A stretch of 56,371 bases of DNA from a virus (lineage: Duplodnaviria > Caudoviricetes), in IMG/VR virus record IMGVR_UViG_3300021376_000070, positions 1 to 56,371 of that record, one strand, 5' to 3'. The translations under genes were made by a program, and so were the position numbers. Positions 1 through 56,371 of this stretch are shown one piece after another. Positions within the stretch are counted from its first letter, which is position 1. Every line of letters starts with the position of its first letter. Under the pieces are notes generated by a model that had not been told where the DNA came from, did no database searches, and saw nothing but the letters and a program-made list of their open reading frames with translations.

Positions 1-84
1 CGCACTGCGTCCGACCTCATCGGTCAAGGCATCTGCCGCGAACCGCATGAGTCCCGCAATTCAACTCAATAACAGGAGAACATC

Positions 85-384
85 ATGCAATTTTATGTAA
101 ACGAACGCAAGGCAGATCAGGTCTATTTCACCGCACCTACATTGGTCGCGGTGGACTACATGATCAAGAATCACCGTGTGCGAGTTGAGGGGTTTGACTA
201 TGGTCTGTTCATGGGTTGGGCATTGGCAGGAAAAGATGTTCGTGCGCGAGCATTCATTGACGGCAAACTGTTGCCCCCTTTCAGCGCACGCATTTATTCC
301 AAACGCAGACCGGTGTGGTTGCCCAGGAGGATCACCATTCGCGAATGGAATATGGCACTCGTTGCCTCCAACCTTAAATGTTAA
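85..384 (+). CDS. hypothetical early protein
   Basis: 99-aa ORF with SD CAGGAG upstream of ATG 85. Confidence 0.6.
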   Translation: MQFYVNERKADQVYFTAPTLVAVDYMIKNHRVRVEGFDYGLFMGWALAGKDVRARAFIDGKLLPPFSARIYSKRRPVWLPRRITIREWNMALVASNLKC

Positions 385-408
385 TTATTTAAATAAGGAG
401 GATAAACC

Positions 409-612
409 ATGAAGCGACACTTCGCCCAAACCAAAGCCCAGCGGCAAGCAGATTGGCTGGCTCGTTTCTCTGACGCAGTCATCACCCTCGATCAGCGCCA
501 TGCTGGGCGCATCGACTGGGACACCGCCAAGCACCTGTACTTCAGCGGCATGACGTTCGCGGATGCCGCCGCTCAGTACGTTCGCAACCGTTCAACTCAG
601 GATGCACCATGA
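409..612 (+). CDS. hypothetical early protein
   Basis: Strong SD AAGGAGG; stop overlaps the next start (ATGA). Confidence 0.7.
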   Translation: MKRHFAQTKAQRQADWLARFSDAVITLDQRHAGRIDWDTAKHLYFSGMTFADAAAQYVRNRSTQDAP

Positions 613-716
613 AACCACGCAACTTCGTTGCCAAACACTCCCGCTCCAGCGGGGCTGGAAGGCATACCGTCCGCACAAAGTACGTTAGACAACCTAAGCA
701 CCGTAACAAGGAGTGA
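609..716 (+). CDS. small basic protein (35 aa, MKPRNFVAKHSRSSGAGRH...RQPKHRNKE)
   Basis: Read manually; ATGA overlap with the upstream gene, stop 2 nt before the next ATG; absent from the ORF track. Confidence 0.65.
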   Translation: MKPRNFVAKHSRSSGAGRHTVRTKYVRQPKHRNKE

Positions 717-718
717 CA

Positions 719-1285
719 ATGCATACCATCAGAGAAGAATGGCTCAATGCCGCTGTCGAGGAACTCAGACCCATTTTCGACAGCAACGGCTATCCCCTGC
801 CCGAGCGCATCAGGGTGACCTGCGGCTTCCCCTCTAGCCGCGCCCGTGCCAACAACCGATTCATCGGTGAGCACTGGTCCCCCAAAGCATCGAGCGACAA
901 GCACCATGAAATCCTCATCTCCCCGGTGGTCGATGACAAGGTGCAGGTCTTCGCCACACTGGTCCATGAACTCGCCCACGCCGCCACTGACGGTGACGGT
1001 CACGGCAAAAAGTTTGTCAAGTGCGTCCGCTCCCTCTGGCTCGAAGGCAAGCCTACCGCAACCGTGGCAGGTGATACCTTCAAGACGAACTTCTCCAATC
1101 TCATGGCAGGTCTCGGAGACTACCCACATGCCCGTTTAAACATCGAGGCTGTGAGGAAAAAACAAACCACTCGGATGCTCAAAGCGTTTTGCCCGTCCTG
1201 TGGCTACACCGTGCGGCTCTCGCAGTACTGGGCGAATCAAGGTCTGCCGACCTGCCCCAATGACCGCAACACCCTGTCCCTTTAA
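719..1285 (+). CDS. SprT-like zinc metallopeptidase with C-terminal Zn ribbon
   Basis: HELAH motif followed by GHGKKF; CPSC...CPND; SD AAGGAG before ATG 719. Confidence 0.7.
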   Translation: MHTIREEWLNAAVEELRPIFDSNGYPLPERIRVTCGFPSSRARANNRFIGEHWSPKASSDKHHEILISPVVDDKVQVFATLVHELAHAATDGDGHGKKFVKCVRSLWLEGKPTATVAGDTFKTNFSNLMAGLGDYPHARLNIEAVRKKQTTRMLKAFCPSCGYTVRLSQYWANQGLPTCPNDRNTLSL

Positions 1286-1303
1286 TTCATCGGAGGCTAA
1301 ACC

Positions 1304-2761
1304 ATGAACTACCAACAACGTCTTGCCCTGCTCTCGCTGGTCCAACTCAACACCGTGCTGGTCCAGCACAGCCAAGTCCCGCTCGATGACAAAAAAGCCG
1401 CTCAAGCCGCCGTCAAGGCGCTGATCGATGGCGGCATCGCCAACTGGGACAACGTGCTCAATGTCCAACCCGCGCCCAACATCGTCACCGCCAAGAGCGC
1501 CATCGACAATGACCTGCGCGACAAGGTCAATGCCTCCAACACCAGCGCGATCAACGCACTACGCTCTGCGGAGAGCGCCCTGCGGGAGGTCGGCACCCTC
1601 TCTGCCTCTGTGCGGTCCATGAACAACTCCATGCAGACCGAGTTTCGCACCCTCTCCGAGTCTCTGGTCTCCCGGGTGGACTCCATCAGCAAGCCTGACC
1701 CCGCCCGGATCAGCAACGAGATCACCCAGCAGGTCTCTGCCCTGTTCGATTCTTTCCGCGAAAAAGCAACTGAGCAGCAACTCAAGACCATCGCCGCCGC
1801 CCTGCCCTCCTTCACCGTTGCCCCCGCCAAGGATGTCTTCGGTGACACCTCCTGCGTCTACTCTGGCGAGGACTTCGGCAACATGGAGGTCGCCCTCTGG
1901 AACGATCCCCATGCCCCCGCCGTGGTCGATGACTATGTCTTCAACCCCGAGCACCTGCATCAGGCGCTCATCGCAATCGATGACCCCCTCCCAGACAACA
2001 CTTGGCTCGCTGGTGAGCGCGGCACAGGCAAGTCCGAGTTCGTGACTCAACTCGCAGCGCGGCTCAAGCGCCGCCTGTATCGCATCAACTTCGACGAAGC
2101 CCTTGAACGTGCCGATTTCATCGGTGGCAACAGCATCGAGTCTGGCTCGGTGGTCTGGAAGCCCGGGATCATCACTCAGGCAATCAAGCACCCCGGTGCG
2201 CTGGTCCTGCTCGATGAGATCGGCTTTGCCCGTGCTCAGTCACTCTCTGCCCTCCACGCCCTGTGCGAACGCTCCCCGCACCGTGCCATCACCATCAGCG
2301 AGACCGGAGAACGCATCCCTGTTGCTTCCCATGTCGCCTTTTTCTGCGCTGACAACAGCAACGGACACGGCGATGCCTCTGGCAACTTCGCAGGGGTGCG
2401 TGAACAAAACAGCGCGTTCATCGACCGTTTCTCCTTCACGCTGCTGTTCGACTACCTGCCCGAGAACGATGAGATCGGGCTGCTGGTCAACCGCACAGGC
2501 ATCACGCTCGACGCCGCTCGGATGATCGTGCAGTTCGCCAATGTGGCGCGTGAGAAGGCACGGGCAGGGCTGCTGACTCAGCCCCCCTCGCTGCGCCAGC
2601 TTCTGGCATGGGCACGGGCGGTCAAGAAGGGTATGCCTGTACAGGCTGCTTTTCGTAATGCCATCATCAACAAGTTCCCTGCGGACTGCTCGGTGGAACT
2701 GCAAGGGGTCTACACCTCTCATATCAACGAACGCGACTTCAAACTCGCACTGACCAAGTAA
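1304..2761 (+). CDS. MoxR/CbbQ/CobS-like AAA+ ATPase with N-terminal coiled coil
   Basis: Walker A GERGTGKS, Walker B VLLDEI, AFIDRF arginine finger, SLRQL lid motif. Confidence 0.85.
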   Translation: MNYQQRLALLSLVQLNTVLVQHSQVPLDDKKAAQAAVKALIDGGIANWDNVLNVQPAPNIVTAKSAIDNDLRDKVNASNTSAINALRSAESALREVGTLSASVRSMNNSMQTEFRTLSESLVSRVDSISKPDPARISNEITQQVSALFDSFREKATEQQLKTIAAALPSFTVAPAKDVFGDTSCVYSGEDFGNMEVALWNDPHAPAVVDDYVFNPEHLHQALIAIDDPLPDNTWLAGERGTGKSEFVTQLAARLKRRLYRINFDEALERADFIGGNSIESGSVVWKPGIITQAIKHPGALVLLDEIGFARAQSLSALHALCERSPHRAITISETGERIPVASHVAFFCADNSNGHGDASGNFAGVREQNSAFIDRFSFTLLFDYLPENDEIGLLVNRTGITLDAARMIVQFANVAREKARAGLLTQPPSLRQLLAWARAVKKGMPVQAAFRNAIINKFPADCSVELQGVYTSHINERDFKLALTK

Positions 2762-2769
2762 GGATCACC

Positions 2770-3762
2770 ATGATTGCACTGGAAGCAAAGCGCGGAGTCG
2801 AGGCGACTCTGGAGCGCGTCTACAAAGCCACCAGCAACAGCTTTGAAAAGCTGGTTGTCTCTTGGTCAGGCTCCACCGCCGGGATCAAGAACGAGGGGGA
2901 CACAACCTACATCATGTTCCCCGGCATCGATGAGACCAAGCCCGTCTCGCAATCGATGTTCAACGAGTTCATCGGCTACGCGCTGCATGAACTCGGACAC
3001 AAATGGTTCACCGAGGATGAGCCTTGGGACATAGCCCGAGAACAGCACGGCGACTATGTCGGCAAGCTGATCAACGGGCTGGAAGACCCGCGCATCGAGC
3101 AGAAGGTCATCGACTCAGGCTACGCACCCAATGCTAGGTCTCTGTTTGAGTTCCTGACCAATCAAATCCTCCGCAAAGATGGCTATGTCAAGCCTGATGA
3201 CTTCAAAAACATCCCGTTCATGCTCGCCATCGAGGGTCGCCGTTTAAACGGATATGAGGTCTGCGTCCCGTCCATCATCGATGCATCACCGTACAAGGTC
3301 GAACTGCGCTGGGCACTCAAAGCAGCCAAGCAAGCAAAAAATACGCACCGCATCGCACAGATCGCCATCGAACTGTATGCACGGCTCAAGCAGACCCGTC
3401 AGCAGCAGCAGCAACCCGGGGAGTCGGGAGAGCAACCCGGGGGGTCGGATCAGCAGCCGGGTCAGCAACCGGGTCAGCCCGGGGATCAGCCGGGAGAACA
3501 GTCGGGAGAGCAGCCCGGGGATGCCTCTCAGACCGATCAGAACGGCGCAGGAGACGCGCAAACGCCCGGGGAAGGGGTAGACAAGGGTTCAGAGGAAAAC
3601 GGCTCTGGCAACGGCTCTGGACACTCCGAACCCACAGGCAGGGATGTCGAGCCTGTTGCACTGATTCAAGACCGCTGCGAGGGCATCCGATCCAAGGCTG
3701 ATGAGGTACGCGCAAGACCTCATCCCGGCAAGCCCATCTGGGCACGTATCGACTTCATTTGA
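2770..3762 (+). CDS. CobT N-terminal-like HExxH metallopeptidase-fold protein with Q/P/G-rich tail
   Basis: HELGH...NGLEDPRIE; lies between the AAA+ and vWA genes. Confidence 0.7.
   Translation: MIALEAKRGVEATLERVYKATSNSFEKLVVSWSGSTAGIKNEGDTTYIMFPGIDETKPVSQSMFNEFIGYALHELGHKWFTEDEPWDIAREQHGDYVGKLINGLEDPRIEQKVIDSGYAPNARSLFEFLTNQILRKDGYVKPDDFKNIPFMLAIEGRRLNGYEVCVPSIIDASPYKVELRWALKAAKQAKNTHRIAQIAIELYARLKQTRQQQQQPGESGEQPGGSDQQPGQQPGQPGDQPGEQSGEQPGDASQTDQNGAGDAQTPGEGVDKGSEENGSGNGSGHSEPTGRDVEPVALIQDRCEGIRSKADEVRARPHPGKPIWARIDFI
3400..3530 (+). repeat. degenerate 12-nt coding repeats (Q run, then xQPG units)
   Basis: Repeated cagccggg/caacccggg units. Confidence 0.7.
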
Positions 3763-3771
3763 GGAGGCTTT

Positions 3772-4593
3772 ATGCAAATGAACAAACAACTGGGTCAGGC
3801 GCGATACGCTGATGACCTTGTCAATGTGCCGCAGGGCATGGGCATGACCCGCAACAATCTCCAGCGTCTGCTGCGCTCGCTGGACTTTGTCGGCTGGAGC
3901 AAGTCGGAAGAGTCCGGGCGATTGGACCGCCGCGCACTGACCAAGTTCGCCATCGGATCTGCCAATGTGTTCAGCCGCCGTCAGTATGTGGAGGCTGAGA
4001 CCTCGGCGGTCTCGGTCCTGATCGACTGCTCTGGGTCGATGAATGACGGCACCCCCGGGTCCAACATCAGCAAGATCACGGTCGCCCAGACCATCACGGT
4101 GCATTTGTCAAATCTGCTGCACAAGGCGCGAGTGCCCTTCACCGTGACGGGGTTTCGCTCTGGCAAGAATGAGTACCTGAATGAGTACCCAGAGGGCGGC
4201 GGTCGCGTCGAGTCTCCGCAATTTATCCCGTTCAAACCGTGGAGACAGTCGCTGCTGCGATCCATCCCTGCGCTTGGCAATATCAAGCAGTGCGCCTACT
4301 CAGGCACACCAGATTACTCTGCCATTGCCAATGCCATCGACGATCTGGCGCAGCGTCCTGAACACCGCCGCATCCTGTTCATCCTGACTGATGCCAACGG
4401 TTACATGAGGTCTCATATGCAGCACCTTCAAACCTTGGCAGACAAGGTCGGGGTCACCATCGTCGCCATCGGTATCAAGTCGCCTGATGTACTCGATTGC
4501 TTCGTAGATGCGGTCAACGTGGACAAGATCGAAGACCTCGGTGCCACCGCATTCAATCAACTGCTCAAGACTGTAAGGAGGAAGGTCGCATGA
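3772..4593 (+). CDS. von Willebrand factor A domain protein (CobT C-terminal-like)
   Basis: SGRLD, MIDAS DCSGS, GTP, ILTD, AIGI; SD GAGGAGG. Confidence 0.85.
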   Translation: MQMNKQLGQARYADDLVNVPQGMGMTRNNLQRLLRSLDFVGWSKSEESGRLDRRALTKFAIGSANVFSRRQYVEAETSAVSVLIDCSGSMNDGTPGSNISKITVAQTITVHLSNLLHKARVPFTVTGFRSGKNEYLNEYPEGGGRVESPQFIPFKPWRQSLLRSIPALGNIKQCAYSGTPDYSAIANAIDDLAQRPEHRRILFILTDANGYMRSHMQHLQTLADKVGVTIVAIGIKSPDVLDCFVDAVNVDKIEDLGATAFNQLLKTVRRKVA

Positions 4594-4775
4594 CGTTAGT
4601 TAACAAGGAGGGCAAGCCCGTCGAGACGGGCGCTCTGCTGCACGGGAGCCAGAGGTATGTCTACCTCGGGCATGATGGCAAGCAGATCAACATTCAATCA
4701 ACCGACGGCAGGAAAATCTTTCTCTGGGTAGACCCTGCTCGGTTCAATCTCAAGTTTCAAAAGGAGGCATCATGA
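4590..4775 (+). CDS. hypothetical protein
   Basis: ATGA overlaps at both ends; MTLVNKEGKP... Confidence 0.6.
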   Translation: MTLVNKEGKPVETGALLHGSQRYVYLGHDGKQINIQSTDGRKIFLWVDPARFNLKFQKEAS

Positions 4776-4939
4776 GAACTTTCATTCATTTCATCGCGCT
4801 GGTTTTCCTAGCGCTGCTGCTGACCATCGGCATACTCGATTGGCTCAGTGGGTGCGGGGAGTCATGGGTGCAGTCAGATGGCACCCGACTCGCGGGTGAG
4901 TGCATCGGGCGTGAGTTTGTGTTTAATCTTTTCAAGTGA
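4772..4939 (+). CDS. small membrane protein (55 aa)
   Basis: Read manually: MRTFIHFIALVFLALLLTIGILDWLSGCGE...; hydrophobic N-terminal helix; SD AGGAGG. Confidence 0.65.
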   Translation: MRTFIHFIALVFLALLLTIGILDWLSGCGESWVQSDGTRLAGECIGREFVFNLFK

Positions 4940-4946
4940 GGCAATC

Positions 4947-5366
4947 ATGGGTAACAGAGCAGTCATTACAGCAAGTCAATCTAAGACAGAGGGCATCGGC
5001 ATCTATCTGCACTGGGCAGGGGACATCAACTCAGTCATTGCTTTGCTCGACGCAGCCAAGCAACTGGGCTTTCGGTGTCCCACCACAGACAATAGCTATG
5101 GCATGGCAAGGCTATGCAGCATTGCTTGCCTTATCAGCGGGGTGCGTAGCGAGACGGGGGTAGGCATCAACACCCTGCCAGGACTCGATTGCGACAATTG
5201 GGATAACGGGGTTTATGTCATCGGTCCCAACTGGAGCCTGATAGATCGATGGGGCAAGGGTAGTGTTCCTCTGACCCCGGAGAGCATAGAAGCAGCGCGT
5301 AAGAGCAAAACCTATCAACAAGTGATGGGCATCCTGACCCGTGAACTCGATGCCATTGTGGAGTAA
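4947..5366 (+). CDS. hypothetical protein (MGNRAVI...GIYLHW)
   Basis: SD GAGG before ATG 4947; fits operon packing. Confidence 0.7.
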   Translation: MGNRAVITASQSKTEGIGIYLHWAGDINSVIALLDAAKQLGFRCPTTDNSYGMARLCSIACLISGVRSETGVGINTLPGLDCDNWDNGVYVIGPNWSLIDRWGKGSVPLTPESIEAARKSKTYQQVMGILTRELDAIVE

Positions 5367-5368
5367 CC

Positions 5369-5566
5369 ATGATCATTAATTTGAGCAACAACTACAAACT
5401 CCATATTGCTGTCACCCCCACTACGGGAGATCAATACCACCTCAAGATCGAGTCCCAGTGGCTCGGCGCGAAAGACCCGCAAGGGTTGCAGCGGGTATGG
5501 TCGGCAACCATGTCCAAGAAAAACCTGCTGGATCTGACCGAAACCATTCTCAAAGCAACGAAATGA
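5369..5566 (+). CDS. hypothetical protein
   Basis: SD GGAG; tight packing. Confidence 0.6.
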   Translation: MIINLSNNYKLHIAVTPTTGDQYHLKIESQWLGAKDPQGLQRVWSATMSKKNLLDLTETILKATK

Positions 5567-5805
5567 TACTAGTCGAAGACTGGAGCGAGGAGTTCCGTCA
5601 TCAGTGCGAAGTCCGGATGGTCATACGCTGGCGCATGGAGGATCGAGACCGTGCGCTGCGTTACCTTGAGGGCGTCAAGCAAAAACGTGGTGATGACAAA
5701 CTGGAGCGCGATGTGCGCGAGCAATGGAAGATGGGCAACCGAGGAAAGGAGAACGAATGGAAGTCCGAATCAGAAAAAGACAACGAGTCCTCTGGAAGGG
5801 AATGA
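5563..5805 (+). CDS. hypothetical protein (SEEFRHQCEVR...QWKMGNRG)
   Basis: ATGA overlap with the upstream gene. Confidence 0.65.
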   Translation: MILVEDWSEEFRHQCEVRMVIRWRMEDRDRALRYLEGVKQKRGDDKLERDVREQWKMGNRGKENEWKSESEKDNESSGRE

Positions 5806-5913
5806 TCGGGACCGTGCTTTCCTCCGGGCGGTCGGAGTATCTGGTCGCCTTCAAGCTGGTCTGTCAGTATGTACCCAAGAACCAGTGCGAGCTTGTTTAC
5901 GGCAAATGAAACA

Positions 5914-5948
5914 ACCCCGGCAGGGCAACCTGACCGGGGTATTTTTTT
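5914..5948 (+). terminator. intrinsic terminator ending the early operon
   Basis: ACCCCGG-CAGG-GCAA-CCTG-A-CCGGGGT stem-loop followed by T7. Confidence 0.8.
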
Positions 5949-6022
5949 GTCCATCTGAAGTGCATCTCTACCGCAATTGCGTCTGAAGTCACCGCAGTTG
6001 CGGTCAGCGTTTAAACGCTCCC

Positions 6023-7708
6023 TCAAAAGGCATCGACTTGTTCGTTGTAGGTGCCGGTGACCTTGTCGTAGTTGAGCAAAACCTCTCCCTGCGTACCCAC
6101 CCAGCGGTATCTAGATTTCCAGACCGCTATCTCGACCCCGGTCTGCGCCCTGTGGACCGTCAGACCGCAATCGGCTTTTGCCCACCATGCCATCGATCCT
6201 GATATAGCCATGCCATCAGGACGGGGCAGATCGTTGCCAGATCGCTGGACTTTGGAGGGGTGAGCCACGAACCAGACATGAACCCCGAACGCCTTGGCGA
6301 AGGCTTGGACACGGGTCAGCATATCGCTGATTGCCCCGGTCTCTGAATCCCCCCGGTTCTTCATGTCGATGTAGTTATAGGGATCAATGACCATGCCCCT
6401 GATCCCCAGCCTTGCCACCGCCGCCTGTGCCCTGCTGAGAATGGAATCAATCGTGGCGGGTTCGACCGTCTCGGAGTCCATGAACAGGAAGTGATCGGTG
6501 ACCCATTTAAACGATGACTCCCTCTCCTCGTCGTTCATCCGGTGGGTGCCCTCGAAGAATCTTTTCTCGGCATAAATCTCCATGAACCTCGTGATATGCA
6601 CCTCGGGTTGATTCTCAAAAGAACAGACCGCAAACTTCCATTGGTGCTGTTTTGCAAGGTTGACCATCAACTGATCTACGAAGTTACTCTTGCCGTTGGA
6701 GGGGTATCCTGTGACTACGGTCAACTGCCCCGGAGCCACGGTGTAAATCTGGTCAAGGGATGTGTAGCCGGTTGAGACTCCCTTGCCTGTACCTTTGCTC
6801 CACAAGTCCTGCACCCTGTCCACGAACTTGGTGGCAGAGCTTAAACCCTCAACGGGGTAAGGCTCGGCGGCATCAATGATGGAGCGGACCTTCTCCACGC
6901 CATCAGCTATCAGCACCTCGTTTAAATCCTTTTTGTCGAACTTGGTAAGACGGCACTTGTGTTTGCCGATTCGCCTTGCCAACTCTTCTGCCAGAGCTTG
7001 ACCGGGTCCATCGTTGTCTGTGGCGATGACGATGTAGGGAGCTTTGGAGAGGGTCTCATGGGCATTCCAGACGAAGGAAAACTTCTTGTCCTCACTAGCA
7101 GTCACTTTGCCATTGACCACCTTCATGGGCGCACCAGAGGGAACCGAGACCACATTCTCAATCCCGCACTCGATGCCTGTGAGGGCATCGATCTCACCCT
7201 CAACAATGATGATGGGCTTGGCGGGGTCTACCTGATCAATGCCGAAGAAGTCATGGGCACCACCTGCGTCCTGCGTGAAGTCCTTGTCCTCGATGCAGCG
7301 GTACTTGGCGGCGGTCAGTGCCCCGCTGCGGTAGTAGGGAAAGCCAATAGCCGGGGCGCTCTTGCCAAGCCGTTGAAACCATTTATCTGCTGAGAAGAGC
7401 TTCATCTTGTCAGCGGTCTCCTTGCTGATGCCCCGCTTGATTAAGAACTCGTAGTGAGGCTGTTGCAGTGATGACTGCGTGATGGTGGGTTGAGGGACTG
7501 CCGACAATTTTCTCTCCATGCGTTTAAACGGAACGCTGCCACTGACTCCGCAATGATGGCAGTGGTACACCCACGCATCATCCCTGCGGGTGACGACCAG
7601 TTCTTTGAGATTGGATTTCCTGCGTTGCGGTGAGCAACTGGGACAAGCTACACGCTGCGTATCGTCAACGTGCAAAGCAGATACGAATGATTGAACCTCG
7701 TTCAACAC
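6023..7708 (-). CDS. T7 gp4/Twinkle-like primase-helicase
   Basis: Zn finger CPSC...CHHC; TOPRIM EGEID, DND, KDLNE; SF4 helicase GYPSNGKS, IDPYN, VAHP. Confidence 0.93.
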   Translation of the reverse strand: MLNEVQSFVSALHVDDTQRVACPSCSPQRRKSNLKELVVTRRDDAWVYHCHHCGVSGSVPFKRMERKLSAVPQPTITQSSLQQPHYEFLIKRGISKETADKMKLFSADKWFQRLGKSAPAIGFPYYRSGALTAAKYRCIEDKDFTQDAGGAHDFFGIDQVDPAKPIIIVEGEIDALTGIECGIENVVSVPSGAPMKVVNGKVTASEDKKFSFVWNAHETLSKAPYIVIATDNDGPGQALAEELARRIGKHKCRLTKFDKKDLNEVLIADGVEKVRSIIDAAEPYPVEGLSSATKFVDRVQDLWSKGTGKGVSTGYTSLDQIYTVAPGQLTVVTGYPSNGKSNFVDQLMVNLAKQHQWKFAVCSFENQPEVHITRFMEIYAEKRFFEGTHRMNDEERESSFKWVTDHFLFMDSETVEPATIDSILSRAQAAVARLGIRGMVIDPYNYIDMKNRGDSETGAISDMLTRVQAFAKAFGVHVWFVAHPSKVQRSGNDLPRPDGMAISGSMAWWAKADCGLTVHRAQTGVEIAVWKSRYRWVGTQGEVLLNYDKVTGTYNEQVDAF

Positions 7709-7727
7709 TGGTTAGCCTCCGGTGTAT

Positions 7728-7952
7728 TTACTTCTTGTTGTCGCTCTTGTTCTTCGACCGCGAGCGCAACCTCAGATTGCCTGTGGTGGTCTTACCGCCC
7801 CTCCTGATGGGCTTGATGTGATTGATATCCTTCCCTGTTCTGTCAATGCCGCTCTTATCGTACAAACGCCGAGCCTTCTGTCTTTCCAAGAAGCCCTCGA
7901 CATCCCCTCTCTTCTTTTGAAGCTGGTACTCGCGCTTGTAATTTCTCTGCAT
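7728..7952 (-). CDS. small HNH endonuclease-like protein
   Basis: GKDINHIKPIRRGG...GNLRLRSRSKN. Confidence 0.7.
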   Translation of the reverse strand: MQRNYKREYQLQKKRGDVEGFLERQKARRLYDKSGIDRTGKDINHIKPIRRGGKTTTGNLRLRSRSKNKSDNKK

Positions 7953-8233
7953 GATGACCCACTATAACAACTCCATGTAGTCTTGTAACCCCTCATTACC
8001 CTGTCTCTTTTTTTTGCTTTCTGGTGAATGTTTGAGCAAAGCACAGCCTTACCGTGGTCATTACCAAAGTTCGCTTTGCGCTTCGTGCTTACCGGAGCCA
8101 TGCCGTCGCACCGCACTACCTCAGACTTTTTTCAACCACCCGGCTCTAAGGATTCGCCCACCGCCCCCGCTCTGGCTCGCTCGTGTAACGGGGTCTTTAA
8201 GATGCCACCACCGACGCACCGCATGGCACCCGA

Positions 8234-8369
8234 GTTGCTGTGTGGAAAACAAAAAGCCGTTAAGTCTGACCCCGGTGGAAACGCAGTTCTTTTTTGGGGA
8301 ACTGGGCACCCCATTCGGGGTCGGAGTCAGGCTTAACGGCTTCTTGCATCGGTTTCCACGCCTAGCAAC
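8234..8369 (-). ncRNA. C4/CI-like structured antisense RNA with flanking target elements
   Basis: ~22-bp stem 8254-8275/8321-8342 closing two inner hairpins; outer complementary arms; duplicated GTGGAAA element. Confidence 0.55.
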
Positions 8370-8376
8370 GGAGCCA

Positions 8377-8406
8377 ATCCTACAGCAAGAAAAAAAACCT
8401 TGTCAA
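8377..8406 (-). promoter_or_regulatory. sigma70-type promoter toward the C4-like RNA and primase-helicase
   Basis: TTGACA-N18-TAGGAT. Confidence 0.65.
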
Positions 8407-8409
8407 GTG

Positions 8410-8474
8410 CAAAAAAAGGGGGTGGAGCAAACCACCCCCGCAATGGGCAACTGCACCAGAGACATCTCTGGGCA
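8410..8474 (-). ncRNA. putative small RNA ending in an intrinsic terminator
   Basis: TTGACG-N16-GAGAAT (8507-8480) upstream; GGGGGTGG-TTTGCT-CCACCCCC-T8 terminator. Confidence 0.45.
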
Positions 8475-8526
8475 AGATCATTCTCGCCCCCGCCCAACGG
8501 GCGTCAAGAGAACAAACACAGAACGC

Positions 8527-8555
8527 TTGACAAAACAATCTGGGTTGATCAAAAT
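8527..8555 (+). promoter_or_regulatory. sigma70-type promoter
   Basis: TTGACA-N17-CAAAAT. Confidence 0.55.
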
Positions 8556-8560
8556 CCAAG

Positions 8561-8650
8561 CACTCGTTCTTGATTAGCCTCCGGAAGAGACCGCACCTAT
8601 CGCTTTCGGTGCGGGGCAGATGGACCCTTACCCGGGTCCATTTGTTTTTC
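8561..8650 (+). ncRNA. putative trans-acting sRNA with anti-SD seed UUAGCCUCCGG
   Basis: Promoter, seed 8574-8584, hairpin CCGCACC/GGTGCGG, terminator ATGGACCC/GGGTCCAT plus T-rich tail. Confidence 0.55.
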
Positions 8651-8686
8651 TACGACTTCCGAATGAACCGCCGCGTGATCTGCGGG

Positions 8687-9088
8687 TCAGCGTTTAAACA
8701 CCGACTCAAGCTCTTCGACCCGGATCTCACACCTCGGGTTCTCTTTATCCAATCCCCAGTAGATGTGCTTCTCCTTGACCTGCCTGTCGTTCTCGTAGGC
8801 AACCCCCTGAAGTAAATCAAGGATCAGGCTCTCGTCCAGATCAGGACGGCGGCTGGCATACCAGATACGGATATGCACCACCACATCCCCCTCCAGCAAC
8901 TTGGATGCAGGCTTTGCTTGCAGTTTAAACGCAGAGACATAGGACAAAGCCTTCGATGATTTGATCAGTCTGGGTGCGCCTCCGATCAAGACCATCTTCC
9001 TGCTGTTTGCCTTGGAGGCTGGCTCCCCCAAGATTTTGAACACAAGTGCTTGCGGTGCGTTCGTGTTAGTGCTAACATGGCTCATCAT
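8687..9088 (-). CDS. rusA: RusA-like Holliday junction resolvase
   Basis: GEPASKANS...RPDLD...DLLQG...NDRQV...NPRCEIRV; exact start uncertain. Confidence 0.8.
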   Translation of the reverse strand: MMSHVSTNTNAPQALVFKILGEPASKANSRKMVLIGGAPRLIKSSKALSYVSAFKLQAKPASKLLEGDVVVHIRIWYASRRPDLDESLILDLLQGVAYENDRQVKEKHIYWGLDKENPRCEIRVEELESVFKR

Positions 9089-9115
9089 CGTTCTTTCACT
9101 CTATGGAGGCTACCA

Positions 9116-9979
9116 TTGAAGATCACAAACAAGCATAGCGTTCCCGAAACGCTTGTCGCTCTTGCAACCCGAGATTACTACAGCAAGGGCAGGGCTGACT
9201 ACAGCGTCACAGAAATCATTTCCCCTCCTCGCATCCAGCGTCTGCGCCGCCAGCACGCGGAGCAGATGGAGCAGGATGTTGCCGATATGCTCTGGCAGCT
9301 TCTGGGGTCTGCGCTTCATGTCGTGGCAGAGAGGGGGGTCGCCCCGGGTTATGTTACTGAGGAGCGCATCACCACCGAGATTGACGGGGTCAAGCTCTCC
9401 GGAGCCATCGACATCCAGAAGATCGATCCGGACGGGGTCACCATCACCGACTACAAGTTCACCTCTGCATGGGCGCTGCGGCAGGACAAGCCCGAATGGG
9501 AAGCCCAGCAGAACATCTACGCATGGCTGGTGGAGCGGGAGAAGAAGCAAAAGGTCAAGGGGGTGAAGATATGCGCCCTCATACGCGATTGGAGCCGCCG
9601 TGAGGCGTCTGTCAAGCCTGACTACCCCCAAGCCCCCATCCAAGTCATTGACCTGCCCCTGTGGGCTATGGACAAGACCGAGCAGTATGTCAGGCAAAGG
9701 ATCGAGTCTCATCGCGTGAGCAAGGTCCAAGCGGATTGGGGCGATGAACTACCGCCCTGCACAGACGATGAGCGGTGGGTGCGCGAGACGATTTATGCCG
9801 TCAAGCGCGAGGGCAGGAAGACCGCCATTCGAGTTTTCGACAACGAACAGCAAGCCAAGGAGTTGGCAGAGAAAGAGAAGGGCTATGTTGAAGTACGCCC
9901 GGGAGAAGCCATCCGCTGCACTGGCAACTTCTGCGGTGTGGCTCAGTGGTGCAGTCAATTTAAAGGAGAACAGGCATGA
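9116..9979 (+). CDS. PD-(D/E)XK nuclease (recombination exonuclease)
   Basis: SVTEII, GSALH, SGAID...DYK, QQNIY, C-terminal Cys cluster; TTG start after GGAGG. Confidence 0.8.
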   Translation: MKITNKHSVPETLVALATRDYYSKGRADYSVTEIISPPRIQRLRRQHAEQMEQDVADMLWQLLGSALHVVAERGVAPGYVTEERITTEIDGVKLSGAIDIQKIDPDGVTITDYKFTSAWALRQDKPEWEAQQNIYAWLVEREKKQKVKGVKICALIRDWSRREASVKPDYPQAPIQVIDLPLWAMDKTEQYVRQRIESHRVSKVQADWGDELPPCTDDERWVRETIYAVKREGRKTAIRVFDNEQQAKELAEKEKGYVEVRPGEAIRCTGNFCGVAQWCSQFKGEQA

Positions 9980-10602
9980 ATGTCTATCAGAAACTCAATG
10001 AAGCGCGTGATCTATTTCACCAAGCGCCACTAAAGAAGAGCGGACACAACAAGTTCGCTGGTTACTCGTACTTCGAATTGGGAGACTTCGTTGTCCCTGC
10101 GCTTGAGATTTTCAAGCAGGTAGGGTTGACCTCGGTCATTTCGTTCAGACACGATGAGGCGACGATGACTATCGTCAACAACGACAAGCCCGATGAGGTC
10201 GTCATTATCTCTACCCCGATGAGCGAGGCATCACTCAAGGGTTGCCATCCGGTGCAGAACCTCGGTGCTGTGCAGACCTACCTGCGCCGCTACCTGTGGG
10301 TCGCTGCGATGGAGATCGTGGAGCATGACGCACTCGACTCAACCACCGGAGACAAGACCAAGGAAGTGCCACAGCCCAAGAAGATCATCGCTGGCAGGTA
10401 TGAAGAACAAAACCCGAAGGATGAACTTTTCGCGCAGTCCATGATCACTTGGGGAAGCTCTTGTACCTCTCTGACTGAACTGACTGATCTGTGGAAGACC
10501 AACCAACAGCAAATCGATGAACTGAAGAAGAACAGCAAAGAACTGTTCAAGCGTGTCCAAGAGCATTTCGCTCAACTCAAGTCAAATTTCCAAGAGGAAT
10601 AA
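9976..10602 (+). CDS. erf: ERF-family ssDNA annealing protein
   Basis: KKSGHNKFAGYSYFEL...GAVQTYLRRY. Confidence 0.85.
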   Translation: MNVYQKLNEARDLFHQAPLKKSGHNKFAGYSYFELGDFVVPALEIFKQVGLTSVISFRHDEATMTIVNNDKPDEVVIISTPMSEASLKGCHPVQNLGAVQTYLRRYLWVAAMEIVEHDALDSTTGDKTKEVPQPKKIIAGRYEEQNPKDELFAQSMITWGSSCTSLTELTDLWKTNQQQIDELKKNSKELFKRVQEHFAQLKSNFQEE

Positions 10603-10857
10603 ATGGAATACACAAATAGCGGAACTCTGTTCCACAACTCGGTCAAGAAGAACCCCAAGGCTCCGGACTATTCCGGTGAAGCCACACTGGACCTAGCCAA
10701 GCTGGGCATTGGACAAGGCATTCACAAGATTCGCGTAGCGGGTTGGAAAAAGACCTCGTCCAAAGGAACCACCTTCCTTTCGTTCCAGTTCAGCGCCAAG
10801 CAGGACCAACAACCTGCTCGCAAGCAAGAATCCTTTGGTGAAGACGATCCCTTTTAA
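10603..10857 (+). CDS. small SSB-like protein
   Basis: NSGTLF...PDYSG...AGW, acidic EDDPF tail; follows ERF. Confidence 0.7.
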   Translation: MEYTNSGTLFHNSVKKNPKAPDYSGEATLDLAKLGIGQGIHKIRVAGWKKTSSKGTTFLSFQFSAKQDQQPARKQESFGEDDPF

Positions 10858-11165
10858 TGGAGATGAACATGAAGAAAATTAACAAAATTGGGCTTCTGCG
10901 TAACAACCCTTCCATGACCTTTGAGGAATGGAACAAGAAGACCGGGGGGTCCAAGAACCTTTACCGTGTCTACAAGGCAACCTTGAAGAGGGCTAAACCT
11001 GCGGTCAAGAAGGTCAGGCAAGTCAAGAAAGAAACGATGGTCATTCCATCTTTACCAGATCCAAAGCTGCGTGATGAGATTGCCGATCTGAGGCACCAGA
11101 TTGTGGGGTTCAGGGCGGTCATCTCCTACCTTGAGAACCAACTGGGATTGAGGAACTCGCAGTGA
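10857..11165 (+). CDS. hypothetical protein with C-terminal coiled coil
   Basis: Operon packing. Confidence 0.6.
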   Translation: MEMNMKKINKIGLLRNNPSMTFEEWNKKTGGSKNLYRVYKATLKRAKPAVKKVRQVKKETMVIPSLPDPKLRDEIADLRHQIVGFRAVISYLENQLGLRNSQ

Positions 11166-11575
11166 GTGCCCTGCAATTTGAAGCAGTCAAGGTCGCTCTC
11201 AAGCAGGATGCGACCGGCTACATCATGACCGTCAAGATTCATCCGGATGAGATTCCGGAGGAACTCTTGCGGGACTTTGTAGGCTCAAGGTACGGCGTAG
11301 CTATGGTGCGTATAAATGACGACGAGTCGCCCATGCTGGTCAAGAACCGAGTGCAGAAGGCAGGGATGCTGTGTCGGCACAACTGGTTCCACAAGTTTTT
11401 GCAAGAGAACTACAACCTCGGCAGAGCCAATGAGGCTATTGCCACCCGATTTATCCATGACATCTGCGGTATCAAGTCACGCACGGAGTTAAACGGCAAT
11501 GCCGAGGCTCAGGCTGTGTTCGACAAGATATGTCAGCAATACGAAGAATGGAGCGCACGGAATGACCCGTTTTAA
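11162..11575 (+). CDS. hypothetical phage protein
   Basis: GTGA overlap; 137-aa ORF ending in DPF. Confidence 0.7.
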   Translation: MSALQFEAVKVALKQDATGYIMTVKIHPDEIPEELLRDFVGSRYGVAMVRINDDESPMLVKNRVQKAGMLCRHNWFHKFLQENYNLGRANEAIATRFIHDICGIKSRTELNGNAEAQAVFDKICQQYEEWSARNDPF

Positions 11576-11912
11576 AACTGTCGTTCCTCTGATGATTTAT
11601 GTCTACCCGACCGAGGCAGAAAAGCTCAAGAAATTTGCCAAGAGAGCCAAGAAGACCGTCTCTCAGGTCGCCCGGGAAGGCATAGCCATGCGGATGAACA
11701 AGAAAGATCCCTACAACACGGGATTCGATGAAGGATTGAGGACCGCCATGAATGTGGCAGTCAAGACGGAGGGGGCGCAGATGCGCTTTCCTTCCGGTAA
11801 ATCTTTTGGGCAACTGGTGTGGGATGAGATCGAGAAGTTTAAACGCGAGATGCCAGATGATCCATCTGAGGTAGAAGCTCAACCGGAGGCTGAAGATGAC
11901 CGCCAACAATGA
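11562..11912 (+). CDS. ribbon-helix-helix-like DNA-binding protein
   Basis: PLMIYVY...EKLKKFAKRAKKTVSQVAREGI pattern; SD GGAG. Confidence 0.6.
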   Translation: MTRFKTVVPLMIYVYPTEAEKLKKFAKRAKKTVSQVAREGIAMRMNKKDPYNTGFDEGLRTAMNVAVKTEGAQMRFPSGKSFGQLVWDEIEKFKREMPDDPSEVEAQPEAEDDRQQ

Positions 11913-12111
11913 GCAGGTAGGTGGCACTCATTACAAGAGCAAAACCATTCAGCCTTGGGACTACATTGCAGCCAACAACATTGGTTACTTTGAAGGCAAC
12001 ATCATCAAGTATGTATCAAGGTGGCAGGAGAAGGGGGGTGTCAACGACCTGCAAAAGGCGTTGCACTACCTTCAAAAGCTCATTGAATTAAACGGGGATG
12101 ACAAGAGATGA
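11896..12111 (+). CDS. DUF3310 (SaV / T7 gp1.7-like) protein
   Basis: QVGGTHY...GNIIKYVSRW.EKGG..DLQKALHYL. Confidence 0.85.
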   Translation: MTANNEQVGGTHYKSKTIQPWDYIAANNIGYFEGNIIKYVSRWQEKGGVNDLQKALHYLQKLIELNGDDKR

Positions 12112-12156
12112 CATTACCCTTGCATACATCTTTGTTGCCGTGGAGATCACAGCTAA

Positions 12157-12966
12157 ATGACCATTAAGGACATTCTGGAGGCATATGGAAAGCATCTGGA
12201 GCAGACCATCACCCATGCTCGGGGGATGATTGCCATCCGCAATCTTTCCTCCCTGTATGGATGCACCGTCCGCAATGTGTCCAAACAGATCGAAAGGCAC
12301 ATCCAGACCCGCAAGGCATCCCCGGGAACCATCAACCGAGAGCTGACCGTGCTCCAAGCAGCCCTGAGATGGGCGTTTAAACGGGGTGATATTGACTTCC
12401 TGCCCGCCATCCCCCGGCTACCCTCCCCCCCTCCCCGGTCCCGGTTCCTGACCGAGGCGCAGGTCTCAATCCTGCTGGAGGCGGCAAAGCCCCACCCCCA
12501 TGTTCACACCTTCATCCGGATCGCCCTGATGACCGGACAAAGGAAGGAAGCCATCCTGTCCCTGACTTGGGATCAGGTGGACTTTGAGTCTGGGCTGGTG
12601 GACTTCAACGACCGCTCAGGAGCGTTTTTCCACCGCAGAAAGGGTCGAGGTATCGTCCCCATGTCAGATGCGCTCAGAAGCCTTTTAAAGGGCTTACAGG
12701 GGGATCATATGAATGTGATCCACCACAACGGTAAGCGGGTCAGGGATTTCAGGGTTATCTGGTCCAAGCTGATGAAGCAGACGGGACTGAACATCACCCC
12801 CCATGTGCTTCGGCATACCGTTGCCACCCAGCTTGCCCAGAAGAATGTGCCTATGCCCCAGATTTCCCGGCTCTTGGGGCACAGAAGCACCGTCATCACC
12901 GAGCGGGTCTATGCCAAGTTTTCACCAGAGTTCTGCCGGACGGCAGTCTCTTACCTTAATGTTTAA
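12157..12966 (+). CDS. tyrosine recombinase/integrase
   Basis: TGQRKEAI (R), HVLRHT, LLGH, YAK catalytic residues. Confidence 0.9.
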   Translation: MTIKDILEAYGKHLEQTITHARGMIAIRNLSSLYGCTVRNVSKQIERHIQTRKASPGTINRELTVLQAALRWAFKRGDIDFLPAIPRLPSPPPRSRFLTEAQVSILLEAAKPHPHVHTFIRIALMTGQRKEAILSLTWDQVDFESGLVDFNDRSGAFFHRRKGRGIVPMSDALRSLLKGLQGDHMNVIHHNGKRVRDFRVIWSKLMKQTGLNITPHVLRHTVATQLAQKNVPMPQISRLLGHRSTVITERVYAKFSPEFCRTAVSYLNV

Positions 12967-12969
12967 ACA

Positions 12970-13410
12970 ATGAGCTTTGATGAAGACTTCAACCGAGGGG
13001 TTTCTGCCGAGAACAAGGTTCTCCAAATCCTACGCAGGAAGTACCCCAGTGCCACCCTCGTCAACGGGTACTCGGGGTATGACATCTGGGTGCCAGAAAA
13101 GCAGTACGGGGTTGAGGTCAAGTTCGACCCCAAGTCCAAGGAGACCGGCAATGTGGTGATAGAGATCGAGATGTCTGGCAAGCCCTCGGCTTTGTTTACA
13201 ACCGAGGCGGCTTGGTGGGTGTTCTATGATGGCTCCTCCTACGCTTGGATCAAGCCCCGGGATATTTTCTGGTGCATCATCTACAACAAGCTGTTTTGGG
13301 TAGAGTTCACAGGCTCTGGGGACAAGAACCCCAAGAAAGCCTTTTTGCTCGACAAAAGATTACTCTTCACATACGCAAAGACGCATGGTGAGATGGAGGA
13401 CATTTTTTGA
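12970..13410 (+). CDS. PD-(D/E)XK restriction-endonuclease-fold protein
   Basis: AE...YDI...VEVKFD...TGNVVIE. Confidence 0.65.
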   Translation: MSFDEDFNRGVSAENKVLQILRRKYPSATLVNGYSGYDIWVPEKQYGVEVKFDPKSKETGNVVIEIEMSGKPSALFTTEAAWWVFYDGSSYAWIKPRDIFWCIIYNKLFWVEFTGSGDKNPKKAFLLDKRLLFTYAKTHGEMEDIF

Positions 13411-13733
13411 ATAAACGACAACGCTGGTTCCAAACCCTGCAAGAACTTGGGTGCATTGTTTGTTTAAACGAGATGAACATCCGCAGCGAACCAGACATTC
13501 ACCACATCCACAGGAACGGCAGAAGGGTCGATGATTTCCATACCATCCCCCTTTGTCCTTCCCACCACAGGCTGGGCATCAAGAACCAGATCGCCGTTTC
13601 CCGCCACCCTTGGAAGGCAGAGTTTGAGAGACGCTATGGAACAGAATGGGAACTCTACGAGCAAACCAAGCAAAGGGTGGAAGTATTGCTTCAAATGCAA
13701 TCGATCCTACCCGCCCGAGATGATGAAGCCTAA
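13407..13733 (+). CDS. ref: Ref-like recombination enhancement HNH nuclease
   Basis: LGCIVC...DIHH...TIPLCPSHHR. Confidence 0.75.
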   Translation: MNKRQRWFQTLQELGCIVCLNEMNIRSEPDIHHIHRNGRRVDDFHTIPLCPSHHRLGIKNQIAVSRHPWKAEFERRYGTEWELYEQTKQRVEVLLQMQSILPARDDEA

Positions 13734-13818
13734 GTACGACACGAGAGGAAGAAAGATCGGCGCTCAGTGCATCAATTGCCATGCACGCCAATCTGTCTCT
13801 CTCATGCGGAAGGTTTAA
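13636..13818 (+). CDS. small zinc-finger protein
   Basis: CFKC...CINC; ends head-to-head with the giant gene. Confidence 0.45.
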   Translation: MEQNGNSTSKPSKGWKYCFKCNRSYPPEMMKPKYDTRGRKIGAQCINCHARQSVSLMRKV

Positions 13819-13822
13819 AACC

Positions 13823-16800
13823 TCACTGTCTGGCTTCGCCGTAAAGCTGGTTCAGGGATGTCATCAGGTTCAGCATGGCATCGTCAATGTTTCGGATGCT
13901 GTCGCGTTCAGCCCCAGATTCCTGCAAGGCTTTTTTGACCTGACGCAGCTTGCTGATCTTGCTGTAGATTTTGTCCCCAACCTGATACATCGAAGCCTCT
14001 GGGTTCTGGTTGATGTACTCAGAGATGTCCTCACCCTTGAGCATTCTTCCTTCAATCTCTGCCTGATGCTCGTTGAGACGCTTGATGTTCTCATAAAAGC
14101 GGGTGGTCTGTGCAGCCTTCTGCTGGACATTTCCAATCAACCTGCCAGCAATCGGGATGTTGTATGTAGCAAGCTCTTCCCCGGTTGCAGCAGCCTCAAC
14201 GCCCCGAGCAATCTTCATGGCTTCACGACCAACACCACCAAAGACTTCGCCAATCAGATATTCAATCTGGTCGGGGGTAGGACTGATCACACCCTTCTTG
14301 AATTCACTGCCACCACTCAATAGGTTGATGGCATAAGCCAAGCCCTGCGTTACAGCAAATGAATTCTGAGAACCTCTGGTATATCCCGGGGTGGGACTCA
14401 TGCTGTTAATGTCCTCACGAGCAATCGGCTTGCCAGTGAAGTCCTTGTTCTCAGCCAGCGCCACAATCGGATCGAGCACGGTCGGAGTCAGCGTTTGAAC
14501 GAAGGTTGCGCTACCGAGTGGGTTGAATCCATCGATGATCATCTGAGCCGTATTGACAACAGCTTTGCCAATGTTCTTGTCATCAGACATAGCAAACTCC
14601 ATCACCCTACGACCAAAACCGGGGATGATGTTGTAGCCAAGAGGCATAGGGATTGCCAGATATTTGCCATCGCCCGTGGGGATGACAAAGGACTTGTCCT
14701 TGATGAAGTCAGGAACCTCATCCTCATCCAATCCAGCCATCGCCAGCAAGACCGCCTGAATGACACCCAGAGACAGTCCACCCATGACAATCCGTTTGCC
14801 AACGGTGGACAGTTTGCCATCGGATGTCAGCAAGGTCTGAGCGATACGAGCCGTGCCCTGTACAGAAGCATTGAAGAAGGCAAACAGGGTCTGGAAGTTA
14901 CGCGATACAGCACCCGTCCGGTTGAAGTTGACAGTAATGTTCTTGGCAAGGCTTGCAGCCCTCTCCTTGGAGATGCCTTGATCCATTGCATTCTTGTACA
15001 CAGAAACACGAACGGCGTTCTCAATGGCATCGTTGAAATCAGACAGCCAATCGAGCAACGCTTTGCCAGCCTTTTTGGGACCACCCTTACCAAAGTTCTG
15101 AATGTCTTTTTGCAACTGTTGAGCACGATCTTCTGCATTCTCAAACATATCCCGGTAGCCAGTCTTGCCACCTTGTAGCTCAAAATCCTCAAAGATTTCA
15201 GCCCACTTGGAATCTGCATCCAGACCATTGCGCTTGCGGCGCAGATCACGATACACAGCCTTGATGGCGGTAAAGGCATCAGCGATAACCTTGCGCTCAT
15301 TGCCCTTCAGGGGGGTGTTCTGCAAGTTCAATGCAGCGCCACCAATGTCTCGCATCAGGTTGTAGATACCGAACGCTGGGTTGTACTGCGTGTTGACAGA
15401 GGCAAAGAACCGAGTGCCTTTGCCAACGCCCTCGATGGTCTTGCGGTAGTAATCACCAGCAGTGCCCATCATGCGAATTGCCTCACCCTGCTGTTGGGCA
15501 TCCAGATTCTTCAAGGTCGAGACCATCCTCATGGCTCTCTCATCGTTGAGATTAAAGCCAATGATCCGGTCCTCGCCGTTTATACGGGTAATGAAGATGT
15601 TGCCAGCGTTCTTCCACATCGGAGAAACCTGCTGGGTCACCAAGCCCGTCTTCTTGTCTATGACCTTGCGGGTAGGACGAGAGACCAAGTTCTCAACCAT
15701 GTCCGGATCAATGCCAAGATCAATCAACTCTCTGGTCAGCACAGTCTTGTTAGTCTTCTCTGGATTGATGACAGCCCAGAAACCCTTGTTTGGGTTTTGC
15801 AAGACCAATCCGTATAGAGCATTGCCAACACGGTTCTTTTCACCGCGAACAATGGTTCTTTCCCGTTGCATGGCGATGTTAGACAGAACATCCACCACCT
15901 TCTTGGAAGAACCCATACGCTGCCCCACGGTCCTGCCACGAATGTTGTAGCCACGACCAATGCTGATGGGGCTTCCTTCTGTTTCCTCGCGGAACAAAGG
16001 GACATAGTGCTTGTATGTCTTTTCCCATGTATCGATGGTCTCTGGCTTCTCCAGCCCATAGTCAACCATCAAATCACGGGTCTTCTTGGTGATGTCATCA
16101 ACCTCTTTAGCCAGCCTCTCCAGAGCAGCCTTTCTGGGCGCAGGCAAGGACTTCATGTAGTCATCTGCTTGCTGATCGGTCATGCCTGCATTGGCGGCAG
16201 GATCAGGATTGATGGAGCGGATGTAGTCATTCGCCTCTTTGGCATGACGAGCCAAAAGGTATTGATCCATCTCATCCAAAGAGACCTGAGCAGAATCCAT
16301 CTTCCGGAGCAAAGGCTGAAGCTCTACATCCGTAAATTGCTTGACCCGGGCAGCGGATCTGCCGTGGAACAACTCTTCCTTGAGGTAAGCATTCCAACGA
16401 TCAGAGATGTCCCTGCCAGTCTGTCGAATGCCCTCAATAACCCGCTTGAGATCGATCTGCTTGTCTTGCAACAGGTAGATCAGGTTGTCTCGGGTGGCAG
16501 TCGGCTCCACATCAAACGCACCTTGAGGGATGTTTTGTGCCGACTCAATGTCCACAGGCTGGACCGTCCGCAGAGAATACTGAGGTTTCTTCAGGGTCAA
16601 CTTACCACGAGGCTCCCGAGGCGTTTCAACGGTTTGCGCCGCTGATTCCAAGATATTGCTCGGCGTGTAAACGCGCTTTGTTTGCACGGGAACTGGCTTA
16701 CGACCAACCCGCTCACCTTCAGCAATCACCTCAATACCACGCAAGGGGGTCAAGAACTCTGCCACCTTCGGAGCACGACCCACCCACACAGGATTGCCGT

Positions 16801-19800
16801 AGCGGCGGCTGGGGTTCTCCTGTGTGTACATCGTAACGATGGACATCTCATCCTTGCCGGGGGATACCACAAGGGAGTTCTTGCCGTCATACAGGATGAA
16901 CTTGTTGCCATCCTTGTAGATGGCGTTGTAGTTCTGTGCAGTGCGCTGGGCAGTCCGGGCAATCTTTTCCAGCAGTTCTTCTGCACCTCCGGGCATCCTC
17001 TTGGGATCATTGAGCACCCGATTGAGAATGTGGTTGGCTCCAAAAGAGACAGGCTTTGAGAGCTTCTCATTGTCCCGCTCTGGTATGAGATCGTTGTGCA
17101 TACCGATCAGCATACGGATGGGCTTGCCGTTTACACGCTCTGGCATGACGCCCATGCTGCCATCAGGATTGCCACCCTCGGTCGGAACGATGGGCGAATC
17201 AGGATCGAGGTTCTTCAGAGAGACGGCATAGCGGATGTCGTTGTTGTCACGGGCGAATGTGCCGATGTTCCCGATGGCAGACTTGACTTGATTGGGTTCG
17301 TATACAGCAAGATTCTTCAGCCCACCTTCCATCACATAGAAGCCATCGTGCCCGAGAGATTTGATGGCATCCTGAACTCGCTCTGCTTCAATGGTTTTCC
17401 AACTACCGGACTCAAGAAATTCTGCATTCCTGTCGCCATACTTTTGCTCTGTCGGCTTTAGAAAGCGGTTGTATTTTGGCTCGTTGAGTTTTTGAACCAG
17501 CGCCTGAATTTGTTCAGCGTCCTCAAAATCAAACGGGTTCTCAGCGCGGACAAACACCGGCATGATGTTTTGACCCGTCTCCATGTAGGGCTGCATGAAC
17601 TGTGCGATTTGTGGGTCGATGCCGTATCGATTCATGTTCCCACCAGTCATTGCAGTCTGGTAGGCGAACTTGGCATCGGCTGGAGTGATTAGACCGTTCT
17701 GCCTTGCAAGACGCAGTGCGCTCTTGATGACCTTGTCTTTGTCTTGATCTGGCAGTTCGTTGAAACGCTCGCGGACGATGTAGTCCATCGACATATCAGC
17801 GAAGCCTTCAGCAAAGCGAGGGCGATCAGTCACAAAGATGGCATTGGCTTGCTTCGGACGGAACTCGGTGATGTCACGGGCAGTGCCGTGGTACATGACC
17901 TTGGGCTTGCCTTCATCATCTACTATCGTGGATTTGCCGAACCACTTTTTAAACTCAGGGGCTTGGGTCTGACGCAGAGCGTACCGAATATCAGGGCTTG
18001 TGACATCAAAGGTGCCAATGTTGCCGATAGCAGATTTAATCTGCTCTGGTTCAAATGCAACCCAATCCCTACCATCTTTCATCCCATCGTAACCACCCGC
18101 TTTAATTACACGAGTCATTGCGGCAGTTGGGAAGTCTATGTTTGGAAACCTTCCTTCTTTAAAAACATCAACTTTTTCTTGAATCCAATCATCTCCAAGC
18201 CTAGGATTGTCGGCGCGAAGTTCTTTTTCAAACTCCTTTGCCATTACTGAGTTATGCGGATTTTTCCCATATATATATGGTTTTTTTATGCTTAGGTAAA
18301 CAGGGATAATCTGAGACCCTTCTTCTTCCCCGGCATATATATTGGCATCCTCAATATCGTGTGTAAAGTAATAGCCATCAGGGTTGCCGACCCTATTTAC
18401 CTTTTTTGATGGTTTGAATATATTACCTTCAAAATTTTTTGTTGCGTGATAAACAACTTGCGGTTTACTATCTTCATCAACAACCTTGCTATCACCAAAC
18501 CAGCGTTTAAATTCAGGGGTGTCGGTTTGACGCAGAGCGTACCGACGATCACCGATCTGGACCGATTCCTCTACCGGCTTTTGACGAATCTGATCCCGAG
18601 TGCCACGGTACTCCACAGGCACATCATTGTTGAGGACCACCATCATGCCCATGCTGGGCACTGCGTATCCGTCATAGCCAGCATCGACAACACCGGACTC
18701 AAAGTTGTTGGGGTCGCCCATTGCCTCCCGGTTGATCCTGCTCATCTCAGGACCGGGTCCAAGCATATTGTTTAAACGCTGGATGTAGACATGACCGCCC
18801 AGCCCTGCCTCGGGGATAGGCATAACCCCGTTCTCGCGGGGGATGTAGAAATAGACTCTGTTTTTGATCCGAGGATCGGCGTATTGCAGACGCTTGGCTT
18901 CTGCCCCTCGGATGCCTGAGCCGTACCTTCTGCCAAACAGGGTGGGGATATCTGCGGTGTTGCTGTAATGCACACCGTCAAAGGTCATTGCTCCCGGCTG
19001 TCGTTCTCCGAGACTGATTCCATCGCCTTCAGTGCTGGGTCGAACGACAGGCTCTGTAGATTTAAGGGAGAACTTTGGGTCTCGTCCGGTATCAGCGACT
19101 GCATCTCTTGCTCGCTCGGTGAAGGACTCACGGATATTGTCAAGCCTTCCTTGTAGATCGGGTCGCTGGGGTCCGCGAGAGTAAATCCCTTGGACAATAC
19201 CAGTTCCAACAGGGTCTGATTTCCAGTCATGGTATGGGTACTCCGATTCTGCGCCAAAGCCTGTGACTTCTTCTAGCTTGGCTATGTTTTCGATCTGTGG
19301 GCGAAGTTCACTCAATCCATTGACGAACTCAGTATCGCTGGTCAGGAAAGGTTGCCCATCCTCCCCACGGAAGTTGATCAATACGATCTCGTTGCCGCGC
19401 ACTCGCGTGAAGCCAGCATCAGCGCCAAACTTCCCATTCAGGAGATTGAGTATCTTTCTTTGCTGCGCTGGTGTCAAAGCCTTGGTGTCAAAACGCAACC
19501 TGAACCCAAGCTGCCCCGTATCCACCAAAGCAGGATCAGCCCGGAAGAACGGTGTTGCATCTTGTTTAAACACATACGACATGGCGTTTGCCAAGTCCAA
19601 CGCTTCTTTCTTGAGCAAGTCCGGATCAGGATTGACAAGCTGAACAATCAAGTTGGGGTTGACTTTGGATTGATAAGCGCCCGATCCGACGGTCACCCGT
19701 ACCTTGCTGGTAAGGTTCAGAGCCTCTGCAATGTTGGGGATGAAGTTCTGCTTGGCGATGGTCTTGGTCAGCTTGTCCTTGGCATCAAACTCAATCTCTT

Positions 19801-22800
19801 CCACCTGAGACATCTCAGACTGGACAGAAGGGATGACTTCCCCGGTGATGGTTTGAACACGATTGCGGATGCTCGATGAAAGCTCCTTCATCGCATTGGT
19901 TACCGGCAAAGCAGAAACCTTTGCCTTCATCAGATGGGAGTAGTCAGCAGCAGCACGCTCAAAAGCAAACTGTCTCAACTCCAGATCATTGAGATCCTTT
20001 TTCCAGCCTTTCTTACGATACTCCTCAAAGATCGTCTTGGCTTTTTGCGTGACCCACGATGCAGCCTGAACCTGTCTGGCTGGAACATTGAGTTTGGAGG
20101 CAAGCAGACGCACCATGTTCTCTGCCAGTTCATACTGGGCATCGGTAGGAGCGTCTTTGTCAAACAGCATACGGGTCATGTGCAGGTCAATCGTGGACCT
20201 GCCTGAGTCCTTGCCGTCCATAGCCTCCATCAGACTGGTGTAAAAAGTATTAGTCTTGCGACCATCCCAATCTTCACCAAAGTTCAACAGAGCCTCAATC
20301 TTCTTGTTCTCGTTTTCGGTTCCGACCTTGATGGGCTTGCCCTGTGCAAACTGGGTCCATGCCTTGGTTGTCTTAGTGAAGTTAGCAGCCACCTCGGTCT
20401 TGGCAGAGGTGATCGCAATGATCTGGAAGAATTTCTCTGCCAGTATGGGGTCACCATTGAATGCGTCAAGCACTGCCTTGGCAGACTGCTCGTACCATTT
20501 CCTGCCCTTTAGACCTTGGGCGGTGTAACTCTGGAGCTTCTCGACTGCCTGACGGACATTATCTAGCGTCTCACCCGACTTCATGCCGACGATCCTGTCC
20601 CCAATCTTTTTGATCAGGGCTTCAAGTTCGTCTTCTTGAAACTTTGCTTTCTCTACCGTTAACGGAGTCAGGTCGGAAGTCTTTTCAAACTTCTTGCTTT
20701 TCCGGGCGTATTTAGGCAACTGACCTTCCGGAGTGCCGATCTGGCTAATCAATGCGTCACGCTGGCTTTGCAGTTGTGCAATCTCAGCCATCAAACGCCG
20801 GTCTTCAGCCACCTGTTCCAATGTGAACTCGGGGGCGCTTTCCATAGCCCTAATTCGAGATTTGATCTCTGCTTCTAAACGGTCTACATCGTTCCAGCGC
20901 GGGTCGCGTTCTGCCTCTCGGCGAGCCGGTTCTGGACGCGCTTCGCCGCCCGGACGGATCGTTGTGCGACCCACCGTAGCGGGTTTTAAGCCACCAGCCT
21001 CAACGGTCTGAAAGACATCCTCTGCGGTTTGGAATCCAAGTCCCCTCATGCCGTTGCCAAAGGCTTGCATGAATTGCTTGATCTTGTTGAACAACGCCCC
21101 AATCAGACCGGCAGGAGCCTTGGTCTGGTCAAAATCAGAGAAGGCATCCGAGATGGCTTCCTCAAGCATTTCGTCTTGAGTCAGACCCATGCCCTTGTAG
21201 CGATTGGCAATGTCGTACTTGCTCATCCATTCAGAGCGAGCACGATCCTCAAGAGTCTTCCATTGCTGCGGTGTAAACGCTCCAAGCTCCTTCAGGGCAT
21301 GGATACCCTCATGCCGCAAAGTACGCATGGGGTTGTCTGCATCCATCGCAATAGCGATAAGTCTTTGCAGGTAGTAGCCATCTGCGCTCTTGCCATCTTT
21401 GGTTTTGATGGTACGCATGATGTTTAAACGCAGATCCTTGAGACCCAGCCTGTCCATCAGGGGGCGCAGCTTCTTCTCCAGTTCTGCCGCAGCCTTCTGG
21501 AACTCTGGTGTAAACACACCGGCTGCTGCCAGACGAGCCTCTGCCTCTGCCCGGGTTCCGGTGATCTCCACACCAAAGCCAGCCGGTTCTTCACCCCTGC
21601 GGCGACGAAGCTCTGCCTCTGCCATCTTGCCCAGCCGCTTGGGCATCAGCCCTTTTTGGGACGGAGCCAGCTTGACAATGTTTTGCAGCGTTTCATCAGG
21701 AAGACGGGCAATTGCAGCTTCCTCTGCCGCCTGCTGATTGGGAAAGGTGGCGACTGGCTGGTTCTGTTCAAACAGGGTAAAGCCCGTGCGGGTGACCGGC
21801 TTTTGTCCTTTGGCAGCAATTTCCAAAGGAGCGGTGTAGGACTGCACCTTCGCCTTGAGGGCATCAATCTCATTCTGAAGACGCTTGTTCTGAGCTGCTA
21901 CACCAGCGGCTATCTTTTTGTACTCAAGCGTATTGGCTTTGCCATCGGCTTCCATGCTTTCGAGCTTGCGCTGGCTTTTTTGCATGAGTTCATTCTTCTT
22001 GGCAATCTCACCCAGATAGCCGTTGGCTTTCTGCGCCCTGAGTTGCTGAAGACGATCTGCCTTGGCATCAGCCTCCTCTTGGGTAGCTGCGGTCTGGAGG
22101 ACGGCATCTGGGCTGCGGATTTCAAATCCAGCAGGAGCCACCCCCTCCTTGAAGGTTCCTTGCCTGATGTCCGGACCGCCCGGGAGTTGGGTGGCTTTGC
22201 CCGGAAGGGCAATGTCCTGATGGGTGCGCTCCCTGACCTCCAAACCAAGCCTCTGTGCGGCTTTTTCAGCCGCCTCACGGCTCGTATAGCGTCTGGCAGG
22301 GGGTGAGGTAGGGTCACCCGGAATTACAAGCTCATAGACCGTTCTATTGACCGTGGTGTAGTCCCCGGAACGGATGGCGGTCTGGAGGAGAGACTCCGCA
22401 TCCCGGTCAGTCTCAAGCCCTGTGTACTGCTTGATGGATTCAATAGCCTGATCCCGAGACATCATGTTGTTCTTGGGAATCTCAGATGCCAAGCCGGTCA
22501 TGGCTTTGTTGTACTGATCCTCGCTAAAGCGAGTGGCGTTCGTGCCCGGGGGCAGAATCTGCGTGGCTTCAGCAGGCGACAGACCATCGATGGCTTTAAA
22601 CGCAGAGAACAACTGCGGTTGGCTCATAGTCGTCAAATCTTCTGAGCCAGTGGTCCGGCGCAGGAAATCCAAGAACCCTACCGTCGAGGTATCAACCTTC
22701 TTCTCCTGTGCAATGTTCAGGACATCTTGGGAAGACAACTGAGTCCGTCCGTCATAGCCGGTCTTGAAGGCAAGGATGCGGTCCAGTTCCTGCTGCGGAG

Positions 22801-23974
22801 CGCCAGCATCAGCCAAGTCCTCAATCGAGAACTGATTCAGGGGCTTCTTGCCTTCCTGCTTGCGTACATCGTTGATGTACTTTAGATGCTCTGGGCTGAG
22901 TTCTTCAGATTTCACAAACCCTACGGGGTTCATCAGAGGATCTACTCTCTCCTCTGTTTCAATCTTCGGAGCAGGAGCAGGCAAGCCAAGAAGAGGAGTC
23001 TCAACCCCCAAATTCCTACGGGTCTCGGCAAACTGTCTTTCCTGCTCTAGTCTGGCTTTTTCTGCATCAGCAGCAGCTTGTCTCTGGCGCTCTTGTTCTT
23101 TGAGTTGTTCATACGCCTGAGTTCTCCTACCCCGGGTAGCCAACTCCAAAGCGCCCTGAGCGATTGTGCCGACCGTTGCACCCAACGCAGCATCACCCAA
23201 AGCCGACTGTCCAATGGGCAGATTGGGGTCATAAACACCCCGCTGGATCAAATCCTGAAGGATAGTGGCAGTGCCCTCCTGAACACCCTCAATGCCTCCA
23301 GTGATAGCCATGCGCTGAACACTGTTGGCAAGACCCGGAGCAATCCGAGCAGCATCATCGGGCTTGATGCCACGAAACAACGCCCTCAGAGGTCCAGCCA
23401 GACGCTCAACCGGGGCAAGCTCAGTCAAGCCAACACCAGCACCACCCGTCTGAGCAAGAAGCTGTTGCTGGGCAGAAACATCTTTACCCTCAAGCCTTGC
23501 TTGTTCTGTTCTGGCACGAGCCTCCTCAGAACCAAGACCCATTGACTGTGCCCCCAAGGTCAACGCTTTGATGCCTCCCTTGAGCAAAGCACCGGGAATA
23601 AAGGATGCCAGAGATCCAAGACCACCAGCTACTTGGGTAATCGCTCCTTCATCTTTGGGAGCCAGATAGGTCTGAGCCTGACTTAACCCCCTGCCGAAGG
23701 CAGTCTGCTCAAAGGGAGCAAGTTCTGCTCCAGCAGCCCTAGCTCCGGTATATCCAAGAGACGCAATACCAGAGAGGGGGTCAACCGTGATGCCACGGGT
23801 AAAACCCTTGATGATTTCCCCGGGCGCTCCAATCAGTTGCTGAACAATGCCCGGAGGAGCCGGGAATGCATCAGGCATCTTCCGCCTGATATTGTCAAGG
23901 GCTTGACTTCTGGGTACATCATCGGGAATGCCGTTGACAACAAATCCGTTCGGCAGCGTCAAAGAGTAAGGCAT
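13823..23974 (-). CDS. giant polyvalent ejection protein (metallopeptidase, glycosylase-like, ADP-ribosyltransferase-like modules, LPD38-like C-terminus)
   Basis: 3383 aa; HEGIH; two FKxWFG.S..VD...P.V.YH units; NFNRTG...FFNASVQG...IPMPLGY...NKDFTGKPI; last gene of the virion operon. Confidence 0.8.
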   Translation of the reverse strand: MPYSLTLPNGFVVNGIPDDVPRSQALDNIRRKMPDAFPAPPGIVQQLIGAPGEIIKGFTRGITVDPLSGIASLGYTGARAAGAELAPFEQTAFGRGLSQAQTYLAPKDEGAITQVAGGLGSLASFIPGALLKGGIKALTLGAQSMGLGSEEARARTEQARLEGKDVSAQQQLLAQTGGAGVGLTELAPVERLAGPLRALFRGIKPDDAARIAPGLANSVQRMAITGGIEGVQEGTATILQDLIQRGVYDPNLPIGQSALGDAALGATVGTIAQGALELATRGRRTQAYEQLKEQERQRQAAADAEKARLEQERQFAETRRNLGVETPLLGLPAPAPKIETEERVDPLMNPVGFVKSEELSPEHLKYINDVRKQEGKKPLNQFSIEDLADAGAPQQELDRILAFKTGYDGRTQLSSQDVLNIAQEKKVDTSTVGFLDFLRRTTGSEDLTTMSQPQLFSAFKAIDGLSPAEATQILPPGTNATRFSEDQYNKAMTGLASEIPKNNMMSRDQAIESIKQYTGLETDRDAESLLQTAIRSGDYTTVNRTVYELVIPGDPTSPPARRYTSREAAEKAAQRLGLEVRERTHQDIALPGKATQLPGGPDIRQGTFKEGVAPAGFEIRSPDAVLQTAATQEEADAKADRLQQLRAQKANGYLGEIAKKNELMQKSQRKLESMEADGKANTLEYKKIAAGVAAQNKRLQNEIDALKAKVQSYTAPLEIAAKGQKPVTRTGFTLFEQNQPVATFPNQQAAEEAAIARLPDETLQNIVKLAPSQKGLMPKRLGKMAEAELRRRRGEEPAGFGVEITGTRAEAEARLAAAGVFTPEFQKAAAELEKKLRPLMDRLGLKDLRLNIMRTIKTKDGKSADGYYLQRLIAIAMDADNPMRTLRHEGIHALKELGAFTPQQWKTLEDRARSEWMSKYDIANRYKGMGLTQDEMLEEAISDAFSDFDQTKAPAGLIGALFNKIKQFMQAFGNGMRGLGFQTAEDVFQTVEAGGLKPATVGRTTIRPGGEARPEPARREAERDPRWNDVDRLEAEIKSRIRAMESAPEFTLEQVAEDRRLMAEIAQLQSQRDALISQIGTPEGQLPKYARKSKKFEKTSDLTPLTVEKAKFQEDELEALIKKIGDRIVGMKSGETLDNVRQAVEKLQSYTAQGLKGRKWYEQSAKAVLDAFNGDPILAEKFFQIIAITSAKTEVAANFTKTTKAWTQFAQGKPIKVGTENENKKIEALLNFGEDWDGRKTNTFYTSLMEAMDGKDSGRSTIDLHMTRMLFDKDAPTDAQYELAENMVRLLASKLNVPARQVQAASWVTQKAKTIFEEYRKKGWKKDLNDLELRQFAFERAAADYSHLMKAKVSALPVTNAMKELSSSIRNRVQTITGEVIPSVQSEMSQVEEIEFDAKDKLTKTIAKQNFIPNIAEALNLTSKVRVTVGSGAYQSKVNPNLIVQLVNPDPDLLKKEALDLANAMSYVFKQDATPFFRADPALVDTGQLGFRLRFDTKALTPAQQRKILNLLNGKFGADAGFTRVRGNEIVLINFRGEDGQPFLTSDTEFVNGLSELRPQIENIAKLEEVTGFGAESEYPYHDWKSDPVGTGIVQGIYSRGPQRPDLQGRLDNIRESFTERARDAVADTGRDPKFSLKSTEPVVRPSTEGDGISLGERQPGAMTFDGVHYSNTADIPTLFGRRYGSGIRGAEAKRLQYADPRIKNRVYFYIPRENGVMPIPEAGLGGHVYIQRLNNMLGPGPEMSRINREAMGDPNNFESGVVDAGYDGYAVPSMGMMVVLNNDVPVEYRGTRDQIRQKPVEESVQIGDRRYALRQTDTPEFKRWFGDSKVVDEDSKPQVVYHATKNFEGNIFKPSKKVNRVGNPDGYYFTHDIEDANIYAGEEEGSQIIPVYLSIKKPYIYGKNPHNSVMAKEFEKELRADNPRLGDDWIQEKVDVFKEGRFPNIDFPTAAMTRVIKAGGYDGMKDGRDWVAFEPEQIKSAIGNIGTFDVTSPDIRYALRQTQAPEFKKWFGKSTIVDDEGKPKVMYHGTARDITEFRPKQANAIFVTDRPRFAEGFADMSMDYIVRERFNELPDQDKDKVIKSALRLARQNGLITPADAKFAYQTAMTGGNMNRYGIDPQIAQFMQPYMETGQNIMPVFVRAENPFDFEDAEQIQALVQKLNEPKYNRFLKPTEQKYGDRNAEFLESGSWKTIEAERVQDAIKSLGHDGFYVMEGGLKNLAVYEPNQVKSAIGNIGTFARDNNDIRYAVSLKNLDPDSPIVPTEGGNPDGSMGVMPERVNGKPIRMLIGMHNDLIPERDNEKLSKPVSFGANHILNRVLNDPKRMPGGAEELLEKIARTAQRTAQNYNAIYKDGNKFILYDGKNSLVVSPGKDEMSIVTMYTQENPSRRYGNPVWVGRAPKVAEFLTPLRGIEVIAEGERVGRKPVPVQTKRVYTPSNILESAAQTVETPREPRGKLTLKKPQYSLRTVQPVDIESAQNIPQGAFDVEPTATRDNLIYLLQDKQIDLKRVIEGIRQTGRDISDRWNAYLKEELFHGRSAARVKQFTDVELQPLLRKMDSAQVSLDEMDQYLLARHAKEANDYIRSINPDPAANAGMTDQQADDYMKSLPAPRKAALERLAKEVDDITKKTRDLMVDYGLEKPETIDTWEKTYKHYVPLFREETEGSPISIGRGYNIRGRTVGQRMGSSKKVVDVLSNIAMQRERTIVRGEKNRVGNALYGLVLQNPNKGFWAVINPEKTNKTVLTRELIDLGIDPDMVENLVSRPTRKVIDKKTGLVTQQVSPMWKNAGNIFITRINGEDRIIGFNLNDERAMRMVSTLKNLDAQQQGEAIRMMGTAGDYYRKTIEGVGKGTRFFASVNTQYNPAFGIYNLMRDIGGAALNLQNTPLKGNERKVIADAFTAIKAVYRDLRRKRNGLDADSKWAEIFEDFELQGGKTGYRDMFENAEDRAQQLQKDIQNFGKGGPKKAGKALLDWLSDFNDAIENAVRVSVYKNAMDQGISKERAASLAKNITVNFNRTGAVSRNFQTLFAFFNASVQGTARIAQTLLTSDGKLSTVGKRIVMGGLSLGVIQAVLLAMAGLDEDEVPDFIKDKSFVIPTGDGKYLAIPMPLGYNIIPGFGRRVMEFAMSDDKNIGKAVVNTAQMIIDGFNPLGSATFVQTLTPTVLDPIVALAENKDFTGKPIAREDINSMSPTPGYTRGSQNSFAVTQGLAYAINLLSGGSEFKKGVISPTPDQIEYLIGEVFGGVGREAMKIARGVEAAATGEELATYNIPIAGRLIGNVQQKAAQTTRFYENIKRLNEHQAEIEGRMLKGEDISEYINQNPEASMYQVGDKIYSKISKLRQVKKALQESGAERDSIRNIDDAMLNLMTSLNQLYGEARQ

Positions 23975-23977
23975 TTT

Positions 23978-25870
23978 TTACTTTGAACCTATTAGGTCTG
24001 CATAAGAAGCGCTGGTCGGATCGGGAGGACCAACTGAAATGGCACCTGTTGATCTCATAGAAGCAATAGCTCGCTGGATATTCTCTTCTGTGATGGGGAG
24101 GTTACGCTTTTTCAGCGCAGCTTCAGCAATGCCTCTTAGAGCCAGAATATCCTCTGCCGTCATTGGTTTGGCGGCAGGTTTTTTACCGCCAGCCCGTAAG
24201 TAATCTTGATATGCCTTAGAAGATCCAGCAGCAGCAGTCTGTGCGGCTGCTTGAGCCTGTGCCAATGCTATCTCTCCGGGCAGTTTCTGCATAGCCATTT
24301 GTGCACGCACAGCGTCCAAACCGGCTGCGTGTTCCGCTCTCTTGCCTTCTTGTTCCAACCGGAGTCTGTTCAATTCAGAATCACGAGCGCGAGCCAACAT
24401 CGCACTGTTGGTATTGGCAAGATCCATTGCTCGCTGATACCTTGATATGGCATCTTGCTGCGCCTTGTCACCAGCAGCCACCTTGTTCTGGTCGTACAGA
24501 GATTGAGCATTGGCGAAGGACACCCGAGATTGCAGAAGATTTCTTTCAGACTCCCGAATATCTTTCAAGCCTTGCCGGTAAGCGTTTAAACCAGTAGTGC
24601 CAGCTTCGCCCGCAGCCTGCAAGAAGCGGGGCGACTTGGAACCCATGATGCCAAGACCCGTCTGGATCAGGGCTTCATTGATATTGGAGCCACGCCGACC
24701 AGCCAAGTCTTGCTGTTGTTTGGCAATGTCTTGCTCCAAGAAACCCAGCCTGAACGGGGCTTCTGTTTGATAGCGGTTTATGCCCTTAGCGCGTTCTGCC
24801 GCCAACTCGTCTAAAGTGGGTTCTCTTAGATTCAAACGCGCATCGGTTGCTTTTGCCAAAGCCGCGTCATACAAAGTGTTAGTAGAACCAGCTTGGAAGA
24901 GCGCTGGCATGGTTAAAGGGGGAGTAACAGTTGCGGCAGGAGCGGCAGGTGGCGCTGGTCGACGTGCAGCAGGTGCAGGTGCAGGTGCAGGTGCAGGAGC
25001 ACGAGCGGGAGCGGCAGGTGCAGTCCCCACCGTCGTAGGAGAGGTCAAAGCCTGTTGAGCCGCCAACAATTCATTCTGAGCGGCTTGGAAACCTGCGGGG
25101 TCTTGTTGGCGCTGACGCAAACCAAAAGTCCGTAGACGGTCTTGTGCAGCGTTTACACGCTCTTGGAGAGCGGCATTGAGTACTCGTTGCTCATCAACAC
25201 TAGCAGCGCCCATGTTGAGGTAATCCTCTTGGAAACCTCGACCCAAAGCACCAGCTGGACCCAAGCGTTCTTGAGAATTTTGTTGAACAGGATTTCTATT
25301 GCGAAAAGAATTAACTATCTCAGAACCTCCCAACACGGCAGCGGTCAACGCTCCTGTCAAACCAAAAAATGGACTTGGAGACGCAGTTGGGAAAACAGTA
25401 AGAATGCGGCGTTTTTGCTCGGTGGTAAGTGGAGTTTCTACCAAACCTTCGTTTTGAAATCTCGGAATATCCCCGCCTTGTTTAAACGCAACCATGCCCC
25501 CTGCCGCCATGCGTTGGGGTTCCATGCCTTGAGGTTGTGCTCCCATAATATCTTGAGCAGCTAAAGCCTGAGAGGCTTCTGGCATTGCCATGATTCCTGA
25601 AGGAGCGTTTGATACTAGTCGAGGAGGAGCCATTTGCTGCTGGGTTGCAGCCATAGCTCTTATCATGTCTTCCCGGCTGGGTTGTGCCAAATCTTGCGCT
25701 ACGGTCGTGGTCGGAGACTGCTTGTTTGCCTGATCACGCATACGCTTGCGCCGAGACAGTTCTGTCACCACCAAATAGGAAGGATACGCCCCGCTAGGGG
25801 CTTGCACTTCCTTCATCAGCAACTGATCAGGAACATCCTTGAGTTGCTCAGAAAGTTCAATGAGATTCAT
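23978..25870 (-). CDS. internal virion/ejection protein
   Basis: 630 aa, A/Q-rich helical, (AP)n linker near 24960-25020; position in operon. Confidence 0.6.
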   Translation of the reverse strand: MNLIELSEQLKDVPDQLLMKEVQAPSGAYPSYLVVTELSRRKRMRDQANKQSPTTTVAQDLAQPSREDMIRAMAATQQQMAPPRLVSNAPSGIMAMPEASQALAAQDIMGAQPQGMEPQRMAAGGMVAFKQGGDIPRFQNEGLVETPLTTEQKRRILTVFPTASPSPFFGLTGALTAAVLGGSEIVNSFRNRNPVQQNSQERLGPAGALGRGFQEDYLNMGAASVDEQRVLNAALQERVNAAQDRLRTFGLRQRQQDPAGFQAAQNELLAAQQALTSPTTVGTAPAAPARAPAPAPAPAPAARRPAPPAAPAATVTPPLTMPALFQAGSTNTLYDAALAKATDARLNLREPTLDELAAERAKGINRYQTEAPFRLGFLEQDIAKQQQDLAGRRGSNINEALIQTGLGIMGSKSPRFLQAAGEAGTTGLNAYRQGLKDIRESERNLLQSRVSFANAQSLYDQNKVAAGDKAQQDAISRYQRAMDLANTNSAMLARARDSELNRLRLEQEGKRAEHAAGLDAVRAQMAMQKLPGEIALAQAQAAAQTAAAGSSKAYQDYLRAGGKKPAAKPMTAEDILALRGIAEAALKKRNLPITEENIQRAIASMRSTGAISVGPPDPTSASYADLIGSK

Positions 25871-25879
25871 ACCTGTCCC

Positions 25880-26878
25880 TTAACTCTTCATGAACTCACG
25901 GTAGATACCAAGACCCAACAGACCCGGACCCACAATCTGCGACAGACCACTTGGAGGCTGTTCGTACACCGTCTTGCCACCAGTCCCCGCAAGGTTTGCA
26001 GAGCCACGCAGCAGGTCTGACATGAAGCCAAGCTGTTTATACGGGTACTGCTGCTGGGCAAGGAAGTCCTGATACGCCATGTCCAAGGCTTTCTGACGCT
26101 CTCCAGACTCCAGAGATCCAAACGCCTCTTGAGCTTTTGCCAGATCAAGCTCTGCTTGCTGCTGCGCGGTGCCCAGTTGACCCAGAGCCTGAGCGCCCTG
26201 AATACCAAGACCAGCCCCACGCAGACCAGCTTCAGTGCCAAACTGCATATTCCTCAAGGCTTGCTCATAAGCAGACTGAGTGCCCTTGGCTTGAATATCT
26301 GCCAGTTGACCGCCCAAGGCTCGTTCTCTTTCGGTGGTTGCCAGCAATTGCCGAGCACCGCCGTAGGTGCCTTGGCGAGCAGCGCCCAGATTGGCTCCCA
26401 GTTGAGCCTTTTGTGCGTCCCGAATAGCAGCGGCTTTCTGCAACTCCACCACATTCTGCATATAAGGGGACATGAAGGCTTGGGTGACATTCGGATCAGT
26501 GACCCCTTTGAAATACCTATCTCCTGCCCCCAGAGCGCCTATGCCGCCCGCGCCAGCCATGCCGGTGGCAACATCAAACTGACCGGGAGCCTCCATGCCT
26601 GCTACATCAGAGCGAGCCTGCAACTGTGTTTGACTGGGACCGGCAATCCTCTCCCCGCCGTAGGTCTGGTATGGGGTTTCGGTCAAGGCTTCGGTCTTAC
26701 CCAGTAGCCTTTCCATGTATGGCTGGGCGTACTCAGGGATGGTCACTGTAGAGGTCTGGGTGGGCTGCGCTGGCGCAGAGCCACCGCCACCATAGATACG
26801 CCCTCCGGGCTTGAGACGAGTGACAGATTCACCCAGCGGTTCGCCAAGAGCTTCCAGTTGTCTGCGCGAGTAGTTCAT
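25880..26878 (-). CDS. internal virion/DNA pilot-like protein
   Basis: MNYSRRQLEALGE...GGGG; A/G/Q-rich; SD GAGG before ATG 26878. Confidence 0.6.
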   Translation of the reverse strand: MNYSRRQLEALGEPLGESVTRLKPGGRIYGGGGSAPAQPTQTSTVTIPEYAQPYMERLLGKTEALTETPYQTYGGERIAGPSQTQLQARSDVAGMEAPGQFDVATGMAGAGGIGALGAGDRYFKGVTDPNVTQAFMSPYMQNVVELQKAAAIRDAQKAQLGANLGAARQGTYGGARQLLATTERERALGGQLADIQAKGTQSAYEQALRNMQFGTEAGLRGAGLGIQGAQALGQLGTAQQQAELDLAKAQEAFGSLESGERQKALDMAYQDFLAQQQYPYKQLGFMSDLLRGSANLAGTGGKTVYEQPPSGLSQIVGPGLLGLGIYREFMKS

Positions 26879-26886
26879 TTTGACCT

Positions 26887-27339
26887 CTACAAGATTTTGG
26901 TGAACAGCTTGTCTGTCCACTTGTACCCCAAGTATTCAAAGAGTTTGGCATGATCCAGATGGACCTTTGTGTGCATGATGATTCTTTGCACCCCAATACC
27001 CTTTAATACCTGCTCTGCATACTGAAACAATCTAATCCCAATCCTTCCCTTGCGATATTCTTTTCGGATGAAATAAATATCCTCAAAAGCAGTCTTGCAA
27101 GTGCGGTAATGCAGATGGGGCTGAATGATGAATATGGCATATCCAATCACTTCCTCATCTGCTTTGACCGTTATACACCTCAACATTCCTGCCTGAGCCA
27201 GCCTTTTATATGCATCATAGTCCGGAGCAAGCGGGAAATCCTTTGTTACACACAGTTCCTCATAATGCAGAGGAAACAATCTTTCCAGTTCCTCAATAAA
27301 CGCAAACGGATCACAGTCTGCGTAAACGAGGGTCGTCAT
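26887..27339 (-). CDS. GNAT acetyltransferase
   Basis: IYFIRKEYRKGRIGIRL (motif A), LFEYLGY. Confidence 0.8.
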   Translation of the reverse strand: MTTLVYADCDPFAFIEELERLFPLHYEELCVTKDFPLAPDYDAYKRLAQAGMLRCITVKADEEVIGYAIFIIQPHLHYRTCKTAFEDIYFIRKEYRKGRIGIRLFQYAEQVLKGIGVQRIIMHTKVHLDHAKLFEYLGYKWTDKLFTKIL

Positions 27340-29402
27340 ACTGGCATCATTTTTTTCGGATTCACAGCAGGAGCCTGCTTCTTCTTACCGGTTCTCTGGC
27401 GGCGAACACGATCCATCATGGCATACAACTGCTTTGCTCCTGCCTTGCTTGAACCATTACCCAGATGGCTCACCACATCAGCCGGTATCACAAATTCTCC
27501 ATCTGCCAGACGAGCAGGCTGACGGTCATTGATGGTGGCAGGAATAGAGTCGCTCATCCCATCGCCACCGCCCGAAAGGAACCGGGGGATATTACTCAGA
27601 CCGCCACCGGCAAAGTTCTGCTGGGCAGACTCATACAAGCCTTTGCCGCTTCTGTAATCGGCAAACTTGTACGGCTCTTCCATGCGATTAATATTCTTGC
27701 GAATTTCTTTGGCTTGACCGCCTTTGGCGTAGAAGCCGCCAGAGCCATCGCCTTCACCGCCATAACCGCCGGAGCCGTATCCCAAACCATCGCCAGCAGC
27801 AGCACCCGCAGCGGCACCAGCAGCACCAGCAGCGGCATCTGCGTTGGCTGCATACCCCTCTTGAGCAGCAGCAGTTACGGCATCAGCGTGCGCATTCATG
27901 GCTTGCCCAGCGGCAGCGTTCATGGAGGCTTGAGCTTCCATTTCACTAAAAGCCTTTACGCCAGCGTCAACTAGTGAATTGCCAAGCAGATTCGCAAGCA
28001 TCCCTCCAGGTGCAAAACCACCCCTCCCATAACTTTGCAACGCTTGTCCAACTGCTATTTGACTAGCCGGGTTTGGATTCATAGACGGACCGCTAATGTC
28101 GCCTATACCACCACCGCCCATGTCAAACAACTGAGGTAACGACGGCAGCGATTTTTTTTGTTGTGTTGCACTATATGACTCAGAAGATTCAGCCCTGGGC
28201 ATGGGGATGCCGTAGTTGCGTTCCCGGTAACTGATAGGTTGGTTGGCAATACCAATCACGGGGCTGGGCTGGGATGGAGCAAAGGCGGGAACTTGCAACT
28301 GGGGCAGACCCGCCATACCTTGAACCCGGGCAATAGACTCATAGACCTTTGCCACCTCCGGAGATACCGTAGGAACGGGGTTTGATCCAACCTCCTGTCC
28401 ATCGGTGGTATTACCTCCTTCTGCAAAAGCAATGATCCCGCCCTGCGCTGCACGATAAGGGGTTCCTGCGGTGTAACGATAGCGCAGACGCTCTTGCTCA
28501 ATTCCAGAAGGAGAAGCCGGAAGACCTGAGAGATTCTCCACATCCAGCGAGTATGGGCGAATGAAGGCATCTTGCCGTGATAGTTTTTCCTGCTCTGGAG
28601 TTCCAAACAGCACAGGAGCGGCACCCATTGCCAAGTTCATCTTGTTGTTGCCGGCAAAGTCCATAAAGGCTTTCGGAGAACTGAAGACTTGCTTGCCACC
28701 TTCTACAACGCGACCAAAGCGTTCATCCATCGTTGGGGTTTTGGGTAGCGTATTGACATCGATGACTTGCGTGGACGGTCTCAGGCTACCGATGTGATCG
28801 GCGGCAGCATCAGCAACAGGAGTGGTGAAGCCATAGTTTATGCTGCCTGCGGCAGTTTCCAGCGACGGCAAAGCCATTGCCTTTGCGTTTAAACCAACCT
28901 GCGGCATGAACGTGCTGTTCACCAATTGACCCGGAGCCGCATTGCTGATGGCGGCGGTCGGGATGGTAATACCGCTACCCGCGCCAGCCATTGCGCCCGG
29001 AGCGCCAACAACGGCATTTGCTGGGAGCGCAGCAGAGGCAGCAGGGGCTGCAAGGTTTGCCATTGACCCAGCCATTCCAGCGCCTCCAGCGGCTCCTAGA
29101 CCCATCATGAGACCCTCTCTGAGGCTCCCGGTAGCCAAGGCTCCCAAGCCGCCCGCGATCATGCCTGCCTGCAAGGCGCTCAGACCCATGCCAGCCGGAC
29201 CCAGAGCCATACCCGCCACCATAGGCAGGAGATTTCTCAGACTGAAGGCTTCGGGTAAACCCGTACTGGGGTTGATGGTCAGACTCGTGCCGTTGTTTCG
29301 GGCGAGCGCCTGAAGTCCACCCACCTCTTGCGGGGACATATGAACCAGCACTGAGTCGCCATAGCGACCCTGACTGGCTAGGGTTTGAGCAGCTTGGTTC
29401 AT
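27336..29402 (-). CDS. internal virion protein
   Basis: GRYGDSVLVHM...INPSTGLPEAF N-terminus; GDGMSDSIPA...LADGEFVIPADVV C-terminus. Confidence 0.6.
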   Translation of the reverse strand: MNQAAQTLASQGRYGDSVLVHMSPQEVGGLQALARNNGTSLTINPSTGLPEAFSLRNLLPMVAGMALGPAGMGLSALQAGMIAGGLGALATGSLREGLMMGLGAAGGAGMAGSMANLAAPAASAALPANAVVGAPGAMAGAGSGITIPTAAISNAAPGQLVNSTFMPQVGLNAKAMALPSLETAAGSINYGFTTPVADAAADHIGSLRPSTQVIDVNTLPKTPTMDERFGRVVEGGKQVFSSPKAFMDFAGNNKMNLAMGAAPVLFGTPEQEKLSRQDAFIRPYSLDVENLSGLPASPSGIEQERLRYRYTAGTPYRAAQGGIIAFAEGGNTTDGQEVGSNPVPTVSPEVAKVYESIARVQGMAGLPQLQVPAFAPSQPSPVIGIANQPISYRERNYGIPMPRAESSESYSATQQKKSLPSLPQLFDMGGGGIGDISGPSMNPNPASQIAVGQALQSYGRGGFAPGGMLANLLGNSLVDAGVKAFSEMEAQASMNAAAGQAMNAHADAVTAAAQEGYAANADAAAGAAGAAAGAAAGDGLGYGSGGYGGEGDGSGGFYAKGGQAKEIRKNINRMEEPYKFADYRSGKGLYESAQQNFAGGGLSNIPRFLSGGGDGMSDSIPATINDRQPARLADGEFVIPADVVSHLGNGSSKAGAKQLYAMMDRVRRQRTGKKKQAPAVNPKKMMPV

Positions 29403-29432
29403 GTTGACATTATCCTTGCTCGCGTTTAAACG

Positions 29433-30773
29433 TCAATCGGTTAGGTCGTAGTAAGACATCGATCCAATGATGTCGTCGGTGCCTGAAATAGTCCTTGCAG
29501 CCAGCGTAAAAATGTCGCTCACACCAGCAATACTCGCGCCCAGTTGATTGTCAAAGTTGTACTCCACATCTCCGGTAGCAGTGCCGCTGCCTTGATTGGA
29601 GCCTGCGGTGTAGTTCAAATCCACAATCGTCCCGCCGGTCAGGGCGGTAGCGGTAACATCCTTTTCGACATTAGTAGAGTTGCTTGTGAATGATGCGCCA
29701 GTCAAGATGGGGTTTTTGATCAAAGCCAGTTCATAGTCTAGCGTTGATCCAATCGGGATTGCATGAAAGATTGAGGGGATTACCACCGCCCCAAGGTTGG
29801 CGCTCTTCAGTCTGATCGACACAATCGGCACGAAGGATGTAGTCACCCCGGTCAGAGTAGTGGTGCGTCTAGCCCAAGTTAAAGAAGACTTTTGTTCATA
29901 CCCGCCTTCAGAGATTACCGAGGAGCAAATTTGCGTAAGTGTTGACGCAGAAGCAGTTACTCCTGTGTTCTCAATCTCATACCTGATTGGCAGGATAGCG
30001 GTGGTCATGTAGACCTTGTCAATATCGTTGGCATTGTTGAAAGTATGGCACACATAAAACTTGCCATCGATCACAAACCCACAACGGACAGAGCCAACAC
30101 CCAACCATTCAAAGTCCATATAAAGAATCTGAGCCTTGGTTGGATCTAGCGTGATACCGGAAGCTCCAGTGCCATCGAGCTTGTCTCCGTTCCAATCTGC
30201 CTGATTGACAGTCCGGGCATCACTGGGAGTGCCGGATGTATTGGTTCGCAGGACAAAAGACTTGGTCGTGCCATTAAATTGGAAAAACACGCCGTTGTCA
30301 GTATTGAAGTAACCCACCCTCTGGCGCAGGTTTTCTTTGCCAGAATTCATCACAAAGGTGGCAAGTACCATCAGGCTCTTCCCCGGTTGATACGGGAATA
30401 CCCTAAAACTCTGCCTTACCGCTTTGCTGCCTGATGCGGTGGTGACAGCCAAGTCCACGCTGGACTCATTGGCGACATAGGTCGCCGTGCCGCTGGTGAC
30501 CAGTTCCTCGCTGAACTGCGGGTCTTTTTGGTAGCGGTTCTGGCTGTCGAAAAGCGTATAAGGCTGGGCAGTACGGAGCCTTCCAAACGCATCTAGCGAT
30601 GTTGCGGAGAAGGGGTCCATAAAGTCATTTACCTCGTTTGTCAGAGAGTTTAAATAGTCATCCAACAGGTTGAAATACAGACGCAAAGCGCGGATAAAGT
30701 CGGTCTGCTCGACTTGGTCGTATTCCCTTTTGGGTATAGGAAGGGCTGGTGCGCTGAACTTCTTGATGATCAC
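29433..30773 (-). CDS. virion structural (tail-associated) protein
   Basis: DAFGRLR...YQPGKS, beta-rich; position in operon. Confidence 0.55.
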   Translation of the reverse strand: MIIKKFSAPALPIPKREYDQVEQTDFIRALRLYFNLLDDYLNSLTNEVNDFMDPFSATSLDAFGRLRTAQPYTLFDSQNRYQKDPQFSEELVTSGTATYVANESSVDLAVTTASGSKAVRQSFRVFPYQPGKSLMVLATFVMNSGKENLRQRVGYFNTDNGVFFQFNGTTKSFVLRTNTSGTPSDARTVNQADWNGDKLDGTGASGITLDPTKAQILYMDFEWLGVGSVRCGFVIDGKFYVCHTFNNANDIDKVYMTTAILPIRYEIENTGVTASASTLTQICSSVISEGGYEQKSSLTWARRTTTLTGVTTSFVPIVSIRLKSANLGAVVIPSIFHAIPIGSTLDYELALIKNPILTGASFTSNSTNVEKDVTATALTGGTIVDLNYTAGSNQGSGTATGDVEYNFDNQLGASIAGVSDIFTLAARTISGTDDIIGSMSYYDLTD

Positions 30774-32635
30774 CGTTTGCCATCCTTGCGTCCATCCAAT
30801 CTAGGAAGACCCATCTGCCACATAACGCCCAAACCATCGGAGTAAATTTTCATTCCCATCTGACGAGCGCGAGCGCGGATAAAAATCTGCTCCGTATATT
30901 GCTCAACCGGCACGGTAGTGGACAACTCCACCAAGGGCTGATTGGCGCTGATGTAGTTCGATCCTGGGAAGTTTCTGGGCTTGACCGTCAGCAATACTTG
31001 CGGATTAGCAGCAGTTGATCCAGAAAAATTGATATCAGGAATCATCCTCTTGATCAACAAGAAATCATCCCCGTCAGCAATGTCAAAGTCAGAAGTGATG
31101 ATGTAGGAGGTCATAGACGCACCATCAGCATCTACACCCAACTCATGGTTGTAGAGATACTGACCATTGATGGCTTGAGGATAAGCCCTCAGAGGCGAAT
31201 CCAGCCATGCAGTGCGTTCCAGAGTTCCGTAGTACCAAATCTGCTCTGCGTAGTTGTAGATCACATAGCTATCTGGAACGATGGAGTTGCCGGTGGGATA
31301 GATCCACCAGACCTCATTCCAGCGTTCATTGGTCCCAGAGATGATCTGATCCTTCTGCTCGTAGTTCAGATTATTAAAGACCAAGTTTCTGAGCGTACAA
31401 GGCAAGGTCTCGACCCGACCAGAGTACATATAGAACTTGTCCAAGCCCATCCAGTACACCACATTGTTTGCCACTGAGATAGACCGAGGGCTGGCAATAG
31501 AAATGTTATCTGCCATCTCTTGGAAAGCAAAGACATCCGTAGTGCCCGTAAACTGCATGGAATACATGGTGGAGTCTGTAAGGATCAGAATCTCCTGCCG
31601 AGTCGCAATTGCACGAACAATCTTTGAGCCGCGAGAAACCCTGTAAAAGCCAGCAGAGTTGGTTGGACTTGGAGTCCAGTTCAGAGGCTCACCCTGATCT
31701 GCCCAGCGAATCAGCATGGGGTCAAAGGTTGCAGAGCCAAATTGTGTCGCCCCAAAAGCGCACAGATGCCGGTCATTCTGCGAGACCATTAACTGCATCA
31801 CTTGAGCGGGGACATTAGCTCCCGTAAAGCCAGCATTCGTTGCTGCGGTAGATATTGGTATAGCACGAACGGTAAAGGTAGCTTCATACGCCCAGTAGTA
31901 GGGCGTACCGTTTCTGATGTTCATGACCGAGTCATTGTCGAAATTGTCGTACCACCAATCCCTCTGCTCAATCACCAAAGGAGTCACGGTGCCCGTGCCC
32001 CATCCCAGACGACCCCAAGCACCAGCACTCCATCCATATCCATACAGAGTGATGTCATTGCCGGGGATGATGGGAAAGACCGCCGTGATGCCGGTGCCGC
32101 CCTGATTGCTGACCGTGCTGGTCGCTGCGGTTGTTGTCTCAATCTGAAAGTTGTTGGCATTTACTAGTGCATAGACCTGAAACTCTGCATTGAATTCTGA
32201 TTGCGGGATGCCTCCAATCGGACCCACAACACCAGAAAAGGTCACAAATTGATTCGTTGCGGTTACGCCGTGCCCGACAATGTTGACATTGACAATCCTT
32301 GACCCATTGGTGGTGTCAAAGCAGTTGTCTGTTGCAGGCGATGTAAATGTGGCGCGAGCGGGGGTCAGGTCTTGTAGGTTCCCCCCTACCTCCGCATACA
32401 GATGATTGGTAGTCCCAATCCACAAGACATTGTCATTGTTGCTTGTGATGTAATTGAACATCTGCCGACAGATGCCCTTGATCGAGACCGTAGGTTCACT
32501 CTGCCATCCACCGAGCTTCTGTGGATAACCAGAAAGGAACCGGATCTTCTCAGACTCGTAGTAACCGCCCTCATTGGCGTAGTTAGTCGTGTCCCGATTG
32601 ACCCCCGGCTTGATTTTGACCTTGGTAAATGCCAT
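30770..32635 (-). CDS. tail hub/stabilization protein (P22 gp10-like)
   Basis: 621 aa, beta-propeller-like, IRWADQ, NEVWW motifs; position in operon. Confidence 0.65.
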   Translation of the reverse strand: MAFTKVKIKPGVNRDTTNYANEGGYYESEKIRFLSGYPQKLGGWQSEPTVSIKGICRQMFNYITSNNDNVLWIGTTNHLYAEVGGNLQDLTPARATFTSPATDNCFDTTNGSRIVNVNIVGHGVTATNQFVTFSGVVGPIGGIPQSEFNAEFQVYALVNANNFQIETTTAATSTVSNQGGTGITAVFPIIPGNDITLYGYGWSAGAWGRLGWGTGTVTPLVIEQRDWWYDNFDNDSVMNIRNGTPYYWAYEATFTVRAIPISTAATNAGFTGANVPAQVMQLMVSQNDRHLCAFGATQFGSATFDPMLIRWADQGEPLNWTPSPTNSAGFYRVSRGSKIVRAIATRQEILILTDSTMYSMQFTGTTDVFAFQEMADNISIASPRSISVANNVVYWMGLDKFYMYSGRVETLPCTLRNLVFNNLNYEQKDQIISGTNERWNEVWWIYPTGNSIVPDSYVIYNYAEQIWYYGTLERTAWLDSPLRAYPQAINGQYLYNHELGVDADGASMTSYIITSDFDIADGDDFLLIKRMIPDINFSGSTAANPQVLLTVKPRNFPGSNYISANQPLVELSTTVPVEQYTEQIFIRARARQMGMKIYSDGLGVMWQMGLPRLDGRKDGKR

Positions 32636-32644
32636 GTTTAAACA

Positions 32645-33154
32645 TCACGCTATGTGTTTGCTCTCAGCCTCAATACCATCCAACCGGCGCATCCAGCCCT
32701 TGCCGAATGTGGCAAAGGTGTTCAGGCTCTTGTAGTGAGCCTCGCGCAGGTTGCAGAACGCCTCAATCAGTTCGTCAGCGGGCATTTTGGTTACAGCCTC
32801 CATCGTTTTGGGACCAATTGCACCATCGGCTGTTACTCCAACAGCTTGCTGAAGAAATTTAGCAGCCCGACCGACACCAGCATTAACAGCACAATCAAAA
32901 ACACACAGATCAACGCCAGAAGGAAGGTCATCGCCGCGCACAGCATCCCAATACTTTTTCTTGTACAGAGGAGACACCATCCCAACGGTGAGTCCACGCA
33001 TATCAGCCTCGGTGACGGGATGTCCGACCCATTCTTCCCAGACACGCTGCGTCACTCCTAGATTTGTTCTGCCGCCCGGATCGGCAGGATGGTTGACATA
33101 CCCACCCTCCCATTTGAGGATGTGCTTAATCGCCTCATCCCAGTTGTGCTTCAT
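32645..33154 (-). CDS. endolysin, GH108 with peptidoglycan-binding domain
   Basis: EGGYVNHPADPGGRTNLGVT; DGAIGPKT; FGKGWMRR. Confidence 0.9.
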   Translation of the reverse strand: MKHNWDEAIKHILKWEGGYVNHPADPGGRTNLGVTQRVWEEWVGHPVTEADMRGLTVGMVSPLYKKKYWDAVRGDDLPSGVDLCVFDCAVNAGVGRAAKFLQQAVGVTADGAIGPKTMEAVTKMPADELIEAFCNLREAHYKSLNTFATFGKGWMRRLDGIEAESKHIA

Positions 33155-33639
33155 TTCTTTGCCAGCAGATCGGTTTTCTGTGCAGAGCCAGCGGACGAAC
33201 CAAAGTAATACGCCATGATCCCGGTCCATGCGGTGCCGAGCGAACCCAGCATCATGGTGAGCGCCGTGTTATCTGCCACGGACATCTTGCCAAACATCAT
33301 CCCACCGAGGATTGCAAAAAAGCCAATCGTCACTGCGGCAGCTAAAAGAGGCGGCACCCATGAACGGGTAGTGGCTTGCATCTCACGGGCGCTCTTGCGA
33401 TCATCGACCGCCAGCTTCTCAAAGTTCAGTCCAAGCTCCTGCGCCTGTTTCTGAAGCTCGATTTCAGCAATCTTGATCTGGGCTACATGCTCGGCGGTCA
33501 GCTTGTTGCTAGAGATTAAATCCCCAACCTTTTCTTCATCGACGCCAATAGCCTTGGAGATAGCAGACACAGCCATGCCAGCCAGAGGACCGCCAAGAGC
33601 GGTGGCGATTGTCGGTGCAATTTGTTTGAGCCAATCCAT
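33151..33639 (-). CDS. holin-like membrane protein
   Basis: DRKSAREM, two C-terminal TM segments, YYFGSS; adjacent to endolysin. Confidence 0.7.
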   Translation of the reverse strand: MDWLKQIAPTIATALGGPLAGMAVSAISKAIGVDEEKVGDLISSNKLTAEHVAQIKIAEIELQKQAQELGLNFEKLAVDDRKSAREMQATTRSWVPPLLAAAVTIGFFAILGGMMFGKMSVADNTALTMMLGSLGTAWTGIMAYYFGSSAGSAQKTDLLAKK

Positions 33640-33640
33640 A

Positions 33641-33868
33641 TTAAGGCATCAAGGCTTTGAGTTGGTCAGGGGTCTGTGCAGCGTCCATCTGAACCTGTAG
33701 AGCAGCGTACTTTTCCCGAATCTTCTGGCGCTCTTCTTCAGCCCCAGAGACTTGACCCGGAATCTGCTTGGCAATGGCGTTGTCAAACGGCTCAAACTCA
33801 GCAGCACGGGCAGCACGCCGAGCGTTATGGGCAATTTCTTTTGCCTTGGTCATGTTGATGGTGATCAT
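33641..33868 (-). CDS. tail fibre-associated small protein
   Basis: MITINMTKAKEI...; follows the fibre genes. Confidence 0.55.
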   Translation of the reverse strand: MITINMTKAKEIAHNARRAARAAEFEPFDNAIAKQIPGQVSGAEEERQKIREKYAALQVQMDAAQTPDQLKALMP

Positions 33869-34071
33869 GCTGACACCTCCGAAAAATCAGCGGTCCACGC
33901 CGCCCGGAAAGTTCTATCTGACGGAATGTCAGAGACATCCACGATCTTAAAAGGCTTACCCGCCGGTACGTCCTTGGCTGCGATTTCTTCAATCGTCAAG
34001 CCGCACTCGGTGGCTGGAACAATGACGGACACGCCGCCTTCGTCGTTGGGGTATATCACTCGTGAGTTCAT
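33865..34071 (-). CDS. tail fibre-associated small protein
   Basis: IAAKDVPAG...DRTFRAAW. Confidence 0.55.
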   Translation of the reverse strand: MNSRVIYPNDEGGVSVIVPATECGLTIEEIAAKDVPAGKPFKIVDVSDIPSDRTFRAAWTADFSEVSA

Positions 34072-34080
34072 GGTTGTCCT

Positions 34081-34743
34081 TTAGCGGAAGATGGCGGCGT
34101 TGGCTTGCCCAATATCAACAGCACCCGGAATATTGGGGTTATCGAAATAAATACGAATTGCTGATGTTGTTGGGCTTACCCCCTCTTTGGGGGCAATACC
34201 AACGACTCGTCCAAGAGAGTTACCCCCACCGCCGGTTACAAGACAAGCGTAGTTTGTATCCGGCATCGCCGTCGTAAAGTTCACCGTATAGTCGCCCGTC
34301 CCGTTGTCCGTAATCGACGTCACATTCCCACTCGCACGAATCGCCACAACCCCCGTGCCGTTGAAGTTGACCCACGCACGGCAGCCAAAAGCAGTAGCCA
34401 CAGAGCCGTAGCCTGAATTGAATTGCAAATTCCCGCTGCTGTCGATACGGGCGCGTTCGGAGCTATTGGTGAAAAAGCCAAGAGCGTTTGTCGTGACGTT
34501 GTTGATGCCGTTCGCAGGAACACCAGTTCCAAACACGTTCAAACTGCCACCACCAATATTGCCGTTTACATCAAGTTTTGTTGTGGGCGAACTCGTACCA
34601 ATCCCCACATTCCCCGCAGCAGTAACAGTAACATTCGTCGTACCGTTATTCTGCAAAGCAAGAATGCCATCATTGCTACCAGAGGTCTTTAAACCCGAGG
34701 TGCCGGAGACTATGCCATCGTCTGAATTTATTGTGCTGGGCAT
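34081..34743 (-). CDS. tail fibre/receptor-binding protein
   Basis: GNVGIGTSSP, ERARIDSSGN, CRAWVNFNG...DNGTGDYTVNF. Confidence 0.7.
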   Translation of the reverse strand: MPSTINSDDGIVSGTSGLKTSGSNDGILALQNNGTTNVTVTAAGNVGIGTSSPTTKLDVNGNIGGGSLNVFGTGVPANGINNVTTNALGFFTNSSERARIDSSGNLQFNSGYGSVATAFGCRAWVNFNGTGVVAIRASGNVTSITDNGTGDYTVNFTTAMPDTNYACLVTGGGGNSLGRVVGIAPKEGVSPTTSAIRIYFDNPNIPGAVDIGQANAAIFR

Positions 34744-34745
34744 GG

Positions 34746-35915
34746 TTACTTTCCTTCTAATGCGTCAATACGGGCGGTCAGGGCGGTGATGATGGCTTTC
34801 AATTCTTCAATTACGGCTTGTTGTTGCTCAAGAGTTTTTTGATGACGCTTGATTAAACCAATCGCAAATACTCCAATTTTTTCGTAGTCAAGTCCGTTAA
34901 TTTCTCCATTGACGCGAGAAACAATTTCATTCAAACCAATTTCATCTGCTTGATCTGCAATAAAACCATATTCCCAATATTCATATTCAAGACGCTGATA
35001 ATAGGAAGGTTCTAATTTCAATGCTTTATCAAGTTGCTGGTCTGTTACAGGCGTAATGTTGCGCTTGTATTTTTTAGCGGAGGTAAGAATCGTCAGTCGT
35101 CCGGAATTTCCATCCCAACGCAAAGTGTCTGGAGTTGAAGCCGGAGTCCAATTGACTGTGTTGTATGCTAAGGAAAGCCTTCCAGAATTTGCTGTTCCAT
35201 CACCGCCATTCCTTACCCATATCATCGCGCCGTCACCGTTTGCACCGTTATCAGACCATCTGAAATCCCCCCCACTCGTGATGCTTGCGCGTTGGGTGGC
35301 GTTGGTAATGAAAATAAAAGGGTGATTTGAAACAGTACCTGCTTGCCCCTTATCGCCTGCGTTATCCCCCAAAATAGTTTGAGTTGAGGCTCCGAAGTAA
35401 CTGATAAAGTTGCCGCTGCCGCCCCGCACGACAAACTTTGAATAGCTACCGGGGCTTGTTTCCCCCACCCCCAAATTCCCACTCGCATCCAGCGTCATCG
35501 CCTGTGTGAAGCTGATAGCGTTATTTGCTGTACCGGAGGGGGCGGTGAACCATTTATGAACACCACCATCTTGCCAATAAGAAGCAGCCGCTCCGGTAGC
35601 CGCATATTTCCATCCTGATGCGTAATACGCATTTTGTGAAAACGCGTTAAATGCCCCTTGCGATGTAAAACCAGTTCCAGAACCACTGATTTCAAAGGCA
35701 GGTACACCACCAGAGCCAGACTTCGGCGTCACCCCAAGACCAAGGTTGCCGGAGGCGTCGATACGCATCGCCTCCACGCCGCCCTCAGAGAAGGCAATCG
35801 TGTCAGCGGCGGGGAAGAAGATGCCGGTGTTTGCATCCGTCCCCCGGATAGCCGGGGTTGCAGCAGAGCCGTCAATGTCTGACAAGCCGTCCGTTCCGCT
35901 CAGAATCAATGTCAT
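34746..35915 (-). CDS. tail fibre with C-terminal intramolecular chaperone (peptidase S74-like)
   Basis: MRIDASGNLG repeats; SAKKYKRNI...GFIADQ...LDY plus coiled coil. Confidence 0.75.
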   Translation of the reverse strand: MTLILSGTDGLSDIDGSAATPAIRGTDANTGIFFPAADTIAFSEGGVEAMRIDASGNLGLGVTPKSGSGGVPAFEISGSGTGFTSQGAFNAFSQNAYYASGWKYAATGAAASYWQDGGVHKWFTAPSGTANNAISFTQAMTLDASGNLGVGETSPGSYSKFVVRGGSGNFISYFGASTQTILGDNAGDKGQAGTVSNHPFIFITNATQRASITSGGDFRWSDNGANGDGAMIWVRNGGDGTANSGRLSLAYNTVNWTPASTPDTLRWDGNSGRLTILTSAKKYKRNITPVTDQQLDKALKLEPSYYQRLEYEYWEYGFIADQADEIGLNEIVSRVNGEINGLDYEKIGVFAIGLIKRHQKTLEQQQAVIEELKAIITALTARIDALEGK

Positions 35916-36076
35916 GTTTGCTCCTCATCTGCTGGGAGGGGTTGGTTGCCTTCTGCAAGCCACGCTTTAAATTCAGGATATTCCTCTGTGCAGGTCAGGC
36001 GGCATTTGCCGTCGTCGTCGATGCGGGCATAAATAGTCATGCCGTCTTCGTTGGTGGTGAAATTTTTGTAGGTCAC
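35912..36076 (-). CDS. small tail fibre chaperone-like protein (54 aa)
   Basis: Read manually: MTYKNF...FKAWLAEGNQPLPADEEQT; overlaps both neighbours by 4 nt. Confidence 0.65.
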   Translation of the reverse strand: MTYKNFTTNEDGMTIYARIDDDGKCRLTCTEEYPEFKAWLAEGNQPLPADEEQT

Positions 36077-37251
36077 AGTTCGGCACTCCATGCGAGAAAA
36101 GCGCTAGTTGTTGCCGCCCCAATGCGACAACCCTCTCCTGCTGTAAACACAGCTCCAGCAGTGAAAACAACAAAACCGCTGTTTGCAGAAGCGCGGCTAA
36201 AAACAGGAACCGAAGTACAAGTTACGGAAGTATTTCTGAACCCAATGTTGTAATTCCCTGCGGTGCCGTTTTGCTCTAGCGCCGTAGGATTACTACGCAT
36301 AGTTACTGGGAACACAACAAGACCCAGACCTGTGCTTGTTGTGTTGTTGTACCCTGTGCCGAAAACATCGCCATTAGTTTGCACTGTTGCTCGGTAATAA
36401 TACCGCTGACACAACGCTAACTCAGTACCATACGGTCTGTAATCAAATGATGTGGCTGTGCTGCCCTTCTCTAACTGGACGCCGGTGATGTAGAAGGTGG
36501 CTCCGTTGGTGCCGACTACGCTGGTTGCGCCTGTGGCTGAAGAAACATACGAAGAAGTCCAAGCACCAGCAGTCCCAGAGTAAGTTGAACCAACACCAAG
36601 ACCAAAGTTGACGCGAACACCAACGCCATTGGTTGCGCCAACCCATGTGCCAGAAGTATCACCAGCAATCGTTACGCTCTTTTGCTCCCAAGTGTTCGCA
36701 GCGCTGATGGTGTAGGTGAAAGGGTAGTTGCGACTGGTTGCAGAGTTCTGCAAAGAGCCTCCGAACGTCCCCGTCAACGAACTGCGAACCCAGAAAGACA
36801 ACGTAACGACCTGCGCGGAAGCAGTGCCCCACCCAAGGTCTGCAAAGTTAAACCCCTCAATGTTCTGACGCTGTAGAAATTCGTCAGCCGCGCCAACAGA
36901 ATAGGCAGAAAGAGAAGTAACACCGAGGTAGTTGGAGAAGCCGGTTGGTGGAGTAACCGACCCAGCGTTTTGCTGAACAGAGTATTTTGACGCTGCGGAT
37001 GCTTCTGAACGCCAGCGATCAAGCGTATAAGAGCCGCCAGTTGGCGTCACACTCGCCCCAGCATTCCTCTGGTCGATCACCATCGCACCGTTGATGATGC
37101 GGTTGCGGAAGGTTAGGTATGGCGAGTTGCTGGTTGTGACCGTCCCCGCCTCATCAGGCAGCGTCAGCGTGCGGTTATTGTTTGAATTAGGCGAGGCAAT
37201 GGTAAATGTGCCGGTTCCGCTTGCATCACCCTGAATGGTTACTTTGCTCAT
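36073..37251 (-). CDS. tail fibre/carbohydrate-binding protein
   Basis: FRNRIINGAM.IDQR...GVQLEKG.TATSF...ELALCQRYY. Confidence 0.75.
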   Translation of the reverse strand: MSKVTIQGDASGTGTFTIASPNSNNNRTLTLPDEAGTVTTSNSPYLTFRNRIINGAMVIDQRNAGASVTPTGGSYTLDRWRSEASAASKYSVQQNAGSVTPPTGFSNYLGVTSLSAYSVGAADEFLQRQNIEGFNFADLGWGTASAQVVTLSFWVRSSLTGTFGGSLQNSATSRNYPFTYTISAANTWEQKSVTIAGDTSGTWVGATNGVGVRVNFGLGVGSTYSGTAGAWTSSYVSSATGATSVVGTNGATFYITGVQLEKGSTATSFDYRPYGTELALCQRYYYRATVQTNGDVFGTGYNNTTSTGLGLVVFPVTMRSNPTALEQNGTAGNYNIGFRNTSVTCTSVPVFSRASANSGFVVFTAGAVFTAGEGCRIGAATTSAFLAWSAEL

Positions 37252-37260
37252 CTTTTCTCC

Positions 37261-38040
37261 TTACAGCACCAGCCAACGCTGGCCCGATGCAACGGTAATT
37301 GTGATGCCCGAATCAATTGTGATCGGTCCCACACTCAAACCATTCTCACCACTGGCAATGGTGTAATCGACGGAAGCAACATCCTTGTTGGTCATGATTG
37401 CGCCACCAGCCTGCGCTCCACCAATCCCACCCCAAACGGCTCCGCTGTAACCCTCAAACTGGCTCAAAGAGGTGTTATACCGGATCATGCCGTTGGTTGG
37501 CGATCCGCTGCGCTGACCCGTGGTGCCTGCCGGGAGCTTGACCTGACCCGTGCCGCTGAAGGTTCCGTCGCCTGTGAAAGTAAAGGTCGTGCCGGTCAGT
37601 ACGCCCGTCAGGTCCAATGATCCTGCGTGATCAAACTGATAGGTAATGTCTATACCATCGTTGTAGATCAGAGCCGTCTTACCATTGGGTATGATCACCC
37701 CTACCCCCGCCACAATGACCCGAATACTCTGAGATCCGGTGGTGGCGTTCTTGACAATATAGTTCTTGGTAATCGCCGGAACAATCAAGTCCCGAGTCAC
37801 CGTCAGGCTCACGCTGGAGGTGACATTCAAAAACACCGCCCGGGCATCCTGAGCGGCGTTTGTGTTGGAAAGCGTCAGGGTCTTGTTGGCGTCCGTGGTA
37901 AATGTGACGGTAACCCTCCCAACAATAGCCTGCTCCAGCGCCGTACCAAGATTGTTGTTGGTCGTTGTGCCCCAAGTACCAACCTGCTCGCCCAATGCGA
38001 TGAGTTCTATCTTCAGGTTGGATGAGTATGTAGATGGCAT
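37261..38040 (-). CDS. tail fibre-proximal structural protein
   Basis: MPSTYS...GTWG; PAGTTGQR...GMIRYN. Confidence 0.65.
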   Translation of the reverse strand: MPSTYSSNLKIELIALGEQVGTWGTTTNNNLGTALEQAIVGRVTVTFTTDANKTLTLSNTNAAQDARAVFLNVTSSVSLTVTRDLIVPAITKNYIVKNATTGSQSIRVIVAGVGVIIPNGKTALIYNDGIDITYQFDHAGSLDLTGVLTGTTFTFTGDGTFSGTGQVKLPAGTTGQRSGSPTNGMIRYNTSLSQFEGYSGAVWGGIGGAQAGGAIMTNKDVASVDYTIASGENGLSVGPITIDSGITITVASGQRWLVL

Positions 38041-38063
38041 ATTCTTTTCCTCAAGTCAGATGA

Positions 38064-38534
38064 TTACACAATCATCCATCTTTGACCAGAAGCCACGGTC
38101 ACCGTGATACCGCTTGCAATGGTCATTGGACCAACAGACTGGGCGTTCGTACCCGTGTCTACGGTGTAATTGTCCGTTACTGTGGTGGCATTGACAACCA
38201 GCGCCCCAATTCCACCCCCGCCCCCAGTAACCGTCCTTTCCGCAGGGTAGGTTACAAATACATCTTTGGTCCCCGCAGAAAAACTGACCTTAGAGCCGCC
38301 ACTGGAAGATTCTAGAACCGTATCCCGAGAAAGGGTCGTGCCGCTGGATGTGTAGGTTCCAATCCCCACCTCAAATTCATTGGTTCCCTGACCCGCGATG
38401 GTGTAGAAAGTTGTGTTGCCGTTTCCAATAACTGCGAATGTCTGGAACCCCGTCACTGCTCCTGCGAGCGTGACTGTCCCCGTACCTGTAGTGGTCGTGG
38501 TTTCTCGGACGCGATCTTTAACGACAAGTGGCAT
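38064..38534 (-). CDS. tail structural protein
   Basis: DRVRETTTTTGTG...EVGIGTY...FSAGTKDVFVT. Confidence 0.65.
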   Translation of the reverse strand: MPLVVKDRVRETTTTTGTGTVTLAGAVTGFQTFAVIGNGNTTFYTIAGQGTNEFEVGIGTYTSSGTTLSRDTVLESSSGGSKVSFSAGTKDVFVTYPAERTVTGGGGGIGALVVNATTVTDNYTVDTGTNAQSVGPMTIASGITVTVASGQRWMIV

Positions 38535-38535
38535 A

Positions 38536-39618
38536 TCAGTTTGATGTTTTTATGACATTCCAATTTGTGGACGCCGAGGTATTGATCACAGACCAAGAGG
38601 TGCCGTTCTGAGCGTTGATGACATTCCAAGTCACAGATTGACTGTCATTGATGATCTCCCAAAGCAAACGAGCCAAGGGACTATCCGATGCTCTTGCAAG
38701 TTCTGCCACACTGACCGCATAAATTGGCAGAGTGGAGGGGGTATCAGCACCGGTTGCGCTCTCATCAATCAACGCCCCAAAGTCCACAGCACCGCTGATC
38801 AAATCGCTCACCACGGCAGACTCGTCAACACTGACGATAAAAACTACGCCGCCAGATGGGAAATCAGAGGCAGTAACAGACTCAGCAATGTTTGCCGGGA
38901 ATGCGAAGGACGAAGCAACTGTTTCTGATGCGATTGCGGTCTCGGATGCGGTAGCAACAAAAGTAGCGATTGCGGAGACCAACTCTGAAACGGTTGAAGA
39001 CTCAGTGATAAGACCACCGAAATCTACAGCGCCGCTGATTTGATCTGCGCCAGATGACGACTCAGAAACGCTGGAGCCAAAAGTTACGGCTCCAAATGCA
39101 GCATCTGATCCTGTCGCTTGCTCTGCGGTGATAGAGTTTAAGACAGTCCCGGCAGAGATGGAATCTGTTGCAGTTGCTGTCTCACTGACCGTTGAAACGA
39201 AGACCACGCGAGCCACAACCGTTTCAGATGCGGTTGCAGACTCAGCAATTAAAGGTGCAAAGGTTGCGCTGGCGCTGATCGTATCTGAGCCGGTGGCGCT
39301 TTCAGAAACACTTACGCCAAAATCAATTTTTGCTAAAACTGAATCTGCTGCGGTAGCCAGTTCAATGACAGACACCACATAGGTGACGCTGCCAGAGATG
39401 GAATCGGTTGCTGTTGCGGACTCGATAATCGTGCTTTGGAAAACGACCCTTGCGGAGATGGAGTCTGCCCCCGTCGCCGACTCATTGATTTGAACGGCGA
39501 ACTTAGCCAGTGCGCTCAGAATGTCTGAGGCATTAGCAGATTCTGCGACCGTAGCAACATAAACAGCACCAGAAAGCGATGAATATGGCGCGGTCGAATA
39601 TGGCAGCAGCCCGAGCAC
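38536..39618 (-). CDS. repetitive S/A/T-rich structural protein
   Basis: About 14 ESATAxD-type repeats at ~21-aa period. Confidence 0.6.
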   Translation of the reverse strand: MLGLLPYSTAPYSSLSGAVYVATVAESANASDILSALAKFAVQINESATGADSISARVVFQSTIIESATATDSISGSVTYVVSVIELATAADSVLAKIDFGVSVSESATGSDTISASATFAPLIAESATASETVVARVVFVSTVSETATATDSISAGTVLNSITAEQATGSDAAFGAVTFGSSVSESSSGADQISGAVDFGGLITESSTVSELVSAIATFVATASETAIASETVASSFAFPANIAESVTASDFPSGGVVFIVSVDESAVVSDLISGAVDFGALIDESATGADTPSTLPIYAVSVAELARASDSPLARLLWEIINDSQSVTWNVINAQNGTSWSVINTSASTNWNVIKTSN

Positions 39619-39627
39619 AAGTGCTCC

Positions 39628-39807
39628 TTACGCAGCGGTCAACTGAGACTCTTCAAACCAACGCTGCTGCTTAACACCGGATGAGTCCGTCCATTCGATC
39701 AGATAGAAGAATGTGCCGTTTTCATCCATGCGAAGTGCAAGTACCGGTCCTTGAGGAACCAGCGCATTGAGTTTGACGCTTTGACCTTTGGTGTATTTTG
39801 TAGCCAT
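39628..39807 (-). CDS. small hypothetical protein (59 aa)
   Basis: Read manually: MATKYTKGQSVK...RWFEESQLTAA; SD AAGGAG. Confidence 0.7.
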   Translation of the reverse strand: MATKYTKGQSVKLNALVPQGPVLALRMDENGTFFYLIEWTDSSGVKQQRWFEESQLTAA

Positions 39808-39816
39808 GCTAACTCC

Positions 39817-40401
39817 TTACGCTGCATCGAGGCTGAACTGGTAGGTGACATTGAGCGTGTCACCAGAAACGACAGCGCGATCACCGGGGGATTGGAAATC
39901 AGAAGCTGAGAACAAGATGCCGCTCGTGCCACTTTTGGTGTTGTCACTGGTCAAGAAAGCGCCAGCAATTGTCGCCGTGCCGTTGATCGAGAACACAGCC
40001 ACAGAAGCCGAGTTGCTGATAACCGAAGGATCAGCCGTGGTTGCAGCACCAAAAGTACACGCAGGGCGAGTTGCTTGACTGTAAGAAGTGTTCTCAGACC
40101 AACCTGCATGGGATGACATCGTGTCGCCAGCGGCGATGGTCGTACCAGAGCCGGGTCCAGTAATCAGCCCAAGATACCAAGTGGCGGTATAGGACGAGCC
40201 AGAGAAATACTTGTCGTTCATGTCTTTCAAGCCGACATTGACCACAAGATTATTGGACTCCTCATTCCATTTAAGATTGCCATCTTTGTCATAGCACTCA
40301 AAACGGAACACGCCGCCACCACGGGCGGTTTCTTTAGAACCATTGCCAAAAGTCATGGCAGCGGAAACTATATCGGTGGATTTTGCTTTGTCGGTAAACA
40401 T
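39817..40401 (-). CDS. virion structural protein
   Basis: NLVVNVG...GDTLNVTY; SD AAGGAG. Confidence 0.6.
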   Translation of the reverse strand: MFTDKAKSTDIVSAAMTFGNGSKETARGGGVFRFECYDKDGNLKWNEESNNLVVNVGLKDMNDKYFSGSSYTATWYLGLITGPGSGTTIAAGDTMSSHAGWSENTSYSQATRPACTFGAATTADPSVISNSASVAVFSINGTATIAGAFLTSDNTKSGTSGILFSASDFQSPGDRAVVSGDTLNVTYQFSLDAA

Positions 40402-40410
40402 GATTACTCC

Positions 40411-40827
40411 TTATAAAATCCGAATTAAGGCAGAAAGATTGGTGTTGGCAGGAAATTGCACCTGAAAGGTGTTGATGGAAGTCCTGTCTGCGCCAAAGTC
40501 CAAAACACAAATTGCCGCTCCACCATTCTTGTAGATCAGCGCCCCACGAGCAGTGAATGCCCCGCTCCAAGAAACATCCTCAAAATCAATGAAGGATGTC
40601 CCGTCAGAGATAGAAACAGACGGAGTCAAAACCTCGCCCCCAGCCGTGTAGCCGCTTGCCGACACCTCGCCGTCCGTGGTGTACGCCGCAGTGGTTTCAT
40701 CCAAGGTAGCATCATTGGTGTACAAGGCAATCTTGAATACATTAGTCGTTCCAGTTGCAAAGTTAAAACTTCCGCTAGGCAGACCTTGTTTAAACGTATT
40801 GCAGGTGTAATTGCCGGTAAAAGCCAT
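40411..40827 (-). CDS. virion structural protein
   Basis: FKIALYT...GYTAGG...ARGALIY...VLDFG. Confidence 0.6.
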   Translation of the reverse strand: MAFTGNYTCNTFKQGLPSGSFNFATGTTNVFKIALYTNDATLDETTAAYTTDGEVSASGYTAGGEVLTPSVSISDGTSFIDFEDVSWSGAFTARGALIYKNGGAAICVLDFGADRTSINTFQVQFPANTNLSALIRIL

Positions 40828-41534
40828 TACTTGACCTCCATCCGGAACTGACCCGATCTGTAGGCATCCTGACGCTCCATGCCATCACCCAACCGTTTGG
40901 CAAGCATGAGAGCTTCGTTATACCTACCCATGTACTGGTCCACGATGTCCTTCTCGGACTTCATAAATGCAGCCGCCTCCATCATCGCGCCATACAGCAG
41001 CACAGAATCCATGTTGTCACCCAGCCAAGTCTGTCCGCTTGCTGCCGTGGTAATCGATTCTGGATAGTAGTAGTAATGCAACTCCACATCGTAAATTGCA
41101 TTGGGCGTTGGACCCAACAAAAAAGTCAACTCGTTGGTGATGGCAGGAGGCGTGTCATTGGTCGTTGTAGGACCAAATAGAGCGTAGTAATAAGGCTTGC
41201 CGGTGTCTGTCGGGCTTGGAAACGATTCTCGGATGAAGTTCACATCCTTGTTCAACAAATACAAGTACTCACCCGAGACAGGATCAATGACAGCCATTGA
41301 ATAGACTGCCAAAAAATCCCCGGGAGATGACAGATACTTGTTGTTTATCGTGGTTAAGCCGGTAACATTCTTCCGTAAGGGAGGAAACTGAACTGAGTTG
41401 TAGATGCGCTGTTCAGCCTGTTGGATGAAAGTATTGACCTGCTGATCAGAAGTAAGACCACCAGCACCAACCGCCTGCGGGAAATCGTTCTCGCAGTACG
41501 CTTTGATCCGAGCTTTCAGTTCAGTGTAATTCAC
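40827..41534 (-). CDS. head-tail adaptor/tail tubular protein
   Basis: MNYTELK...FIQQAEQRI...GPTP...LLYG. Confidence 0.6.
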   Translation of the reverse strand: MNYTELKARIKAYCENDFPQAVGAGGLTSDQQVNTFIQQAEQRIYNSVQFPPLRKNVTGLTTINNKYLSSPGDFLAVYSMAVIDPVSGEYLYLLNKDVNFIRESFPSPTDTGKPYYYALFGPTTTNDTPPAITNELTFLLGPTPNAIYDVELHYYYYPESITTAASGQTWLGDNMDSVLLYGAMMEAAAFMKSEKDIVDQYMGRYNEALMLAKRLGDGMERQDAYRSGQFRMEVK

Positions 41535-41537
41535 CGA

Positions 41538-41732
41538 TTACCCCATCTTGCTGCTGTGTCCAAAGCCCCGGCTGGTGTTCTTGGTGCCACGAGTACGCTG
41601 GGTCTGCGTATTGGGCACTGCATTGGGATAACCAGCACTGGGCACGGGCTGGGTGTATGGCTTGGGCTGGACATACTTCTCACACGGGTCTTTCGTGTCA
41701 GCCGGGAAGTATTCAAATTTGTCGGTGTTCAT
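41538..41732 (-). CDS. small hypothetical protein
   Basis: Operon packing. Confidence 0.5.
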   Translation of the reverse strand: MNTDKFEYFPADTKDPCEKYVQPKPYTQPVPSAGYPNAVPNTQTQRTRGTKNTSRGFGHSSKMG

Positions 41733-41902
41733 CAGCGGCTCCGCGAGGTCGAGCGTTGGTTCATCATACGAGCGACATTGCGTCCGTACTGCTTCATCGC
41801 ACCGGAGGTCACACCACCCTTTGCATAACCTTTACCATGCATGGATTTCTCGTGCTTCTTGACCTCATCCTTGGCGATCTTTTTCATCTTGCCATTTTCC
41901 AT
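41732..41902 (-). CDS. small basic protein (56 aa, YAKGG motif)
   Basis: Read manually: MENGKMKKIAKDEVKKHE...; SD AGGAG. Confidence 0.65.
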   Translation of the reverse strand: MENGKMKKIAKDEVKKHEKSMHGKGYAKGGVTSGAMKQYGRNVARMMNQRSTSRSR

Positions 41903-41911
41903 TTTTTACTC

Positions 41912-42340
41912 CTATGTGGTTGCAACCGTTACTGTTCCCAACTGAATTCCTAGAACCAGATTGTTGGGTGTCAGACCAACATCATTGGCTCTAGACCCAC
42001 CAACGGGAGCGTACCCCCACTGAAATATCCTACTGCCACCCTCCGGGGTTCCAGTCTGATTCTGACTTGGTCCCGTTGTGTCAAACAACTGCAAGCCGTT
42101 TAAACCAGATATGCGGTAGCTCTTATCCGGTCTTGGATTTCTCAAAGCCTGCGGGTCATCCACAGGATACATACCCAACTGAAGCTGCGGTTGATCAGGC
42201 TCCCAACACTCCGGGCAAACCAAGATGTTCACATTTTTGGTCTTGATTACCAAGCCCTTGAGTTGCTTGAGTTGAAAACGAAACCCACAGCGGTCGCATT
42301 CAGCAATCGCATTCTTACCGGAGGCAAACTTGTTTCCCAT
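41912..42340 (-). CDS. Zn-ribbon virion-associated protein
   Basis: CDRC...CPEC...DPQALRNPRPD. Confidence 0.65.
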   Translation of the reverse strand: MGNKFASGKNAIAECDRCGFRFQLKQLKGLVIKTKNVNILVCPECWEPDQPQLQLGMYPVDDPQALRNPRPDKSYRISGLNGLQLFDTTGPSQNQTGTPEGGSRIFQWGYAPVGGSRANDVGLTPNNLVLGIQLGTVTVATT

Positions 42341-43077
42341 TATGTAACAAAGTATCTGCGGGGAACAAAACGAACTGCGGCTTTGCTGCGGTCCTCCTCG
42401 GTGGCAAACTTCCACTGCTCATCGTACTGAGCCTTGAGCACTGAAATGCGATCAGGAGCGATTTTCTGGGCAAGGTAATAGGCAAGCCCAGAAATCATGC
42501 AATTGAGGAACCTGAAGGGTATATCCTGCGTCTGGATACCGTTTCCTGCGTCCTGAATCCTTCTCAAGCGCCAATACACAAAGGTGTAGTAGTTGCTTTG
42601 GTCCGGGGCGGGCCAGACATAGATTTGCGGATGATCCACCCCGGTCGTCGGGTTGGTGCCAGCAGGTCTCCCGCCGGAAGGATAAGTAGCACCAGACTGA
42701 CGATCCACCCAAACCTGAATCGGTCTGCCCGTAGCGTTCTTGTTGGGAATGGTCGCATAGGTAGAAACACTGATCCGAGTGATGGTTAAGTCCTGCTGGT
42801 TCTGCCCAGTTCCCGTTCGGGTAACGTGTTCCAGAAGATCGATGGTGTCAATAGGTAAGGGATAGGCAATCTGATTCTGGGTCAGGGCAATGGACCCCTG
42901 CTCGATGGTCCACAGATTGACGCCCCGGTTGGACCATTCCACCGTCAACAGGTTAAGGCTGCGCCGAGCGGTACGCAGGTCGTAACCGCTTCGCAATTCC
43001 TTTCCACAACGCTCGAAAGCCTCTTCAACAATGTTGTTGAGGTCGAGGTTGAACGATGAGGCTCCAGAGGTTGTCAT
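42340..43077 (-). CDS. head-tail connector/tail tubular A-like protein
   Basis: EEAFERCG...ARRSLNL...NRGVNLW...WPAPD...GLAYYL. Confidence 0.6.
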   Translation of the reverse strand: MTTSGASSFNLDLNNIVEEAFERCGKELRSGYDLRTARRSLNLLTVEWSNRGVNLWTIEQGSIALTQNQIAYPLPIDTIDLLEHVTRTGTGQNQQDLTITRISVSTYATIPNKNATGRPIQVWVDRQSGATYPSGGRPAGTNPTTGVDHPQIYVWPAPDQSNYYTFVYWRLRRIQDAGNGIQTQDIPFRFLNCMISGLAYYLAQKIAPDRISVLKAQYDEQWKFATEEDRSKAAVRFVPRRYFVT

Positions 43078-43316
43078 GTCACCTTCCTGTGTCTAGCCAC
43101 CTTTTGTGCAATCTTTGGTGGCTGTGGCACAAACTGCTTGCCAGAAGCCTTACCAGCCCTCTTGGCACGAGTTGTAGCAGCATATTCAGCAGGACTCAAT
43201 GCCTTGATAGCCTTCTCGGGCAAATATCGCTCCCCCGTCTTGGAAGACGGTTTTCCAGACTTGGTAGTCCATTTCTGGTCTGTCCAAGCCTTGAGCGATT
43301 TCTGCGGGTTCTTCAC
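43074..43316 (-). CDS. small basic protein (QKSLKAWTDQKW...ERYLP)
   Basis: GTG start overlapping the upstream stop. Confidence 0.65.
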   Translation of the reverse strand: MKNPQKSLKAWTDQKWTTKSGKPSSKTGERYLPEKAIKALSPAEYAATTRAKRAGKASGKQFVPQPPKIAQKVARHRKVT

Positions 43317-43585
43317 TTGTAACCGCCGCCTTTTTCCTTGTAACGCTTGGCAAGAAGCTGTGCTTTGCGGGCTGACCATTGCCCCGCCGCCGTACCTTGC
43401 GTGGCAGAGCTTTTGATCTGTTCAAACAAGGCTTTCCGCATACCGGGCTTGGTGTAATTGCCAGACTCGTTTACACGACTTTGACCACCTTGTTTAAACA
43501 TCTTGACAGGCTCATCACCATCCCGCTTTTTGATCGTTTTGACCTTAGCGGGATTGATGATCCCCATACCACGGCTTGGCATCAT
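43313..43585 (-). CDS. small basic protein (NYTKPGMRK...WSARKAQ)
   Basis: Operon packing. Confidence 0.65.
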   Translation of the reverse strand: MMPSRGMGIINPAKVKTIKKRDGDEPVKMFKQGGQSRVNESGNYTKPGMRKALFEQIKSSATQGTAAGQWSARKAQLLAKRYKEKGGGYK

Positions 43586-43586
43586 G

Positions 43587-44114
43587 TCAGCAGTACCTGC
43601 TTTTTTTCATCTTCGTCATGCCACCCTTCTTCATGACGATCTCTTTGCCTTTGGTCTTGCCCTTCATGGCAATCCCATCAGCAGACTTGTGACCAGCAGC
43701 CAAACCACCACCAGCCATCTTCTTCATAGCCATGCCGCCTTTTTTCATCTTACCTTCGCCATCAGCAGCAAATGCAGGGACTTTTTTGCCGTCTTTCATA
43801 ACCATAGGCATACCACCGCCTGCGTAGCCGCCCATAACCATTTTCTTGACTTTGCCGCCGTGCTTCATACCGGCTTCAGCCATTTCGTGTTTGACCATCG
43901 AAGCGGGAGCGCCCTTCTTTTTCATGAACGACACTTCCTTCTTCATCATCTCTTTGGACTCTTTCATGTGACCACCTTCTTTCAGTTTGGATTTGCCTGC
44001 CTCACTCAACGCAATCGCAATCGCTTGCTTTGGATTGGTGACCTTTTTGCCAGAAGACGACTTGAGGTCTCCTGACTTGAACTCGCGCATGACCATACCG
44101 ACTTTGTCTTTCAT
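43587..44114 (-). CDS. K/M/G-rich basic protein
   Basis: Multiple xxxGG repeats; DGIAMKGKTKG. Confidence 0.65.
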   Translation of the reverse strand: MKDKVGMVMREFKSGDLKSSSGKKVTNPKQAIAIALSEAGKSKLKEGGHMKESKEMMKKEVSFMKKKGAPASMVKHEMAEAGMKHGGKVKKMVMGGYAGGGMPMVMKDGKKVPAFAADGEGKMKKGGMAMKKMAGGGLAAGHKSADGIAMKGKTKGKEIVMKKGGMTKMKKSRYC

Positions 44115-44542
44115 ACAAACCGCCCTTTGGTCTTGCCCTTGATTGCAATACCATCCCCTCGTTTAGAGGCAGAAGATGCTTTCGGGGCGCTTGCTTTTGC
44201 TGCTTTAACCTTACCGCCTTTTTTCATACCAAAAATTGGTCGCATCCCCGCTAGACCTATTGATCGCATCCCCGCTAGACCCATACCAGTATTAACAGAA
44301 GTTGCACCGTTACCAGCAGGGGCGCCATGACTAAACATATTGCTGGCAAAACCGCCAGATCCAGATTTAAACCCCGTCGTTCCAACGTCACCAGCAGAGT
44401 TATACGGAAGAATGGTTTTATTTGGTGACGTGTTCGGAATAGCAGGCATACTAATACCACCTCGTCCTTCGATGCTGGTCGCAGGTTTAGCCGGAACACG
44501 GGGTGCTGGTCTTTTAATTCCTTTTAGTGCTTTGCCAAACAT
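44111..44542 (-). CDS. basic low-complexity protein
   Basis: MKKGG...KRGDGIAIKGKTKGRFV. Confidence 0.6.
   Translation of the reverse strand: MFGKALKGIKRPAPRVPAKPATSIEGRGGISMPAIPNTSPNKTILPYNSAGDVGTTGFKSGSGGFASNMFSHGAPAGNGATSVNTGMGLAGMRSIGLAGMRPIFGMKKGGKVKAAKASAPKASSASKRGDGIAIKGKTKGRFV
44240..44281. repeat. tandem duplication, 24-nt period
   Basis: TCGCATCCCCGCTAGACC twice (GLAGMR). Confidence 0.75.
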
Positions 44543-44543
44543 T

Positions 44544-44804
44544 TCACACCATCCTTCCTTTAGTTTTACCACGCTGAGCACAGCCGTCTGCACGTTTGGA
44601 AGCAGATGATTTGACTACACCACCTTTTTTCATACCGGTTATTGCATTAAACCCAACTGGTGTAACACCGCCATTTGGAGTTGTAATTCCATAATTAATG
44701 GCGTTAGCCATTTCATCGACCCTACCCATTAGGGATTCAGCATTATCAGCCAACCCAGCCAAGCCACCTTCGGCGTACTTTTTAGGCTTCTTTTTGTTGA
44801 CCAT
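44544..44804 (-). CDS. small basic protein
   Basis: YAEGG, MKKGG, KRADGCAQRGKTKGRMV. Confidence 0.65.
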   Translation of the reverse strand: MVNKKKPKKYAEGGLAGLADNAESLMGRVDEMANAINYGITTPNGGVTPVGFNAITGMKKGGVVKSSASKRADGCAQRGKTKGRMV

Positions 44805-44806
44805 TT

Positions 44807-45058
44807 TTATCTCCTTTGCGACTTAACAAGGTCATCAATTTTTGTCTCAAGCCTTGCAAAGCCTGAATCAAAATGCTCGCGGATTTTTTCCAAATCTTCT
44901 CTAACTTCTGTACGAGTGATGTGGTCACGCGCAACCTCCTCTCGGGTCTTGTTCAAAAGAATCCCAAGTCGATTGAGTTCTGCAAACTTCTCTTTCAAAA
45001 GAAATCCCAGCAGAGCAACAATCGATGTGAGAATCACATTCCAGACCAACATTTCCAT
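44807..45058 (-). CDS. small protein with N-terminal TM segment and coiled coil
   Basis: MEMLVWNVILTSIVALLGFLL... Confidence 0.6.
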   Translation of the reverse strand: MEMLVWNVILTSIVALLGFLLKEKFAELNRLGILLNKTREEVARDHITRTEVREDLEKIREHFDSGFARLETKIDDLVKSQRR

Positions 45059-45064
45059 TCTTCT

Positions 45065-45358
45065 TCACCATTTGACTTTATCAGCCCAGTAAGCAGCACT
45101 CATCTTGCCTTTGGCGATGTTGCTTGCATGGCGTGCTTTAAATGACTTGCGCTTTGCCTTCATACGGTCAGACTCACCCGATTTGGGTTTGCCTGCCGTA
45201 CCAGACACAGTGCCTACCTTTTTGCCCTGCTCTCCAAAGCGGATCACCTTCTCTTTCCCGCTCTCGCAAGCCTTCACAACGTGAGACTTCTTCGGGTGAG
45301 TGGGGGTAGATCGGGGCTTGTTGCAAGGCATCTCCGACTTCTTGACGGGCTTAACCAT
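45065..45358 (-). CDS. basic phage protein (SFKARH...SAAYWA)
   Basis: Start overlaps the upstream gene end. Confidence 0.65.
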   Translation of the reverse strand: MVKPVKKSEMPCNKPRSTPTHPKKSHVVKACESGKEKVIRFGEQGKKVGTVSGTAGKPKSGESDRMKAKRKSFKARHASNIAKGKMSAAYWADKVKW

Positions 45359-46094
45359 TGGCGACCTTCCTCTCTTCATCCAGCGGCTTGAGCAGCGGAT
45401 ACAGGAAATCTTCCCCAAAAGAACCCTCAAACTCATGGACACCCATGTGTCCGAGCTTGATCGTGGGGTCTACCCAGACCGTAAACCCATGCTCCCGGGC
45501 GCGGTCGCAGAAGACATAATCTTCACCGACGTAACCATCTGGAGTGGATTTGAAGTCAAAGAAGGACTGAAGCACCTTGCCGGTGTTCTGGTCCATGTAC
45601 TTCCATTCTGGGTGAGCATCACGCAAGACCTCAAAGACCTTGCGCTGGATCATCATGAACCCAGTGCCCACCCTAAGTACCCTGACCAGCCCCATCTTGT
45701 CCATAAAGATATTGCCGTCTGCGTCTTGATCGAGAGAGGAGAAATAGACCTTCTCTTTTTTTCGAGCAGCCCCAACGCCTGCAACGATGGGCTTTTGTTG
45801 ACTCCATGCCAGCAAACGAATGATGTCGTCGGCTTGGAATGTCATGTCTGAATCGACCATCAAAAGATGATCGGCATCAGAACTCAAAAACTCATTGGCA
45901 ATGATGTTACGCACCCGGGACACCACAGAGCATCCTGAGACATTGGACATCTGAATCTGAATACCGTGCTGCTGCGCCTTGACGCAGAACTCGGCGAGCG
46001 CAATCGCTAACTTGACCGAGACCTTAAAGTCATACGCTGGCAACCCGATGAACAGTTTCTTGCCATGCAGGTCAAAAGAGGCTTCTGATTGCAT
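45351..46094 (-). CDS. GT-A-fold glycosyltransferase-like protein
   Basis: RVRN...HLLMVDSD (DxD)...GTGFMMI...GEDYVFC...GHMG. Confidence 0.75.
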   Translation of the reverse strand: MQSEASFDLHGKKLFIGLPAYDFKVSVKLAIALAEFCVKAQQHGIQIQMSNVSGCSVVSRVRNIIANEFLSSDADHLLMVDSDMTFQADDIIRLLAWSQQKPIVAGVGAARKKEKVYFSSLDQDADGNIFMDKMGLVRVLRVGTGFMMIQRKVFEVLRDAHPEWKYMDQNTGKVLQSFFDFKSTPDGYVGEDYVFCDRAREHGFTVWVDPTIKLGHMGVHEFEGSFGEDFLYPLLKPLDEERKVANG

Positions 46095-46098
46095 AACA

Positions 46099-46410
46099 TC
46101 ACCCGTAGATCACCATGATGGATGCAACATCCGTTAGGTCAACATAGAGGTCAGTCTCAACCAAAATACCTTCTCCCGGTATTGAGAGAAAGAAAGTACC
46201 AGAAGCTGCCGCTGCTGGTGAGTTCATGGTCATCAAGATAGGACCGCTAGAGCCACCATCCCGAAAGACAACAGAACCAGCACTCGCACCTGAAACACCA
46301 TAGACAAACTTGATCCGACAACGAAGTAAATTGTTGTCGTTTTGATCTTTCATCTGCCCATCGGTCGTTCGCGGCTTGGACGCTAATACATCATATTGCA
46401 TGGAAGCCAT
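46099..46410 (-). CDS. virion structural protein
   Basis: SD GGAGG; IPGEGI motif; position in operon. Confidence 0.55.
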   Translation of the reverse strand: MASMQYDVLASKPRTTDGQMKDQNDNNLLRCRIKFVYGVSGASAGSVVFRDGGSSGPILMTMNSPAAAASGTFFLSIPGEGILVETDLYVDLTDVASIMVIYG

Positions 46411-46422
46411 GTCAGCCTCCTA

Positions 46423-46962
46423 TCAGGAATCTGCAAATGGAGTAGCAGGAGAGCCTGTGCAAACAATAACGCCGTTGACCATGTACTTGTTGGTGGTCAG
46501 CGAAGTGATGGTGATGCAAGTGCCAACCACGCCGCCAGTCGTACTGCCGTTCAGATTGATGAAGTCATTGGCAGCGGCAGGAATGAAACCAGCCATTGCG
46601 CCAGAGGTATCCGAGTCAATCGACAAAACCGAACCAATGAACTTGTCAGTGCCGTTCGTGCCGATCTTGACCGAAGAGGTCGCAATCGTCGCGTCCACCA
46701 AAATGGTGAAGGTCGCACTTTGATTGTTTTGAGTGTTGGGATCAGCGCCCGGGCCAGCCGCAGGGGCGTTTGCCGTAGTGTTGATTGCCGGAAGTGTGAT
46801 GGTCAGATTGGAAGCAAGAGCGCCACCAACTTTGAGAATCTTGCCAGCGTGTGCTGCCACCGTCAGGGTGGTGCTGGAGGTCAGAGAGACCACATTGCCT
46901 GCGCCCTGCGAATAAAAGCCATTCAGCGAGCGAACCGGACCGTCAAAAGTAGAAATTGCCAT
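46423..46962 (-). CDS. virion structural/decoration protein
   Basis: MAISTFDGPVRS...ATPFADS; follows the capsid gene. Confidence 0.6.
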   Translation of the reverse strand: MAISTFDGPVRSLNGFYSQGAGNVVSLTSSTTLTVAAHAGKILKVGGALASNLTITLPAINTTANAPAAGPGADPNTQNNQSATFTILVDATIATSSVKIGTNGTDKFIGSVLSIDSDTSGAMAGFIPAAANDFINLNGSTTGGVVGTCITITSLTTNKYMVNGVIVCTGSPATPFADS

Positions 46963-46974
46963 GATCAACCTTTC

Positions 46975-47046
46975 GTGTTGTAGCACATCCTCTTACCGTC
47001 TCTACAAAGTCTGCTAGGTCAGTTCGGTAAGAGTGGGAACCTAGAT
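46975..47046 (-). promoter_or_regulatory. structured 5' leader with interleaved helices
   Basis: Three complementary pairs in pseudoknot order; TATGAT at 47058-47053. Confidence 0.45.
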
Positions 47047-47070
47047 GCCGGAATCATACTGCGTTTAAAC

Positions 47071-47105
47071 AAAAAAGGGGAGGATTTTCGGTCCCCCCCT
47101 TTTTC
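47071..47105 (-). terminator. intrinsic terminator after the capsid gene
   Basis: AAAAAGGGGGGA...TCCTCCCCTTTTTT imperfect stem with U tract. Confidence 0.7.
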
Positions 47106-47106
47106 A

Positions 47107-48015
47107 TCAAGCGCCCGGGCTTCCGAAGATGCCCAGCGGATCGCTAAAGCCGAAGCTGTAACGCTCACGAGCCTTGTAGCGTACATTGCCCGTATCAAAG
47201 TCGCCGTCCATCGAGGTGTTCAGCGGGGTGCGGACAAAGTGCTTCAGACCGTTTGGAACATCCGTGGTCAGGAACCAAGCATTGTTGTCGGTCAAGAAGT
47301 GGTTCACGGTGTAACCACCCGGGATCGACCCATTGCTCTTCAGGGCGTTAATGTCGTTGTTGTTGGTAGAAACCCGGAGTTCCGTTTCCAACAGGCGAGT
47401 AGCTACGAACATCAAGCTCGGAGGAACAATCAGCTTGCGCGGTTTTGCCGCGATGAGCAGACCACGTTCATCGGTCCACGCTGCGATCTGGATAACGGCG
47501 GCTTCAAGCGAAGTCTCGTTCAGGTCGGCAGGCGTGGCAGGCTCGTTGGAGTTGGTTCCACCAGAGACCAAAGGATGCGAAGTCGAGAACAGCTCGACAC
47601 CATCGCCACCCGTGTAGGAGGGCGAGAAGCCGTTGTTCAGCACATTAGCAGCCTTAACCTGCTTGGTAAAAGCCATTGCACGAGCCAGAGCCTTAGTGTA
47701 GCGAGACGACAGGGAGTCATAGAGGTTGTCCTCAATGGCTTCTTCAGTCAGGCTAAAACCAAGGGCAATGGTTTCGTGCTGGTAACGAGCAGTCCATGCC
47801 TCTTGAGCGTTGTCATAAGCGATGGCAGAGCCTTCGTTTTTGACCGGCGCAGCAGAGAAGCCAGACAGTTTGGTTTCCTCCTCAAAAGAACGCTCAGAGG
47901 TTTCGGTCTCGAAAATCTCTTTGTGTTCTTCCTTGTAGGTTTCATACTCCAAACCGAACAAGGCATTCAAGCCCGGGAGGAGTTCTTTGAGTAACTGGGC
48001 ACGAGAAATAGCCAT
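47107..48015 (-). CDS. major capsid protein
   Basis: MAISRAQLLKELLPGLNALFG...ARERYSFG; Mu gpT-like size; follows scaffold, ends at a terminator. Confidence 0.85.
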   Translation of the reverse strand: MAISRAQLLKELLPGLNALFGLEYETYKEEHKEIFETETSERSFEEETKLSGFSAAPVKNEGSAIAYDNAQEAWTARYQHETIALGFSLTEEAIEDNLYDSLSSRYTKALARAMAFTKQVKAANVLNNGFSPSYTGGDGVELFSTSHPLVSGGTNSNEPATPADLNETSLEAAVIQIAAWTDERGLLIAAKPRKLIVPPSLMFVATRLLETELRVSTNNNDINALKSNGSIPGGYTVNHFLTDNNAWFLTTDVPNGLKHFVRTPLNTSMDGDFDTGNVRYKARERYSFGFSDPLGIFGSPGA

Positions 48016-48017
48016 TT

Positions 48018-48626
48018 TTAAGCACCCCTTCCTTCAGCGTTTTCATACAGAGAAATGCCGAAGTTAAATCGGACAATCACTTCCGTATAAGAACCCGGGT
48101 AGCCAGCAATGGCAGTCTCGGGAACAACGTCCACCACACGAATCGGAAGAGTGGTCTCCGTATCAGTAGTGTTTAGGACAGCGTTTTTAGAATTGCCGTT
48201 GGTGGTACTGCCGGTGTTTTGAACCAGCGACACATTCTTGCCAACAGCGGCTTGGGTTAGGTTGCCAATGGTGGTGCCAGCGGAAACCACGGCGACTTTG
48301 TACAACTGATCAGGATCGTCTTGTACATAAGCCTGAATACCCGTTACATTCACAGCGCCGGGGTAGAACTGTTTAAACACCGGTTGCGAAGTATTGGGAT
48401 CAATGTAGGTGCATCCAAGAAACACACCAATTGTGGTCGCAGTAGCCGTGGTCGTAACCTTGGTGATATTACCTGCGCTGTTCAGAGTGACAACATCACC
48501 AAAGAAAATGGCGGTGGTTTCATTCTGACCAATAGGCATTTCACGGGTCTGACCAGCGTATACCTGACCACCAAGCAGGTTCACAGGAACCATGCCATAG
48601 GGGGCATCAACGGTCGGATAAGCCAT
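48018..48626 (-). CDS. capsid cement/minor head protein
   Basis: APYG..PV...IFFGDVV...GVFLGC.Y...DDPD; directly upstream of the capsid gene. Confidence 0.6.
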   Translation of the reverse strand: MAYPTVDAPYGMVPVNLLGGQVYAGQTREMPIGQNETTAIFFGDVVTLNSAGNITKVTTTATATTIGVFLGCTYIDPNTSQPVFKQFYPGAVNVTGIQAYVQDDPDQLYKVAVVSAGTTIGNLTQAAVGKNVSLVQNTGSTTNGNSKNAVLNTTDTETTLPIRVVDVVPETAIAGYPGSYTEVIVRFNFGISLYENAEGRGA

Positions 48627-48636
48627 TACTTACTCC

Positions 48637-49071
48637 TTATGATCTGCTGCTTCTGCTCGTGGTCGATTTACGCTCACTAAACATAGGCATACGAGGATCG
48701 TTTTCCTTCATTAGATTGGCATCTACAGCCCTCGTCTGCGCGTCTGTTTGAGCACGGACCCATTCGTCACGCTGCTCAACAAACTCGGTTGGAGTTTTGG
48801 AGAGAACCAACCCACCAATCTCGACCAGTCCAGTGGACTTGCCGGGATATTGCAGTTCTGAATGATCTTCCCGTTTGACCGGAACCCATCCTTCATCCTG
48901 CTTGGACATCATGTTGCGATCATCCGCTTGTCCAAGGATCGATTTACGAACCCAGCGATACGAATAACCGTCTTCCTTGTTAGGTTTGGGCAGCAAAGAG
49001 GGCGGTGTCCAAGCCCTTTTCCTGATAACTTGTTCACGAGTTTCTTGATCTCGTGGGGTGCGATCAGCCAT
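48637..49071 (-). CDS. head-module protein
   Basis: WTPPSLLP...YRWVR...EGWVPV...IGGLVL. Confidence 0.6.
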   Translation of the reverse strand: MADRTPRDQETREQVIRKRAWTPPSLLPKPNKEDGYSYRWVRKSILGQADDRNMMSKQDEGWVPVKREDHSELQYPGKSTGLVEIGGLVLSKTPTEFVEQRDEWVRAQTDAQTRAVDANLMKENDPRMPMFSERKSTTSRSSRS

Positions 49072-49948
49072 TTGTCATCTCCTTCGCCACTTGAGCGGCA
49101 TACTTTTCCAAGGGAACTCCCAGCCGTTTTGCAATAGCAACTTGAGTTTTCGTCAACGTGACCTTTTGTGATCCCGGTGTACCCCTTGAAGCAGGAGCGA
49201 CGACATTCGCGGCAGGCTTGTTAGACCTGAACTTTTGCGGGAATGAATCCCGAATGCGAGCATCCAATTGCTCGAAATAGGCGTCCGATCCGGCGACATA
49301 TCCACTCTGGACGAGTTGATCGTGGATACCAAAGGCGGCACCTCGCATAACTGGGTCTTCATTGAACCATTGGTTCTTTGTTACCCACTGACGGGTCCGT
49401 TCGTCAGGAACAACTTGCGGTTGTTGTTTGGTTTCTACTGGAATTTCTTGTGGTTGTAAAGGGGCTTGATACCTGTGTTGGTAATTTTCAATTTCCCGCT
49501 TCCCAACCACCGCCTCCGAGAGCTTCTTTTGGGCGGCGATCATCTTCTCGGTATCGCCAGCCTCGTATGCCTCTTTGTAGTCGCGCTCTGCCTGAGACAG
49601 AATAGCGTCATGCTTTTCTTTGCTGGTTTCTACCAGCACCCGCTCGCCTTGAGAAAGGCGCTCTTGGAGCATCCGATTTTGCTCTGCTACCTGTTTGGCG
49701 TAGTTGAGAGCCTCTTGCTGCTCGCGCAAAAGACGCTCTTTTTCCCTGCGCTCCTCATGGTAGCCAGCGCGAAGCTGGCGAATGCGCTTCTGCACATTTT
49801 CAGAATACTGAGAAATCTCATCGTCATTGACCTCAATCTCTCCGCGAGATTCAGGTTTGCCACGATCTGACTCAGGCGTATCGTCCACAATTTCAATTTC
49901 TGGACCGCCTTCGATCTCAATCTCAAGATTTTGGTTATTTTCGGACAT
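49064..49948 (-). CDS. capsid scaffolding protein
   Basis: Acidic N-terminus, coiled coil, C-terminal LTKTQVAIAKRLGVPLEKYA. Confidence 0.7.
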   Translation of the reverse strand: MSENNQNLEIEIEGGPEIEIVDDTPESDRGKPESRGEIEVNDDEISQYSENVQKRIRQLRAGYHEERREKERLLREQQEALNYAKQVAEQNRMLQERLSQGERVLVETSKEKHDAILSQAERDYKEAYEAGDTEKMIAAQKKLSEAVVGKREIENYQHRYQAPLQPQEIPVETKQQPQVVPDERTRQWVTKNQWFNEDPVMRGAAFGIHDQLVQSGYVAGSDAYFEQLDARIRDSFPQKFRSNKPAANVVAPASRGTPGSQKVTLTKTQVAIAKRLGVPLEKYAAQVAKEMTNG

Positions 49949-49957
49949 AAAAGCTCC

Positions 49958-50311
49958 TTATAGGCGGGTAAGCACCCGTGGATCGGCAATGACAGCCTCT
50001 ACGGTGTCATCGTTGATAAGACGAAACTCTTGATCTCCCTGCGGGGTAGAAATCTTAAATCTCGTTCCGGAGTACGACCGCATGATGATGTAGTCGCCCT
50101 CCTTACACCAAGCCCCATCAGGAAATTTGTCAGGGTCTTGGTATGCCTGTGGACCCAGCTTGACAACCAAGCCCACGATAGACGCAGTTTCTTCCTTTTG
50201 CCGAGTAGATTCAGCAATAACGATCTGAGAATCCTTGAAAGTTTCTTCCTTTTTAGGAATGGCAATCAGGATTCGGTATCCCTTTGGTTCTGGCAGTTGC
50301 AAATTACTCAT
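49958..50311 (-). CDS. groES: GroES-like co-chaperonin
   Basis: PKGYRILI...GLVVKLG...KEGDYI...YSGT...RLINDDTVEAV. Confidence 0.75.
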   Translation of the reverse strand: MSNLQLPEPKGYRILIAIPKKEETFKDSQIVIAESTRQKEETASIVGLVVKLGPQAYQDPDKFPDGAWCKEGDYIIMRSYSGTRFKISTPQGDQEFRLINDDTVEAVIADPRVLTRL

Positions 50312-50474
50312 CTGGTAAGTCCTCAATGATTCTTATGAGACGCTGGAATGCTCGGATTTCCCCCACCGCCTCTCGGTAAGCAGGGTAGTCCTCAACAGCA
50401 CTGAAAGAAATTCTCTCTTTCAGCGCCTGTTGTTCTTTTTTAAGCTCATCGAGGAGGTAGTCCTTTAGTGCCAA
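50304..50474 (-). CDS. small hypothetical protein (56 aa)
   Basis: Read manually: TTG start after AGGAG; MALKDYLLDELKKE...YREAVGEI. Confidence 0.6.
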   Translation of the reverse strand: MALKDYLLDELKKEQQALKERISFSAVEDYPAYREAVGEIRAFQRLIRIIEDLPDE

Positions 50475-52830
50475 TGTTTGCTCCTATTTTCAAGCCTTCA
50501 ATTTGTTGCTTGACTTCCATTGCCTTGTTGGCGTCCATGACCTTTGCGCCAATGTTTGCCCCAGCAATGCGCTCTTGAGAGGCGATACGCTCGCGTTCGC
50601 GCTGATCTTTTGCGACAAGGTCTGCCTCTCGCAGCTTGACATCTGCTTCGTCTTTGGCTTTCTTCCGCAAAACTTCTGCTTCCCTAATCTCCAGTTCTTT
50701 TTGCTGCTGCTGTATCACTGGGTCTTGAGCGGCTTGCTGCGCTGCCTTTTGAGCCATCTCTGCCTGATCTTTTGCCAGCAGTTTGTCTGAGGCGGCGGCA
50801 ACGGCGCGGGAGAGTTCGACCTCGATGTCCTCTGGCAATTGCTCGTCCGAAGGAGGCAGAGCAACACCCAGCATCTTTTCGATCTCCACGCGGTACTGGA
50901 ATCCAACATGCTCGTTGATATGCGCCATCATGGCGGCTTGAATGAACTGTGCGCGGGGATTCTGACCCACGATCTGCTGAATCTTTGGATCTTGCATGGC
51001 GTTCATGTGGACCTTGATATGAGCCTCATGGTCCTGATACAGGAATGCCTTAACGGGCTTGCCAGCCATCACTGCCATGTTTTCTGAAACAGGGTTCATG
51101 GGCTTCTGATCGTCCTCAATCGGGATGATCTTGCCGACATTCTTGATACCCAGAACCTCCAGCATCTGGCGATGCAGTTGCGGCAGGTCATAAATCTGGG
51201 GAGCGCCCTGCGCCAGTTGAAGCGCGGCTTGATACTGGACTACCCGCTGCGCCATTGTGGAGGCGTTGGGGTCCGACACAGGGATGATGTCCACCATGTC
51301 GTAGTCGGTCTTCTTGGCTTTTTTTGGAGCGTCTACTTCGTAGGAATAGGTGTCTGGGGTGTAGTCCCTGACAATTGCCGAGATCAGCTTAAATTCATGC
51401 TTCATGGCAGCATGAACCCGAGCCTGCACCGCGCTCATGACCTTTAATGTCCGCTCAAGGATTGCCAAGGTCGTTCCTACCGGGGCTTGGTTGGACATAT
51501 CGCCAACTTTCAAATCTGCCACGGAGGCGAATTTTCTGCCCTCTTCGACGATGGTGTTGAGGAGGTTGTACAGAGTTGCGCTTGGTTCTTTGTAGGGTAG
51601 AGGAACGACCGAGTCCTTGATGGTCATTCCGGTCACATCTACATCTCGCCACTCACCCGGCGAAATTGGGGTGTCATCCCCCTTGACCCGCAAATCTTTG
51701 GACTTGAAACCCCCGGGGAGATTGGACAGAGTGCCAGCGTCAACAAGTTGTCGAAGGATGGATGTCGCACTCTTTGCAAAACCACCGACGAGGTGAATCA
51801 AGCCAAAGCCGTAGAAGCCAAAACCCGGGATGTAGAGGTAGTGCGTGAAGTGCATCCGCTTCTGCCTCGTCTCATCATCCTCAAGGTAGTTACGCCGAAT
51901 CGCCAGAATCTCGCCCGTCGAGGCGATAGTGATGACATACGGCAAAGCAATACCGTCCGGGTCTTCGTATCCCGGCAAATCGTAATCAATGTGAATCTCA
52001 TACAAGAGGTAACGATCATCATCAACGATGTTGATCCCAGTCTCTTCGTCTTTTTTCTTCTCAATCTCAGTGGTTGTGCGCTGCGGTTCAGCCAGTTCAA
52101 TGTCTTTGTAGAAGCCAGCCACCTGAAGTTTGCGTATCTGGTTATGCGTTTTACGCATACGATGCGCGATTCGCGGCGCAGAAAGCAGGTCAGATGCCCC
52201 GTAAGGCACAATGATGTCCTCGGCGGGGACAAACATGGCAACTTGCCTGTTTAAACTGGGATCAAAATAGACTTTTTTGAACGCCGATCCGGTGATGGGC
52301 AGGTTCCAGAGCAGCCTTTCATGCTCGCTGCGGTACTCAGCCATCACTTCGGTAAGTTCGTAGTTCATGTCGTCTTGAACACGAGACGCCGCCTCTTCTT
52401 TTTCCCGGCTGATTTTGCCGATGATTTTGGTTTTGACTGGACCGGAGGCGGGAAATGTCTCCAAAATGGTCTCGGATTGGAATTTGACGACCGATTCCGA
52501 GAGGATGGGGTGATAAACGCCACAAGCGCCGTCCCAAGGCTCTGTTCTTTCGTCAATCCGCAGCCCCAGAAGGTCCAATCCCTCTTTGTAGGTGCGCTCC
52601 CAGTCCTTGCGGGAGGTTAAATCATCCCTGATGAACTGCAAAAGATCAGAGGACAGCAGTTCAAGCTGTCCCTCGGACAGCTTTTCTGCCAGATTTTCAT
52701 CAAAAGAGGGAAGATTGATTTCAATTTCTACGATAGGCTCTTCACCGCCCTCTATCTCGATCTCAATTTCCACCTCGGGAGTGATCTCGGCTTCGATGCC
52801 AACCGGAAGGGCGTATAGTGACTTTTCCAT
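50446..52830 (-). CDS. portal protein (P22-like)
   Basis: 794 aa after terminase; SRKDWE, GSAFKKVY, LVDAGTLSNLP, C-terminal coiled coil. Confidence 0.85.
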   Translation of the reverse strand: MEKSLYALPVGIEAEITPEVEIEIEIEGGEEPIVEIEINLPSFDENLAEKLSEGQLELLSSDLLQFIRDDLTSRKDWERTYKEGLDLLGLRIDERTEPWDGACGVYHPILSESVVKFQSETILETFPASGPVKTKIIGKISREKEEAASRVQDDMNYELTEVMAEYRSEHERLLWNLPITGSAFKKVYFDPSLNRQVAMFVPAEDIIVPYGASDLLSAPRIAHRMRKTHNQIRKLQVAGFYKDIELAEPQRTTTEIEKKKDEETGINIVDDDRYLLYEIHIDYDLPGYEDPDGIALPYVITIASTGEILAIRRNYLEDDETRQKRMHFTHYLYIPGFGFYGFGLIHLVGGFAKSATSILRQLVDAGTLSNLPGGFKSKDLRVKGDDTPISPGEWRDVDVTGMTIKDSVVPLPYKEPSATLYNLLNTIVEEGRKFASVADLKVGDMSNQAPVGTTLAILERTLKVMSAVQARVHAAMKHEFKLISAIVRDYTPDTYSYEVDAPKKAKKTDYDMVDIIPVSDPNASTMAQRVVQYQAALQLAQGAPQIYDLPQLHRQMLEVLGIKNVGKIIPIEDDQKPMNPVSENMAVMAGKPVKAFLYQDHEAHIKVHMNAMQDPKIQQIVGQNPRAQFIQAAMMAHINEHVGFQYRVEIEKMLGVALPPSDEQLPEDIEVELSRAVAAASDKLLAKDQAEMAQKAAQQAAQDPVIQQQQKELEIREAEVLRKKAKDEADVKLREADLVAKDQRERERIASQERIAGANIGAKVMDANKAMEVKQQIEGLKIGANIGTKGLPPR

Positions 52831-52838
52831 AGCGGTCC

Positions 52839-55232
52839 TCAGTAATATGCCGTTTTACGGGGCATAAAAGAACTCTCAACTTCGTCCGACTCTAGTTTGA
52901 TGAAGCCGCCTTGTCTGAAACGAAGCAATGCTTGGGTTGTTGAGTCCACCAAGTCATCGTGGTCGCCGTTTGGAAACGAGGCAAGCTCCTCCACCAGTTC
53001 ATCAGCCCAACGAGTTTCGGGTCTCCAAACCATGCCAGACGCAAAAAGATCAGACACGGCGTTTACACGAGCTATCTTATCCGACCCTTTGCTCGGTGTG
53101 TACTCTGAAATTGGGATGCCCATCTTCCTCATCTCATAGATGAGGGGCGCTCCAGCCGCCTTTTTTTCCACAATCAGGGTGTCTGGGTTCCATTCTTTCC
53201 ATAACTCAAAGGCGGTTTTCTTCAGTTCTGGGAACTCCATGCGCTCTTTGAAGGCGTCCAGAACAATGATGTTGGCAATCTCAGAGCCGTCTACATCCCT
53301 GTAGAAGACGCCCCATGTAGTGCAAGCTGAATAGTCTGCCCTGTTGTTTTTTTCAAAGGCTGTATCCCAGCTTTGGATGATGTAATCCACCTCGGGAGGG
53401 CGATCTTTTTCCCAAATTTTCCACATATCCCGCTTGATGATGGCTCCCTCTTCTGAGGTGGGGTTTTGTTGGTACTGCGCTTCCCACTTGCCCACAGGCA
53501 GTTCTGCCTTGATAGCCTCAAGCTCTTCCTGCTTCCAAAACTCGCCCCACAAGGGTTTACCGGAAGGCAGCAAAGCTGGCAATTCAATGATTTCCCAGTC
53601 TTCCAAGTCTTTTTTGACGGTTGTATTGAGAATTTGACCCGTTAAATCTCGCTTCGACCACCGAGTGTTGTGGCTGATGATGCCATTGGCGATGAAGTTT
53701 TCCGTGCGGTCCACTTCAACGTCAAACACCTCTTCTTTGCCATCAGGAGTGATGCTGATAATTGGATCGACTGTGAAGTCTGAGGTACGCTGAAGCTCGC
53801 TCAAGAACATCTGGCGTTTTCCCGTATCCGACTGCAAGGTTGCAATCGTTGCAAAGGAGTCCACGCACCGCTCCTGTGGAGTGGTCATGATCAATGCAGA
53901 GCTTGCCCCCCCAATGGGCGCGGGTGTTTTGCCCAGAAGGCTGCTCACCGCAGATGTCGCAGCGGTTACCCCGCTCTTCAACCATTTGATTAAATTGTTC
54001 CAGCGTGATGCCGTAGCGATGCTTGATTCTTTTGGCTCTGTTTTGCTCTGGAGTTGATTTTGGAGGCGTGTACTGCTGTCTGTAGCAGGATATACACAGT
54101 CCTTTGCAATGCACAGGCTGTCCGCATCCACAGAGTTTGTTACGCCATTTACCATGATGCCCAAAGGGCTGGCGAAGGGCTTCTGGGTTTTTGCGTCGGT
54201 ATGACTCTCTTGCCGCGCAGGCTCCGCACATTCCAGGCTTTGTTTTTGCTCTGGATGGTCGAGTGCAGCCTTCAACGATACAAGATCGTCCCCCACCCTC
54301 AACTGATTGAGCCGCGTCCATTCCAGAACTCCTTCATTCATCACAAGAAACGGGTGTCTCTCGTTTGCACGGAGTATTCTGCCAGATTTTGTTTGTATCC
54401 GATATATAGCATCAAAACCACTTGACTGCCAGTTGTTTACCTTGGCGGTTGTCAATCTACCCTCTTCAAAGGTGGCTACGATGTCTCCGGGGCGTATTTC
54501 TGCCAGAGGTTTTTGGGTTCCATTGCCCATCAAAACTGAAGTATCCCCGGTCATGCACATAACTATAACAATAGACCCCCCGGGCTGGAGACGCTGCCGG
54601 GGACCGGATGAGTACCACTCATAGACTCTGTCATAGACCGCAGGACTGCCCTGCATGGCTTCTTGTTCACTGTGTGGGTCGTCAATGATCAATACATCAG
54701 CGCCTTTGCCGGTCACTGCGCCGCCCACGCCAATGGCAAAGTAATCACCGCCCTTGGAGGTGTTCCATCTACCTGCGGCTTTGGAATCTGCTGACATCTT
54801 GGTGGGGAAGATGTCCTGATACTCGGTCGATCCAACCAAGTTTCTGACCTTACGACCAAATCCCACTGCTAATTCTGCGGTGTGAGCGGTCTGGATGATC
54901 TTTTTTTCCGGATACATCCCCAAAAACCATGCCGGGAACAGGAAAGAGGCGAATTCTGACTTAGTGTGCCGGGGTGGCATATTGATGATCAGGCGCTTCA
55001 ATTCCCCCCGAGCGACTCGCTCAAAGGCTTCTGCCATGATCTGGTGATGTTTGCCGGGGATGAATGCCGACCACATCTGCCGCACAAATGGCATGAAGTT
55101 CTGTCGGCACCGCTCTTTTTTGTCTGCCTGAAGCAGAGTATGGATCTTTTTGATCTCTGGAGAACCATCTGGCAGTGTATCGAGCAAAGCCAGATACTGC
55201 CTGATTTCATCCCGGGTCAGAAGATCACTCAT
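52839..55232 (-). CDS. terL: terminase large subunit containing an intein
   Basis: MPPRHTKS Walker A, IIDDPH Walker B, SWDTA...ADYSA, HDDLVDS nuclease motifs. Confidence 0.93.
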   Translation of the reverse strand: MSDLLTRDEIRQYLALLDTLPDGSPEIKKIHTLLQADKKERCRQNFMPFVRQMWSAFIPGKHHQIMAEAFERVARGELKRLIINMPPRHTKSEFASFLFPAWFLGMYPEKKIIQTAHTAELAVGFGRKVRNLVGSTEYQDIFPTKMSADSKAAGRWNTSKGGDYFAIGVGGAVTGKGADVLIIDDPHSEQEAMQGSPAVYDRVYEWYSSGPRQRLQPGGSIVIVMCMTGDTSVLMGNGTQKPLAEIRPGDIVATFEEGRLTTAKVNNWQSSGFDAIYRIQTKSGRILRANERHPFLVMNEGVLEWTRLNQLRVGDDLVSLKAALDHPEQKQSLECAEPARQESHTDAKTQKPFASPLGIMVNGVTNSVDADSLCIAKDCVYPATDSSTRLQNQLQSKTEPKESSIATASRWNNLIKWLKSGVTAATSAVSSLLGKTPAPIGGASSALIMTTPQERCVDSFATIATLQSDTGKRQMFLSELQRTSDFTVDPIISITPDGKEEVFDVEVDRTENFIANGIISHNTRWSKRDLTGQILNTTVKKDLEDWEIIELPALLPSGKPLWGEFWKQEELEAIKAELPVGKWEAQYQQNPTSEEGAIIKRDMWKIWEKDRPPEVDYIIQSWDTAFEKNNRADYSACTTWGVFYRDVDGSEIANIIVLDAFKERMEFPELKKTAFELWKEWNPDTLIVEKKAAGAPLIYEMRKMGIPISEYTPSKGSDKIARVNAVSDLFASGMVWRPETRWADELVEELASFPNGDHDDLVDSTTQALLRFRQGGFIKLESDEVESSFMPRKTAYY
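53667..54557 (-). mobile_element. intein (297 aa) in the terminase ATPase domain
   Basis: C1 in CMTGDT..., block B NERHPF, block F VFDVEV, ends IISHN followed by T; excision restores IVIVM-TRW. Confidence 0.9.
53743..54321 (-). CDS. Endonuclease VII-family (His-Me) endonuclease in an alternative frame inside the intein
   Basis: RYGITLEQF...CDICG...IDHDH.TG.VRGLLC..CN..VG; SD AAGGAG 7 nt before ATG 54321. Confidence 0.85.
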   Translation of the reverse strand: MDAAQSVEGGGRSCIVEGCTRPSRAKTKPGMCGACAARESYRRKNPEALRQPFGHHGKWRNKLCGCGQPVHCKGLCISCYRQQYTPPKSTPEQNRAKRIKHRYGITLEQFNQMVEERGNRCDICGEQPSGQNTRAHWGGKLCIDHDHSTGAVRGLLCNDCNLAVGYGKTPDVLERASAYLRLHSRSNYQHHS

Positions 55233-55459
55233 AGAGAGAGCATCTTCTCCACAGAGCGGTCACGAAGTTTGATGGTCCGGACCCTATGGGGGACTGTGGT
55301 CAACAGTCCCTGATCTTGCAGGTCATGAATAATTCGGTGAATATTTGACTTGGAGTGCAGCCCAAGCCCAGTGGCGACATCCTGCAAAGAAGGGGGGAAC
55401 CCCTTCATCCTGATGTAGGCTTGGATGAACTCCAAAACCGCTTTTTGGCGTTCTGTCAC
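55229..55459 (-). CDS. LexA N-terminal-like winged-HTH DNA-binding protein
   Basis: TERQKAVLEFI...GFPPSLQDVA..LGL.S...HR...L...G; no peptidase domain; GTG start after AAGGA. Confidence 0.8.
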   Translation of the reverse strand: MTERQKAVLEFIQAYIRMKGFPPSLQDVATGLGLHSKSNIHRIIHDLQDQGLLTTVPHRVRTIKLRDRSVEKMLSL

Positions 55460-55501
55460 TGTCGTTCCTTTCAAATGAGGAGCGCAGTTTAAACGCGAAC
55501 A

Positions 55502-55768
55502 TCAGTTCGTGCAAGTGCCTTGTGCGGGTTCCCAATCCCAGCCAAAAACCCAAAGCATCATCTTGCGAATGTGCCAGCGGGGTTTCTGGTAAACGGCAAA
55601 CTTGGTGTACCAATCCTTAGTTCCACCAGGCATGACCCAATACCCCACCGCCTGGGGTTGATGGGAAAGGAAAGAAATAGACTCAGCGGGGGCGGTGAAG
55701 GTCATCTCTTTGGTTTGGGCTGGGTTATCGGGATTTCCTTGGTCTGGAATGAATGGTTGTTGTAACAA
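55502..55768 (-). CDS. hypothetical protein
   Basis: 88-aa ORF, SD AGGAG. Confidence 0.55.
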   Translation of the reverse strand: MLQQPFIPDQGNPDNPAQTKEMTFTAPAESISFLSHQPQAVGYWVMPGGTKDWYTKFAVYQKPRWHIRKMMLWVFGWDWEPAQGTCTN

Positions 55769-55844
55769 TGTCTTCTCCTAATTAGGAAACCTTCTTTGGT
55801 CTGGGTTTGCTTGACTTTTGTGGGAGCGCCACAAAGAGGGCATT

Positions 55845-56030
55845 TCATGAATTTTTGTTTCTGAGTGTTTTTTCAACCAACTTGGCAAAGGTCAAGCACC
55901 ACTGCGGTCTGTTTTTGTCGTAGTCGATAAAAAGCTCAAATTCAATATGGTAGAAGATGTTTTCTACCTCATTTTCAGTGATTCCAACCCACTCCTTCTT
56001 GTAGTCCTGAATGTCGTCATCATCTTTCAT
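55845..56030 (-). CDS. hypothetical protein (DDDIQDY...WVGIT..E)
   Basis: SD AAGGAG. Confidence 0.6.
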   Translation of the reverse strand: MKDDDDIQDYKKEWVGITENEVENIFYHIEFELFIDYDKNRPQWCLTFAKLVEKTLRNKNS

Positions 56031-56138
56031 TTTAAAAACTCCTTCACCTGTTCATACACACCATTACGGCAGCCTTGATCTTTTCCTGCTCGGTCTTTGC
56101 CTTTAGGACTGCCTCTTGATGTATCTTGCTTAATGGTT

Positions 56139-56366
56139 TCATGATGCGTACCCATCCGTAATGACTTTGTTTTTCGCTTCTTCGAGCGCACCGATCAGTG
56201 TGAGCCTGTCCGGTACGCTTGAGGTCTTGATCTTGAACTGACCCCTGTCTTTCCAGAAGCACAGCACGATCACGGTGTCTGGACCTTCGTTGCTGGCTTC
56301 GTTCAACACCTCCTTAGCATTGACCTTGTGGTGGTGCGGGATGGTTGCCATTTTTAATTTACTCAT
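56139..56366 (-). CDS. hypothetical protein
   Basis: 75-aa ORF at the window end. Confidence 0.55.
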   Translation of the reverse strand: MSKLKMATIPHHHKVNAKEVLNEASNEGPDTVIVLCFWKDRGQFKIKTSSVPDRLTLIGALEEAKNKVITDGYAS

Positions 56367-56371
56367 GCGCT

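Follow-up and report, generated by a model that had tools for sequence, protein, structure and literature searches.

A predicted phage small RNA complementary to an extended Shine-Dalgarno tag shared by several genes

It is well known that small RNAs can mask ribosome-binding sites, and a few antisense RNAs of phages are familiar as well. The c4 antisense RNA of P1 and P7 and the CI RNA of P4 control an antirepressor (P1) or replication (P4). C4-type RNAs arise by processing of the leader transcript of their target operon, and in P1/P7 specificity types of c4 arise through matched changes in RNA and target. In T4, the RegB nuclease and the RegA repressor selectively shut down early messages at their ribosome-binding sites. 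In plasmid copy control by CopA/CopT, loop-initiated pairing blocks the translation of a replication protein. Staphylococcal RNAs of the RNAIII/RsaE type carry C-rich loops. To our knowledge, each of the phage antisense RNAs in print acts on one neighbouring message.

The Cuckoo or alpha-r14 RNAs, such as CcsR and NfeR1, are described in the passages dealing with them as 2-4 adjacent hairpins, each with CCUCCUCCC in its loop (PMC4615179). In cluster K mycobacteriophages a conserved asymmetric motif, SAS, overlaps with the ribosome-binding site; it is longer than the part which 16S rRNA can pair with, and it is located a few nt ahead of the start codon and at non-structural genes only (PMC3203893). 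As to a partner of SAS, passages in later papers state 'role not known' in 2024 and 'requires further experimental verification' in 2025 (PMC11373665, PMC12699233).

Here we report on a stretch of 56,371 nt of phage DNA (the window). A preliminary description, made from the letters alone, had proposed that a small RNA at 8527-8650 is complementary to a ribosome-binding sequence shared by several phage genes and could repress replication and recombination genes. The observation was confirmed and the interpretation is partly supported. A printed description of this layout was not found in the literature covered, section 2 of a 2025 review included (PMC12197685).

The small RNA unit and the tagged start sites in the window

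The segment 8527-8650 (+) consists of a sigma-70-like promoter, a unit of about 89 nt with three hairpins and a U-tract, and is predicted to be a stand-alone small RNA gene. The promoter scan placed a -35 hexamer TTGACA at 8527-8532 (+) and, after a spacer of 17 nt, a -10 hexamer CAAAAT at 8550-8555 (+), with 10/12 matches. The predicted RNA runs from 8562 to 8650 (+); its start was set about 7 nt past the -10 hexamer and its end at the U-tract. It folds with -39.5 kcal/mol (z = -4.46; 0/200 shuffles were equally stable), and the covariance models R1 and R2 matched 8562-8650 as the sole site in the window. The promoter-to-terminator unit of about 90 nt, as first described, thus held up and is conserved in relatives.

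The anatomy had to be revised. The seed had been placed ahead of two hairpins; instead, three hairpins are predicted and the seed is part of the first. Hairpin 1 (8563-8589, +) has the loop UUAGCC at 8574-8579, and the seed UUAGCCUCCGG comprises this loop and the 3' arm (8574-8584, +; at the DNA level TTAGCCTCCGG); it co-varies with the tags. As to burial of the seed in structure, the result was divided. Opening of the loop costs 0.01 kcal/mol, but hairpin 1 pairs 5/11 seed bases and opening of the entire seed costs 3.98 kcal/mol. Hairpin 2 follows at 8591-8614 (+). Hairpin 3 and the U-tract (8615-8649, +) form a predicted intrinsic terminator, from sequence reading and fold: in the core stem 8620-8627 pairs with 8634-8641, and the tract TTGTTTTT (8642-8649) is directly 3' of this hairpin. 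A consensus terminator scan of the window did not flag the 3' hairpin.

The unit had no match among Rfam or protein families. Rfam at gathering threshold returned no family for the whole window, and for the region 8300-8720, searched at E up to 10, six matches, all weak and at chance level. PHROG returned no family for the open reading frames that overlap the unit, and the intergenic stretch which holds it had no match in the phage collection. Compared with the relative L002, the region has gaps of 8, 2 and 1 nt. Because of these gaps and the missing PHROG matches of the overlapping reading frames the unit is considered non-coding. Judged from sequence, a conserved, structured, non-coding small RNA gene, from promoter to terminator, is present at 8527-8650.

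The exact complement of the seed is located at 7722-7712 (-), 7 nt ahead of the GTG start (7708) of a 561-aa primase-helicase. The Shine-Dalgarno region of this gene had been named as the perfect complement, correctly so; its tag CCGGAGGCTAA ranked first of 63 start regions, with a predicted duplex of -22.7 kcal/mol. Similarly, the near-perfect targets were found where they had been reported. These are CGGAGGCTAA at 1291-1300 (+) before an AAA+ (MoxR/CbbQ-like) ATPase (ATG 1304; -18.9 kcal/mol), CCGGAGGCTGA at 11883-11893 (+) before a DUF3310 gene (ATG 11896; -21.9 kcal/mol with one G-U pair), TGGAGGCTA at 9104-9112 (+) before a PD-(D/E)XK nuclease (TTG 9116; -16.9 kcal/mol) and GGAGGCTGA at 46412-46420 (-) before a 103-aa gene of unknown function (ATG 46410; -18.3 kcal/mol). 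In the ranking of all 63 start regions, which had been suggested as a check, these five targets took ranks 1, 3, 4, 5 and 6. Pfam agrees with the gene names of the targets; the 103-aa gene has no Pfam or PHROG family. A short tag, GGAGGCT at 3763-3769 (+; -13.9 kcal/mol), precedes a CobT-like gene (ATG 3772), a name which is based on weak PHROG matches. This gene is the weakest candidate target.

The tag consensus in the window, (C)CGGAGGCU(A/G)A, is an extended Shine-Dalgarno sequence. Late genes of the same phage carry a TAAGGAG-type site in its place. Predicted duplexes with the small RNA ranged from -13.9 to -22.7 kcal/mol for the six tagged starts and from -6.2 to -9.9 kcal/mol for five late TAAGGAG-type starts. 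GGAGG continues as GGAGGCT in 6/8 gene-start sites and in 10/105 other GGAGG sites (binomial P = 1.8e-5). For any one 11-mer, the number of second exact copies to be expected is 0.027. When the raw 11-mer was searched with up to two mismatches throughout the window, 10 matches were found compared with 11.4 +/- 3.1 in shuffles, i.e. no enrichment. The excess of the motif is located at start sites and not across the raw sequence of the window.

Conservation and covariation in related phages

The search with covariance model R2 covered 81 sources and four other loci. In 54 of the 81 sources one syntenic match each was found, and L022 was added by eye. In every case the RNA and the primase were on opposite strands, with the RNA 559-1540 nt upstream of the primase start. 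It is also present on the binned contig L082. The primase-helicase of the window has at most 33% identity to those of named phages. The 24 sequencing runs listed as holders are all DNA runs from lake, freshwater or wastewater metagenomes, stored as contigs; no RNA run is among them. Two short binned host-genome contigs, labelled beta proteobacterium and Burkholderiaceae, hold relatives, and one of them carries the small RNA. These two contigs are the only hint at the host, perhaps one of the Burkholderiaceae.

The structure was examined in 31 sequences, with pairs counted in an alignment fitted to the model. Of the cells in structure pairs 92.4% were paired compared with 64.7% in shuffles (0/500 as high), and slid registers reached 55.9% at most. 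Changes on both sides were observed in 22/27 pairs: in 8/9 of helix 1 (87.8% of cells paired), in 4/5 of helix 2 and in 10/13 of helix 3 (97.4% of cells paired). Among 1148 cells 129 were G-U and 28 were A-C. This excess, together with a promoter and a T-run on the + strand, assigns the RNA to the + strand. The flanking signals are conserved as well. In 43 distinct upstream regions an exact TTGACA was present at -35 in 28, and a promoter with at least 9/12 matches in 37; in the other six no good promoter stood at the expected position. The best-scoring -10 ended 20-25 nt ahead of the G of GCC in 37/43 distinct relatives, and a downstream run of at least four T was present in all 43.

Covariation in related phages had been proposed as a check on the seed. 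For the primase, 55 loci yielded 35 distinct seed-tag combinations. Position -2 was paired in 35/35 (A-U 20, U-A 11, G-C 4), position -1 in 35/35, one of them by G-C, and position +3 in 35/35 (U-A 30, C-G 4, U-G 1); these three positions were paired in 55/55 loci. In the variable flanks 243/350 cells were paired compared with 203 +/- 8 after permutation of the targets, a permutation that ignores relatedness (0/5000). Similarly, each seed formed 10.7 contiguous pairs with its own target and 7.95 with permuted ones (0/20000), again with relatedness ignored. Pairing faded beyond -5 to +7 (position -4, 18/35; position +8, 13/35). On the primase tree, position -2 underwent five seed changes and five target changes, yet only five changes of the joint state. 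Paired-contrast tests gave the same direction in 3/3, 2/2 and 3/3 cases, with independent events so few that P < 0.05 was unreachable.

Among close relatives the extension of seed and tag occurs as GGCUAA, GGCUUAA, GGCCAA, GGCUCA and GGGGCUUAA. L006 possesses a seed/tag type of its own despite 84% primase identity to the window. The original statement that the match goes beyond a generic GGAGG was borne out, as the extension varies among close relatives and tracks the phage RNA. Tags at other start sites largely followed the seed. Genomes with a type I seed had 27 start-site tags of type I, none of type II and one of type IV. The sole type III locus had two tags, both of type III. With a type IV seed, eight tags were type IV, two type I and one type II. 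Type II genomes were less strict: 64 tags were type II, 18 type I and six type IV, i.e. 24/88 were of another type. The orthologue of the AAA+ ATPase carried the tag type of its own genome. The orthologue of the PD-(D/E)XK nuclease is tagged in relatives as well, with a differing type in L062 and L069. Four near-complete relatives had 4-5 tag copies each, in the early module only, compared with 0-1 in the reversed control.

Finally, presence of the RNA and presence of the tag coincided. Both were found in 55/70 rows, neither in 15/70, and discordant rows were not observed; on the tree this joint loss amounts to three changes each for RNA and tag. Covariation and joint loss together tie the seed to the tag. 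As far as sequence comparison can tell, the seed and the tags of replication and recombination genes co-evolve.

Proposed mechanism and alternative readings

We consider it likely that the window encodes a small RNA of about 89 nt which acts in trans and masks ribosome sites of the replication module; this is the best explanation of the sequence data. Host RNA polymerase would read the RNA from the sigma-70-type promoter and the intrinsic terminator would end the transcript. Hairpin 1 would display UUAGCC in an open 6-nt loop, and this loop would start pairing with GGCUAA of the tag. Pairing may then extend into the weak 3' arm UCCGG of hairpin 1. The final duplex would have 9-13 bp over the ribosome-binding site and in some targets would reach the start codon. 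The main target would be the primase-helicase, followed by the AAA+ ATPase, the PD-(D/E)XK nuclease, the DUF3310 gene, the 103-aa gene and perhaps the gene at 3772. The late TAAGGAG-type sites, barely matched by the RNA, would be spared. Selective block of 30S binding would repress translation, possibly followed by mRNA decay; we infer the repressive sign from the position of the duplex at the ribosome-binding site. The replication module would be turned down as the RNA accumulates, or be kept silent in a lysogen.

The last alternative deserves attention. With RNA and pairing unchanged, the function may be to confer immunity on a lysogen or to control replication in it, and not to time lytic growth; we regard this as possible, though not the probable case. 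A prophage would express the RNA and leave the replication module untranslated, its own as well as that of incoming phages which share its tag type. Each type would in this case be an immunity specificity, and types would diversify to escape cross-immunity, as in c4 RNA of P1 and P7. An integrase-like gene is present at 12157-12966 (phrog_1, E = 4e-49), the main target is a replication protein, and the promoter is of an ordinary host type. Further, seed and tag type switched jointly at least five times among close relatives, with L006 as a type of its own. Yet drift followed by compensation could also diversify types, and the host-genome contigs that hold relatives are two short binned pieces.

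In another reading the RNA binds the tags yet activates translation or protects messages, perhaps by opening a small hairpin around the primase start codon, or it chiefly acts on host messages via CCUCC. We consider both unlikely. In the clade of the window the primase start region forms a predicted hairpin whose loop contains AGGCUAA and whose stem includes the start codon (unpaired probability of GGCnnn 0.79-1.0), and a CCUCC core could match any GGAGG site. However, at -4 to -7 kcal/mol this target hairpin has little stability, and most other clades have a weak one or none; kissing-loop pairing with it is a possibility specific to the clade of the window. The covariation indicates selection on the phage's own tags. 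In addition, the duplex would cover the ribosome-binding site, which passages on the bacterial RNAs treat as a classical block of initiation (PMC4615179). A second block of pairing, between the 5' arm CUCGUUC of hairpin 1 and primase codons 2-4, was considered and rejected. It is not clearly above background: own matches of at least 6 nt occurred in 7/42 distinct combinations compared with 13% of 1722 non-own pairs, and of at least 7 nt in 4/42 compared with 3.2%.

Read as DNA on the primase (-) strand, seed and tag are direct repeats of each other. The functional element might then be the copy at 8584-8574 (-), as a decoy tag or as a site bound by a phage protein or the ribosome, either in the DNA or within the 3' UTR of the RusA message; the tags would co-evolve with a bound protein and the + transcript would be incidental. 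Sequence reading revealed no U-run terminator of RusA ahead of the motif on this strand, and in L062, L069 and L080 a well-spaced ATG follows the motif and opens reading frames of 41-52 aa. On the other hand, a small reading frame behind the motif was rejected as a candidate: neither the window nor most relatives have a start codon with a frame of at least 40 aa at this place, and PHROG gave no match. The + strand carries the conserved promoter and T-run, and the G-U signal favours it too (129 vs 28 cells). A protein-site model does not predict that the complement resides at a fixed site, in the loop of a co-varying hairpin 20-25 nt past the -10 (37/43). Thus, a role of the primase-strand copy is quite improbable.

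A chance or generic similarity, in which a C-rich hairpin complements any GGAGG and, as the preliminary description had itself allowed, GGAGGCT simply mirrors the host 16S 3' end, can safely be set aside: the match has a generic GGAGG core and the count of 11-mers with up to two mismatches is at chance level, but CT after GGAGG is concentrated at start sites, the extension always tracks the phage RNA among close relatives, late genes of the same phage carry TAAGGAG-type sites, RNA and tag are lost jointly, and the covariation of seed and tag contradicts this reading.

If the ribosome sites of the replication module are masked as proposed, one small RNA reads a private Shine-Dalgarno extension on dispersed genes, and the phage apparently controls translation of one gene class with no need for a regulatory protein. 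Seed and tag have repeatedly switched together among close relatives; as comparative evidence for a contact between RNAs this is unusually clear, and it is a hint of specificity types like those of RNA-based immunity. For annotators, the arrangement is a signature to be looked for in uncultured phages. Tentatively, a private tag with a matching small RNA may be a general phage way of addressing a class of genes, with types as interchangeable codes as in RNA immunity. We would give this broader view less than even chances. If it is true, types would diversify so as to evade cross-regulation from related phages or prophages, and the same logic might explain tags elsewhere which lack an explanation, e.g. 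SAS of cluster K.

Comparison with known systems

RegB and RegA of T4 are proteins, whereas in the window phage the specificity would reside in an RNA and a sequence tag. CopA/CopT is cis-encoded, fully complementary and has a single target. The window RNA, in contrast, would be trans-encoded and would address several targets through a short seed.

The C4 family is similar in that a small structured phage RNA exposes stretches which pair around the ribosome sites of genes of the same phage; in the window the complementarity to these regions extends over 9-13 nt and co-varies. Yet the Rfam C4 model had no match, neither in the whole window nor in 8300-8720 at E up to 10. The RNA of the window has a conserved promoter of its own, on the strand that does not encode the primase operon, its predicted targets are several, dispersed over both strands and united by one private tag, and the seed overlaps the Shine-Dalgarno core. 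In these points it differs from C4.

With the bacterial anti-Shine-Dalgarno RNAs it shares a C/U-rich loop directed against the ribosome site, stems which vary freely by compensation around a constant loop, and the proposed occlusion. Cuckoo-type RNAs, however, are chromosomal and present a generic motif in 2-4 loops; the RNA of the window uses one loop with a lineage-specific extension which matches a private tag. Its CCUCC-containing motif is in hairpin 1 only, with the loop UUAGCC, and the other loops are unrelated. The betaproteobacterial family of 'toxic' small RNAs with a double hairpin was absent among the Rfam matches of the window and of 8300-8720.

On the side of the tag the nearest likeness is SAS. 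The layout is alike; sequence and hosts differ, and the tag (C)CGGAGGCU(A/G)A does not fit the 13-nt SAS consensus (Pope et al.). In the cluster K phage Anaya the loop of a predicted hairpin holds a single reverse SAS copy, within a gene gap of 385 nt whose conservation extends to 182 records. In Bryler the SAS consensus is retained, with 12 exact copies, while the homologous hairpin loop differs; in Pixie the hairpin of the Anaya gap is missing in the alignment. Thus, covariation in favour of an anti-SAS RNA was not found among Anaya, Bryler and Pixie. SAS has no identified partner in print, whereas covariation points to a complementary phage RNA as the partner of the window tag. This offers a testable idea for phage start-codon tags which have lacked a partner since 2011.

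In general terms, the locus resembles the trans-encoded small RNAs which occlude ribosome sites. It is a short non-coding unit bounded by its own promoter and a predicted intrinsic terminator, and it carries an accessible seed, complementary to target starts, that is kept so by compensatory change.

Anatomy and conservation of a predicted small RNA gene

In this complete virus record of 56,371 bp the replication/recombination module spans about 1-13.7 kb and the structural genes form a long leftward block. The predicted small RNA gene sits in a 372-nt gap bordered on one side by RusA (8687-9088, -) and on the other by a leftward operon of small genes which ends with the primase-helicase (6023-7708, -). 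On the + strand a -35 box TTGACA (8527-8532) and a -10 box CAAAAT (8550-8555) are separated by a 17-nt spacer, and the RNA probably starts near 8562. Folding predicted a hairpin 1 (8563-8589) with the 6-nt loop UUAGCC, a hairpin 2 (8591-8614) and a hairpin 3 whose core stem occupies 8620-8641; TTGTTTTT comes next (8642-8649). Hairpin 3 was read as a terminator from sequence and fold; the terminator scan did not list it. The predicted fold of the 89-nt RNA had -39.5 kcal/mol (z = -4.46; none of 200 shuffles was equally stable). In the preliminary description the seed (8574-8584) lay ahead of two hairpins. Because of the predicted fold it is placed instead in the loop and 3' arm of the first hairpin. 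The predicted cost of opening was 0.01 kcal/mol for the loop and 3.98 kcal/mol for the whole seed.

Searches with the gap sequence and the primase retrieved no close named phage. IMG/VR yielded 176 confirmed primase relatives, and 80 loci were kept. The gap was 87% identical in locus L001. Against three other loci (L002, L003, L007) BLAST aligned the promoter and seed alone; the layout there was as in the window with different hairpin sequences. A covariance model built from five sequences gave 44 matches with E ≤ 1. With a second model (31 non-identical hits), 54 of the 81 sources each had one syntenic-strand match, and there were three further weak matches on the other strand; an additional homologue, in L022, was recognised by eye. 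The small RNA was always on the opposite strand from the primase, at a distance of 559-1540 nt upstream of its start. In the structure alignment of 31 sequences, which was fitted to the model and thus favours structure, 92.4% of cells were paired compared to 64.7% in shuffles (0 of 500 reached the observed value) and at most 55.9% in slid registers, and 22 of 27 pairs changed on both sides. Read as RNA, the + strand had 129 G-U versus 28 A-C cells out of 1148. A promoter scoring at least 9/12 was present in 37 of 43 distinct upstream regions, the best-scoring -10 box ended 20-25 nt ahead of the G in GCC in 37 of the 43, and a T-run followed downstream in all 43. All these counts favour the + strand as the RNA strand. 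Two results argue against coding: gaps of 8, 2 and 1 nt separate the window from L002 in alignment, and ORFs overlapping the small RNA matched no protein family. The sequencing runs that contain the window DNA are lake-water metagenomes. Primase relatives were also located on two short contigs binned as beta proteobacterium and Burkholderiaceae (L082, L083), and the covariance model matched the small RNA on L082, the one binned as beta proteobacterium. These bin labels weakly hint at such a host.

Ribosome-site tags and their covariation with the seed

Every complement of the seed listed in the preliminary description was present in the window. As a bare 11-mer the seed was not enriched there (10 matches with up to two mismatches, 11.4 ± 3.1 expected). 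Full GGAGG ribosome sites precede eight genes, and CT came next in six of them (starts 1304, 3772, 7708, 9116, 11896 and 46410) compared to 10 of the remaining 105 GGAGG sites in the window (P = 1.8e-5). The ribosome sites of the replication module read GGAGGCU(A/G)A. Late structural genes have TAAGGAG-type sites, e.g. at starts 39618, 39807, 40401, 48626 and 49948. Therefore, two distinct ribosome-site classes exist within one phage, and the GGAGGCU(A/G)A class does not extend the pairing with 16S. Calculated duplex energies of the seed region were -13.9 to -22.7 kcal/mol at the six tagged starts versus -6.2 to -9.9 kcal/mol at five late TAAGGAG-type starts; the 16S-tail yardstick was -8.5 to -12.2 kcal/mol for both alike. 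When the first 30 nt of the small RNA were ranked against 63 start regions, the primase came first and the other four targets proposed at the outset took ranks 3, 4, 5 and 6. RusA and the PD-(D/E)XK nuclease diverge from a gap of 27 nt. If the RusA leader started upstream of 9113 it would include the complement of the nuclease tag at 9105-9113 (-), and the genome would then have two anti-tag sequences.

For the primase, seeds were anchored on the G of GCC and start regions on the C after the G-run; 55 loci gave 35 distinct combinations. Matched pairs of seed and tag were UUAGCCUCCGG and CCGGAGGCUAA in the window, GAUUAGCCUCCGA and UCGGAGGCUAAUC in L002, UUGGCCUCCG and CGGAGGCCAA in L006, AAUUAAGCCUCCUG and CAGGAGGCUUAAUU in L018, AAAUGAGCCUCC and GGAGGCUCAUUU in L032, and UUAAGCCCC and GGGGCUUAA in L019. 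Positions 0 to +4, -1 and -2 were paired in 35/35 combinations and position -3 in 33/35. Three pair types occurred at -2 (A-U 20, U-A 11, G-C 4), two at -1 (A-U 34, G-C 1), and at +3 U-A 30, C-G 4 and U-G 1. Further out, pairing was found in 30 (+5), 26 (+6), 25 (+7), 27 (-5), 18 (-4) and 13 (+8) of the 35. In the variable flanks 243 of 350 cells were paired versus 203 ± 8 with permuted targets (0/5000). In a primase tree with 81 rows, built by a quick search, seed and target each changed five times at -2, with only five changes of the joint state; the corresponding seed, target and joint changes were 1, 1 and 1 at -1, and 1, 2 and 2 at +3. All three positions were paired in 55/55 loci. Thus seed and tag change together in related phages, with few independent evolutionary events behind the covariation. 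Paired contrasts ran in the same direction (3/3, 2/2 and 3/3), too few for a formal P < 0.05.

A tagged set of genes and its possible control

The tag type of a genome was also found on other genes, among them those of the AAA+ ATPase and the PD-(D/E)XK nuclease as well as some small ones. Both tagged starts of L006 had the sequence GGAGGCCAA. Tags at start sites were counted in 35 representative loci. With a type I seed, 27 tags were of type I, one of type IV and none of types II or III. Type II seeds were accompanied by 64 type II, 18 type I, six type IV and no type III tags. The single locus with a type III seed had two type III tags and none of the others, and type IV seeds went with eight type IV, two type I, one type II and no type III tags. 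By these counts the match of tag type to seed type is dominant, not perfect. Four near-complete relatives carried 4-5 copies of their own tag versus 0-1 of the reversed control, all but one inside 8-12 kb around the primase.

RNA and tag were jointly present in 55 of 70 judged loci and jointly absent in 15; no locus was discordant, and each changed three times on the tree. Eleven loci outside the 70 had too little upstream sequence (tag in six, no tag in five). Two clades (L039, L040, L045, L051, L052, L056, L061, L063, L078; and L055, L059, L066, L073, L074) as well as L021 had neither a small RNA near the primase nor a tag at its start. This suggests a system that can be lost, or replaced, in its entirety.

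How might the RNA act? A host-type promoter would produce a stable three-hairpin RNA. Its open loop UUAGCC would contact GGCUAA immediately 3' of the GGAGG core on a tagged message, and pairing would extend to the weak 3' arm, creating 9-13 bp which cover the ribosome-binding site. In several relatives the complementarity reaches the start codon. At -17 to -23 kcal/mol, against an opening cost of about 4 kcal/mol, the RNA should beat the 16S tail on tagged messages and not on late ones. The standard outcome of a duplex over a ribosome-binding site is occlusion. We infer that the small RNA occludes this site in tagged messages, possibly to time the replication module, or to control immunity or replication in a lysogen; an integrase-like gene is present in the phage. 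The main alternative, that the motif copy on the primase strand is the one that matters, is weakened by the location of the complement: its position is fixed within a + strand hairpin that co-varies and follows a conserved promoter. Two other candidate elements did not hold across the family, namely additional pairing with the first codons of the primase and a hairpin in the target at the primase start.

Neighbouring units and known systems

A second small unit (8412-8507, -) is transcribed away from the first. Its promoter-like elements are TTGACG and GAGAAT, spaced by 16 nt (8507..8480, -); next come a variable hairpin and a conserved single-stranded GCAGTTGCC(C)AT, and the terminator scan located a terminator at 8439..8418 (-) ending with T7. 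The unit is kept in L001, L002, L007, L004 and L008, but in neither L006 nor L012. A search of the window for complementary sites gave none. The palindrome GTTTAAAC occupies the loop of its terminator hairpin in L002, L007, L004 and L008, and lies at 8692 in the window, just past the terminator of the small RNA. Downstream of a promoter-like site (8406..8377) extends the primase operon leader (8234-8406, -), in which a 60-aa ORF had no family match.

By mode of action as commonly understood, the c4 RNA of P1/P7 and the CI RNA of P4 are the nearest systems in the printed accounts consulted. The small RNA differs from both, as it matches no Rfam family model and lies behind a promoter of its own on the opposite strand. 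A literature search did not find a printed description of a small RNA with a private-tag layout. One section of a 2025 review of phage small RNAs lists VpdS, PreS, 24B_1, PAK_P4as15, sar, OOP and aQ, and no private-tag regulon is described for any of these (PMC12197685). As far as the consulted parts of these reports go, the tag is similar in layout to the start-associated sequences (SAS) of cluster K mycobacteriophages, the partner of which is still unknown (PMC3203893, PMC11373665, PMC12699233). In Mycobacterium phage Anaya (L081) a single reverse-oriented SAS copy is located at 29871-29883 (record 59870-59882) on the transcribed strand of a 385-nt gene gap, a gap conserved in 182 cluster K records. 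A fold prediction (z = -4.3) puts the copy in a hairpin loop of 10 nt. Because the homologous loop differs in Bryler despite a kept SAS consensus, and Pixie is without the Anaya hairpin, an anti-SAS RNA in these phages is only a lead. With the cuckoo family of bacterial anti-Shine-Dalgarno loop RNAs, as far as described in the part consulted (PMC4615179), the small RNA shares the loop logic, whereas motif and architecture differ.

What the first reader, a model, noticed from the sequence alone, without database searches (positions are those of the whole stretch)
53667..54557. Terminase intein carries its endonuclease as a separate out-of-frame gene
Seen: the intein (C1 at 54557, HN then T at 53667) is open in the terminase frame, but the segment between splicing blocks B and F has no recognisable nuclease motif. 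The same DNA read in another frame (54321-53743) gives a 192-aa protein with Cys clusters and a full Endonuclease VII signature (YGIT...CDIC...DHDH...RGLLC..CN), with its own SD (AAGGAG, 7 nt before ATG). About 580 nt are therefore open in two frames. Known: intein homing endonucleases are normally in-frame domains, mostly LAGLIDADG or HNH. Inference: a free-standing nuclease gene invaded a mini-intein, splicing removes its off-frame translation product from the terminase, and the nuclease is translated independently and may drive homing or cut competing intein-less phages.
Basis: partly seen in the sequence, partly recalled or inferred. Interest (0 to 1): 0.92.

Follow-up and report, generated by a model that had tools for sequence, protein, structure and literature searches.

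The report
Terminase intein with nested out-of-frame nuclease
A lake phage's DNA-packaging gene carries a self-splicing protein insert (an intein), and the DNA-cutting enzyme that spreads the insert is written as a separate gene one base out of step in the same DNA; this is real and conserved, but the layout was already described in 2015 and 2025.

Summary
The large terminase gene, TerL (52839-55232, minus strand), holds a 297-aa intein (53667-54557). A 192-aa Endonuclease VII/HNH ORF (53743-54321) lies wholly inside it in the -1 frame.

It is not an assembly error. Contigs from four other lake metagenome runs match with no indels. The TerL frame is open across the nuclease in 126 of 127 related loci; the exception is cut by its contig end.

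The nuclease frame is under purifying selection. The intein frame is only kept free of stops there and is predicted disordered. A Shine-Dalgarno motif and an ATG or GTG built on the intein's conserved Trp codon are conserved, which supports independent translation.

Intein and extein trees conflict. Intein-free alleles, one with identical 30-nt flanks, occur in three of the four runs laid, which supports homing.

The kind is already known. Brucellaphage TerL was described with an out-of-frame HNH in 2015 (PMC4422536). This same EndoVII layout was reported in actinophages in 2025 (bioRxiv 10.1101/2025.01.02.630785). This scan also found it before on other DNA (74 notes). The window is a new, non-actinophage member.

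The parts
52839..55232 (-). Terminase large subunit (TerL) precursor ORF, 797 aa, including the intein
   Evidence: ORF list. PHROG phrog_38 terminase large subunit 3.7e-102; Pfam Terminase_6C 4.6e-10.
54558..55232 (-). N-extein (225 aa), ending ...SIVIVM
   Evidence: Sequence. Intein-less alleles align colinearly across ...VM|TRW....
53667..54557 (-). Intein, 297 aa: C1 ... H296 N297, followed by +1 Thr
   Evidence: Pfam Intein_splicing 2.1e-18. Removing exactly these 891 nt restores the intein-less allele. C1, H68, H296 and N297 are invariant in 28 sequences.
54267..54557 (-). Hint N-terminal splicing lobe (intein residues 1-97)
   Evidence: AlphaFold2 pLDDT 87-95 over residues 1-90, falling to 73 for 91-100; beta-rich. 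50-88% identical to 80 of the 81 relatives compared (L057 0.49).
53832..54266 (-). Intein-frame 'linker' (residues 98-242): the off-frame reading of the nuclease gene, kept free of stops
   Evidence: pLDDT below 50 and almost no secondary structure. The core is only 24-57% identical to 80 of 81 relatives (0.97 in the near-identical L002). 0 stops in 37 of 37 distinct alleles.
53667..53831 (-). Hint C-terminal lobe (residues 243-297), ending ...NFIANGIISHN
   Evidence: pLDDT 90-95 from residue 261. Blocks F and G conserved.
53743..54321 (-). Nested Endonuclease VII-type (HNH, beta-beta-alpha-Me) nuclease gene, 192 aa plus stop, in frame -1 relative to TerL
   Evidence: Pfam PF02945 3.2e-19. PDB profile match to T4 endonuclease VII, 4e-05. 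Model pLDDT 80.5. Codon position 3 most variable.
54329..54334 (-). Shine-Dalgarno-like AAGGAG, 7 nt upstream of the nuclease ATG
   Evidence: Sequence. An SD-like 4-mer lies at -16..-5 in 62 of 64 distinct contexts. The Gly codon there is GGA 50 / GGG 10 and never GGT or GGC, against 42% GGA+GGG in C-exteins.
54319..54321 (-). Nuclease start codon ATG, made of the last base of a Glu codon plus the TG of the intein's conserved Trp80 codon (TGG, 54318-54320)
   Evidence: The third base before the Trp codon is A in 64 of 64 contexts with an early ATG. GTG sits at the same place in L033, L054, L055, L057 and L069 (L070 and L071 not printed) and in 4 of 4 actinophages.
53839..53961 (-). Nuclease metal and catalytic core: CxxC (C121, C124), DHDH (144-147), CNDCN (157-161)
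   Evidence: C121, C124, D144, H145, H147, C157, N158, C160 and N161 are invariant in 28 sequences. They align to T4 endonuclease VII's ...DHDH...GLLCNLCN.
52839..53666 (-). C-extein (275 aa plus stop), beginning TRWSKRDL
   Evidence: Sequence. Pfam Terminase_6C at residues 621-770 of the precursor.

Best explanation
This is a mobile (homing) intein in the ATPase core of a lake phage's terminase large subunit, at the conserved ...VM|TRW... site.

The Hint splicing domain and the terminase share one reading frame. The homing endonuclease is a separate nested gene in the -1 frame. It is an Endonuclease VII-type HNH nuclease with N-terminal Cys clusters.

Shown here:
- Both frames are open and conserved.
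- The nuclease frame evolves like a protein-coding gene.
- The intein frame over the same DNA is only kept free of stop codons and is predicted to be a disordered loop.
- A ribosome-binding motif and an ATG or GTG built on the intein's Trp codon are conserved.
- The intein's family tree conflicts with the terminase's, and intein-free alleles coexist with it.

Inferred:
- The terminase precursor is translated through the loop and the intein splices itself out.
- Ribosomes also start internally and make the free nuclease, probably a homodimer.
- During co-infection the nuclease cuts intein-free terminase alleles near the insertion site. Repair then copies in the intein and the nuclease gene.
For: **Real sequence**
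- Contigs from 4 lake-water runs not flagged as the source cover 53500-54700 with 0 other letters and 0 gaps.

**Conserved layout**
- The TerL (+1) frame is open across the whole nuclease frame in 126 of 127 related loci; L048 is cut by its contig end.
- All 71 intein-bearing TerL loci have the nuclease, and 9 of 9 intein-less loci have none.
- The layout is also present in 17 of 18 bacterial genome or MAG loci with 41% identity or more, and in 4 of 4 actinophages checked.

**Selection**
- Mean pairwise differences at nuclease codon positions 1/2/3 are 0.296/0.241/0.519.
- The pattern reverses only at the ends that overlap the Hint lobes.
- Catalytic and zinc residues are invariant.
- The TerL frame has 0 stops in 37 of 37 alleles, where 1.0-5.6 are expected; the +2 frame has 7-20.

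**Translation signals**.

**Folds**
- Hint lobes have pLDDT 87-95 (residues 1-90, and from 261); linker residues 98-242 are below 50.
- The nuclease model (pLDDT 80.5) matches Hpy99I and T4 endonuclease VII.
- Homodimer score is 0.72 against a best control of 0.00. That mark was reached by 20 of 30 proteins solved as pairs and 1 of 23 solved as single chains. The runs agree in at least 95% of contacts, and partner pLDDT is at least 74. T4 endonuclease VII and Hpy99I are solved dimers, so this pass may reflect likeness to them.

**Mobility**
- The empty site is exact.
- The window's exteins nest among six intein-less alleles (SH-aLRT 97-100), while its intein groups with L002 and L003 (99).
- AU tests reject congruence, p 0.00185 and 2.2e-05.
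- A 97%-complete relative with an intein-less TerL has no nuclease homologue (positive control).
Against: - No expression, splicing or cleavage data exist. No listed run holding the stretch is on record as RNA.
- For the window alone the open second frame is not statistically unusual (P about 0.24-0.25).
- The AU-test groups were named after the trees were seen, and the trees were built by the 'quick' method.
- Alleles are related, so counts of loci are not independent events.
- The Gly and Trp codons that make the SD motif and start codon also encode conserved intein residues. Only their synonymous positions are informative.
- The intein-free form in the lake runs rests on 66-nt unitigs and one 21-letter loose end.
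- No sigma-70-like promoter was found inside the gene, so the timing and level of nuclease expression are unknown.
Confidence: 0.85

Rival explanations
1. The nuclease is made by programmed -1 ribosomal frameshifting from the TerL/intein frame. That would give an N-extein-Hint-N-nuclease fusion rather than a free protein.
For: The nuclease frame is exactly -1 to TerL in every locus. In-frame Hint-N-nuclease fusions exist as single cases: P0001 and the decayed copy L164. The 4 actinophage copies checked have no ATG at the start site, only a GTG.
Against: A stop codon lies 0-30 codons upstream of the start in the nuclease frame in 74 of 75 distinct contexts (75 codons in the other one), and directly before it in 7. 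Only 11 of 75 contexts hold any canonical slippery heptamer, and these sit at non-homologous places. The window has none. The SD motif and the ATG or GTG are conserved through synonymous choices. No conserved RNA structure is present (single-sequence z-score -0.87).
Confidence: 0.04
2. The nested gene serves the phage rather than the intein. It could be a T4 gp49-like resolvase that debranches DNA before packaging, or a terminase-associated HNH cutter co-expressed with TerL.
For: The family match is to T4 endonuclease VII, a junction resolvase. A homodimer is predicted, as for resolvases. The brucellaphage paper speculated on a terminase-HNH functional link (PMC4422536, passages read).
Against: The nuclease is present in all 71 intein-bearing loci and in 0 of 9 intein-less TerL loci. 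A 97%-complete relative with 90%-identical exteins has no homologue anywhere. The nuclease moves with the intein, against the extein tree. Intein-free alleles with identical 30-nt flanks occur in the same lake runs.
Confidence: 0.08
3. It is an artefact or a fossil. Either two compensating indels (for example at the G5 run at the frame junction) displaced an in-frame nuclease domain, or the nuclease frame is a decaying remnant.
For: A G5 run lies just after the nuclease start, about where the intein and nuclease frames would have to be joined. The window's own open second frame is not improbable.
Against: There are no indels in contigs from four other runs. The same offset is seen in 126 of 127 loci from many assemblies and in cultured phages. 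The nuclease frame shows purifying selection and invariant catalytic residues. A search of longer proteins found no intact in-frame form: 2 hits, one a truncated fusion.
Confidence: 0.02

Closest known systems
[quoted passage not shown]
   Same: It is the same intein family, at the same ...M|TRW insertion site with the same -1 offset. The start position on the Hint Trp codon is also the same: GTG in Affeca, Phlyer, AlanGrant and phi1_186018. Hint lobes are 56-69% identical and the nuclease 37-56% identical to the window, while exteins are only 23-31% identical. The linker is unstructured in their models and in mine.
   Different: The window is an uncultured lake phage whose exteins resemble Pelagibacter- and cyanophage-type TerL. 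Its nuclease is about 40 aa longer than 3 of the 4 actinophage copies checked (AlanGrant's is 194 aa), the extra residues being an N-terminal Cys cluster that overlaps the Hint lobe. It has a clear SD motif plus ATG. In the text I read, the preprint has no hits for 'start codon', 'ribosom' or 'metagenom'.
[quoted passage not shown]
   Same: An HNH nuclease gene overlaps the middle of the large terminase gene in another frame. The authors attributed it to an intein.
   Different: No brucellaphage appears among the 40 cultured-phage records that match this intein, so it is not detectably the same intein family by sequence. I did not analyse the brucellaphage locus myself.
ShiLan out-of-frame HNH insertion in mycobacteriophage DNA methylase (Genes 2025, PMC11855218; abstract and section 4.3 read)
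   Same: A hidden nuclease sits in a shifted frame while the host-gene frame stays open. It is thought to be homing.
   Different: ShiLan has no splicing domain and, according to the authors, no detectable ribosome-binding site. Here a Hint intein removes the insert, and an SD motif is conserved.
[quoted passage not shown] 2009, PMC2677866; search listing and abstract start only)
   Same: The intein's nuclease is not an in-frame domain. Distribution is sporadic. Intein-free and intein-bearing alleles coexist in one population, as.
   Different: The host genes differ. In the fractured genes the intein is split, whereas here it is contiguous. I did not establish the dnaX intein's nuclease family or strand from the text I read.
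Canonical inteins with an in-frame LAGLIDADG or HNH domain
   Same: Both have a Hint splicing domain plus a nuclease, and both show homing behaviour.
   Different: In canonical inteins the nuclease is part of the intein polypeptide. Some relatives of this TerL carry such a canonical LAGLIDADG intein upstream of the nested-nuclease intein in the same gene.

Membership tests
Intein (Hint splicing domain, class 1) | N-terminal Cys/Ser nucleophile and block B His | tested here: met
   C1 and H68 (..NERHPF..) are invariant in 28 sequences. Pfam Intein_splicing 2.1e-18, above its cut-off.
Intein (Hint splicing domain, class 1) | C-terminal His-Asn followed by a Cys/Ser/Thr at +1 | tested here: met
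   ...IISHN|TRW. H296 and N297 are invariant. The +1 Thr is seen at every junction listed.
Intein (Hint splicing domain, class 1) | In-frame insertion that is precisely absent from homologous alleles | tested here: met
   Eight intein-less alleles align across ...ATG|ACC CGC TGG.... A joint skipping the intein is seen in lake runs X4 and X6.
Intein (Hint splicing domain, class 1) | Hint fold | tested here: met
   The AlphaFold2 model has beta-rich lobes with pLDDT 87-95. I did not run a fold search on this model.
Intein (Hint splicing domain, class 1) | Protein splicing activity | not testable with these tools
   Inferred only, from the essential role of TerL and the conservation of the splicing residues.
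Endonuclease VII / HNH (beta-beta-alpha-Me) nucleases, Pfam PF02945 | Profile match above the curated cut-off | tested here: met
   69.1 bits against a cut-off of 23.6. PHROG endonuclease VII 1.7e-29. PDB profile search finds T4 endonuclease VII (1e7d) at 4e-05.
Endonuclease VII / HNH (beta-beta-alpha-Me) nucleases, Pfam PF02945 | Four-Cys zinc site and the D-H...N catalytic residues | tested here: met
   C121, C124, C157, C160, D144, H145, H147 and N161 are invariant and align to T4 endonuclease VII. Which T4 residues are catalytic is recalled, not taken from a call.
Endonuclease VII / HNH (beta-beta-alpha-Me) nucleases, Pfam PF02945 | Fold similar to solved members | tested here: met
   Foldseek finds Hpy99I (3fc3) at E 4.4e-04 and T4 endonuclease VII (1en7) at rmsd 3.3 over 93 columns, with low TM-scores of 0.27-0.35.
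Endonuclease VII / HNH (beta-beta-alpha-Me) nucleases, Pfam PF02945 | Homodimer | tested here: inconclusive
   Model score 0.72 against a best control of 0.00. That mark was reached by 20 of 30 proteins solved as pairs and 1 of 23 solved as single chains. Solved dimers of the family exist, so the pass may reflect likeness to them.
Homing endonuclease of a self-splicing element | Strict linkage to the element and sporadic distribution, with element and host trees in conflict | tested here: met
   Nuclease present in 71 of 71 intein-bearing and 0 of 9 intein-less loci. AU p 0.00185 and 2.2e-05.
Homing endonuclease of a self-splicing element | Cleaves the element-free allele at or near the insertion site | not testable with these tools
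   No assay was possible. The site ...GTN ATG|ACN CGN TGG... is conserved.
Non-canonical intein with an out-of-frame same-strand nuclease (Gosselin et al. 2025) | Nuclease ORF between the splicing blocks, on the same strand in another frame, with the intein frame open | tested here: met
   The offset is identical to that in Affeca, Phlyer, AlanGrant and phi1_186018.

The most novel reading that the evidence does not exclude
The out-of-frame layout may be an old, stable design rather than a brief intermediate after a gene invasion.

- One origin is suggested because the start codon sits on the same Hint Trp codon in freshwater phages and in actinophages.
- The module has since moved between terminases only 23-31% identical. 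It occurs in records labelled from many bacterial phyla.
- No in-frame or mini-intein derivative was seen among the 71 intein-bearing loci.

A possible reason is that an Endonuclease VII-type nuclease must pair as a homodimer. It therefore cannot work while tethered inside a precursor, so it has to be made free.

The conserved SD motif would also answer, for this clade, the question left open in print of how hidden nucleases are translated.
Probability: 0.3. Interest if true: 0.5.

Novelty: new member of a known kind. Interest (0 to 1): 0.3.

Why it matters
The nested gene is invisible to standard gene callers, so these inteins are annotated as nuclease-less or decaying. That misleads surveys of intein life cycles.

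This window shows that the EndoVII-type nested module, reported so far only from actinophages, is common in lake phages and in prophage-like records from many bacterial groups.

It also offers a tidy system for three questions:
- How two overlapping frames are kept, one by amino-acid selection and the other only by stop avoidance.
- How a hidden nuclease is translated.
- How intein-bearing and intein-free alleles coexist in one natural population.

It changes no principle, because the kind is already in print.

Tried and rejected
- **SD-hiding hairpin.** In the single-sequence fold the SD pairs with an upstream ACUCC, but the z-score is -0.87. The 28-sequence consensus has 5 pairs and -1 kcal/mol. 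Rejected.
- **Internal promoter.** No sigma-70-like site in 53600-55600. This says little, as phage promoters may differ.
- **Frameshift site.** No conserved slippery heptamer.
- **In-frame fused forms.** The search of longer proteins gave 2 hits. One (P0001, 476 aa, a single contig) joins N-extein and Hint-N in frame to the nuclease and ends at its stop, so it is a truncated TerL and not an intact in-frame intein. Its DNA could not be seen.
- **RNA evidence.** No RNA holder is listed among the 24 runs. This is no evidence either way.
- **Co-conversion tract.** Nucleotide identity to intein-less alleles dips slightly next to the junction (0.70-0.78 against 0.79-0.83 overall). I did not test this further.
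- **Within-ORF shuffle.** As a null for stop avoidance it is weak, because codon usage is already shaped (mean P 0.28). The extein-usage null and the free-standing controls are better.
- **Kelley et al. 2016 (PMC5050341).** A term search found no mention of Pipefish, Phlyer or endonuclease VII.
- **Literature basis.** The claim that the EndoVII layout is not in print outside actinophages rests on the searches only. Supplements of all papers were closed and not opened.
Full report
**What is there.**
The window is a 56,371-base uncultured virus record, estimated 91% complete. On the minus strand, 52839-55232 is a 797-aa terminase large subunit (PHROG phrog_38, 3.7e-102; Pfam Terminase_6C). It is interrupted by a 297-aa intein at 53667-54557, which starts CMTGDT, ends IISHN and is followed by Thr (Pfam Intein_splicing, 2.1e-18).

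Between the splicing lobes the intein frame matches no nuclease family. One base out of step, in the -1 frame, 54321-53743 encodes a 192-aa protein. It matches Pfam Endonuclease_7 (3.2e-19) and PHROG endonuclease VII (1.7e-29). AAGGAG lies 7 nt before its ATG, and a TGA lies four codons upstream in its frame.

**Is it real?**
- Contigs from four lake-water metagenome runs, none flagged as the possible source, cover 53500-54700 with no differing letters and no gaps.
- Searches with the nuclease and with TerL brought in 146 viral-contig loci.
- In 126 of the 127 loci that hold the nuclease, the TerL frame is open across the whole nuclease frame. The exception, L048, is cut by its contig end.
- All 71 intein-bearing TerL loci have the nuclease at the same offset. 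For L137, which contains Ns, this is shown.
- All 9 intein-less loci lack the nuclease.

Two compensating sequencing errors are therefore excluded.

**Which frame is selected?**
- Over 37 distinct nuclease ORFs, mean pairwise differences at nuclease codon positions 1, 2 and 3 are 0.296, 0.241 and 0.519.
- Within residues 21-181, position 3 is by far the most variable. That position is position 2 of the intein frame.
- The pattern reverses only at residues 1-20 and 182-192, where the ORF overlaps the Hint lobes.
- The zinc and catalytic residues (C121, C124, D144, H145, H147, C157, N158, C160, N161) are invariant in 28 sequences.
- The intein-frame reading of the core is only 24-57% identical to the window in 80 of the 81 relatives compared (0.97 in the near-identical L002). 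The Hint lobes are 50-100% identical in 80 of the 81 (L057's N lobe is 0.49).
- That intein-frame reading is predicted disordered (pLDDT below 50 for residues 98-242), between confident Hint lobes.
- It has no stop codon in 37 of 37 alleles, where 1.0-5.6 are expected from extein codon usage (mean P of zero 0.088).
- The third frame has 7-20 stops. Six free-standing relatives have 3-13 stops in the corresponding frame.
- For the window alone, P of zero is about 0.24-0.25. The signal therefore comes from the comparison across relatives, not from this one sequence.

**How is the nuclease made?**
- The start codon is built from the last base of the codon before the intein's conserved Trp, plus the TG of TGG.
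- In 64 of 64 distinct contexts with an early ATG, that base is A. This holds whether the codon encodes Glu, Lys, Ser, Ala, Arg or Thr.
- Where there is no early ATG, a GTG sits at the same place in the five such loci printed (L033, L054, L055, L057, L069).
- Four codons upstream is a conserved Gly. It is always GGA (50) or GGG (10) and never GGT or GGC, although C-exteins use GGA+GGG for only 354 of 838 Gly codons.
- An SD-like 4-mer lies at -16..-5 in 62 of 64 contexts.
- The 4 actinophages examined have a GTG on the same Trp codon.
- A conserved frameshift site is absent. Only 11 of 75 contexts have any canonical slippery heptamer, at scattered places.
- A stop codon directly precedes the start in 7 contexts.
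- No conserved RNA structure hides the SD.

Independent internal initiation is therefore the best-supported route. It remains unproven.

**What is the nuclease?**
- A profile of 28 sequences finds T4 endonuclease VII and the restriction enzyme Hpy99I among solved structures (4e-05 and 2e-04).
- The model (pLDDT 80.5) finds the same two by fold.
- A two-copy model scored 0.72 against a best control of 0.00. That mark was reached by 20 of 30 proteins solved as pairs and by 1 of 23 solved as single chains. The runs agree in at least 95% of contacts, and partner pLDDT is at least 74.
- Both structural relatives are solved as dimers, so this pass may show likeness only.

**Is it mobile?**
- Eight TerL alleles at 79-83% nucleotide identity (89-90% at the protein level for these loci) lack exactly the 891 nt.
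- On the extein tree, the window and L002 nest among six intein-less alleles (SH-aLRT 97-100). The next relatives, L028-L035, carry an intein only 60% identical in its N lobe.
- On the intein tree, the window groups with L002 and L003, whose exteins are more distant.
- AU tests reject both forced groupings (p 0.00185 and 2.2e-05). The caveat is that I named the groups after seeing the quick trees.
- A 60-kb, 97%-complete relative with an intein-less TerL has no nuclease homologue (positive control).
- In lake runs X4 and X6, a 66-nt contig joins 53660 to 54558 with six other letters between. This is an intein-free allele with identical 30-nt flanks and synonymous Thr-Arg codons. Its depth is 3.6 against 8.2 in X4, and 20.4 against 54 in X6, compared with the intein contig.
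- X8 shows the same junction as a loose end.

Intein-bearing and intein-free alleles thus appear to coexist. The evidence is short unitigs.

**How wide is it?**
- Among 50,697 cultured-phage records, the intein matches only 39 Mycobacterium, Gordonia and Mycolicibacterium TerL genes, plus one short match to a tape-measure gene that is probably spurious.
- In those checked (Affeca, Phlyer, AlanGrant, phi1_186018), the nuclease has the same -1 offset. Hint lobes are 56-69% identical to the window's, while exteins are 23-31% identical.
- In bacterial genome and MAG records, 17 of 18 loci with a nuclease at least 41% identical show the same nesting and the ...SHN|T(R/W)W junction. The record titles include Bradyrhizobium, Mycolicibacterium, Oribacterium, Dysosmobacter, Caulobacteraceae, Chloroflexota and others.
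- The exception, L164, is a decayed copy.
- MAG labels may reflect binned phage contigs, so they do not establish hosts.

**What is known?**
[quoted passage not shown] They propose invasion by a free-standing nuclease and report an unstructured in-frame linker.
- Related cases are the ShiLan insertion (PMC11855218) and the cyanobacterial dnaX intein (abstract only).
- This scan has 74 earlier notes on such layouts in at least 67 genomes.

The window is therefore a new member of a known kind.

- the wide non-actinophage distribution;
- the codon-position evidence;
- the conserved SD motif and Trp-codon start (the preprint text has no hits for 'start codon', 'ribosom' or 'metagenom'; supplements were closed);
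- the apparent coexistence of both alleles in lake runs.

**Verdict.**
The origin by invasion of a mini-intein is untested. Novelty is low and interest is modest.

Noticed in passing
window 53661-53666 and the joint 53660/54558 (runs X4, X6, X8): The intein-free allele found in the same lake runs has identical 30-nt flanks. It differs from the window at 3 of the 6 bases of the first two C-extein codons (Thr-Arg, synonymous). This could be a co-conversion mark or a cleavage-resistant target variant. The same two codons do occur in one intein-bearing allele (L127).
   Followed up: partly
L116:1348-4827, L132:242-3616, L038:1034-4486 (also L024, L034, L039, L133): Some TerL alleles are 1125-1160 aa long. 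They carry a second, canonical intein with an in-frame LAGLIDADG nuclease upstream of the nested-nuclease intein (Pfam LAGLIDADG_3 and Hom_end hits for the three tested).
   Followed up: partly
P0001 (476 aa, from one 2097-nt contig): This protein joins N-extein and Hint-N in frame to the nuclease, skipping the nuclease's first ~36 residues, and ends at the nuclease stop. It may be a deletion variant or an assembly error.
   Followed up: partly
L164:1800-4300 (contig of 911 kb labelled Alphaproteobacteria MAG): This is a decayed copy. It has a stop codon in the Hint N lobe, and a frame change puts Hint-N in frame with the nuclease. The Hint C lobe and C-extein lie in another frame. It is probably a dead prophage terminase.
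   Followed up: partly
L115, TerL open frame 555-2930: The first ~22 intein residues, including Cys1, are replaced by a copy of the start of the C-extein (TRWGKRDLTGQ...). This is either a metagenome assembly chimera between intein-free and intein-bearing alleles or a recombinant that cannot splice.
   Followed up: no
L119, nuclease frame 2319-3065: This nuclease ORF is longer (249 aa open). The profile matches it twice at the N terminus (positions 1-42 and 12-189), suggesting a duplicated first Cys cluster.
   Followed up: no
L149 (Mycobacterium phage AlanGrant), nested nuclease: The catalytic motif reads DHDE...RELLC instead of DHDH...RGLLC. This copy may be inactive.
   Followed up: no
window 55229-55474 (-): An 81-aa ORF ends where terL begins, with overlapping stop and start. 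I did not test this.
   Followed up: no
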